A DNA stretch of 63,585 nucleotides, the filler included, from Octopus bimaculoides (taxonomy: Eukaryota): NCBI RefSeq assembly GCF_001194135.2. It is 5 parts of 5 records of this genome, joined end to end, with 100 filler letters (N's around TTAATTAATTAA, not from the genome) between each part and the next. Parts side by side here need not be neighbours in the genome. Positions count along the whole stretch, not along the records: positions 1 to 20,694 come from NC_068995.1; 4 more parts are not named here. One strand, 5' to 3'. Under the pieces are notes generated by a model that was given only the letters and a program-made list of their open reading frames with translations, made no database searches and was not told where the DNA came from. The position numbers and the translations under genes were made by a program. Of this stretch, positions 1-63,585 are shown one piece after another; within the stretch, counting starts at the first letter, position 1; each line of letters starts with the position of its first letter.

Positions 1-719
1 AAGTAATTTTGTATGTACTTTTAATATCTGTCATTACAGTATCGAAATGTGATTTGATACTGAAATAGTTTTCTTTTTCTCCTTCCTTTATTTTTGTATT
101 TGTTGTTGGAGTTTTCGTAAAGGCTCATTAAGAGAAAGTAGGAGTTGAAAGGATTTGTATTAGAAAGAGGAAATTAGATTTTATTAGGGAGAAAATGTTT
201 ACTCGTGTAGTTTTACGGATTTTATTCATTATTAGGAAATATTTGGAGTGAAAAAATGACGCAGTGACCTAACTTATTGTATTTAGAATATTAATTGCGA
301 TTGTTTAATCGAAGAAATTTTGAATTGTGTAAATGTATGAATTTTAAACATACACACACAGAGAGTAGATTTGCCTTTTATAGTATAGATACATACATAT
401 ATATATATATATATACATACATATAATGGATCATGATTCAAGTGAATAAGGCACTAAAATCGTAAGACACGAAATACATGAGTACACAAAAAAAAAAGAA
501 ATAGATGAACACATACGTATGAACAGAAGTACAGAATGATTTTCAGGTTATGTATAAAATTAACTCGGAATATTTACTAAGAACTCTGTGAGCCCTAGTG
601 CTAATCAGGAAACGCACATTACAATAAATATACGGTCCATAATACATTTGGGAACCATACGAAGAGAAGGTCCAGAGTGAGATGAATAATAAATACATAA
701 CAGCAGATGGATAATGTAT

Positions 720-1290
720 ATACGGGGGCGGGGGGTACTGCAAAGAAACCGGAATTTTGCTATATTTTTTTATTAACTTACTTTTACATTTACAATTTTA
801 TCGCCTTCAAAGTATTTTTCATTTGAAGCAATGCATCGATCCGGGTGCGTTTTCTACTATTCGAAACAGTGCTGGAACTCTTGCAAAGTGACACCATTTA
901 ACGCCTCTGTCGTGTTTATCTTCACCTCTTACACATCAGCGAATTCCGTAGTACCTGCTTTTATTACCAGTGATTACCTTCGTAAAAAGCTCCGGATCAA
1001 CTTCCAACTGTTCTTTCAGTTTACGACACCCATTCAGTTGTGGCTGTTTTTGATCATCCGTGAGGAAGCGAGGTACAAATGTTGCTGCAACTCTTTTCAT
1101 TCGCAATTCCTCAAGCAAAATTTCTTGACAGCAGCTCCTGAACACACAAGTCATATCAAGTTCGTCAATTTCTCGGTGACCGTCCTCCAAGATGAGTTCA
1201 TGTATTTTCATAATGTCTCCATTCGCTCGGGAGGTCGACAGTCATCCTGACAAGGTTGGTTTTCAAGTGAAAATTGTCCATTCCTAAAGA
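720..1290 (-). mobile_element. Mariner-type transposon relic, internally deleted (non-autonomous)
   Basis: Minus-strand ORF 936-1211 reads ...MKRVAATFVPRFLTDDQK...ELFTKVITGNKSRYYG, matching the mariner WVPR/ITGDE region. It then jumps straight to the C-terminal segment. The terminus at ~720 is flanked by TA. A homologous copy lies at 7255-7522. Confidence 0.8.
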
Positions 1291-1320
1291 AGGAGAACCC
1301 AGGTTCGAAATGTCCCTAAC

Positions 1321-1364
1321 ACACCTAATGAAGGCTGGAGGGCATATCAGCTGAGGCGTTGTAT
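1321..1364 (+). ncRNA. Degenerate type I hammerhead ribozyme motif in a PLE-like terminal repeat
   Basis: ACAC-CTAATGA-A-GGCTG(loop)CAGCT-GAGG-CG-TT-GTAT. Stem II is intact, but the core carries CTGATGA>CTAATGA and GAAA>GAGG. Confidence 0.4.
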
Positions 1365-1454
1365 TAATAACAAACAAGATGAGGACAAATATTCCTCAAA
1401 TGTAAATTATCTAAATAATGTACATAATTCCTCATCTCTAAATATAGAACTGTA

Positions 1455-2640
1455 CTTTAAAATTTCAAACAAATTTATTCTAATAAGGGGCAAGACCGCC
1501 TTTGGCATTAATTGCAGCTTGAATTCTACGAGGTATGGACTTGTACAAAGTTTGAATTGTTTCTAAAGGAATTTTTGTCCATTCTTCATATTAACAGTCT
1601 GCAGTGATGATGGTGGAGGATACCGACTTCTTACTTGTTTTTCTTAAATGCACCATAAATGTTCAAAAATATTGAGATCTGGATAAAATGTGGCCAGATA
1701 AAATTTTCAACTACACTGCAATGTTTCTCGTGCCATTCAGTAACAACTTTAGCTTTGTGAATTGGACCATTATAATCCTGAAAGATTCCGCAACCATAGG
1801 ATGAATGTGATCAGATAAAATGCTTAAATAGTCTTGGCTATTACTTCTGCTATGAAGGGAAACATTGGGCCGGCAATTTCAAAGGTATAGGCCTCCAAAT
1901 CATCACCGACCCTCCTCCATATTTAACAGTTGGAAGAAGACAGTCTGGGTCAAATTCTTCTTTTGGCTGTCTCCAGACGTATACTCGGCCGGTGGTCGGA
2001 AGTAAGGTTAATGATGACTCGTCCGAGAAAATAACATTCTTCCACTGCTTTAGGGAGAAATTCTATAGGTTTTTACTCCACTCTAAACGCTTTGCAACGT
2101 TTGATTTTGAAAGTAGTGGTTTTCTTATTGCATCCCTCCCGTGAAATCCGGCTTTTTGCGAACAGTTTTTGTGGAAACTGGTTTATCGAGGTGGTCATTA
2201 AGCTCTGCAATAATTTTGGGAGCTGTACTTTTGTGATCCTTTCTAACAATTCGCGTAATAGTCCGACGGTCCCTATCTAAAAGTTTTGGTTTTCTTCTGG
2301 AGTTTTGCTTCGACGAAGAGGTTTTCCTCTTTATCAAAGGCTGTCATTACTTTCGAGACAGTACTTCTTGATACAGCAAACATTTAGGCTGTTTTCGTTA
2401 CCCCTGCCATACGAGTACCAACAATTTTACCTCTTTCAAAGTCCAATAGATCTGTCATTTTAATGAATTTTAATGACCTTTTTCTGATGTTATCTGAAAA
2501 GTAGCAGCAATTTTAGCAAAACATATTAAGCAACACTAATAATAAATAAAAAAAACATAAAAGTAAACAAGCTTTTGACGGCTATATAGATATTTCACAA
2601 TCATGATGCTAGGTGTTTCCATTATTTTGTCCAACCCCTG
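1455..2640 (-). mobile_element. Tc1-family DNA transposon, degenerate, one TIR retained
   Basis: Transposase fragments: HTH RKPKLLDRDRRTITRIVRKDHK, then IFSDES, FQDYNGPIH and IPRRIQAAINAKGG. TIR CAGGGGTTGGACAAAATAATGGAAACACC at 2612-2640 (minus strand). Confidence 0.9.
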
Positions 2641-2648
2641 TTTAAACA

Positions 2649-2719
<71 letters not shown>

Positions 2720-2785
2720 NNNNNNNNNNNNNNNNNNNNNNNNNNNNNNNNNNNNNNNNNNNNNNNNNNNNNNNNNNNNNNNNNN

Positions 2786-2834
<49 letters not shown>

Positions 2835-3899
2835 TGCGTGTGCTTTTGTGATTGAATTTTTGTATATGTTATTTTTCTCTGAATAGATACACTTATCCAT
2901 AATAAGTTCCATTAACCATTATTTTTTCACTTAGTTACTTACAAGAATCTATTTGAAATAGATATTACTCCATCGAATTACTTTATCCCAGTTTGTAGTT
3001 AATTTACTGTCATGTCATGTGTACTCAACTAAAATTATTGTATCGAAATTAGATCGTGATTAATAACTAATTTCTTTTAGAAATATATGGGCATATATTA
3101 TGTGCACTTTATTAATCAATACACTACTGGTTTACAATATCGTCTATTGATTTATTCTTAATAGCATTCACTTTTGTCTTTTGTACATATAAATTATATA
3201 GCTGATCTCTCGTACTCTCATGGGGAATTGGTTTTTGTGAAATTGTTCGTAAATATAACAAGTTAAGAGTTACTGAAATCGCCTCTATAGTAATATAATA
3301 ACATTCTTAATAAAATAATGACTTCACAAGGGAAAATTATATATCATATATAATTAAAGTACTATATCAATATTTAATATTAAGCTTTTACTTTTTTAAA
3401 TTAGTTAAGTTTACTTACATAATGCATAATAAATGAAAAGTAGTTTCCTAAAGGGGCAAGGGTGGGCATGAGAAAGGAACACAAAATATTGAATGCGTTG
3501 AGAAAAAGAGAGACAGAGGTGGGGGGGGGGAGAAAATGGAGAGAAACAAAGTGATATATGTAGAAAAACAGAGGTTATTTTAAAATGTTTATGAAGCAAT
3601 ATACAAAGTGTTAACAAGTGAAAATAGTCAGTGTGTCCTTATGCAGCTAAATATTGATTCATTAATCAGAACTGGCGACAGATTTTATGAATTTTTCTGA
3701 ATGCTCACGAATCATATGTTTATAAGAAATTCCTTCTTCTCCATCTTTGATGAAGTTTTATATTTGCCTCAGCTTATAATATCATATAACTCTTAAACAA
3801 AAATCAAGACATTTTAATCGCTGTACATTAATCAGATATGCTAAAAGTTTAAGGCCTCATCATATTATTCAGCAATTTTAAAGTATCTGGCTCAAGAAA

Positions 3900-5027
3900 A
3901 TGAAAACAATAAAAGAGGCAACAATGATTTTAATGATTTTCTTATTTCTCATGGTGGCAGGAAATGTTGCATAAAACGTGAGATCTTTATTTTATGACTG
4001 CGTTAAAACAAAGAGACCTATTAGTCACAAAGACGACATTATAAACATAAATGTAACCCTTACCGTCTCAGATATTATTGAATTCAATATCCTGAAAAGT
4101 GTTATTGTAAGCACACTTACCCTTAAATTAAAGTCGCATGATATCTATCTTACCTGGAATAAAACAGCAACTAATGTAAAATATCGACATACTAATTTAA
4201 AGAACATATGGTATCCAGATGTTCATATACGTAACAGTGCAGAAGATAAATTCATATTTCAAAAGAATAAACAAGTTTTTATAAAATACGATGGAACGAT
4301 TAACTTACATATAGATGGAACTTACCGCATCTACTGCAGGATTGATATAGATAAATATCCTTTTGATGAGCACATTTGTTATTTATCGATTTGTTTAGGC
4401 ACAGAGATGGAGAATCAAGAAACGATAGGTAATTTTTTAATACAATACAACTTATAAACGCATATCAAATCGATGCGATTTTGAATTTGAAAGGATGGAC
4501 AACTCTGAAGGAAACGTTATAGCAGTTGGGGTTACAATTCATCTCAAACAAGAAGTTACCAATGCTGCTATAACAAGATTGCTACCTCCAATAACGTTAA
4601 CACTGCTTATCTTATTTGTATATATACTACCAGCTGAATCAGGTGAGAAACTTTCAGTTGTAATCACAATTTTTTTCGTCAATATTGTATATCTCTCTTA
4701 AACAGCAAATATTCTTGATCATAATTCTAAGGAGGCTTATATATACTTAATGTATCTCTTGATGCTAACACTTGCCAGTGGATTTTCTTCTCTCAAATCC
4801 ATAATTGTGAGTACAATTTATGTCCATCAAAATGCAACCGGAAGTACCTCATCACCAGAAATTAGAGCACAATCAACCATATCGAAAGATCACATGAAAG
4901 CAATACCGAATTAAAAAATTCTAATACCTGTCTGAAGTCTACCTTTAATTATCGAAAGCTTGATCTGATGTCTTTGTCAGTAACAGTTATATTTTTGGTT
5001 GTCTATAACATGTTTTATCCTCGTTGA
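3900..5027 (+). pseudogene. Pseudogene of an intronless atypical nAChR-like / chemotactile receptor paralogue
   Basis: Signal-peptide-like MKTIKEATMILMIFLFLMVAGNVA, then TAA at 3972-3974. Retains WYPDV, Cys-loop CRIDIDKYPFDEHIC, M1-M2 LPAESGEKLSVVITIFF and M4 YRKLDLM. Lesions: +1 frameshift ~4433-4440, TAA 4699-4701 in M2, and a further frameshift ~4860-4875. Colinear with 14102-15235. Confidence 0.92.
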
Positions 5028-5058
5028 CTGAGGAATGAAAACTTAATACATTATATAT

Positions 5059-5133
<75 letters not shown>

Positions 5134-5189
5134 TATATATATATATATATATATGTATGTATTCATGTATGTATAATTATAAGCAAGGG

Positions 5190-5745
5190 TAAAAGAAAAA
5201 AGATTTATATGCCAATATGCTGAAAATAGACTTTAAATCGTCAATCACCACATACAATATACATTCACTATGAATACAGGACGTACTGAAATCGAGGGAG
5301 GCAAGCTAACAGAATCTTTTTTAAAAATCGATGTCTCTATATTGAATCAATATCGGGATTAATCCAACGGATTTTTCCATCTTCTAAGTTGTGGTTCGTG
5401 ACCGATCACACGTGCGTTGAGGTTTGCTAAAGGATTTTATATTTACATATACCTGGGGTACTTATGTGTACACGTGACTCTTGCCTCTGCTTTTTTTCCA
5501 TCGGTGCTTGTAATTATTTCATTTATTTCTGATCGTAATCTCTACGGAAGAGGGAAAAATCCGTTGGATTAATCCCGAAATTGATTCAATATAGAGATAA
5601 CGAATTTAAAAAAACATTATTTTCGCTTGCGTTCCTTGATTTCATCACGACGTGTATTCATAGTGAATGTATATTGTATATGGTGATTAACGATTTAAAG
5701 TCTATTCTCAGCATATTGGCATAGAAATATTTTTTCTTTTGTCGT
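5190..5745. repeat. Long inverted repeat (arms ~5190-5385 and ~5545-5745), PLE pseudo-LTR-like
   Basis: TATGCCAATATGCTGAAAATAGACTTTAAATCG... reappears as its reverse complement ending ...CTCAGCATATTGGCATA. The arms contain the hammerhead motif. Confidence 0.85.
5538..5598 (+). ncRNA. Type I hammerhead ribozyme with one core substitution (U4>G)
   Basis: Stem I ATCTCTA/TAGAGAT (7 bp perfect); core CGGAAGA; stem II GGGA..AATCC-GTT-GGATT..TCCC; GAAA; stem III ATTG-ATT-CAAT; H17=A at 5591. A sister copy at 6403-6442 (minus) has the canonical CTGAAGA. Confidence 0.8.
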
Positions 5746-5843
5746 CGTTTATAATTGTTTCTAATTTGAACCTATAAAGGTATTTTAATATGTTGTTCAC
5801 TTTGATCGAATGTTTCGGAAAAAAATTTGATCCTATATTAGAA

Positions 5844-5894
<51 letters not shown>

Positions 5895-5925
5895 CATAAA
5901 TGTGTGTATATATATATATATATAT

Positions 5926-6975
5926 AGAAAAGACAAAAATAAAAATGAAAATGCACATCAAGTATAAAAATTAAAAACATTTTATGTACAAGGAAGAATT
6001 TAAATACAAACGATTAGTTGAATTAGGTTGGATAATGAGTCATTATTGATGATTTTTAAGAATTAAAAAGATAAAAATACCGGTTTCGCGACAAAGCGCT
6101 GCTCATATTTCTTTGACGAAGGTCGATATCAAAACGGTGTGAAAATGGTGTCAGGTCTAATAATCTCTGTTAGAGAGTTTTAGATGCAAGGGAGGTAAGC
6201 AGTTATAGAAGTGATATAATTGAGATAGAGAAATGAGATTATACTGGAGGGTAAGGGTGTTGGGATTATTGAGGTAGTAAGTAGAGTCCTGTGTCCGGTT
6301 GTGTGTCCATATTGAGTTTTGAATGATATTTATTGATGAAGAACGCTTCTTTATTTAGTCTTTGTTGCACCGAGGTGTTCTGTGAAAATTGGTAAAAAGG
6401 AGTTAATCCAACTGATTTTTCCCTCTTCAGTAGAGATTACGATAAGAAATAAATGAAATACTTACAAGCACCCATGGAAAAAAGCACAAGCGGGAGTCAT
6501 GTGCACATACAACTTCCTGATCTTCTATTTTTACCAATGTTCACAGAACACCTAGGTGCAGCAAAGACTAAATAAAGAGGCAGTCTTCATCAATAAATAT
6601 CATCCACAACTCAACATGAACACACAACCGAACACAGGACACTACTTACTTCCTCAATACTCCCAACACCTTTACTCTCCAGTATTATCTCATTTCTCTA
6701 CTCCAATTATATCACTTCCATAACTGCTTACCTCCCTTGCATCTAATTCTCTCTACTAGAGATTATTAGACCTGACACCGTTTTGATATCGACCAAAGAA
6801 AGATGAACAGCGTTTTGACATGAAACCGGTATTTTTATTTTGTAATTCTTTAAAAACAACAATAATGACTCATTATCCAACTTAATTGAACTAATTGTAT
6901 GTATTTAAATTTTTCCTTGTACATAAAACGTTTTAATTTTTATACTTGATGTGCATTTTCATTTTTTTCTTTTCT
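5926..6975. repeat. Long inverted repeat (arms ~5926-6400 and ~6528-6975) of a PLE-like 3' end
   Basis: The arms are clear reverse complements over ~450 bp. The right arm encodes QRLNKEAVFINKYHPQLN (GIY-YIG C-terminus-like) and has a GAAACCGGTA hammerhead remnant. The spacer is an inverted copy of 5462-5572. Confidence 0.8.
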
Positions 6976-7254
6976 ATCTATTTACACCACGTGTAGTCAG
7001 CTTTCCTTGAATCCACTTTCTATTATATATAGCATAATAATAAATGGAGGAAAACACATATAATCAATAAGTGCGTGTGTTCGTATTTGTGAGGCACTTA
7101 ATTTCTTAACAGTAGTTTATTTCAATAACCACGAATTAATTTTGTAATGAGTGTGTTTGCCTGCTACATTTGGCATTGCGTTACGTTTTATTTATTGCTG
7201 CCATAATTAATAATTTTTTCCGTGTATTTTATGAAGTATGTAAGTATTATGCAT

Positions 7255-7522
7255 TTTTTACGGAGCTTTTTACGAAGGTAATCACTGGTGATAAAAGTAG
7301 GTGCTACGAAATTTGCAGATGTGGAAGAGGTGAAGATAAAAACTACGGAGGCGTTAAAAGGTGTCACATCGCAGCAGTGTTTCGAAGAGTAGAAAACGCG
7401 CCCAAACCGATGCATTGCTTCACATCGAAAATACTTTGAAGGTGATAAAATAGTAAGCTTAAAAGTAAGTGAATAAAATAATATTGCAAAATTCCGGTTT
7501 CTTTTTGGTAACCCCACGTATA
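7255..7522 (+). mobile_element. Second copy of the internally deleted mariner family
   Basis: Reverse complement of ~720-990, with the same deletion junction after ELFTKVITGDKS. Ends ...AAAATTCCGGTTTCTTTTTGGTAACCCCACG-TA. Confidence 0.8.
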
Positions 7523-7605
7523 TACATTACCCGTCTGCTGTTATGTATGCATTATTCATCTCACTTATATGTATATATATATATATATATGAGTGAGATC
7601 ATCTC

Positions 7606-7697
<92 letters not shown>

Positions 7698-7728
7698 GTA
7701 AGATCATTTTACATAATTTGCTGGATAT

Positions 7729-8560
7729 GTGAATCCTTATTTTAGTAAAGTTTTTAATCATGCAATACATTCATGTCCAAACTGGTCAAATTTTTATCGT
7801 GAACTTCTAAACACTGTACGTAAGAAAACTCTTAATAGATTTTCCTATATATTAAGGTATCCCATTATGAGGTTGGTTTTAAGATTAATTTCTGTCCTTG
7901 TGCTATATATTGCTTTAAATATTCTCAATATAATATTATAAATTTGCTAAGGTATATCCTTCAATTCTCCCGTTTTCTTCAATTTTAATTTCTACCTCTA
8001 AAGTTATTAATTATCTCCTTTAGTTTATCATTATATTCCCATTTGATTCGATAATCCAAATAATTATTGGCTGCCCCTATCATTCTTTCTTCAATTTATC
8101 ACTCCGTCCCCATCAGGCATTCCCGTACTTCTAACCTAACCTTTTGTGTCGATAGATACATGTTTCCAGCACGTTGAGAGTCTAATAGATTGTCTGACAA
8201 TAATTGATTTCTCACCATTAACTGGAATACAGTTGACAGCTCACAATGGAATTAATTCTAAATGTTTGAAGACTATATTCTACTTAGGTATTCTAAATAT
8301 AAGTAACTAGGTCACCAGTCATTGCTATCCTGCCCTCCTCCCACTATTTCTTCTGCTACTCTCTAAATTATTGTACACATGATGTGATATTCATTATTTT
8401 CTAAATTCAATCTGCCATGAATATGACGAAAGAAACAATGTAAATATTTTGAGTTCCAATTTCGGTGTAAATATATTTAAAAATGGTTATATCTTTATGT
8501 TTAAAGTCTGTGCAGTCATCTGACGAAGAGGGTTTATTAGATGGAAGTCGCGTCAAGATA
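7729..8560 (+). mobile_element. Possible highly decayed Penelope-like fragment
   Basis: AIHSCPNWSNFYRELL resembles the PLE RT-thumb motif (RA..ICS....F..EL). A CTGACGA...CGCGTC hammerhead-like remnant lies at 8520-8554. Confidence 0.35.
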
Positions 8561-9045
8561 TGGCGTAAAGAAAAAGAATAGAATAAAGAGATATATAAAC
8601 ATGAATGAAAATTTTATTTATAAAATCATGAATGAAAATTAAAAAGTGTATAACTTAAATCATAATAAATCAATTAACTATATTGTAAACATTTTATAGA
8701 AATTTAAAATCTAAGTAATTATAGAGTCTAAAGAATAAGACTAAGATACATAAATTATATAATATATATCGAAAAAGCTAAAATACTATAATTAAATTAA
8801 TTGATTAAGATATTTATATTATTAATTTTATAAAAATCATATTGTCATTAGAATATTAATTCATAAAAATCACTAACATATTTTACGTACTAATAAATAC
8901 ACAATTAATAAATATAAATTATAACTACTACAAGTAGTAAAGTAGGAATAGTATATATACACACACACATATATATATATACACACACACACACACATAT
9001 ATATATACATACATACACATACAGACATATACACACATGTATATT

Positions 9046-9081
<36 letters not shown>

Positions 9082-9094
9082 CTCACACACAGAC

Positions 9095-9124
<30 letters not shown>

Positions 9125-9126
<2 letters not shown>

Positions 9127-10375
9127 ATAGATCAACTTATATAAATAATATAATTTATGTCTACATTTCATTTTACGTTCATCGAGAGAAACATTCAAAA
9201 TATTATTATTATAAAATAATATCTCCTTAAATTCATTAGTACACGACTTACAAAAATTATTTCCTATACGATAGGATTTCGCCTTACAAACTATCTTCCA
9301 ATGTAAAATGTACGTAATATTTTTAGATTTAAATTCCAAATTATATTTACTAAGTCCAGCAGAATTAATCAAATTTCTATTCTTAAAGGAATGCCTGTGT
9401 TGAGCAACCCGTAATTTAATTTCCGTAGAAGTCGATCCTACGTAAAACTTATTTAAATTATAACATTAAGTTTATTCCCGTCCATTAAAGTCACTAAACT
9501 TATATACACATCCTTCAAATTAAATCTATTATGAAATTTACATTTAGTCTTATCTCTACATGTATTATTATGTATTTCCTGGGTCTCCTCATTATTATTA
9601 TTAGAATAAATATTTAATTTATATTTGTAATACTTATTTAACTTAAATCTATTAAAAGAAGAGATAATGTTACCAACATTATTAATAGTAGAATAACCTA
9701 CACCCAAATTATTAGAAAATATATAATATTTTTTATTATCTCTAAGGAATATATCAATTAGGTTTAAAATTTCTTTAATAATGTTAGTTTTAATTTGACT
9801 GCCGTATGGAATGATTAGCCAAAGTTTGATCTTATAGATATTTATTATTTATTTATTATTTATTATTTATATTATTACATTTAATAATATCATTAAAAGA
9901 ATTAAAATTATATTATTAAATTTATTGTTATCATTAAAAGAATTAAATTTAAATCTATTATTGTGTTCATTAAAATTATGTTTATGTTTATGTAATTTAT
10001 TATAATACCTATTATACTTACCATAATTACCTAAATAGAGCTTATCATAATTATAAAGGTTATGTTTATTAAATGAATCATTAATATTATGATCATTATT
10101 ATTAAAATTATAATTATACTTCAGATTATTAAAAAATTGAATATCATTAGAATATCCCGCCTCACGAAGGGCTTTACTGTAATAAGGTGCATGTTTTTCG
10201 AAGATCTTTAAATTGTAGGAAAGTAATGATATGCTCTTACCTATGGTAAATGTTAACGATTTCTTAAATGAGGGTGTGATTTCTTTTCGAATGAATACAT
10301 TTAATATTTTCTTTAATCTTATGGTAAGGTTGGGTATTACCTCTTGATAAGTTAAAATTAGCATCTAAATAATTT
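9125..10375 (-). mobile_element. Penelope-like element, 3' part (RT thumb, linker, GIY-YIG endonuclease)
   Basis: APYYSKALREAGY; Asn-rich linker; KLWLIIPYGSQIKTNIIKEILNLID; VYISLV...KFYVGSTSTEIKLRVAQHRHSF; LSKY..W.I..KAKSY....CKSC..E....KCRH. Confidence 0.85.
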
Positions 10376-10440
10376 ATATTATAGTTCTCATTATATATAG
10401 TAATCAAAGCACCCACAAGAGAAAGTGAGAGCCACCCGTA

Positions 10441-10645
10441 ATTTATTATTTATTATTTATATTATTACATTTAATAATATCATTAAAAGAATTAAAATTA
10501 TATTATTAAATTTATTGTTATCATTAAAAGAATTAAATTTAAATCTATTATTGTGTTCATTAAAATTATGTTTATGTTTATGTAATTTATTATAATACCT
10601 ATTATACTTACCATAATTAACTAAATAGACCTTATCATAATTATA
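10441..10645. repeat. ~205 bp direct duplicate of 9851-10055 (Asn-rich PLE linker)
   Basis: Near-identical sequence starting ATTTATTATTTATTATTTATATTATTACAT in both places. Confidence 0.9.
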
Positions 10646-10649
10646 TAAC

Positions 10650-11465
10650 TGTTTGGCTCACTCTTCTCAATCAACGTCAAGACTTCTGTGGGAAGAATAT
10701 TCCTCAGTTTTGTAGACAAATACTTCACGCAAATACGCGGGTACGGACGTTTGGTCAATAGGCACAGCATAAGCGTCATGAAACGTAGATAGGCTAACTT
10801 CTTTAAAACGCCGAAGGAGCGCGGTTGCGCTTGTAGGGTGTACAATGAATGTCCTATGAGAGGCCAATGGAGTCACCTATGAGACTAAAGTGATACCCAG
10901 GCCTAGAGAACATATTAATGGCAGCAACAGACTATCCAAAGACATCGACGGTACGGGCATCAGCGATAGTGACAGAAACACCAGCATTGCCAACAACCCC
11001 AGCATTGGTACTACGGCCAGAGAGGATGACCACGCCAACACCAGCAACAACAGCAAGGCTCCATGACCAATATTACCAACAACAGTGTCTACATCACCAT
11101 TGCTGAATATAGCGCCACTGCAACAGCCAGTGCCGACCACCACAATGACAACAGGCGCAGCGATATCGCAGGACTCATGCGTCGCAATGATAACACCACC
11201 GACGGTAGTTCCAGCGACACTGGTGGCAACAATGACATCTCCGGGCCCGGAGCCAACCGAAGGTATGCCAGTAATGTGAGCACAACCAACACCCGAATTC
11301 GGAAAAAACATTGGGCAAGCCGGGACGGCCTTCAACCGTGGTGTCTACAACCACAAGTCCTGTTACATGATTCCCGAAAGACGATTCATCTCCATCCTGA
11401 CCATCCACGTGTGGTGACTCAAAGATGAAGGGACGCCATACGATATCAATTAGAGGATATTAAAG
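10650..11465 (+). mobile_element. Penelope-like element fragment of a second family (linker plus GIY-YIG)
   Basis: With frameshifts: VWLT..FSINVKTSVGRIFLSFVDKYF; GCACRVYNECPMRG; GVTYETKV; a long low-complexity insert; IGQAGTAFNRGVYNHKSC...LTIHVW*LKDEGTPYDIN*RIL. Confidence 0.75.
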
Positions 11466-11578
11466 TGTGTTTGTGAGTATGTTTGTGTGTATGAGAGGGT
11501 AAATGCGTGTATGTATGGGTATGTGTATATATATATATGTATGTATGTAGACACACACACACACACACACACATATAC

Positions 11579-11617
<39 letters not shown>

Positions 11618-11622
11618 TATGT

Positions 11623-11945
11623 GAAGGCGCATGGCTTAGTGGTTAGAGCATCGAACTTACGATCGTGAGGTTATGAGTTCGAATCGCTGACCGGGCGGCG
11701 TGTTGTGTTCTTCAGTAAGACGCTTTATTTCACGTTGCTCCAGTTCGTTCAGCTATAGAAATGTGTTGCGACGTCACAGGTGCCAAGCTGTATTGGCCCC
11801 TTTGCCTTTCCCTTGGATAACACTGGTGGCGTGGAGAGGGGAGGCCCGTATGCATGGGCGACTGCTGGTCTTCCATAAACAACCTTGCCCGGACTTCTGC
11901 CTGGATGGGTAACTTTCTACGTGCAATCCCATGGTCATGTCTATG
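11623..11945 (+). mobile_element. tRNA-derived SINE
   Basis: A box GGCTTAGTGGTTAGAGC and B box GAGTTCGAATC, followed by a non-tRNA body (GTGTTGTGTTCTTCAGTAAGACGCTTTATTTCAC...). Confidence 0.8.
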
Positions 11946-12596
11946 TAAAAGGAAAAGAAGAGAAATGAAATATTTGAGTTTAAACGTTGTCTATAAAAAC
12001 AGACACATATATGTGTAGCTATATGTGTATACTGTAAGATTATACGTATATTTGTGCGTGTGTATGTGTTTATATGATAGTGTGCGCTTCTCCATATGTA
12101 TAGGTTGGTTTATATTTGGATGTATGTGTCTAAGTCATGGTATCTATTCCCCGTTAGACACAGTAACAGTTATATATATCACTTGAACAGACACACATAT
12201 CAGTATCTAAACTTAATTTTACATGCAAATACACATATACACACGCAGACACGTCTATACGCTTACATACGTAAATGCTCTCATACAGACATAGTATATA
12301 GATATATACATACATGCACACAGGCATACATACGTATATACATGCATATGTGCGTATATTCATGTATACGGATGTACACATATACATACATATATACATA
12401 GATAAACAGATGTATATCAATGTATATCATGAACTAACTGTTACTTTCTCAGCAGCACGAAGTTCTGTCAGTCAGCAGGTCGCGGTTTCAAAGCGACGAA
12501 AATAATTTGACAGAAATGAAATTTAAACCTTGAAGTGAAACTAACGGTTTTTCTGTGTTCTTAAATGTCTTACAAACATCTATCTTTCATGCTCCG

Positions 12597-12637
<41 letters not shown>

Positions 12638-12758
12638 TGTAGAGTGTTAGGTGTGATGTACAGAATTAAATATTGAAAAAAAAGTCGTCAGAATTTTGGA
12701 ATAACTTCTTTCATTTATGTTAAATCTCTGAACGAGGTATTAATAGTAACTGCACGAC

Positions 12759-12806
12759 AAGGTGAAGTATATTTGCCACATTTAAGTGGCAAATATACTT
12801 CACCTT
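12759..12806. repeat. Perfect 21-bp hairpin with a 6-nt loop
   Basis: AAGGTGAAGTATATTTGCCAC-ATTTAA-GTGGCAAATATACTTCACCTT. Confidence 0.95.
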
Positions 12807-14101
12807 CTTTCATTTATTTTATACATATATTAGCGCTTTCATTCGTCTTTCAAACTTGTCAAATATAATTCTGTGAACATACAGAGATCTTNNNNNNNNN
12901 NNNNNNNNNNNNNNNNNNNNNNNNNNNNNNNNNNNNNNNNNNNNNNNNNNNNNNNNNNNNNNNNNNNNNNNNNNNNNNNNNNNNNNNNNNNCGTTGATCG
13001 GATCAACTGGAACCCTCGATGTCGTAAGCGACGGAGTGCTAGCAAGATAAATTACAAAACAATGAAAGGAAGAATGTGAAAATTGCATGGAAAGCCATTT
13101 TACGTTAAATCCATAAAATGGTCTCTTAGGAAATGACCAAATTCTGTTGATCTGTATCTATTTAATGAAATATTGTTAATACTGGTAAGTAAAATTCGAA
13201 AATGTATTTCATCGAACATGCTACCGTCTGTGTCATACAACAGAGAATTGAAAGGAAGAACAAAAACAGCTACAAAACTAAAACTTAAATGAAGCAAATG
13301 TAATGGTATTGTTTTTAATTGCTATTATTTACAAGCTCTTAGATGTCACTTTGTATATGGAGAAAATTGATCCATAAGCAATTGATTTCTGTAACAGTAA
13401 CAACTTTGAAGTTAATGGATAATGGACATGGTATGTTTTTATATATATTTAACTATGAATATTCTGAATCTGTGAATGGGCTCCTTCGATTGTAGTCTCA
13501 AGGGAACTTGTTTCGAATATCACTTTCCATGTCCAAATCATTAATGAACAGATTATAATATGTAAAGTTTCTTTCAAGCAACGTCCTAGGCCAGAACTAA
13601 TTGCGTACTAAATGCTTGAGTGTTTAAAATCAAACGAATGAAAGAGACTTCAATAAACACGGTAACATGAAGAGAGAGGGTGCAGTAAAAAGCTACAATA
13701 ATCAAACACCGTTGAAGAAAAATCAAGCGGGAGAGAGAGAGAGAGTGAGAGAGAGAGAGTGAGAGAGAGAGAGAGTGAGAGAGAGAGAGGGGGAGAAAGC
13801 GATTGTATGATTCAAGGGAGTCGAGCTCGAAAGAGGGAAGTGAGATTAGTTAACGTTATTTAACTGCAATGGTACGTGAAAATAACCAGTTCATTTATTA
13901 ACTTGGTTGCAGTTAAAACTTGGTGGTTTTCAAAAATATTACGACTGGCTCTTCAACGTAGAGAGCTCATCCATTTTAGCAAGGAAAACCATTTTGTGTC
14001 ATAATTAATATTTCGATTTAATTTAGAAATCAGAAATTACTCTGAACATTTTAAAATAAGAAATCAACTAGAGAACAGCGATTTACCTTCAGTTAACAAC
14101 A

Positions 14102-15235
14102 ATGAAATTAATGACTTCGGTATTATTAGCGGTTAGTGTGAACGCTGTTTCGGACAAAAACACTTTGCACACAATGTTATTCGAAAATTACACGAAAACG
14201 CTGTTGCCTTTTCCTGATGATGAAGCCATAGTGAAAATAAATGTATCTCTTATTCTTGTGAAAATCATTGAATTAGACTTTCACAAAGGTTTACTTGCAA
14301 GCAAAATTGTGCTTGGTTTATCGTGGAAGGATAACAACTTGCTGTGGAATAACAAATTGAATAATATAAGTTATATAAACGTAAATACAGAGGATATATG
14401 GTACCCACATGTTTACATATGTAACGATATGTCAGGTAATTTCGCTGTTCATAAAGGAGGAGCCACTATAGAATATGATGGAACAGTTACCTTTCATATG
14501 GACGGTATTTTCCAAACTTACTGCACAATTGATATGCACAAATATCCTTTCGATGAGCACGAATGTTATATAAAATCTTGTTTACGCCATCAAAAGTATA
14601 AAGAACAAACTATACAAAACTTTTCCTTTTACAATATGTATAACTCGTCGTCAGATACCTGGGATTATAAGTTTGTTGTAGGAGACGTCATGGAAAATGG
14701 AATTATATCGGCTAAGGTTACTATTTATGCAAATAGAAAATCGATGAGTGAAACATTCTCCCATTTTATATTCCCAGCATTGCTGACAATACTGAACTTG
14801 GGTGTGTATATATTGCCTGCTGAGTCGGGAGAAAAGGTTTCAGTTGCAATCACTATTTTCCTTGCCAATGTCGTTTATCTAACAGAATCGGCCAAGTCGT
14901 TGGGTTCTAAATCTCGTGGAGTCTCAAGATATCTATTATATCTCCTAATTCTGACACTTATCAGCGGCTTTTCTACCTTTGTCTCCATAATCGTGTGTAA
15001 ATTTTATGTCAACGAGACCAATGTGCACAAAGCTTCAGTCCCAGAAAAAGCATGTGGATCGAAAAATAAAATCGGAATTATGGACAAGTCTGTTCAAGAC
15101 AATGTAAACGTAGAAGATACAAGTCGCTCGAAGAAGCGTTTATATACATATCGGAAGCTTGACATGATATTTCTGTTCGTGACTCTTATATTTTTGTTAA
15201 GCTACATAGTTTTCGCTGTAGTATATACGGAATAA
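14102..15235 (+). CDS. Intronless divergent pentameric ligand-gated (Cys-loop) cation channel subunit, atypical nAChR-like / cephalopod chemotactile receptor family, 377 aa
   Basis: Signal peptide; WxD (SWKD); IWYP; Cys-loop C141-x13-C155 with YPFD; four hydrophobic helices; LPAESGEKVS (cation-selective -1' Glu); no vicinal CC in loop C; short (~50 aa) M3-M4 loop; M4 preceded by YRKLD; single uninterrupted ORF. Confidence 0.95.
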   Translation: MKLMTSVLLAVSVNAVSDKNTLHTMLFENYTKTLLPFPDDEAIVKINVSLILVKIIELDFHKGLLASKIVLGLSWKDNNLLWNNKLNNISYINVNTEDIWYPHVYICNDMSGNFAVHKGGATIEYDGTVTFHMDGIFQTYCTIDMHKYPFDEHECYIKSCLRHQKYKEQTIQNFSFYNMYNSSSDTWDYKFVVGDVMENGIISAKVTIYANRKSMSETFSHFIFPALLTILNLGVYILPAESGEKVSVAITIFLANVVYLTESAKSLGSKSRGVSRYLLYLLILTLISGFSTFVSIIVCKFYVNETNVHKASVPEKACGSKNKIGIMDKSVQDNVNVEDTSRSKKRLYTYRKLDMIFLFVTLIFLLSYIVFAVVYTE

Positions 15236-18200
15236 CTATAAACATAGACAGCTCATAGGGAAGGAAAAAAAGGAAAGAGCAGACGATCAGGAGAGATGAA
15301 CATCCGTTGATCCCTACAATTGTTTTTCTGTCACCGTGTTTTATTTTCCCACTTAATCCTTTCTGTCGAATAATGTAGTGTCGAAACATCCTAGACTTTT
15401 CCATTCTTCCGGAGCGTTAAACTAATACATCTTACTTTTGTTCCTTTAGCTGCCTTCGTCTTTTGTTTTCGGTAAATATAAACTATATATATATGTTCTC
15501 AACCACAAATACTTAACTTACAAAAGACGAGTATCTGCTGGTAGACAGCGAGGTGTGTATATCTTAGGAGTATGTGGTTGACAATGTGCATTATACTACC
15601 ACTGCTTCTCTTACGTATTTGAATATAATTATAGATATGTTCTACTTGAAACAATTCTGTCAACAATAAATTCTAACCAAGCAACAGTCAACATTAAGAA
15701 AGACTTAATCTGAACTGAAGAGATATCTTATTTGCTTAATATTCTCCAAAGCATTTCTTCATTACCAGAAAATTAAATCTATGTTCACAGGAGAGGATAT
15801 CAACATCAACAACATAGAAACTATGGAAAGCATAACATAGGATGATGAACTTTTTACTAGATTGTGTTCTTGACATCTGCGGTGTATCAACGTACGTGTT
15901 TAACAACCTTACTGTTTCTACCTATATATATGCATACGTTACATTCTTTATCACACCTCAGAACACGCACATACAGGACGCATACATCTACATGAACACC
16001 CACACAACTATATGCACAATATAACACATCCATAGAATCCATACCCACTTTTAGCCATATATATATAAAACGACATGGACCCTCACAGTGTACAATATCT
16101 TGCCTACACTCATACGCACAGTTTGATTATACGTACAGTGATATCTAGGTCTTGCTTGTTGCGTCCATAACATACGCATAAATGCCTTTATCCGATCAAA
16201 CATTCCCAAGGCCAGCACACGCATTTTCAGACATGCATTCAAAAAACGCGTTCTACTCACAGATATGCGTATATGAAGCGACAAAGAAACAGCTTCAATA
16301 TAACATCAACAAAGAAACAGCCTCACGATAACAAAGAAAAACACTTTTGCAGCAAATGAATAAACTTAGATCCTCTCCCCACTATACTCCCTCCCACACA
16401 AAACATAAATACATCAGCACACTTCTTCGAAATAAAAACAACATGCGTGCTAGCAAACAAATGCAGGTACATTTCCACACGTTTGTTCACATATATATAC
16501 ACTTCGAAATATACATACATTGGAGGTTCGCACGCTATACACTGACCTTCAAAGAACCATATATGTATGCAAGCATACAGCTGCCTCCAGTGTTACAAAC
16601 GGATCTCGCATCAATACATCCATGCATACATTTGTAATTACTTGCCCACCACAAACATGATATATATTATACCGGTAACCACTGACGTAGCTAAACAGAA
16701 ACGCTCACATGCACATAGTCCATCCCCTTATATTAGTTCATTTATATTTAGTTGATATATTAGATTCTAATACTAAATATATATACATACACAAGAAAAA
16801 CTACAAAATTTAATAGCACATGCACTTACATGAGAGCGCACACGATATTTACACACAGTTAGAATATTTGTTAGCGTGTGAATACACAATGATAGAAACC
16901 TTAATATTACACGAGCACACAACTATGTGTTCACATATACGCATCTATCAATTATAAATTATTGCACTCTGTTTATTTTGTACGCATGAAAACTCATTCC
17001 TGCTTTTTCGGATATGGTCAATCGACCGCCAAAATTGTCATCGTTATGATTCATATACTAATACACTTTTATGCCACTAGAAACTTTCTGGCGTATCGTA
17101 TACTTTATAGTCTTCTTATTGTTTTTTTTTGTGTATCTATGACCTTAAGTGCACTTTATTTTCAAATCCCATTCTTTGTTCTTATTAACCTTAAATTTTG
17201 AATCTATATGTATGCATACGTGTATGTATGAATATATATATATATATATATATATANNNNNNNNNNNNNNNNNNNNNNNNNNNNNNNNNNNNNNNNNNNN
17301 NNNNNNNNNNNNNNNNNNNNNNNNNNNNNNNNNNNNNNNNNNNNNNNNNNNNNNNNNNNNNNNNNNNNNNNNNNNNNNNNNNNNNNNNNNNNNNNNNNNN
17401 NNNNNNNNNNNNNNNNNNNNNNNNNNNNNNNNNNNNNNNNNNNNNNNNNNNNNNNNNNNNNNNNNNNNNNNNNNNNNNNNNNNNNNNNNNNNNNNNNNNN
17501 NNNNNNNNNNNNNNNNNNNNNNNNNNNNNNNNNNNNNNNNNNNNNNNNNNNNNNNNNNNNNNNNNNNNNNNNNNNNNNNNNNNNNNNNNNNNNNNNNNNN
17601 NNNNNNNNNNNNNNNNNNNNNNNNNNNNNNNNNNNNNNNNNNNNNNNNNNNNNNNNNNNNNNNNNNNNNNNNNNNNNNNNNNNNNNNNNNNNNNNNNNNN
17701 NNNNNNNNNNNNNNNNNNNNNNNNNNNNNNNNNNNNNNNNNNNNNNNNNNNNNNNNNNNNNNNNNNNNNNNNNNNNNNNNNNNNNNNNNNNNNATATATA
17801 TAGAGCAATTATTATAATTTTATTTATGCCTTATAAATGAATAATTTATTCTTTTATTAACTATAAATCAAACTTATTTCTATTTATCTTTGCTCAATCA
17901 TGCCTATTTATTTTATTTATTGTCCTAGTTCTATTTATCTACTTTACTTTATCCCCAATTATATTCTATCCAGTCTGTAAAGCGTTCACTAAAGCATATT
18001 ATGATACAAATCATAAGCAGCACTGTTTAGTCTCATGAAAGGAATTGATAGGTCCACATAAAATATCTCATCTCTTTTTCTTCTCTGATGAAATTATGCT
18101 CGTGTCACATAAATGCAAATTTAATGTACACATTTGTAATTGAATTATTGAGTGTTAATTGAAACAGATGTAAGAAACGAAAATTACCAATTCATTAATA

Positions 18201-18302
18201 ATAAATAATTAACTTCCATATCTCCATTTTCATTTTCTTCTTTTAAGTGGATATAAATATATATACATACACACGCACACACACACATATATATGTATGT
18301 AT

Positions 18303-18351
<49 letters not shown>

Positions 18352-19624
18352 CAGATACATACATACACATATATATTTCTGGCTTTAGTTAAAAGAAAAT
18401 ACAGGAAGGTCAGTTGTGATTTTATACAACTTATTCCCCTCTCTGGTTCAAACAGCGGCCCTTCTCTTTTTCTAAGCCGTATAAAAGAACTCTGAATGTT
18501 GGCTTATCAGCCATGCTTTTCGCCAAAACCTGAAACCCAGGAACTTGTCACCAGACCCTACAGAGAACGATATAATGGTATTCACAACTACCAGAAGCGA
18601 TTGCCTTTCCAACAATAGCAGCAGCAGTCAATCACACGCGTGTCTATGCATGTATACGTATGTGTGCGGACACACGGATAAGTACGTGCATGCGAATCGT
18701 GCACGTTCAATAGATAACACCACTAAATTTGCTAAACATATTGCTTCGTGCGTCTTAATCTTTGTTTTCAATCCATGCTATTTGATAATTATCAATTTTT
18801 TTTCGCAAGAGTTTGTATAATTATTATAGTTCCGAACTATATACTTGAAGAAGTTTCCTTGTTTTTAGTATCCTGAAATATGTCACTGAAAATGGCTTAC
18901 TTTCAGAACACCTTTATTTTCAATTAAATTATCATAACAATATTTCATATTGCATTTGACCATCTCTAAACATATGACATTGTTTCTGTAAATAGTGTGT
19001 GTTTGACTAAATCAACAAAATTATATGAAAGATACAAATATAGAATTTCTAGTTAAGTGAACTATTCTAAAATTTATAACGAATACTATGAGACATTTAA
19101 TATGTGCTAACTTAGCATGTAATATGTGAGTTATATATGGAAAAATACACGGAAAAAGCGGCAATTGAAAATAGTGAAAGAAATGGTTTTAGAAGTAGAT
19201 ATCATCGAAGTAGATATTACGTGTATACATAAAAAAAACACACACAGCAACATGATGTAATACGATCGCTGCTACAGATACAAAATAGCAGCGAAATGAT
19301 AGATACAGAATTAAACTTGTAGCATTTTGGAATATTTAATTTATAAAGTGTGTATATATATTGTGTTGTTACATAATTGCCACATGTGTAAGAAAAATGA
19401 TGTATTCATTTTATGCATTTGAAATAATACTTAATGTTATTTTACTTAGTTCACTGAAATTCATATATGTGGAAGTAATTATTTATCATTAGCAAAAGAA
19501 TTTGCTTTATCAACATTTACGTGTGTATGTATGCAGACACACGCATACACACACATACGCACACATGTGCACACACACACACATACACAGATACATATGC
19601 ATATATATCTAACTCTCTCGCGCT

Positions 19625-19778
19625 ACGAGTAGCTGGGTGGTAAGAAGCTTGGTTCCGAACCACATAGTTCTGTGTTCACTGCGTGGTAACTTAGGCAAGG
19701 GCCGTCTATTGTAGCCTTAGACTGACCGGAGTCTTGGGAGTGGATTTGTCAGACGAAAACTGAAAGGAGCCCGTCGCA
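19625..19778 (+). mobile_element. SINE fragment (family also at 42600-42660 minus and 61010-61290)
   Basis: Degenerate tRNA-like head and the shared motif GTGGATTTG(T/G)(C/T)AGAC(G/A)(A/G)AAACTGAAAG(G/A)AGCCCGT. Confidence 0.6.
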
Positions 19779-20037
19779 TATATATATATATATCTATGGA
19801 TCACACAGGTTGTAATCCTTTGTAACTTATGTAGGAATAAAGTATGCAATTATAACATGCGTTTTCTCCAATCCTTAAATTGTTAAATATATTCAAATAC
19901 CCAAAATTTCAAGGAGTTCCTGCCTTAAAAACAAGAACTAAACCACAGTTATTTTGTGTTCTTTGCTACATTGGTTTCTATTAACCCATTTATTCTATCA
20001 GAAGAATTTTTATTCATTAAGATAGAAGAAATACACA

Positions 20038-20088
<51 letters not shown>

Positions 20089-20308
20089 GTGTGTGTATAA
20101 ATAAATTGCAATTATAACGGAGAGGGTTGCAAAAAAAAACCCTTACATGTCTAGAAATAGCGGTCCTAACCATCATAAACACGGATAAACGATAAACATG
20201 ATAACGGAATTTGAATATATAGATAGAGGTTGACACATTATTCTTGCCGGTCGAGACATCTGTACGACCCAAGGTATGTCTTTTGTGTCAATTTATATGT
20301 ATAGGAAT

Positions 20309-20369
20309 ATTCTCCTGAAGAGACGAGTGGAGACGTTAGGTTCCGAACTTCGAAATTGCAATAGAGGAT
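20309..20369 (+). ncRNA. Type I hammerhead ribozyme with intact catalytic core (palindromic stem III, dimer-type)
   Basis: Stem I ATTCTC/GAGGAT; CTGAAGA 20315-20321; G20322-C20351 closing a bulged stem II; GAAA 20352-20355; palindromic ATTGCAAT; H17=A20363. Confidence 0.7.
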
Positions 20370-20663
20370 TAACCGTTTATTTTTAAGTCGTCAATTTTAT
20401 GTCATGTCGCCCGCCGACGTCTTTATTGTGAAAAGATAGAATATGAGTATTTACGATGAATTTATGGTGATCTTGACTGCTATTTCTTGACATGTAAGGT
20501 TTTTTGCAACTATCTCCGTTATAATTGTGATTTATTTATAATTATAGACAATCATTTTATGAAATTTATGATTACATGTTTTAGCCATTGATATATACAT
20601 AAATAAATATTAATTGTTTATGATTCATCCTTCGTAATGTATTTTTACATTCCTTTTTAATTC

Positions 20664-20694
<31 letters not shown>

Positions 20695-20832
20695 NNNNNN
20701 NNNNNNNNNNNNNNNNNNNNNNNNNNNNNNNNNNNNNNTTAATTAATTAANNNNNNNNNNNNNNNNNNNNNNNNNNNNNNNNNNNNNNNNNNNNTATATA
20801 GGATAAAATCTTTATAAGAATTTATCAAGTAG

Positions 20833-23660
20833 TTTTTCAATTACGCTCTGCAGAGTATCATGAAATTCAACTTTTGCTAATTCATCAGTATCATTTGTTG
20901 GGGCATGGCACATAACGATTGTTAGGAAAATCTCGCTTATGAGACGTTCTAAATTTTGCTAGTATCAATCTTTCATTTATGGGTTGCCATTCTATTAATG
21001 CTTTAACCGCTTTGTTAGTCAGCGTCAGAGCTACTCCCCTTGTGTGACGCGCCTTATCATCTTTGTGCCTTGAGTATATAATTGTTTTTCCTGAAGCTGG
21101 CTTAGTTTGTCCATTATCAATCCACCTAGTTTCACATAAACCCAAAATTTCCAAAATTTCTGAGAAAGAGTTGATAATGGTTATGGGTGATTTCAACGCA
21201 AAAGTCGGAAACATTAATTTAGGATATGAAGCCATTATGGGAAACATGGTTTAGGAAGCATGAATGCAAATGGCCAGTTATTTGCCGATTTTTGCGCAAA
21301 CAACCAGTTGGTCATTGGAGGAACCTTATTTCCGCACAAAGACCTTCACAAAGCTACATGGATATCGCCTGATCTGAAAACGCAAAATCAGATCGATCAC
21401 ATCTGTGTGAGCTGCAAGTTCGAGAGATCACTGTTAGATGTTAAGGTAAAAAGAGGGGCTGACGCAGCCTCCGACCACCACCTACTATTTGGCAAACTAC
21501 ATCTGAAGTTAAAGGCTTTAAAAGAGGGATGTAAGGTTCAACGAAAATACAATGTTACTAAAACACAAAGACACCAAAATAAAATACAGAAAAACACTAT
21601 CATGCAAATCAATGCAAGTAAAAAGGATGCAAGGTAACACAATAGAACATACTTGGTCGAAAATTAAGGATGCTTTTATTTCATTATTAGAAGAATGCAT
21701 AGGGTGTGTAAACAAAAAGAATAAGGTGTGGATATCACAAGAGACACTAACAGCCATAGAAGTAAGAAAGAAGCTAAAGGGAAAATTACTATCGGCAAGC
21801 TCAGAAGTAGAGATAAATAGACGTCAGGGAAATTACAACCAACAAAATAAGAAAGTTAAAAAACAATTAAGAAGAGACAAGCGAAAATATTTCGAAAATT
21901 TAGCAACAACAGCAGAAAGTGCAGCTCAGCGCCAGAACATGAAAGAGCTGTACAACACAACTAAATTACTATCCGGGAAGAGAGTAAGAGTAGAAAAGGC
22001 AGTAAAAGGGAAGGATGGCCGGACGCTAACATCAATTCGAGAACAAAAAAATCGATGGAAGGAGCATTTTGAAGATTTGCTTAATAGACTACCTCCAGAC
22101 ACAATAGCTAACATTGCGCAAAGAAATTTGGATCTTAACATCAGCCTTGACCCACCGTCCAAGTTTGAAATAAGAAAGGCTATACAATCCCTCAAGAATG
22201 GGAAAGCGGAGGTGTAGACAACATCCCAGCTGAAGCAATGAAATCAGCTATAGGAATAGCGGTAGAAATGTTTCATCCATTATTTTCTAAGATATGGCAG
22301 GAAGAAAATGTGCCTAATGATTGGAAAGAGGGACTCATCATAAAATTGCGAAAAAAAGGTGATTTAAGCGTTTGCGGAAATTATAGAGAGGTTATGTTAT
22401 TGTCGACTCCCGGAAAAGTTTTTAACAGGATACTTTTGGAGTGCATGAGGACAGCAGTTGACAAATTGTTGTGTAAAGAACAAGCTGGATTTAGGAAGAA
22501 CCGTTCATGTGTAAATCAAATTGCCACTCTTCGCATCATCTTAGAGCAAAGCGCAGAGTGGAATGCACCGCTTTATATTAATTTNNNNNNNNNNNNNNNN
22601 NNNNNNNNNNNNNNNNNNNNNNNNNNNNNNNNNNNNNNNNNNNNNNNNNNNNNNNNNNNNNNNNNNNNNNNNNNNNNNNNNNNNNNNNNNNNNNNNNNNN
22701 NNNNNNNNNNNNNNNNNNNNNNNNNNNNNNNNNNNNNNNNNNNNNNNNNNNNNNNNNNNNNNNNNNNNNNNNNNNNNNNNNNNNNNNNNNNNNNNNNNNN
22801 NNNNNNNNNNNNNNNNNNNNNNNNNNNNNNNNNNNNNNNNNNNNNNNNNNNNNNNNNNNNNNNNNNNNNNNNNNNNNNNNNNNNNNNNNNNNNNNNNNNN
22901 NNNNNNNNNNNNNNNNNNNNNNNNNNNNNNNNNNNNNNNNNNNNNNNNNNNNNNNNNNNNNNNNAAGTCAACCGCGACAAATAAAAAATTATGCTCGTTA
23001 ATGAAGAAAACAGTGAACGTATTAAACTAGAAACCGGTGAACTAGAGGATGTAGCCGAATTTACGTATTTAGGTAGTAAGATAACCTTCTCAGGCGGCAC
23101 CGATGAAGATATTAAGACGAGAATAAGTAAGGCAAGGACCGCTTTCCACCTGTTAAAAAAAGTAAGGAGCGCAAGTGTAATTTCAATAAAGAACAAAATA
23201 AGAATTTTTAACACTAACGTAAAAGCGGTGTTATTGTATGGGGCTGAGATATGGCGAACAACAGTTAAGTCAAATAAGCAAATACAATCATTCATCAAAA
23301 GATGCTTGCACAGTATACTTAAAATCAAATGGCCCGAGCGCATAAGCAATATGGAGCTATGGCAAAGAACGAATCAAGTTTCGATTAGGGAGCAAATATT
23401 TAAGAAATAGTGAAAGTGGATTGGTAGCACAATTAGAAAGGACACACCAAATGTAGCGAAAAGTGCTTTACAGTGGAATCCGGATGGATATAGAAAGAGG
23501 GGTATGCCTAAGAACACGTGGTGTAGATCAACACAAAAGGAACTGGAGAAAGGGGGACATTCATGGCAGAATATAAGTACAGAAGCGAAAAATTATGCGA
23601 CATGGAATTCAATTATAAGTAGCCTTAAACTCCGCGTTGGAGGGCAAGAAAGAAGTTAGC
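20833..23660 (+). mobile_element. RTE-clade LINE (APE + RT), degenerate, with inverted 5' segment 20833-21151
   Basis: APE motifs GDFNAKVG, NQIDHI, SDHHLL; RT motifs GKA.GVDNIPAE, CGNYREVMLLS, EQAGFRKNRSC; C-terminal FTYLGS, LLYGAEIW. The APE N-terminus (GLCETRW...CHAPTND) is on the minus strand. Confidence 0.93.
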
Positions 23661-23711
23661 GTGAAAAACCTCATAAGGGAAAAATATATTATTCCCTATA
23701 AACATATTTAT

Positions 23712-24085
23712 TTATATTAAGGGCCTTTCTATACATAAATGCCTCACGCTAGGAGGGACTCTTAAAGTGAAAACTACCATAATAAACACATTTTACCGAA
23801 CGCGATGGAATGCAACTCTCGAAGCGAGCCTTTAAAATCAGACTCAGCTGCATATCCTATGATTTCATAATTAGTGCACAAAAAGCACTTTTTTAATCGT
23901 CAGTGCAAGCATAGTACACTAATTATGAAATCATATGATATGCAGCTGAGTCTGGTTTTAAAAGGCTCGCTTCGAGAGTTGCATTCCATCGCGTTCGGTA
24001 AAATGCGTTTATTATGGTAGTTTTCACTTCAAAATTCCCTCCTAGCGTGAGGCATTTATGTATAATAATGCCCTTAATATAAAAG
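23712..24085. repeat. Near-perfect long inverted repeat (~165-bp arms, short spacer), foldback/MITE-like
   Basis: ATATTAAGGGC...CATAATTAGTG followed by CACTAATTATG...GCCCTTAATAT, with few mismatches. Confidence 0.92.
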
Positions 24086-24171
24086 AAAAATATGTATATA
24101 TATATAATAAATTCTTCTATTTACATAATATTGAGGTCTCATTCATCATTCTTTTGTTGTCATATTATTAC

Positions 24172-24229
<58 letters not shown>

Positions 24230-24273
24230 ATATATATAATATGTATATGCATGTGTACATATATATATGCGAA

Positions 24274-24332
<59 letters not shown>

Positions 24333-24369
24333 GCACATCTAATCTCTATCTATCAGTCTATCTTTCTGT

Positions 24370-26945
24370 CACTATCAACGCCCACAACAACAACAGTAAC
24401 AACAACAACAACAACAACAACGCCAGTAACAGTAACAACAACTGCAACAATGGTAACAGCGGTAGCACCCTAGACTCTGCCTTCTATAATCCCAACACTA
24501 AATCGTACGACTCGACGAGGATCTTTCCCACAGACTTACTCTTCAACAAAAGGGTTGAATGACAGTGAGACAGATGCAAAGATTTCCTTAGCTGGAAATA
24601 GACTCCGACACATCTTAGACCGATACAAAACCACTAAAAACATAATGAGGGGGCGACCAACCAACTCAGTTCAACAGTCGCCAAAGACCTATAAAAACTG
24701 AAACAGCGAATTAGGAACAGGGAATTAGTGTGCCTCCCTACGGACAAATCTAGCAGAGTGTCGATAGACAGCCCACAGAACTATGTCCAAACCATGCAGC
24801 AACACATCAATAGCATGAGAGAAGTTACACCACAGGAACATGAAAGAGTGGAAAAACTCCTCAATGTACACATAGGAAAGTGGTGCATACATACCAAGGA
24901 AACGGACTGCACAAAATTTACAAGCATCCAATAACGATCTTTCTACGCTGTACAGGTTATGAATAGACCATAAACCCTACGTAAACCCTATATTGGGGCC
25001 CCCAACCCAGCCAGTTTGTAGAGTGAATGTCTCCAGCTATCCTACTTCCTCTCACAGATGTTACGACCACTCATTGAAATGTTCTTAGGTGTTTGTGTGA
25101 GCCCGGAGTACCTCCTCAGTAGAATCAGTAGTTGCAACCACTCCAGCGACCACACAGGTTGTGTAGTGGGTAGTATGGATGTAGTTTCTCTCTACTCATC
25201 TATAGACATAGATTTTGCTGTGGAAAATGCATTGAGATTATCTGTGAGAATGAAGTAGAGTTCCGTGAAATCAACACGAGGGAACTGGGCCTCCTCCTTA
25301 AATTAAGCTATGACTGTAACTATCTAGACAACCATGACCTTAGTAGATTTGGCCCTACCAGGTCACAAAGGGGAAGCCCACTCACCATCAACTCGGCAAT
25401 GAAGAAAAGCATCACAGAGCACTGGAGTGGCTGGACCATACCCAACCAGGACCATGAGAACAACAATAATGTGAAAAAAATGAAGGACCACATAGTGAAG
25501 CTTGACAGGAAACTATACATGCAGGTTCAAGATGCAACCATTCGTGTCGGTGTGACTACAGATGTGGCCAGCCTCTTCATGACTTGGTAGGATAGAAAAC
25601 TTAAACAATCTCTAGCTAAACAATCAACAACTGTTTTTCTTTACTGTAGGTATGTAGATGACATCAATATTCTAGTTAGGACAAACCTAGTTAATGTAGT
25701 GTATAAACCGAGAGGAGCATAATGGAGAGCATCCAGCATATCTCACTAGGCACCCCAACAATAGACACCCTGTCCTTGATACAGAACTTTGGTTAGAGAC
25801 TGTAAGTAACAGAGTGAAGCTCCTCCACTCTTATTTCTTTATTGCCCACAAGGGGCATCACACAGAGGGGATAAACAAGGACAGACAAACGAATTAAGTC
25901 GATTATATCGACCCCAGTGCGTAGCTGGTACTTATTTAATCGACCCCGAAAAGATGAAAGGCAAAGTCGACCTCGGCGGAATTTGAACTCAGAACGTAGC
26001 GGCAGACGAAATACCGCTAAGCATTTCGCCCCGCGTGCTAACGTTTCTGCCAGGTCGTCGCCTTCCACTCTTATTACATGAAACCCATGCTTCTCTTATT
26101 ACATGAAACCCATAGCTTCTAAACTATGCTGTTCACCAGAACTCAGCTTTGTCATACAATACGAAAATCAACATACTGATAGCAGACTTAGTTAGAATAA
26201 TGAACAGCATGTCCCCACTATGCAAACCCTATGAAACATAGAAACGTGCACAGAAGTTCATGCATCGCATGCAATTCTCTGGATATGACCAGAAAGATAG
26301 GATTCATGTATACAGGGGTGCTAGAAAGAATTTAGGTAATATTATATGTAATGAAACCAGTGGTACCCGGCCTAAATACAGCAGGTAAGGACTGGAATAG
26401 TATACAGAGAGTTTGTGACAAAGCAAACAAAGTAAACACATGGTACAAAGCTGACAAATATCAAGAAATAATGTTTGTTGAGGCCACACCCCATGGGGAG
26501 GTAGCCTGTAGATTTAAGAAAGCTCTGACGGAGACCGAACTCAACATTAAGATCATTAAAAAGCCAGGGAGCTGCATCAGATCACAGTTATGTAGGGTGT
26601 ACCCATTCGAAATTATCACATGCACTAATGAGAATTGTATGGTATGTAAGATTAACCCTGGCATTAACTGTAGTCTACATCATAAAATACATAGAAGGTG
26701 ACTCAAGAACACGACATACATTGGAGAAACATCTAGATATTACCGAGAGATTAAATAAACACTTGAAGCAATATAATGACAAAAACAGCCCTCCATACTC
26801 TGCCAACATGCCAAAGACCAAAATGAAGGTACACTGGGCCGACACAGGCATTTTATTGAGGCAACCGAAAGACCCATTACTCAGACAAATTCAGGAGTAC
26901 ATCCTCATAAATGAAACATCTGTACTAAATAATAAATACATATAG
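24370..26945 (+). mobile_element. Penelope-like element, near full length, degenerate
   Basis: LPTDKSSRVSI; VGSMDVVSLYSSI; RYVDDINIL; MFVEATPHGEVA; Cys-rich CTNENCMVCK..C; TYIGETSR; RQIQEYILI...LN. Confidence 0.88.
25836..26063 (-). mobile_element. tRNA-derived SINE inserted in the PLE, with a 12-bp target-site duplication
   Basis: Head GGCGACGACCTGGCAGAAACGTTAGC and B box GAGTTCAAATTCC. TSD TCCACTCTTATT at 25824-25835 and 26064-26075. Confidence 0.9.
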
Positions 26946-26997
26946 AAGGTAGAGATACCCATAATATATACATACGTAGGTACATTTGGTAGTAGAC

Positions 26998-27043
<46 letters not shown>

Positions 27044-27249
27044 NNNNNNNNNNNNNNNNNNNNNNNNNNNNNNNNNNNNNNNNNNNNNNNNNNNNNNNNN
27101 NNNNNNNNNNNNNNNNNNNNNNNNNNNNNNNNNNNNNNNNNNNNNNNNNNNNNNNNNNNNNNNNNNNNNNNNNNNNNNNNNNNNNNNNNNNNNNNNNNNN
27201 NNNNNNNNNNNNNNNNNNNNNNNNNNNNNCGGTCACTGTGCAATGACTA

Positions 27250-28615
27250 AGGAAAATAATCTAATAAAGGGTATAAAGGGGTATATAAGCCCTCGACAGA
27301 AAGAAAGAAGGCTTTCCTATCCACGTGGAAGTCGAACCCATATCTTTTTGTACATGAAAAGATTCTACTATATCTATGGGAAGAAGGAAATTTTTTTTTG
27401 TAAAGCAGCAATAAATTTTTTGTATATATTAGTGGACACTGCACTGTTGAATGGGATATTGAACCAGATAGGATTTTTACTTTTAAATTTATTGTGTGAG
27501 TGAGTACAGGATACATTTTGATTACCATTATTCTCTAGGACCATATTGTGATTTATAGTTTTGCATATCTTTAATATTAATCCCTATTAATTTGCGGAGT
27601 AACTAAATCATTTGCATTGCCATTTCTTTTATCTAACCTAGTTTTTTTTGCTAGTATTAATATGTAGTCTCCTATCAAAATATACTCTATTATTATTCTT
27701 ATTACTTAAAATGTCAGGTATGTAGGATGGTTTTTCATTTAGTATTTCATCACCACTAGTTAAGTTCGTAGACTTACTATTACTAAAATCATTATTAATT
27801 TCTCTATCAAAATGAGTTGGCCTTCTAGGACCGAAGAAAGAAATTTTCTGGTCATATCCCGCTTTAGATAAAGCAACATTGTAGTAGTATGAATGGGAAT
27901 TAAAAATATCAATATTTGAAGATAACTTAGTAATTCTCTCAGAAATGCTTTTTTACTTTTGATTTTAATATATTTGGGGGTGATTAGATAATTTATTCAC
28001 ATACCTTGTAACCTCGTTCTCTTTTCTACAGGGGTAGTACAATTTGGACTCTATGTTTAGAGTAGTGTCAAAAAAATTTACTAGCTTGGTACCATATTCA
28101 TACGTAATACTTAATTTGAAGCTTTTAAAAAATTTTCTAATTTACTTTCTCATTCTTTCAATGATTGATTTATTGTTACTAGGGATGATGAATAAGGCAT
28201 CATCCCTATATAAACCGCCCCGCAGCTCCGGGATTTCCTTATTTAGGCTATACAAGAGGTACGCACCTACTAGATTTGTAATTTCAGTCGAGTCGCTCGA
28301 TCCCATCGTTATATCGGAGTTGTCTGGAGTGTCAGCCCTAGTCCAAAGTTTTCCATCAAATTCAATAATAGTTCTAGCTAACAGAATAATATTGATTTTA
28401 TCCCTAGTAATAAGAAAGCGATTTTTAGCAAAAATAAGAGCCTTATTTAGAAGTATTAGGGATATGCTTGAATAATAACTATTTATGTCAAATTGGATAA
28501 AAGAATAATTACCAGTGTTATCGATAGATCTAAACCAGTTAAGTACCTCACCAGTATCAATCCATAATTTTAAAGTTAAGTTGAGAATTATAAAGGGTAG
28601 AATATTGTCAAGAAT
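27250..28615 (-). mobile_element. Penelope-like element fragment (RT to linker)
   Basis: IQFDINSYYSSI; DITMGSSDSTEITNLVG; GLYRDDAL; YVNKLSNHP; IWFNIPFNSAVSTNIYKKF...FPSSHRYSRIF. Confidence 0.9.
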
Positions 28616-29248
28616 NNNNNNNNNNNNNNNNNNNNNNNNNNNNNNNNNNNNNNNNNNNNNNNNNNNNNNNNNNNNNNNNNNNNNNNNNNNNNNNNNNNNN
28701 NNNNNNNNNNNNNNNNNNNNNNNNNNNNNNNNNNNNNNNNNNNNNNNNNNNNNNNNNNNNNNNNNNNNNNNNNNNNNNNNNNNNNNNNNNNNNNNNNNNN
28801 NNNNNNNNNNNNNNNNNNNNNNNNNNNNNNNNNNNNNNNNNNNNNNNNNNNNNNNNNNNNNNNNNNNNNNNNNNNNNNNNNNNNNNNNNNNNNNNNNNNN
28901 NNNNNNNNNNNNNNNNNNNNNNNNNNNNNNNNNNNNNNNNNNNNNNNNNNNNNNNNNNNNNNNNNNNNNNNNNNNNNNNNNNNNNNNNNNNNNNNNNNNN
29001 NNNNNNNNNNNNNNNNNNNNNNNNNNNNNNNNNNNNNNNNNNNNNNNNNNNNNNNNNNNNNNNNNNNNNNNNNNNNNNNNNNNNNNNNNNNNNNNNNNNN
29101 NNNNNNNNNNNNNNNNNNNNNNNNNNNNNNNNNNNNNNNNNNNNNNNNNNNNNNNNNNNNNNNNNNNNNNNNNNNNNNNNNNNNNNNNNNNNNNNNNNNN
29201 NNNNNNNNNNNNNNNNNNNNNNNNNNNNNNNNNNNNNNNNNNNNNATA

Positions 29249-29281
<33 letters not shown>

Positions 29282-29320
29282 AATTTTCCTCATATTTAAT
29301 TTTTTTCTTTTCTATTTCAG

Positions 29321-29431
29321 TAATTCATAACTTCTGAAAGCAACATCCAGTCGACATCGTAGACTAAGAAGTTTTTTTCTCTAACATACAAGAATCAAGA
29401 TTTATTTGTTTTATCCACACTCTTCTACCAA
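29321..29431 (+). other. Possible non-coding (5' UTR) exon
   Basis: Strong pyrimidine tract plus TTTCAG acceptor and CAA|GTATGT donor. Stops occur in all three frames. Could lead into the ATG-bearing exon at 37610. Confidence 0.2.
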
Positions 29432-29549
29432 GTATGTACTGTTTTTCGATAAGATTGCATATAGGAATTAAATGCAATATTTTTCCGCTTTTCATAACTA
29501 TCTACTTACATATTAACTGTTTATGTATGTATTTATGTATGTATGCGTG

Positions 29550-29589
<40 letters not shown>

Positions 29590-30229
29590 GATCTATCTAT
29601 CTATCTGGCTGCCTGCCTGTCTGCCTGCCTGTCTGCCTGCCTGTCCGTCTATCCATCCGTCTGTCTGTTTATGTATCTGCCTGCCTATTAGTCCTGATAT
29701 TTAACTGCATACATATCCGTCTTTTCTTTAGTACATATGTGTGTATGTAAAATTTTATTAAATAAGCATTTTAATGATATAATTATAAACATATGCATGC
29801 ATGTGTGTGTGTGTGTGTGTGTGTGTGTTTGTAGTAAAATTTTCTTAAGATAAAATTATTAATTATATAAACAATCTAATACACGCACGCACGCACACGC
29901 ACGCACACACNNNNNNNNNNNNNNNNNNNNNNNNNNNNNNNNNNNNNNNNNNNNNNNNNNNNNNNNNNNNNNNNNNNNNNNNNNNNNNNNNNNNNNNNNN
30001 NNNNNNNNNNNNNNNNNNNNNNNNNNNNNNNNNNNNNNNNNNNNNNNNNNNNNNNNNNNNNNNNNNNNNNNNNNNNNNNNNNNNNNNNNNNNNNNNNNNN
30101 NNNNNNNNNNNNNNNNNNNNNNNNNNNNNNNNNNNNNNNNNNNNNNNNNNNNNNNNNNNNNNNNNNNNTACTAAAAATATTAACGATGCAAGAAAAAAAA
30201 ACAGCTGGAATTAATAGCAACATTTTCAG

Positions 30230-31480
30230 GTGACATAGGAATGGAATTTGGTAAGAAGAAATGTTCTTTTTTAATTGTTAAAAGGGGGAAATCAGTCTCC
30301 CAGTCACAAAACCTGTGCATCAATGGTCTCTCTATCTCACCTGTCCCACTATCTCACCTGTCCCACTATCTCACCTGTCCCACTATCTCACCTGTCCCAC
30401 TATCTCACCTGTCCCACACAAAGAATACTCAAGTACCTTTGCATTGATGGAAATATATCATACCAAGGTACTGTGAATAAAGATAGAGTGACCCTAGAAT
30501 ATTACACCAGACTAAGAAATGTATTACAGTCCAAACTCTCGTCTTACAAGACAATATCCCAGAATGCATTCGCCCTACCAGTGCTGATTCCAACATTTGG
30601 GATACTTGACTGGTCTGTTGAAGAAATCCACTCCATAAACATTAGAACCCGCAAGATTCTAACATCAACTGGAGACCTATACAAAAATAATGATATCGAC
30701 AGGCTCCACCTAAGAAGAGATAAAGGAGGTAGGGGCTTGAGGTAAGTGTAGACAGTCTCTAAATATCACACAGTCTCTCTAAGACAGCACTTGCTAAACA
30801 ATAACAGCAAAAAATAAATACATTAACTGAGTCTTGAAAAATGAAGAAAACAATATCCTACGTATTGGAAGTGAGCTCCTCAGGAAGTACTCTCTTCCTG
30901 ATAACCTCCCATACGACCTCAAATCAGTCGGAAGAACTGTTCTAGTATACTCCAAAAATGTCATCAACCTCCCTATACGACATGACGTCGCAAAAACAAT
31001 ATGCAATGCCATTAAAAAAACAGACTGTCCTGGAATAAATATAGAGAATTTTCCTGTTATTGAATACGTACACAAATACCAGCACAAGGAATACTGGTGG
31101 AACACTCCCATTAAAACATCTGGCATGACATGCTAGATATTGTTGTATGGGACCGACAAGAAAATGTATGTGTGTCATAGAGCTCAGCTGTCCTGCTGAT
31201 GTGAATATTTCGTTGAACATCAAAGAGAAACTATGGACAATTGCTTCGAAATCTCCGGTTTCAATATCTGGATAACAAATTTACATTTATACCAATAATA
31301 ATTGGAGGACTTGGTCTTGTGAGTAAATGCTTAACTGTCAGTCTGGTTTAGCTTAGATTTTTAGGAAAAGGAATCAACCAACTGATTCGCACATTACAAA
31401 TACAGTGTTTAAGCGGAACAATAAAACTATGCGAGACTTTGCTCAGGTTTAAAATGTGACATTGTTTTCGTTATCAACAT
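30230..31480 (+). mobile_element. RLE-type (R4/Dong-like) LINE fragment, internally deleted
   Basis: DIGMEFGKKKC; NAFALPVLIPTFGILDWS; DRLHLRRDKGGRGL; LPIRHDVAKTI; DIVVWDRQ...VIELSCPAD. Confidence 0.82.
30332..30416 (+). repeat. Minisatellite, 5 identical copies of the 17-mer CTATCTCACCTGTCCCA
   Basis: Exact head-to-tail copies with no spacers, inside the LINE reading frame. Confidence 0.95.
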
Positions 31481-31729
31481 TCCAAAGATGGAGCTTTGTA
31501 TCATTGTTAGAAGCCAGCTCCTTCTTCAGGTGAAGAATTTAAAGGATTAAATACAGAAGAACAAGCTTACACTGGGCAGCCCGAGATGTGATCAACTGTC
31601 TCATTGTGCACGATAATGCAAGGTTCTTACGCAGCGCTCAATACGAATTTCCAGCTATGTCCACATTAAAACTGGTGTTTAATGTGTGATTTCATACAAG
31701 CTACACTGATACACTGACGGCAGATAACA

Positions 31730-32945
31730 AACTAGCAGAAATGGTCAAAGAGAGGAAAAACGACATTGAAACAGTAGTCCAATAAAGTTTTAACATCATT
31801 AACTGGAATCTTACAGAGCCCCAATGCTTGGACAAGAAGACAAGAAAACTACTAACATATAAAATCATGCACCACCCAAAAGCAGGCTTTGATCGTCTGT
31901 ACCTATCTAGAAGTATGGAGGAAGAGGAATGTTGCAAGTAGAACCACCACAATGGCAATGAACATGTACTTATCTAGTACAGAGGACTGGATGCTGCGGC
32001 TTGTATGCAAACACGAAAGCATTAAAGAAAATCACATTCTATTGTCAAGGAAGCTTGAAAATTCGCAAAGGAACTTGGCATTAATCCTGAATTAGATGAA
32101 GAACCTGAAACCATTGCCACAAAACATGCAAAACGGATCGAGCAGACTGCAAAAAAGAACGGGCAGAAACAAATTGAGGAGCGGTGGAGCTCAAAACCTC
32201 TGCATGGACAGTATATACCCCGAAAGCGAAATGCTGATGTAGACCAAGCAACAACCGATCTGAGAAATTCATGACTGAAAGCAGAGGCTGAAGGTTTCAT
32301 ATTGGAGGCACAAGATTAAAGCTTGCTTACCATAAACAACCAGGCTAATGTTCTTCAAAACGGTTCTGACCCTAAATGCAGATTCTGCGACAAATTTGAT
32401 GAAACAATAGACCATCTAATCTCGAGATGTCCAGTCCTGACACTAAACGAATATAAACATCACCACGATAGGGTAGGACAGTATTTACATTGTAAAATAT
32501 GCGGACACTACAAAATTAGCATTCCTGCTTACTGGTATGAACGTCATCCTGAGCCAGTCGTTGAATGTAAAAATGTCACTATCCTCTGGAATTTTCCAGT
32601 CAACATCAACAGAACGATGCAGGCTAATCGACCGGACATAGTCATTAAAGACAAAGACGAAAATACTTGTGGACTAATGGATGCAAGTGTTCCCACTGGT
32701 AAAAATATATCTGTAAAGGAATTTGACAAATTAAGTAAATATAAGGACCTGGAAATTTAAATACAAAAGACGTGGTATCTTAAAGCGAGAACTGTTCCTG
32801 TTATTGTGGGTGCCCTAGGCATAATAAGAAAGGGATGCTAGAAACATCTAGATAATATCCCAGAAGAATCATGTCTGAGAGAAATCCAAAAGATTGTGTT
32901 GACAAGTACTGCCTACATCCTTAGAAAAAGCCTATCATTTATATT
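31730..32945 (+). mobile_element. Second RLE-type (R4/Dong-like) LINE 3' fragment
   Basis: DRLYLSR; WSSKPLHGQY; CCHC knuckle CRFCDKFDETIDHLISRC; NRPDIVIKDK..MDASVP; VPVIVGALG. Confidence 0.9.
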
Positions 32946-33254
32946 TTATACACCCCTTATGATTTTTCCTTTGTATCATACTATATATTCTGTTTTGTAG
33001 AATGATACATTAAGGAGCTTTTTTCATGAGTACTTCCGGATTACTTGAATCCATATATTGTAACTTAAATATATATATATATATANNNNNNNNNNNNNNN
33101 NNNNNNNNNNNNNNNNNNNNNNNNNNNNNNNNNNNNNNNNNNNNNNNNNNNNNNNNNNNNNNNNNNNNNNNNNNNNNNNNNNNNNNNNNNNNNNNNNNNN
33201 NNNNNNNNNNNNNNNNNNNNNAATAGGGATCGTGTATCACAGTCAATGTAAAAA

Positions 33255-36100
33255 GGGGGAACAGATTAGGTTTATCCGTGGAGAGGAAAGCCTACGGAAA
33301 AGACCACGGTCACCTCAGGCTTTTTTTAAAAAAAGGTACATGAAAGTAAGTACCTTTTCTCTCTTTTTCTTACATGTTTATGCTTAAACTGGTGTCGTCT
33401 TTCATTCTTGCCACATTTACCCATTTTTTATTGAAACATTCATTCGATAACACTTTCCTCTCTATTCTTATCCTCCTTTTCAAGTGGTATTTGAAAAAGT
33501 TGACGAGAGACTGACCAGAGAGGGAAGTGTTTGTTTGTAAACCTTTCAAACGCGTCCACCACACGCACTCTTTTGCCATAGCTATCAGTGTTACAAAAAC
33601 CGTTTTTCCTTCCCGTTTAAAGGAAGGTGGCGGAACAATATTCACGATAGACTCGGCTGATAAGTGGGCTAGTCCCACNNNNNNNNNNNNNNNNNNNNNN
33701 NNNNNNNNNNNNNNNNNNNNNNNNNNNNNNNNNNNNNNNNNNNNNNNNNNNNNNNNNNNNNNNNNNNNNNNNNNNNNNNNNNNNNNNNNNNNNNNNNNNN
33801 NNNNNNNNNNNNNNNNNNNNNNNNNNNNNNNNNNNNNNNNNNNNNNNNNNNNNNNNNNNNNNNNNNNNNNNNNNNNNNNNNNNNNNNNNNNNNNNNNNNN
33901 NNNNNNNNNNNNNNNNNNNNNNNNNNNNNNNNNNNNNNNNNNNNNNNNNNNNNNNNNNNNNNNNNNNNNNNNNNNNNNNNNNNNNNNNNNNNNNNNNNNN
34001 NNNNNNNNNNNNNNNNNNNNNNNNNNNNNNNNNNNNNNNNNNNNNNNNNNNNNNNNNNNNNNNNNNNNNNNNNNNNNNNNNNNNNNNNNNNNNNNNNNNN
34101 NNNNNNNNNNNNNNNNNNNNNNNNNNNNNNNNNNNNAGTTGCACAAGTTTGATCCCGGACGGCAGAGCTGTTGTAGAGCTTGGCGACACTCGCGGTGCCA
34201 ATCACCCAGTTTCGGTCTCTTCCTGATCCATGTTTGCAGTTCGGTGAGTGAGACGAGCTGCGGGAAGGCGTGCCTCACAAATGGCGCCCACACCTGTTCA
34301 CCGTCGTCAATGAAGTTCCAGAGATGCCGCAGTCTCAGCGCATGTCTGCGCATCATTAACCACGGCATCCCCAGTCCTCCACGTAACGGTTGTTGACAGC
34401 AAATGGATCGCCTCACCATCGGAACGCCACCCTTCCACAGAAAGCGGAAAAGTATGCGGGAGGGTTACTGAGTCTGGTTTCACTGATAGCTATGATTTCT
34501 ATGTTGTGACTTGATGTCATTTAGAAGATAGATAACCTTGCTTCCAAGCTGACGCCAAGCCACGTACATTTACACAACCTAATTTAAGCATAATTCACGT
34601 CGAAATTTGTGTTTCATACACAACAGTAAAAGGGACAAGGGAGAAGGTTACTTACTCATTTCGAAAGTTTTAGCTTCCTCTTCTTTTGAAGTATCTTGGA
34701 GGAGGTTTTTGAAGAGTTTCTTTGATAAATATGTTTGGAACCCCCCAACCGCATTCGGAAAGAGGGTTTTGAGTGTGTGGTGCTGCGTTTGTGTGATGTG
34801 AACTATCTTGATGTGTTTCGGTGGTGTAGTGCGTGGATGATTGTTAAGCTTATAATAATCTTCAGAAATGTTTGTGTGAGATATGATGTAGTCCATTAGG
34901 CTTGTGTTTTTTGTGTCTAACGCTGATAGCATTGTGTGTGTTTTTGTGATGTTGGTGCTGGTTTGGTTGTGCAAGGGTCTTTCAGCGGTTACATATTTCC
35001 CTGCTTTGCATGCATTTAATTTTGGTATTGTTTTTGATCTTTTTCTTTTACCTCCTGTGGCTATTTGCCATTCTGTAGAACTTTCATCGTTAGACGAAAT
35101 GACTGACGAATCAGAAGTGGGTAAAGACAAAGCATTTGGTTCTATTTGTGTGTTTGTAGATGGTGTTGTGGTGTGTGGTGCGTGTGTTGTTGGGGAATTG
35201 GGAGTAGTATTGGTCTCTTCGTTCTCAGTGGTTGTCTTCTTGGTTGTTGTTCTTGGTGTTGGTGTTGGTCTGTCTTTAGTTGTTGTTGGTGGTGTTGTTT
35301 CTGTTTTTGGTGCAGGTGGTGGTATTGTTTGGTTGGGTTGGTTTGTTCGTTGTTGCCGTTCTTTCGTTTTCGCATATAGCTGCTTGATCAGTTGTGCATA
35401 CGGTGTGTGGGNNNNNNNNNNGGTGGTGGTATTGTTTGGTTGGGTTGGTTTGTTCGTTGTTGCCGTTCTTTCGTTTTCGCATATAGCTGCTTGATCAGTT
35501 GTGCATACGGTGTGTGGGTAATAATGCTGGTGTTTTGGGTTTTTGGTTTTCCCGTGGCTGTTGTTGTTGTTCGTGTTGTTGTTGCTGTTGTTTCGCGGCA
35601 GAATTGCAATCCTTTTGAAAGTGAGCTTCACTGCCGCATATGTAACAGCGTGGTCGTCTGCCTTCCACCACTACATACAGCCTTTGCGCTGATGGTAACT
35701 GTATGTAGGTGGGTATTTTATTTAGTGACTCCTGGGTAATAAGGAGAAGGATCTCCATTTTTTTACCCACCCACTGTTGCTGTTCAGAAACAGTAATTTG
35801 TAATATGTCGACCTCCTCCATATCGACACATACGGCTGATGTTATCCATAGTGTGTCTACCATGGGAGGAATATTTTTTATGATAACCTTTGTTACCCTC
35901 TGACCAAGGTAACTCGGTATCATTGTTATGTCTTCTGTCTTAAGAGTTAGCGTTGAGAATCGTTTCGCTAACTCTTCACTTTGAAAAATAACTTGCACAT
36001 GGGCAAATTTATGCCACCAAGTAACATAATCTTTATGTGGTCATACAAATCGCAAGCATTTTTAGATCTTTTCTGTGCTTGCTTTTTCTGTTTTTTTTTG
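33255..36100 (-). mobile_element. L1/Tx1-clade LINE: ORF1 plus internally deleted ORF2 plus 3' UTR
   Basis: ORF1 with zinc knuckle CYICGSEAHFQKDC and a low-complexity tail. ORF2 start MLKLGCVNVRGLAS..AISETRL is fused at ~34462 to RILFRFLWKGG..CCQQPLRGGLGMP. C-terminus AKECVWWTR. Confidence 0.85.
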
Positions 36101-36224
36101 TTTTGGAGTTTAAAATTTTATAAANNNNNNNNNNNNNNNNNNNNNNNNNNNNNNNNNNNNNNNNNNNNNNNNNNNNNNNNNNNNNNNNNNNNNNNNNNNN
36201 NNNNNNNNNNNNNNNNNNNNNNNN

Positions 36225-36628
36225 GGAGGTTGTCATGGATGCTCCGGCCCGGCACGGTGCACGTTTGCGCCTTGCTGACCAGTTTCTCAATGACAAGCGC
36301 CAACCGCTTGGCTAACACCTTGGCCAAAATTTTCAGGTCTGCATTGAGCAGAGTGATAGGCTTAAAGTTATCTATGACGTCTCCCTTGTTTGGATCTTTC
36401 TTCAGCAGCGTTACGGCTCCTCGGATCACAATACCAGGAATGCTTCCGTTCTGCTGCCAGTTGCAGTACACCGCCGCCAAGACGTCTCCAAACAAGTCTG
36501 GCATACAGTTGTAAAGCTCGTAGGGCAGACCATCCAAACCCGGAGATTTGTCTCTCGAGCATCCCGCCATCGCGTCCCTCACTTCTGCCGCCGTGATGGC
36601 ACCTTCGCAGCACTCCGCCTCTCTTGCC
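36225..36628 (-). mobile_element. L1/Tx1 reverse transcriptase N-terminal fragment on a short contig between gaps
   Basis: KSPGLDGLPYELY; NFKPITLLNADLKILAKVLAKRL; QTCTVPGRSIHDNL. Confidence 0.92.
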
Positions 36629-37609
36629 NNNNNNNNNNNNNNNNNNNNNNNNNNNNNNNNNNNNNNNNNNNNNNNNNNNNNNNNNNNNNNNNNNNNNNNN
36701 NNNNNNNNNNNNNNNNNNNNNNNNNNNNNNNNNNNNNNNNNNNNNNNNNNNNNNNNNNNNNNNNNNNNNNNNNNNNNNNNNNNNNNNNNNNNNNNNNNNN
36801 NNNNNNNNNNNNNNNNNNNNNNNNNNNNNNNNNNNNNNNNNNNNNNNNNNNNNNNNNNNNNNNNNNNNNNNNNNNNNNNNNNNNNNNNNNNNNNNNNNNN
36901 NNNNNNNNNNNNNNNNNNNNNNNNNNNNNNNNNNNNNNNNNNNNNNNNNNNNNNNNNNNNNNNNNNNNNNNNNNNNNNNNNNNNNNNNNNNNNNNNNNNN
37001 NNNNNNNNNNNNNNNNNNNNNNNNNNNNNNNNNNNNNNNNNNNNNNNNNNNNNNNNNNNNNNNNNNNNNNNNNNNNNNNNNNNNNNNNNNNNNNNNNNNN
37101 NNNNNNNNNNNNNNNNNNNNNNNNNNNNNNNNNNNNNNNNNNNNNNNNNNNNNNNNNNNNNNNNNNNNNNNNNNNNNNNNNNNNNNNNNNNNNNNNNNNN
37201 NNNNNNNNNNNNNNNNNNNNNNNNNNNNNNNNNNNNNNNNNNNNNNNNNNNNNNNNNNNNNNNNNNNNNNNNNNNNNNNNNNNNNNNNNNNNNNNNNNNN
37301 NNNNNNNNNNNNNNNNNNNNNNNNNNNNNNNNNNNNNNNNNNNNNNNNNNNNNNNNNNNNNNNNNNNNNNNNNNNNNNNNNNNNNNNNNNNNNNNNNNNN
37401 NNNNNNNNNNNNNNNNNNNNNNNNNNNNNNNNNNNNNNNNNNNNNNNNNNNNNNNNNNNNNNNNNNNNNNNNNNNNNNNNNNNNNNNNNNNNNNNNNNNN
37501 NNNNNNNNNNNNNNNNNNNNNNNNNNNNNNNNNNNNNNNNNNNNNNNNNCTGTTTTGGTTACTACTGTAATATGACATAAGTCTTTCATTCTTTATTTTC
37601 TTAAAACAG

Positions 37610-38172
37610 AAATGGATAAGCTGATGACAAGCTTCCACCAGGGAACTGCACCATTTAATGCCACCTTTCAAGTTAGAGTATATAATTCTTTAAGGATGTC
37701 AGGTACAGTTTCCCTGCTCCGGACTACTAAATTTCTCCCCGTAGATCGGGGCGAAGCGAGTGAAGTTTTCACCAAAGCGACCCAGTACTCAACAAAAGAG
37801 GACACCCAAAGAAGTTACATTGAAGAACTTGGTACCAACTTTATGGAATATAAGAAAGACGATTTTAAAATCGGTCCCGTCGACGTTCAGCTTTCGAAAT
37901 CATTTAAAGAGCTGAAAGAAATTAAACTCTCTCCCAGCGACTTAGTAGACGGATCAGAAATCGGTTTCATAGATTCAATAGCTATCGATAAGTTTACTGA
38001 AAACGAATCGGAAATTGGTATTGATCGCTGGCTCTGGTCAGAATCACGTTATCCCATCACTGTTTATCCAGTCATGCTAAAGGCAGATCCACATAAAGCA
38101 GAACGAATAAAAGAAATGCAGAAGTATCGTGACCTCTATAAGTTAAAATACGTAGAGGGCTTCCCTCTTAAG
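37610..38172 (+). CDS. Putative coding exon A of an unidentified host gene (187 codons from ATG 37612)
   Basis: Acceptor TTTTCTTAAAACAG|, A-3/G+4 context ATG, stop-free complex (non-repeat) ORF, phase-0 donor AAG|GTGAGT. Confidence 0.62.
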
Positions 38173-38539
38173 GTGAGTATATATCTGGTATTGTAATAAA
38201 AAGATGATTTTAATTGTTTTGTTTTCCATTTATTATTAAACTGAAAATGGTGAGGATTATATGGCTGAGTCTAGCTATGAATTCATCGCTTGCCGGGTAA
38301 CCATAATACCGATTAGTGCGAATGGGCTCGGCTATATGTTTTGTAAACAAAATTCAAGAGAATATTTTATAATGTATATGAAATAATTTTAGACTTCTTA
38401 CTCTGGTAGTTGTTATTAGCAATTGAATTTCCCATTACAGTTAAATTCCTCTGGCCAGGAATCGAACCTGCATCGTAGACTTAGAGCAACCAAGATGACA
38501 AGATGAAATGTCTAATTTTTTTGAGGAGAAGATTGTGGA

Positions 38540-40173
38540 AATTCTCCAAAAGACAAATTTTTCTATCCAGGTTGATGATAGCGGAATTCATAACCAAGCT
38601 ATCCTTCTGGTCTATGTCAGATTCATCCATGAAGATGATATAAGGGAAGAAATGTAATTCATTAAAAGTTTGCCTGAAACTACTAATGGAGAAGATATAT
38701 TCAATGAAGTAATGCGATATTTTAATGATGAAAATATTCCATTGACTAATTTGATCAACATTGCATCAGATGGGGCTGCAACTATGACTGGAAAAATGAA
38801 GACGTTGTTTCTAGAATGAAACCAGTTGCTCTTCATATTTTTTATACACATTGCATTATCCACAGACAGCATTTGGTTGCTAAGAATATTGGAGGACACA
38901 TGGAAGAAGCACTCAACATTGCCATACATGCAATTAACTTTGTCAAATCAAACTCAGTGACTAATAGATTCTTTATGCAATTCTGTGAAGATGAAGATTT
39001 TAAAACCCTATTGCTTCACACAGAAATAAGATGGTTGTGAAAAGGCCTGAGCCTTGGAAGACTAGTGAATTGGTGGGAACCATTAATCAACTTTCTCATG
39101 TTCAAGAGTTAGATGACTCATTACAACACCAAGAAACAAGCTGATACAACTAAGAAAATTTTGGAAAGGCTTTCTGAGTTTAAATCAAAAATATTCTACT
39201 TGAGTGATATTTTTAAAACAGTGAATCTGCTTAACTTAGGGCTGCAAGGTAGAAAATCAGATTTGGTCACCTATTCTCAGAAGATAAAAGGGTGTATGGG
39301 GAAATTAAAAATTTTGGAAAAAAACAGTTTGAAAAAAAAAATTGGCATCATTTCAAAATTTTAACACCACAGCTCCTACATCAGAATGCATTGCTGCATG
39401 CATTATCCTTCTTGAAGGTCTTCATGTAGACTTTGAGAGAAGGTACAATGATTTATTAAAGATAGATTATCCACTCTGGTTTGTAGACCNNNNNNNNNNN
39501 NNNNNNNNNNNNNNNNNNNNNNNNNNNNNNNNNNNNNNNNNNNNNNNNNNNNNNNNNNNNNNNNNNNNNNNNNNNNNNNNNNNNNNNNNNNNNNNNNNNN
39601 NNNNNNNNNNNNNNNNNNNNNNNNNNNNNNNNNNNNNNNNNNNNNNNNNNNNNNNNNNNNNNNNNNNNNNNNNNNNNNNNNNGTCTTTGCCTACATATCG
39701 ATAAAGGAATCACACCCGACATGTAGAAGCAAGCATCATTTCTTTCCCTACCACATGGATGGTGGAATCTGCATTTTCAGCTGTTGTAGATATTTTAAGT
39801 AGAAAAAGAAATAAATTAGATGTGAACAGCAGAGCAACTATCAGACTAAGACTAAATGAGTTCATTAAAATTATGATATCTTGTATCAGAAACACCAATA
39901 TCAAGCTAGTCACTAGCTGAATGGACTAAAAATGAACGACTTTATGAAAAAGGATTTTGATATCTTGTGTTTATCTTTGTTTACTAAAATAAATTTTAAA
40001 TTTTATCTTTTGTTTGCTAAAATAAATTTTAGAGTGTAAATTGACTATTTTGTCTTTTCATTAAGTATTTTAGTGTGAAAATAGAACAGTATAAAGTAAA
40101 AGTAGAAGTGGTCCCTAGAAATGTTTTCAAGTAAAAAATGGTCCCTGGAACTGAAAAAGGTTGGGATCCACTG
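38540..40173 (+). mobile_element. hAT (Charlie/Buster-like) transposon relic, 5'-truncated
   Basis: IASDGAATMTGK; HCIIHRQHLVAK; LLHTEIRWL; FPTTWMVESAFS. Terminal AAAAGGTTGGGATCCACTG. Confidence 0.9.
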
Positions 40174-40389
40174 CTGTAAACGGTATGTAGAACTTCAGCT
40201 AATCGGAAGCCGTCTAGATGTGCCATTGAACGACGTGTTCCACAGCACTGCATTGTGTTGTAGCTATTGCTGATGTTGATGCAGTGTTATTGAAGGGTTG
40301 TTTTGGCTGCTATTTCTAACCCCTTATCTTTGTGTAATAATTCATGAAGATTTTTCAAATGCCCACAAGGATACACACATTATTGGCTG

Positions 40390-40609
40390 AAGGCGGCGAG
40401 ATGGTAGAATCGTTAGCGCGCCGGGCGAAATGCGTAGCGGTATCTCGCCTGTCATTATGTCCTGAGTTCAAGTTCCTCTAAGGTCGACTTTGCCTTTCAT
40501 CCTTTCGGGGTCGATAAATTAAGTACCACTGAAACGCTGGGGTCGATGTAATCGACTAGTCCCCTCCCCCAAAATTCCAGGCCTTGTGCCTATAATAGAA
40601 AGGATTATT
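40390..40609 (+). mobile_element. tRNA-derived SINE (same family as 25836-26063)
   Basis: GGCGGCGAGATGGTAGAATCGTTAGC...GAGTTCAAG...GTCGACTTTGCCTTTCATCCTTTCGGGGTCGAT... ending TAGAAAGGATTATT. Confidence 0.88.
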
Positions 40610-41804
40610 TTATTAGTTGAAGGTTTCAAGTGACCGGTATTGATTGCTACTTTATATTATCGATCTCCTCCTCTGGAATTAGGAAAGTTAAACTGGATCG
40701 TGGTGGCATTTGATGTAAAGACGCAAGAAGACATAATTAAATAACACAATTTCAATTGGAAGGATGCTCATAAGNNNNNNNNNNNNNNNNNNNNNNNNNN
40801 NNNNNNNNNNNNNNNNNNNNNNNNNNNNNNNNNNNNNNNNNNNNNNNNNNNNNNNNNNNNNNNNNNNNNNNNNNNNNNNNNNNNNNNNNNNNNNNNNNNN
40901 NNNNNNNNNNNNNNNNNNNNNNNNNNNNNNNNNNNNNNNNNNNNNNNNNNNNNNNNNNNNNNNNNNNNNNNNNNNNNNNNNNNNNNNNNNNNNNNNNNNN
41001 NNNNNNNNNNNNNNNNNNNNNNNNNNNNNNNNNNNNNNNNNNNNNNNNNNNNNNNNNNNNNNNNNNNNNNNNNNNNNNNNNNNNNNNNNNNNNNNNNNNN
41101 NNNNNNNNNNNNNNNNNNNNNNNNNNNTATATATAAATAGAGACATGTGGATGTATGAATAATTTATTTATATGATATAATGAGGTTGAAAGTTTTGGGG
41201 ATTACTTAATTCCTAATGAGGACCTGACATCCTTGAATTGACTATATATATGTGTGTGTGTGAGTGTGTGTGTGTGTAAATTGAATAGAGTCAACAGGAA
41301 GAACTAAATTTATTAGTCTAATTTTTATAACAGTTCAACCATCAGTGCAGTGAAATAATGGAAGCACGCATAATGTTGAATTGAGTATATCAACATGAAT
41401 CTTACTAGTTGAACAGTATGTTAAGGTAAAATTTGAAGTCCCAATCAACTGAAAATGATGAATAAAATGCTGAATCTACTAACAGTAGTGCTCTCTATCA
41501 ATTAACAGCATCAAATGCTACGTTTAAGTGTGTGTGTGTGTGTGTCTGTGCGTGCGTGTGTGTGAGAGAAATAGATAGAGAGAGAAGAAGAAGAAGAAGA
41601 AGAAGAAGGAGAGGAGGAGAGACAGGGAACGCGATAAATATACATCTGCTTTTTGTGCTTGTAACTGTATGTATGAGTAAGTATCTATGGGAAATATAGA
41701 AAACATGTATCGAATATATGTGCTGTCCGTATCAGTCACGTCTCTTTCCTCCCATGCAAACTTGACATTTCAGCCCTTAAATAAAACGAAACATTTTATT
41801 TCAG

Positions 41805-41933
41805 ATAAGAATAGGATTTAGGAAAATTCAACAGAAGGTCCAAGATTGTGTTGCTGGATTAGTAATAAGTACACTGGAGAAGCTAGAAGACTTTGACTTG
41901 ATTTACACCTATAGCCTACGTCCGCAGCCAAAG
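41805..41933 (+). CDS. Putative coding exon B (IRIGFRKIQQKVQDCVAGLVISTLEKLEDFDLIYTYSLRPQPK)
   Basis: Acceptor TTTTATTTCAG|, 129 bp open in phase 0, donor AAG|GTATGT. Joins exon A in frame. Confidence 0.6.
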
Positions 41934-42079
41934 GTATGTACTTAGAATCGCTATATTTTTGAAAATACCTCATGTATTTTAGGAGGAACACACCTATTCA
42001 AACTCATACATACATACATACATACAATGACTAAATAGAGATAAATTATCCAGGCAGGTACCGCAACATTATAATCCAG

Positions 42080-42211
42080 GTACCGGCTAATCACACCAAT
42101 AAGAAGCATCAAGGATCACTTAGGATGAGCAATCTCACTGTAATTCTTCTAATGAGTAAATCCGGGTTCGCTTCGTTGTATTATGAATATTTTCAGGAGT
42201 GTAAATCCAAA
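42080..42211 (+). CDS. Putative coding exon C (VPANHTNKKHQGSLRMSNLTVILLMSKSGFASLYYEYFQECKSK), truncated by a gap
   Basis: Open in phase 0 after a weak ATAATCCAG acceptor. The 3' end lies in an N run. Confidence 0.35.
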
Positions 42212-42260
42212 NNNNNNNNNNNNNNNNNNNNNNNNNNNNNNNNNNNNNNNNNNNNNNNNN

Positions 42261-42309
<49 letters not shown>

Positions 42310-42409
42310 CTGTATATATGTATGTATGTATATATCGATATTTGTATGTATGTATGTATGTATGTATGTATGTATGTATGTATGTATGTTTGTTGAAGCA
42401 TGTCTCTAG

Positions 42410-42501
42410 GAGAAGGTCACTCTGATATAAAACCAAATATGAAGGGAATGGCATTGGACATTTTGGGGATCTTTGGTTTGTGCTAGAGATTACGGCGCTC
42501 C
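42410..42501 (+). CDS. Putative coding exon D ((G)EGHSDIKPNMKGMALDIFGDLWFVLEITAL), truncated by a gap
   Basis: Acceptor TGTCTCTAG|, open in phase 1 up to the N run. Confidence 0.35.
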
Positions 42502-42676
42502 NNNNNNNNNNNNNNNNNNNNNNNNNNNNNNNNNNNNNNNNNNNNTTAATTAATTAANNNNNNNNNNNNNNNNNNNNNNNNNNNNNNNNNNNNNNNNNNN
42601 NTATATATATCTATATACGAACGATACGCTTCTGTAAGGTTCCGTCTACCAAATCCACTCACATTGCACACATTTA

Positions 42677-42870
42677 AGGCGGCAGAAAGAAAATGCGTAG
42701 CAACATTTCTTCTGTTTCTACGTTCTGAGTTCAAACGTCGCGAAGGTCAATTTTGCCTTCTTCCTTTTGGGGTCGATAAAATAAGTACTAATTAGGCACT
42801 TAAGTCGATGTAACTGTCTTTCCTCCCCTAAAAATTGCTTCTCTTATGCCAAAATTAAAAAGAATTATAT
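42677..42870 (+). mobile_element. Degenerate tRNA-derived SINE
   Basis: GGCGGCAG...CGTTCTGAGTTCAAAC...TTTGCCTTCTTCCTTTTGGGGTCGATAAAATAAGTAC. Confidence 0.75.
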
Positions 42871-45800
42871 ATTTTTTTAGCTCATTATAATTTATACCGA
42901 TATCAAATCCTCTTCTGCAATGTGAGAAGCGTTTAAACGATATCTTGCATATTTATCCTTCATCTTTTTCGCTAGACTCGAGCGTGAAACGCTAATGACT
43001 GCTGTACTTCGTTGCAAGAGTACGATTTGTCCTTTACAACAACGTATTCGTTATACACTCGATTCACTAGTACAGGGGAATTGATTGTATTATGAACACA
43101 TTCGTTGTAAAAGAGAACTTGTCCCCTTATGAGAAAACTAAACAGCGATTAGCATGGTTACGTTCAAATCGGTTGGCATAAACTAAGAATAAATATTCTA
43201 TATCGTAATATATCATTATTGCTATTACTTTATATTAAATTATATAATATATGATATATTACAATATTAATATATTATATTTCATTATATCATTTTATAT
43301 TAGATTAAATTCCATTATTGTTGCATTACATTGTATTGCATTATATTTTATTAGAAAGAGCGCGTGATGTGAAATCGATAAAGAAATATCCAGAACTATT
43401 TCAGATATTTAACAACGCCGCTTTAAGTTATGAGTTCAAATCACGCCATCCTTGTGTTTTCTTTCATCATTTACGGGATATATAAAATAACAAGCAATGA
43501 ACTGCTGTACTTCGTTATATCGATGTAACCCACTCGTAAAAAATATGTAGCCTTTTGCCTATAATAAAAAATCATAGCATCAGATTATAGGATATTATAT
43601 TATATCATATATAATAAGCATATCATGTTATTATATTAGATCATATATTATAAAATGGATTATCATATTAATATTATGCAATTATTATATTTTTTCTTCC
43701 TCTATTGCAACGATAAACGTTTGTTTATATCTATGAACTAATATTTTCCCTAAACATCAATAACATCTCCAATATCGGCGTCCACGTAATATTATTTATT
43801 ATTTGGATAGACTAGACTATGTACCCCATAGCTAAGCGACGGCATGCATCAGTCAACACTGGCTGAAACAAGATCGATAATCTGTCTAAATTATTGCTCA
43901 TTTTGCTTGAAAAAAAAATGGCGCAGGCGGGGAGAAATAAAAATCGTGATTGAAAATCGGTCGACCTTGAACTCATGCAATTCGATTACACTTTATTGCA
44001 GTTGTTCCTTACACCAACGTCAGCTGTGATCGATCAGACCTACCTCCAAGCAAAGATGCTCCAACCGTGGCCACCACGTATTTCAATTATTCACAATACA
44101 TCCTTGACTACATTATCCAGTGTCTCGCCTCCATTCTTATGAGGGTCGGATGAGATAGGTTTATCACAGAAGCTAAAGCTGTGGTGGAGGGGTTTTTTTT
44201 CCGAGACAGATAGATGCAATTCGTTCACAGTCATCTACTCAATGTAAACTGCTGACTTCCTTATGCACCTGACATTAAAGGACAACATGCAAACTTGCTG
44301 TGCGTTGGTAGATTTATATTCTTTACCGACGTAAAATTCTTTATTTAATGCTGGTTGTTGAAATGGCTACACTATCTGTGCAACTGTAACTGATTTTTAC
44401 ATTGTTCTTATTGATTAATTTTGTAGTATTGGTGATTTTTAGGAAACACATGTGTATCAAAATCAGACGATTTCTACGCGGGACTCTATATTGAAAATAT
44501 GTGCAGATTAGATTATATACACATGAATTATCTCTTATTTGGGATGTGTTTTGTTATGATTCTATATCAATTGCACATTTGCCACGACTCCATCTCATTA
44601 TTGTGCTTTAAGTGCATCTCTCTCACCTTCTTTCTCTTTCTCTTTATATATATATATATATATATATNNNNNNNNNNNNNNNNNNNNNNNNNNNNNNNNN
44701 NNNNNNNNNNNNNNNNNNNNNNNNNNNNNNNNNNNNNNNNNNNNNNNNNNNNNNNTATATATATTGAGAAAAAGGAGGCAGTCAGAAATTTGGATAATTC
44801 TTCATTAGCGCTTTCGTTCGTTTATCGAACTCAAAGCAAAAGTAAAAGAGTTATTGTTTATATCCACCAAATGTTGTAGCGTCTTGAATGAAGCAGATTT
44901 ATAACGAAAGATATTTTGAGCACAAATCATTTCGACATTTATTTAATTTGAAATATAGTATATCTTGTACATATTATTTCATGTAGCATAGAACATTATT
45001 GTACGATTTCAAAGAGACCCATGAGGTGTTTCTAGCAGATCAAACAAACTACAGTGTTTATGATACATTAATTTTTCGTTCATTTCAAAGCACAGAAAAC
45101 ACGTTTTGATTCGAGGGTTTTGTAAATGATTAGGGCGTGTGGGTAATTGGCATGTGAAAAAACAAGTTTACAGACGTGACGAAGATTTAGAGGGCATCCT
45201 TACCTTTAGTTCTTTATCAGTTGTAGAGAATTACCAGATTATAGATTTTTAGCTTTGTAATTTACCTAATCTTCCCAATATTCTAGTTACTCCTTTTGTA
45301 CTGCGTCCATCTTTCTGCCTTTTTTTTATCTTCCACATCCTCCCTTTCTACAGTTTTCCCCTGTCTTATATTCCCTTCTCTCCCTTTTAGCTTACTCTGA
45401 AAAGTCAAACGGAATGTTGAACATCATCCACAACAACAATACCAAGCAACATTAACATCAGCAACAAAAATAGCAACAACAAGAACAAAAGAAAAAAAAA
45501 GCCAAGAATCAAAAGTAAAAAATACAAAGAGAAACGGGAATTAATACCAAACGAAAATAAACAAAACAACACCAAATTCTTCTTAGTTCATTTAAATAAT
45601 TCCTCCGGTTAAACAGATGGTTATAATTACACCAGAAACAAAGTGAGCACTTATGTTCGTTGAGTACTTTTTATGTTCCATGTGAATCTACAACAGATAT
45701 TTTTGCGTTTTTCTCTGTCTTTTACGCAATTCACTTTCTGGGAACGTCCTTATCTGTCTCTTTTTTTCAAACCTTCTTGACTCTCTATTTACGCTCTTGG

Positions 45801-61009: not shown

Positions 61010-61048
61010 AGTGGATTTGATAGACAGAAACTGAAAGAAGCCCGTATG

Positions 61049-61097
<49 letters not shown>

Positions 61098-61290
61098 TTG
61101 TCCCACCACTGCTTGACAGCCAATTTTGGTGTGTTTACGTTCCGTAATTTAGCAATTCGGCAAAAGTGACCGATAGAATAAGGACCAGGTTTTACAAAAC
61201 AAAATAAGTACAGGCGTCGATCCGTTCGACTAAAATTTTTCAATGTGGCGCTCCAGCATGGCCGCAGTCAAATGACTGAAACAAGTAACA
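61010..61290 (+). mobile_element. SINE 3' portion with internal (GT)n
   Basis: GTGGATTTGATAGACAGAAACTGAAAGAAGCCCGT...GCTCCAGCATGGCCGCAGTCAAATGACTGAAACAAGTAA. The same tail recurs at ~47515-47560, ~49100-49155 (minus), ~61735-61790 and ~62160-62205 (minus). Confidence 0.8.
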
Positions 61291-61565
61291 GATAAAAGAT
61301 AACTAGCTAAGGATAGTAGATATGTGGTGAGGACTGCTACTGATTCATAGTTCAAGAGGAAATATAAATGGAAAAGATTCCCAGTGGAAATACTGTTCTG
61401 CTTTTATTGTGTTTGTAAAAACAATAAGTAATATATAAAAACCATATAGAAATTATGCGTCTGTATACGCTCGATTTTATGTGTTATTGTGTTTTATGTT
61501 TTCTCTGAGCCAGCATGCATTTGTATGCGAGTGTTGATGTGCGTGTGTGTATGTATGTATGTATG

Positions 61566-61634
<69 letters not shown>

Positions 61635-62771
61635 NNNNNNNNNNNNNNNNNNNNNNNNNNNNNNNNNNNNNNNNNNNNTTAATTAATTAANNNNNNNNNN
61701 NNNNNNNNNNNNNNNNNNNNNNNNNNNNNNNNNNAGCATGGCCACAGTCAAAAGACTGAAACAAGTAAAAGAGTAAAAGAGTCAGATAGTTCGTCATTAA
61801 TAATCTAGAAGTATGAATAATAGAGAGACAGAGAGAGAGAGAGAAAGAAAAGAAGGAAGTTTAATGAAATGATTGAGGCGTTTGCAGACATTGTGTTTAC
61901 GAAATAAAGAGAATGATATCAACAAAAACAGAAATAAAATACATAATTAGGATGAGACATAGGAAGTCAGAGTAAAAACAATAGAAATTAATACGGTAGA
62001 TAGAAGGATATTGAGCAACGTAGAGTAAATAAAATGTAGTGGTTATTTATCACAGCGGAAGAAGAAGATAAACCGATCTAAATAGTGTTAGGTTATTTTT
62101 TGATATTTATAGTTGTTTACCGTTTTGATAAATAAATTGGATCGTTTATACAGTCTCTTTTACTTATTTCAGTCATTTGACTGCGGCCATGCTGGAGCAC
62201 CGCCTTTAGTCGAGCAAAATATAAATGCGAATATTATATGTGCTAATATNNNNNNNNNNNNNNNNNNNNNNNNNNNNNNNNNNNNNNNNNNNNNNNNNNN
62301 NNNNNNNNNNNNNNNNNNNNNNNNNNNNNNNNNNNNNNNNNNNNNNNNNNNNNNNNNNNNNNNNNNNNNNNNNNNNNNNNNNNNNNNNNNNNNNNNNNNN
62401 NNNNNNNNNNNNNNNNNNNNNNNNNNNNNNNNNNNNNNNNNNNNNNNNNNNNNNNNNNNNNNNNNNNNNNNNNNNNNNNNNNNNNNNNNNNNNNNNNNNN
62501 NNNNNNNNNNNNNNNNNNNNNNNNNNNNNNNNNNNNNNNNNNNNNNNNNNNTATATATATATAACAAATAATAAATGAGTATATGCATATATACGTACAG
62601 GTATGTGCATACCTACGTCTACCTGTATATATAGGTGCATATATGGGTACAGGACATTGCAAACAAAACGTAGACAAGAAAATAAGATAATAACCAGAGT
62701 ACAGAAAACACACAAGCCACATAGAGAACATTTTCCTTCATCAGCTACCCCCGTTTTAACACCGGCGTTTC

Positions 62772-62830
<59 letters not shown>

Positions 62831-62976
62831 CTACATACAAACACACACACATATATATATATATACACATACATATATATACAAGCACACATATATATAC
62901 AAACACACATATATATGTATATGTATATACACACACACACATATATATATATATATATGTGTGTAAATGTACATAC

Positions 62977-63021
<45 letters not shown>

Positions 63022-63284
63022 TATATATACATATACATACACACACATATATATACATATACATACATAGGTACGTGCATGCATACATACATGCACACAT
63101 ACATTTATATATATATATATATAGATGCACACACACACATATATATATACATAAACACACACACACACACACACACATGCTTAAGGAGAGGCACTGGTAG
63201 AAGCGTGCTGTCAAAAAGCACACTCATTCGTTGTGAATCACTTCACTTACAACAAAGAAATGTTGCAATATTACGTAACCGCAA

Positions 63285-63448
63285 TCATTGAAAAGTTGCG
63301 GTTGATGCTGACTGTGTTCTCAAGACGCACCGAGCAGACTGAAGTGACCCGTAACCAATGGGTATGTTTGTTGGTATTGTGACCCACCGAACGTGTCGCG
63401 TTAACGGTTTCAGCATACGGTGTCGGTTGCAAACACTTGCAAAACAAG
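63285..63448 (-). CDS. Possible terminal coding exon of a gene entering from the right edge
   Basis: Acceptor GTTTTTTCAG|, 54 open codons ([53 protein letters not shown]), GC-richer unique sequence amid microsatellites. Confidence 0.22.
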
Positions 63449-63585
63449 CTGAAAAAACGCGTCTTGTATGTATGTATATATGTATGTATATATTTATGGA
63501 TATGTGTAAGCACACACCCACATTCATATATACATAAACAAATAGATAGGGAGAAAGAAAGAGAGAGAGTGATATGTGTGTGTAT

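What the first reader, a model, noticed from the sequence alone, without database searches (positions are those of the whole stretch)
14102..15235. Intact orphan chemotactile-type receptor with the entire acetylcholine cage erased
Seen: a single-exon 377-aa Cys-loop subunit. Aligned by eye to alpha7 nAChR, the Trp55 position is Val70, Tyr93 (loop A) is Cys107 and Trp149 (loop B) is Arg162. Loop C is short, with neither vicinal cysteines nor tyrosines. Known: octopus has tandemly clustered, sucker-expressed atypical nAChR-like genes (Albertin et al. 2015), shown to be chemotactile receptors (van Giesen et al. 2020), with structures for only a few members (Allard et al. 2023; Kang et al. 2023). 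Inference: this is a CR subunit. A basic residue at the loop B position hints at a ligand class different from the hydrophobic ligands described for the studied member, or at a non-binding heteromer partner.
Basis: partly seen in the sequence, partly recalled or inferred. Interest (0 to 1): 0.75.

Follow-up and report, generated by a model that had tools for sequence, protein, structure and literature searches.

The report
Uncharacterised octopus chemotactile receptor gene
This is an intact, already-annotated gene from the known octopus "taste-by-touch" chemotactile receptor family; its lost acetylcholine site is normal for that family, and only its unusually polar predicted binding pocket is mildly interesting.

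Summary
Window 14102-15235 (+) is an uninterrupted 377-codon Cys-loop receptor gene. V70, C107 and R162 sit at the alpha7 W55, Y93 and W149 positions, and loop C is short with no vicinal cysteines.

The reading as a chemotactile receptor (CR) is supported:
- The best solved-structure match is octopus CRT1.
- It groups with CRT1 and squid CRB1 at 98.5-99.5% bootstrap, outside the nAChRs.
- The coding sequence has no intron.
- It is the last gene seen in a same-strand array of about 420 kb on Octopus bimaculoides chromosome CM046615.1, which also holds CRT1-type genes.
- dN/dS is 0.24-0.30 across three octopod orthologs.

It is not novel. The exact protein is already in NCBI nr, the species has a published family of up to 26 CRs, and loss of the acetylcholine cage is the family's known hallmark. 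Arg at the loop-B position recurs in two paralogs, in a hypervariable column.

The modest new point is that its 17-member subclade (every named member is from Octopus) carries Asp and His where CRT1 has F124 and L153, two conserved hydrophobic pocket residues. That suggests ligands different from CRT1's. Expression and ligand could not be tested here.

The parts
14102..15235 (+). Complete single-exon coding sequence (377 aa plus stop) of a CR-family pentameric ligand-gated ion channel subunit. It corresponds to O. bimaculoides GCA_001194135.2 CM046615.1:38228599-38229732.
14102..14152 (+). Probable signal peptide (aa 1-17, MKLMTSVLLAVSVNAVS). This is inferred from hydrophobicity and from its position ahead of the N-terminal helix of the ligand-binding domain.
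   Evidence: (the alignment to mature CRT1 starts at aa 17)
14153..14743 (+). Extracellular ligand-binding domain (aa 18-214). It has five N-x-S/T sequons (N29, N47, N88, N173, N181).
14309..14311 (+). V70, at the loop D position of alpha7 W55 and CRT1 Y58. The CRT1 Y58V mutant does not respond to ligand.
   Evidence: bioRxiv 10.1101/2025.10.28.685082
14420..14422 (+). C107, at the loop A position of alpha7 Y93. It is the first half of the Cys pair shared by most of the CR clade.
14495..14503 (+). Loop E residues H132-M133-D134. H132 aligns with CRT1 W122 and D134 with CRT1 F124. Asp is present here in 15 of the 17 subclade members.
14522..14566 (+). Canonical Cys-loop, C141 to C155, with the YPFD motif.
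14579..14590 (+). Loop B residues C160-L161-R162-H163, aligning with CRT1 C150-V151-A152-L153. R162 is at the alpha7 W149 position. C160 is the second half of the clade's Cys pair. His163 is present in 16 of the 17 subclade members.
14612..14668 (+). Loop F region (aa 171-189). It is the most variable part of the ligand-binding domain among the three orthologs. Positions 177 and 179, which align with CRT1 E167 and S169, differ in all three species.
14681..14704 (+). Shortened loop C tip (aa 194-201, GDVMENGI). It has no vicinal Cys, and I201 sits at the alpha7 Y195 and CRT1 F192 position.
14747..15016 (+). M1-M3 transmembrane region (aa 216-305). M2 is aa 243-267, with the -1' Glu of the GEK motif (E244) and the 9' Leu (L254). 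This is the most constrained part of the gene (dN/dS 0.03-0.12).
15017..15127 (+). Short, poorly conserved M3-M4 cytoplasmic loop (aa 306-342). Model confidence is low here (pLDDT below 50 for aa 309-342).
15128..15232 (+). Pre-M4 helix and M4 (aa 343-377).
3925..5015 (+). Decayed CR paralog (pseudogene) on the same strand, about 9 kb upstream and about 40% identical to the ORF. A stop follows 16 codons (TAA 3973-3975). There are frameshifts near 4435 and near 4860-4872, and in-frame stops at 4438-4440 and 4699-4701. The conserved W75 and C107 equivalents are lost.
13045..17250 (.). Block collinear with the O. sinensis ortholog locus (L001 8943-13185, 84% identity). It covers the gene plus about 1 kb upstream and about 2 kb downstream.
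12892..12991 (.). Assembly gap of 100 N, about 1.1 kb upstream of the start codon. Synteny with O. sinensis stops here.

Best explanation
The ORF encodes a functional subunit of the cephalopod chemotactile receptor (CR) family. These are nAChR-derived pentameric ligand-gated cation channels that octopus suckers use for contact chemosensation.

Shown here: the gene is intact and has no intron in its coding sequence. It is under purifying selection. It is the last gene seen in a head-to-tail CR array on O. bimaculoides chromosome CM046615.1, and it falls in the clade that contains the solved receptors CRT1 and CRB1.

Inferred mechanism: five subunits, either identical or mixed with other CRs, form a channel. 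A ligand other than acetylcholine binds at the subunit interface, in the pocket that corresponds to the acetylcholine site. That pocket is lined by V70 (loop D), H132 and D134 (loop E), the C107-C160 pair with L161, R162 and H163 (loops A and B), loop F residues 177-179, and I201 (short loop C). Binding opens a cation pore that keeps the -1' Glu of the GEK motif and the 9' Leu gate.

The four residues that form CRT1's conserved hydrophobic inner pocket (Y58, F124, A152, L153) are V, D, R and H here. I therefore expect ligands different from CRT1's terpenoids, beta-carbolines and steroids, and probably more polar ones. CRT1's vestibular E104 is Ala115 here, so I also expect lower Ca2+ permeability than CRT1.
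For: Family and fold:
- Pfam finds the ligand-binding and membrane domains.
- PDB sequence search gives CRT1 at E 3e-45 (158 bits), against about 1e-24 (about 90 bits) for nAChR subunits.
- The AF2 model (pLDDT 75.7) fits CRT1 8eis_A best locally, with target TM-score 0.89 and rmsd 2.5 A at 30% identity.

Phylogeny:
- NJ trees from two alignments place the ORF with CRT1 (99.5% bootstrap) and with CRT1 plus CRB1 (98.5%). Alpha7 and all other nAChR-like representatives fall outside.

Shared signature:
- The Cys pair C107/C160 occurs in 29 of 32 clade members. Across 137 sequences, 29 have both, 1 has one and 107 have neither.

Genomic context:
- CRT1-type genes lie at 37.81, 37.93 and 38.05 Mb and ORF-type genes at 38.15, 38.17 and 38.23 Mb, all on the + strand. 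The three CRT1-type genes, P0008 and the ORF are single-exon.

Selection:
- dN/dS is 0.24-0.30 overall and 0.03-0.12 in M1-M3 across three octopod orthologs.
- All inner-pocket residues, including R162, are invariant in the three orthologs.

Pore: GEK motif and 9' Leu are present.

Pocket comparison: using the CRT1 mutagenesis and selection data in bioRxiv 10.1101/2025.03.03.641191 and 10.1101/2025.10.28.685082.
Against: - No expression data were available, so a role in suckers is assumed from family membership.
- No function was tested.
- I mapped the pocket lining by homology to CRT1, not from coordinates.
- The ORF is only about 32% identical to CRT1.
- Its 17-member subclade may be sister to the CRT1 plus CRB1 group rather than nested inside it (nested in 51 of 200 bootstraps).
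- The polar pocket departs from the flat hydrophobic pocket described as a common property of CRs.
- I could not confirm from the papers held that this locus is one of the published 26 CRs.
Confidence: 0.8

Rival explanations
1. It is a CR subunit that binds no ligand itself. It works only as a partner in mixed pentamers, tuning the permeation or pharmacology of ligand-binding CRs such as CRT1 or CR840.
For: CR subunits are reported to combine into varied multimeric complexes (bioRxiv 10.1101/2025.03.03.641191; PMC11526382). Residues that CRT1 needs in order to respond (Y58, F124) are V and D here, and the CRT1 mutants Y58V and F124V do not respond.
Against: The inner-pocket residues (V70, H132, D134, L161, R162, H163, I201) are invariant in three orthologs, and Asp134 and His163 are conserved across the subclade. 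That argues for a constrained, used pocket rather than a relaxed one. Loop F varies between orthologs in the way reported for ligand-contacting outer-pocket residues of CRT1.
Confidence: 0.25
2. It is a true nicotinic acetylcholine receptor subunit, as the automated names of its relatives suggest (for example 'acetylcholine receptor subunit alpha-like 2' for the O. sinensis ortholog). It would be a structural non-alpha subunit.
For: It matches the nAChR Pfam domains and PDB nAChR chains at about 1e-24, and it keeps the cation-type GEK pore motif.
Against: Aromatic residues are missing from both faces of the site: W55 on the complementary face, and Y93, W149 and the loop C tyrosines on the principal face. 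It could therefore contribute to neither half of an acetylcholine site. It groups with CRT1 and CRB1 at 98.5-99.5% bootstrap. It lies inside the intronless CR array.
Confidence: 0.02
3. It is a recently inactivated or unexpressed gene copy, an intact-looking relic in an array that also contains pseudogenes.
For: The array holds decayed copies: window 3925-5015, and fragments in L004 (19632-19940, 21446-22265) that overlap the same fragments in L003. No expression evidence was available.
Against: The frame is open in three octopod species. dN/dS is 0.24-0.30 overall and falls to 0.03-0.12 in the pore-forming helices. All invariant pLGIC residues are retained.
Confidence: 0.03
4. It is a CR-clade channel used outside chemotactile sensing, for example in the salivary gland, nervous system or another epithelium, with an internal or soluble ligand.
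For: The polar His/Asp/Arg pocket is unlike CRT1's hydrophobic pocket. A group of posterior-salivary-gland pLGIC sequences sister to the CRs has been reported (bioRxiv 10.1101/2025.06.15.659772).
Against: The gene lies in the same tandem array as CRT1-type genes. No tissue data point elsewhere.
Confidence: 0.1

Closest known systems
Octopus bimaculoides CRT1 (formerly CR518; PDB 8EIS, 9E6B)
   Same: Same pLGIC fold, with target TM-score 0.89 and rmsd 2.5 A against the model. Same clade. Same intronless structure, chromosome, strand and array. Same loss of the acetylcholine cage, same short loop C without vicinal Cys, same Cys pair at the loop A and loop B positions, and the same GEK and 9' Leu pore.
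   Different: Only about 32% identical. CRT1 ligand contacts Y58, W122, F124, A152, L153, S169 and F192 are V70, H132, D134, R162, H163, M179 and I201. Vestibular E104 is A115. CRT1's ligands are known (terpenoids, beta-carbolines, lumichrome, progesterone); none is known for this gene.
Squid CRB1 (PDB 8EIZ)
   Same: Member of the same 35-sequence clade at 98.5% bootstrap. It is also a non-cholinergic pLGIC.
   Different: Distant in sequence: E 5.6e-24 to the ORF, no closer than true nAChRs. CRB1 has Tyr/Tyr where the ORF has the Cys pair. It belongs to a separate sub-branch of 6 sequences.
ORF-type paralogs in Octopus (for example P0008, P0014, P0005 and P0011 in O. bimaculoides; P0006, P0007, P0010, P0013 and P0027 in O. 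sinensis)
   Same: They form a 17-member subclade at 100% bootstrap. They share Asp at position 134, His at 163, His/Tyr/Phe at 132 (16 of 17) and mostly Ile at 201. P0008 and P0014 lie in the same array. P0006 and P0014 also have Arg at the loop-B position.
   Different: They are 40-67% identical to the ORF. The loop-B position and loop F vary among them.
Human alpha7 nAChR and other canonical nAChR subunits
   Same: Common ancestry, overall architecture, Cys-loop, and cation-selective M2 with GEK and 9' Leu.
   Different: The aromatic cage (W55, Y93, W149, Y188, Y195) and the C190-C191 pair are all absent. Loop C is about 8 residues shorter and the M3-M4 loop is much shorter. The ORF falls outside the nAChRs in the trees.

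Membership tests
Cephalopod chemotactile receptors (CRs) | Pentameric ligand-gated channel subunit architecture: ligand-binding domain with Cys-loop plus four transmembrane helices | tested here: met
   Pfam PF02931 and PF02932. C141-C155 loop. The AF2 model has a beta-sandwich followed by helices 216-237, 243-267, 276-311 and 339-376. Foldseek gives probability 1.0 to CRT1 and to nAChR chains.
Cephalopod chemotactile receptors (CRs) | Falls in the clade of characterised CRs (CRT1, CRB1), apart from nAChRs | tested here: met
   NJ bootstrap 99.5% with CRT1 and 98.5% with CRT1 plus CRB1 on a second alignment. The order inside the clade is unresolved. No maximum-likelihood tree could be run.
Cephalopod chemotactile receptors (CRs) | Lacks the residues needed to bind acetylcholine | tested here: met
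   V70, C107 and R162 replace W55, Y93 and W149. Loop C is shortened, with no Cys-Cys pair and no Tyr.
Cephalopod chemotactile receptors (CRs) | Intronless coding sequence (stated as characteristic of CRs in PMC13174522, citing van Giesen et al. 2020) | tested here: met
   The continuous 1134-nt ORF equals the annotated 377-aa NCBI protein. The neighbouring CR genes P0008, P0031, P0192 and P0201 are also single-exon.
Cephalopod chemotactile receptors (CRs) | Located in a tandem array with other CR genes | tested here: met
   Six genes and at least two pseudogene remnants lie on the + strand of CM046615.1 between 37.81 and 38.23 Mb.
Cephalopod chemotactile receptors (CRs) | Cys pair at the alpha7 Y93 and G147 positions. 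I derived this signature here; it is not a published criterion. | tested here: met
   C107 and C160 are present. The pair occurs in 29 of 32 clade members, and the both/one/neither split is 29/1/107. The CRT1 C150A mutant does not respond. A disulfide is inferred, not measured.
Cephalopod chemotactile receptors (CRs) | Expressed in sucker or hectocotylus sensory epithelium | not testable with these tools
   No RNA-seq data were available. The Logan contig L005 is collinear with genomic flanks and looks like genomic DNA, so it is not evidence of transcription.
Cephalopod chemotactile receptors (CRs) | Forms a cation channel gated by contact chemicals and not by acetylcholine | not testable with these tools
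   Only the pore motifs can be read: -1' Glu in GEK, 9' Leu, and no anion-type Pro-Ala-Arg motif.
CRT1-type CRs with a hydrophobic pocket | Conserved hydrophobic inner pocket (CRT1 Y58, F124, A152 and L153, reported under purifying selection) | tested here: not met
   The aligned residues are V70, D134, R162 and H163. Asp134 and His163 are conserved across the ORF's subclade (CRT1 data). The gene is therefore a CR by descent but not a CRT1-type pocket.
Canonical nicotinic acetylcholine receptor subunits | Aromatic box on the principal and/or complementary face, with vicinal Cys for alpha subunits | tested here: not met
   None of W55, Y93, W149, Y188, C190-C191 or Y195 is retained.

The most novel reading that the evidence does not exclude
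The ORF belongs to a CR lineage of 17 representative sequences in which every named member is from Octopus. Its orthosteric pocket carries conserved polar residues: Asp at the CRT1 F124 position, His at the L153 position, and here Arg at the A152 (alpha7 W149) position. This lineage could be a functionally separate CR class tuned to polar or charged cues, or to protons or metal ions, rather than to the poorly soluble hydrophobic ligands that currently define CR pharmacology.
Probability: 0.2. Interest if true: 0.6.

Novelty: already known. Interest (0 to 1): 0.25.

Why it matters
As it stands this is routine: one more annotated member of a described sensory receptor family. It has two uses. 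First, public names for these genes are misleading. Relatives are labelled alpha-like 2, delta-like, unc-29, beta-3 and even 5-HT3A-like, so anyone mining octopus genomes for cholinergic genes will count CRs by mistake. Second, CR pharmacology rests on a few CRT1-type receptors with hydrophobic pockets. If the Asp/His-pocket subclade detects a different chemical class, octopus arms could taste a wider range of chemicals than is now known. This gene is intact, constrained and single-exon, so it would be a convenient representative to clone.

Tried and rejected
- **Primary papers:** van Giesen 2020 (PMC7605239), Allard 2023 (PMC10228259), Kang 2023 (PMC10262778), the Current Biology primer (PMC11055638) and Albertin 2015 (PMC4795812) are not held. 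I relied on papers that cite them.
- **Lists of CR genes:** no supplements are held for MolluscaGenes or the mating preprint. Text searches for CR gene names found only CR840 and CRT1. I therefore could not match this locus to one of the published 26.
- **Counting CRs by profile search:** the word index scored only 8000 candidates and missed CRT1, so it cannot serve as a census.
- **Logan contig L005 as expression evidence:** it aligns collinearly with the genome, intergenic flanks included, so it is probably genomic.
- **Pfam on six other window ORFs:** no hits. They look like chance ORFs in repeats.
- **Disulfide and salt-bridge geometry (C107-C160, R162-D134):** the structure tool returns no coordinates, so neither could be measured.
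- **Rejected readings:** canonical nAChR subunit and pseudogene (see rivals).

Full report

Yes. Window 14102..15235 (+) is an uninterrupted ATG-to-TAA frame of 377 codons. Pfam finds the neurotransmitter-gated channel ligand-binding domain (E 4.8e-30) and the membrane domain (E 2.9e-7).

To use the classical numbering safely, I checked my recalled mature human alpha7 sequence against the PDB. It is identical to 9j37_A over residues 1-328. I also rebuilt CRT1 residues 5-362 from the HMMER alignment.

- V70 aligns with alpha7 W55.
- C107 aligns with Y93.
- R162 aligns with W149.
- Loop C is about 8 residues shorter, with no Cys-Cys pair and no Tyr. I201 sits at the Y195 position.

The Cys-loop is intact (C141 to C155, YPFD motif). 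M2 keeps the GEK motif (-1' Glu) and the 9' Leu. An AlphaFold2 model (pLDDT 75.7) shows the expected beta-sandwich and four helices.

**2. What is it?**

*Sequence and fold.* Against all PDB sequences the best matches are octopus CRT1 (9e6b and 8eis, E about 1e-45, 156-158 bits). True nAChR subunits and squid CRB1 reach only about 1e-24. By Foldseek, CRT1 8eis_A gives the tightest fit, with target TM-score 0.89 and rmsd 2.5 A.

*Identity of the gene.* The exact 377-aa protein is already in NCBI nr (P0024, identical). It is encoded at Octopus bimaculoides GCA_001194135.2, chromosome CM046615.1, 38228599-38229732. The window matches that record with no mismatch over 16.6 kb. O. sinensis has an ortholog, XP_036365783.1, at 88% identity, which is named 'acetylcholine receptor subunit alpha-like 2'. 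A third octopod has one at 83%.

*Phylogeny.* An exhaustive HMMER search of 1.84 billion representatives found 26 proteins at E up to 1e-30 and then a long tail of nAChR-like proteins.
- From 137 sequences (the ORF, CRT1, alpha7 and the retrieved proteins of 290-530 aa) I built an NJ tree with 200 bootstraps. The ORF falls in a 32-member clade with CRT1 at 99.5% support. Alpha7 and every other nAChR-like sequence lie outside.
- P0057 in that clade is a close relative of squid CRB1 (E 3e-77).
- With CRB1 added and a different alignment method, the ORF, CRT1 and CRB1 share a 35-member clade at 98.5%.
- Inside the clade, the ORF sits in a 17-member subclade with 100% support. Every named member of that subclade is from Octopus.
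- Whether the subclade is nested within the CRT1 plus CRB1 group or is its sister is unresolved. It was nested in 51 of 200 replicates.

*A shared signature.* C107 is not simply a lost Tyr. Together with C160, at the alpha7 G147 position, it forms a Cys pair found in 29 of the 32 clade members, including CRT1. Across the 137 sequences, 29 have both, 1 has one and 107 have neither. CRB1 and its nearest relatives have Tyr or His instead. The CRT1 mutant C150A, which removes the equivalent of C160, does not respond to ligand (bioRxiv 10.1101/2025.10.28.685082). A disulfide between loops A and B is my inference. I could not measure it.

*Genomic context.* All these genes are on the + strand of CM046615.1:
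- CRT1-type paralogs at 37.808 Mb (P0192), 37.933 Mb (P0201) and 38.048 Mb (P0031).
- ORF-type genes at 38.153 Mb (P0014) and 38.171 Mb (P0008).
- CR fragments near 38.163-38.166 Mb.
- A decayed copy at window 3925-5015 (38.2185 Mb).
- This gene at 38.2286 Mb.

The three CRT1-type genes, P0008 and this gene are single-exon. P0014's annotated model spans 2.5 kb and looks truncated or spliced. Nothing CR-like lies in the next 10 kb. At least ten CRT1-type O. bimaculoides proteins map to this chromosome, and the O. sinensis copies of both types share one chromosome. Intronless structure and tandem arrangement are reported family traits (PMC13174522).

*Selection.* Against O. sinensis, dN/dS is 0.30 overall, 0.29 in the ligand-binding domain and 0.12 in M1-M3. 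With the third species the values are 0.24-0.27 overall and 0.03-0.04 in M1-M3. The gene is being maintained.

**3. How it probably works**

By homology it is a subunit of a pentameric cation channel gated at the subunit-interface pocket by something other than acetylcholine.

I mapped the CRT1 residues tested by structure and mutagenesis onto the ORF:

| CRT1 residue | ORF residue |
|---|---|
| Y58 | V70 |
| W122 | H132 |
| F124 | D134 |
| C150 | C160 |
| V151 | L161 |
| A152 | R162 |
| L153 | H163 |
| E167 | Y177 |
| S169 | M179 |
| F192 | I201 |
| E104 (vestibule, tunes Ca2+ permeation) | A115 |

The preprint reports Y58, F124, A152 and L153 as a conserved, purifying-selected hydrophobic inner pocket. 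It finds that Y58V and F124V abolish responses and that polar substitutions at L153 weaken them.

The ORF differs at all four positions, and this is a property of its lineage. Asp134 occurs in 15 of 17 subclade members. His163 occurs in 16 of 17. Position 132 is His, Tyr or Phe in 16 of 17.

In the three orthologs, all of V70, C107, H132, D134, C160, L161, R162, H163 and I201 are invariant. Loop F positions 177 and 179 differ in all three species. This repeats the pattern described for CRT1: a fixed inner pocket with a variable outer pocket.

I therefore favour a ligand-binding subunit whose ligands differ from CRT1's and are probably more polar, with lower Ca2+ permeability than CRT1. These last steps are inference.

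**4.

Arg is conserved in the three orthologs. It also occurs in P0006 and P0014, which belong to a different branch of the subclade. Across the CR clade the column reads A, G, R, E, D, N, P, I, S or T. Arg alone is weak evidence. The Asp134/His163 pattern is the stronger signal. An accessory role, binding no ligand and working only in mixed pentamers, remains possible. The conserved pocket makes it less likely.

**5. Comparison with what is known, and novelty**

Several sources already state the following (PMC11526382, PMC10338036, PMC13174522, the two Bellono-lab preprints):
- CRs are nAChR-derived.
- They do not respond to acetylcholine.
- They lack the signature ligand-binding motifs.
- They are intronless.
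- They number up to 26 in O. bimaculoides.
- Their pocket residues evolve quickly.

Cage loss is ordinary in this part of the superfamily. Only 4 of the 137 sequences in the comparison keep a canonical cage: alpha7 itself and three representatives.

The gene is annotated and lies in the CR array of the very genome where the family was counted. I rate it as already known, with one caveat. I could not see the published list of 26, so I could not confirm that this locus is on it.

The only mildly new point is the conserved polar pocket of the ORF-type subclade.

**6. Verdict**

- **Observation:** confirmed.
- **Interpretation:** partly supported. It is a CR-family gene, but the erased cage and the Cys at the Tyr93 position are family traits, and the Arg is not distinctive.
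- **Interest:** 0.25.
- **Most novel reading not excluded:** a polar-pocket class of CRs, probability about 0.2.

Noticed in passing
window 3925-5015 (+): A decayed CR paralog about 9 kb upstream on the same strand. It has an early stop after 16 codons, at least two frameshifts and two further in-frame stops, and it has lost the conserved W75 and C107 equivalents. It is still about 40% identical to the ORF.
   Followed up: yes
window 12892-12991; L001 1474-2709: Synteny with O. sinensis (84% over 4.3 kb) stops exactly at a 100-N assembly gap 1.1 kb upstream of the gene. O. sinensis has a 63%-identical CR paralog (P0027) 7.3 kb upstream. Its O. bimaculoides counterpart (P0005/P0026) is recorded only on a separate 9,954-bp contig. 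The chromosome assembly may be missing a CR gene here.
   Followed up: partly
ORF aa 171-189 (window 14612-14668): Loop F is a substitution hot spot between orthologs: 7 of the 44 O. bimaculoides versus O. sinensis differences fall in 19 residues, with dN 0.16 and dS 0 in that pair. Positions 177 and 179, which align with ligand-side residues E167 and S169 of CRT1, differ in all three species.
   Followed up: partly
proteins P0002, P0006-P0014, P0031, P0188-P0201: Automated public names for CR-clade genes are inconsistent and misleading. They include alpha-like 2, delta-like, gamma-like, unc-29, acr-2-like, beta-3 and 5-hydroxytryptamine receptor 3A-like. Only CRT1 itself carries a chemotactile receptor name, in UniRef.
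   Followed up: no
P0001 (340 aa), P0025 (268 aa), P0014 (296 aa, L004 10001-12552), P0027 (456 aa, L001 1-2717): Several gene models in this family look wrong. Older models of this gene lack M4 (P0001) or the first 109 residues (P0025). P0014 diverges after M2 and its model spans 2.5 kb. O. sinensis P0027 has an unrelated extension of about 76 aa at its N terminus.
   Followed up: no
L004 19632-19940 and 21446-22265 (the same fragments recur in the overlapping L003 at 1729-2037 and 3543-4362): More CR fragments with frameshifts lie between P0014 and P0008, so the array contains several dead copies.
   Followed up: no
window 731-994 and 7261-7515; 5175-5756; 6135-6791; 9851-10055 and 10441-10645: Dispersed and hairpin repeats. 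There is an inverted pair of copies about 260 nt long and 85-87% alike. Two long hairpins have arms of 210 and 264 nt. A 205-nt direct repeat is 99% identical with copies 590 nt apart. (TA)n, (CA)n and (GT)n microsatellites are abundant. ORFs in these regions have no Pfam match.
   Followed up: partly
the 137-sequence comparison set: Apart from alpha7 itself, only three of the sequences compared keep an aromatic cage (aromatic at W55 and Y93, Trp at W149). Most of the nearest non-CR relatives are therefore also divergent nAChR-like subunits that probably do not bind acetylcholine.
   Followed up: no
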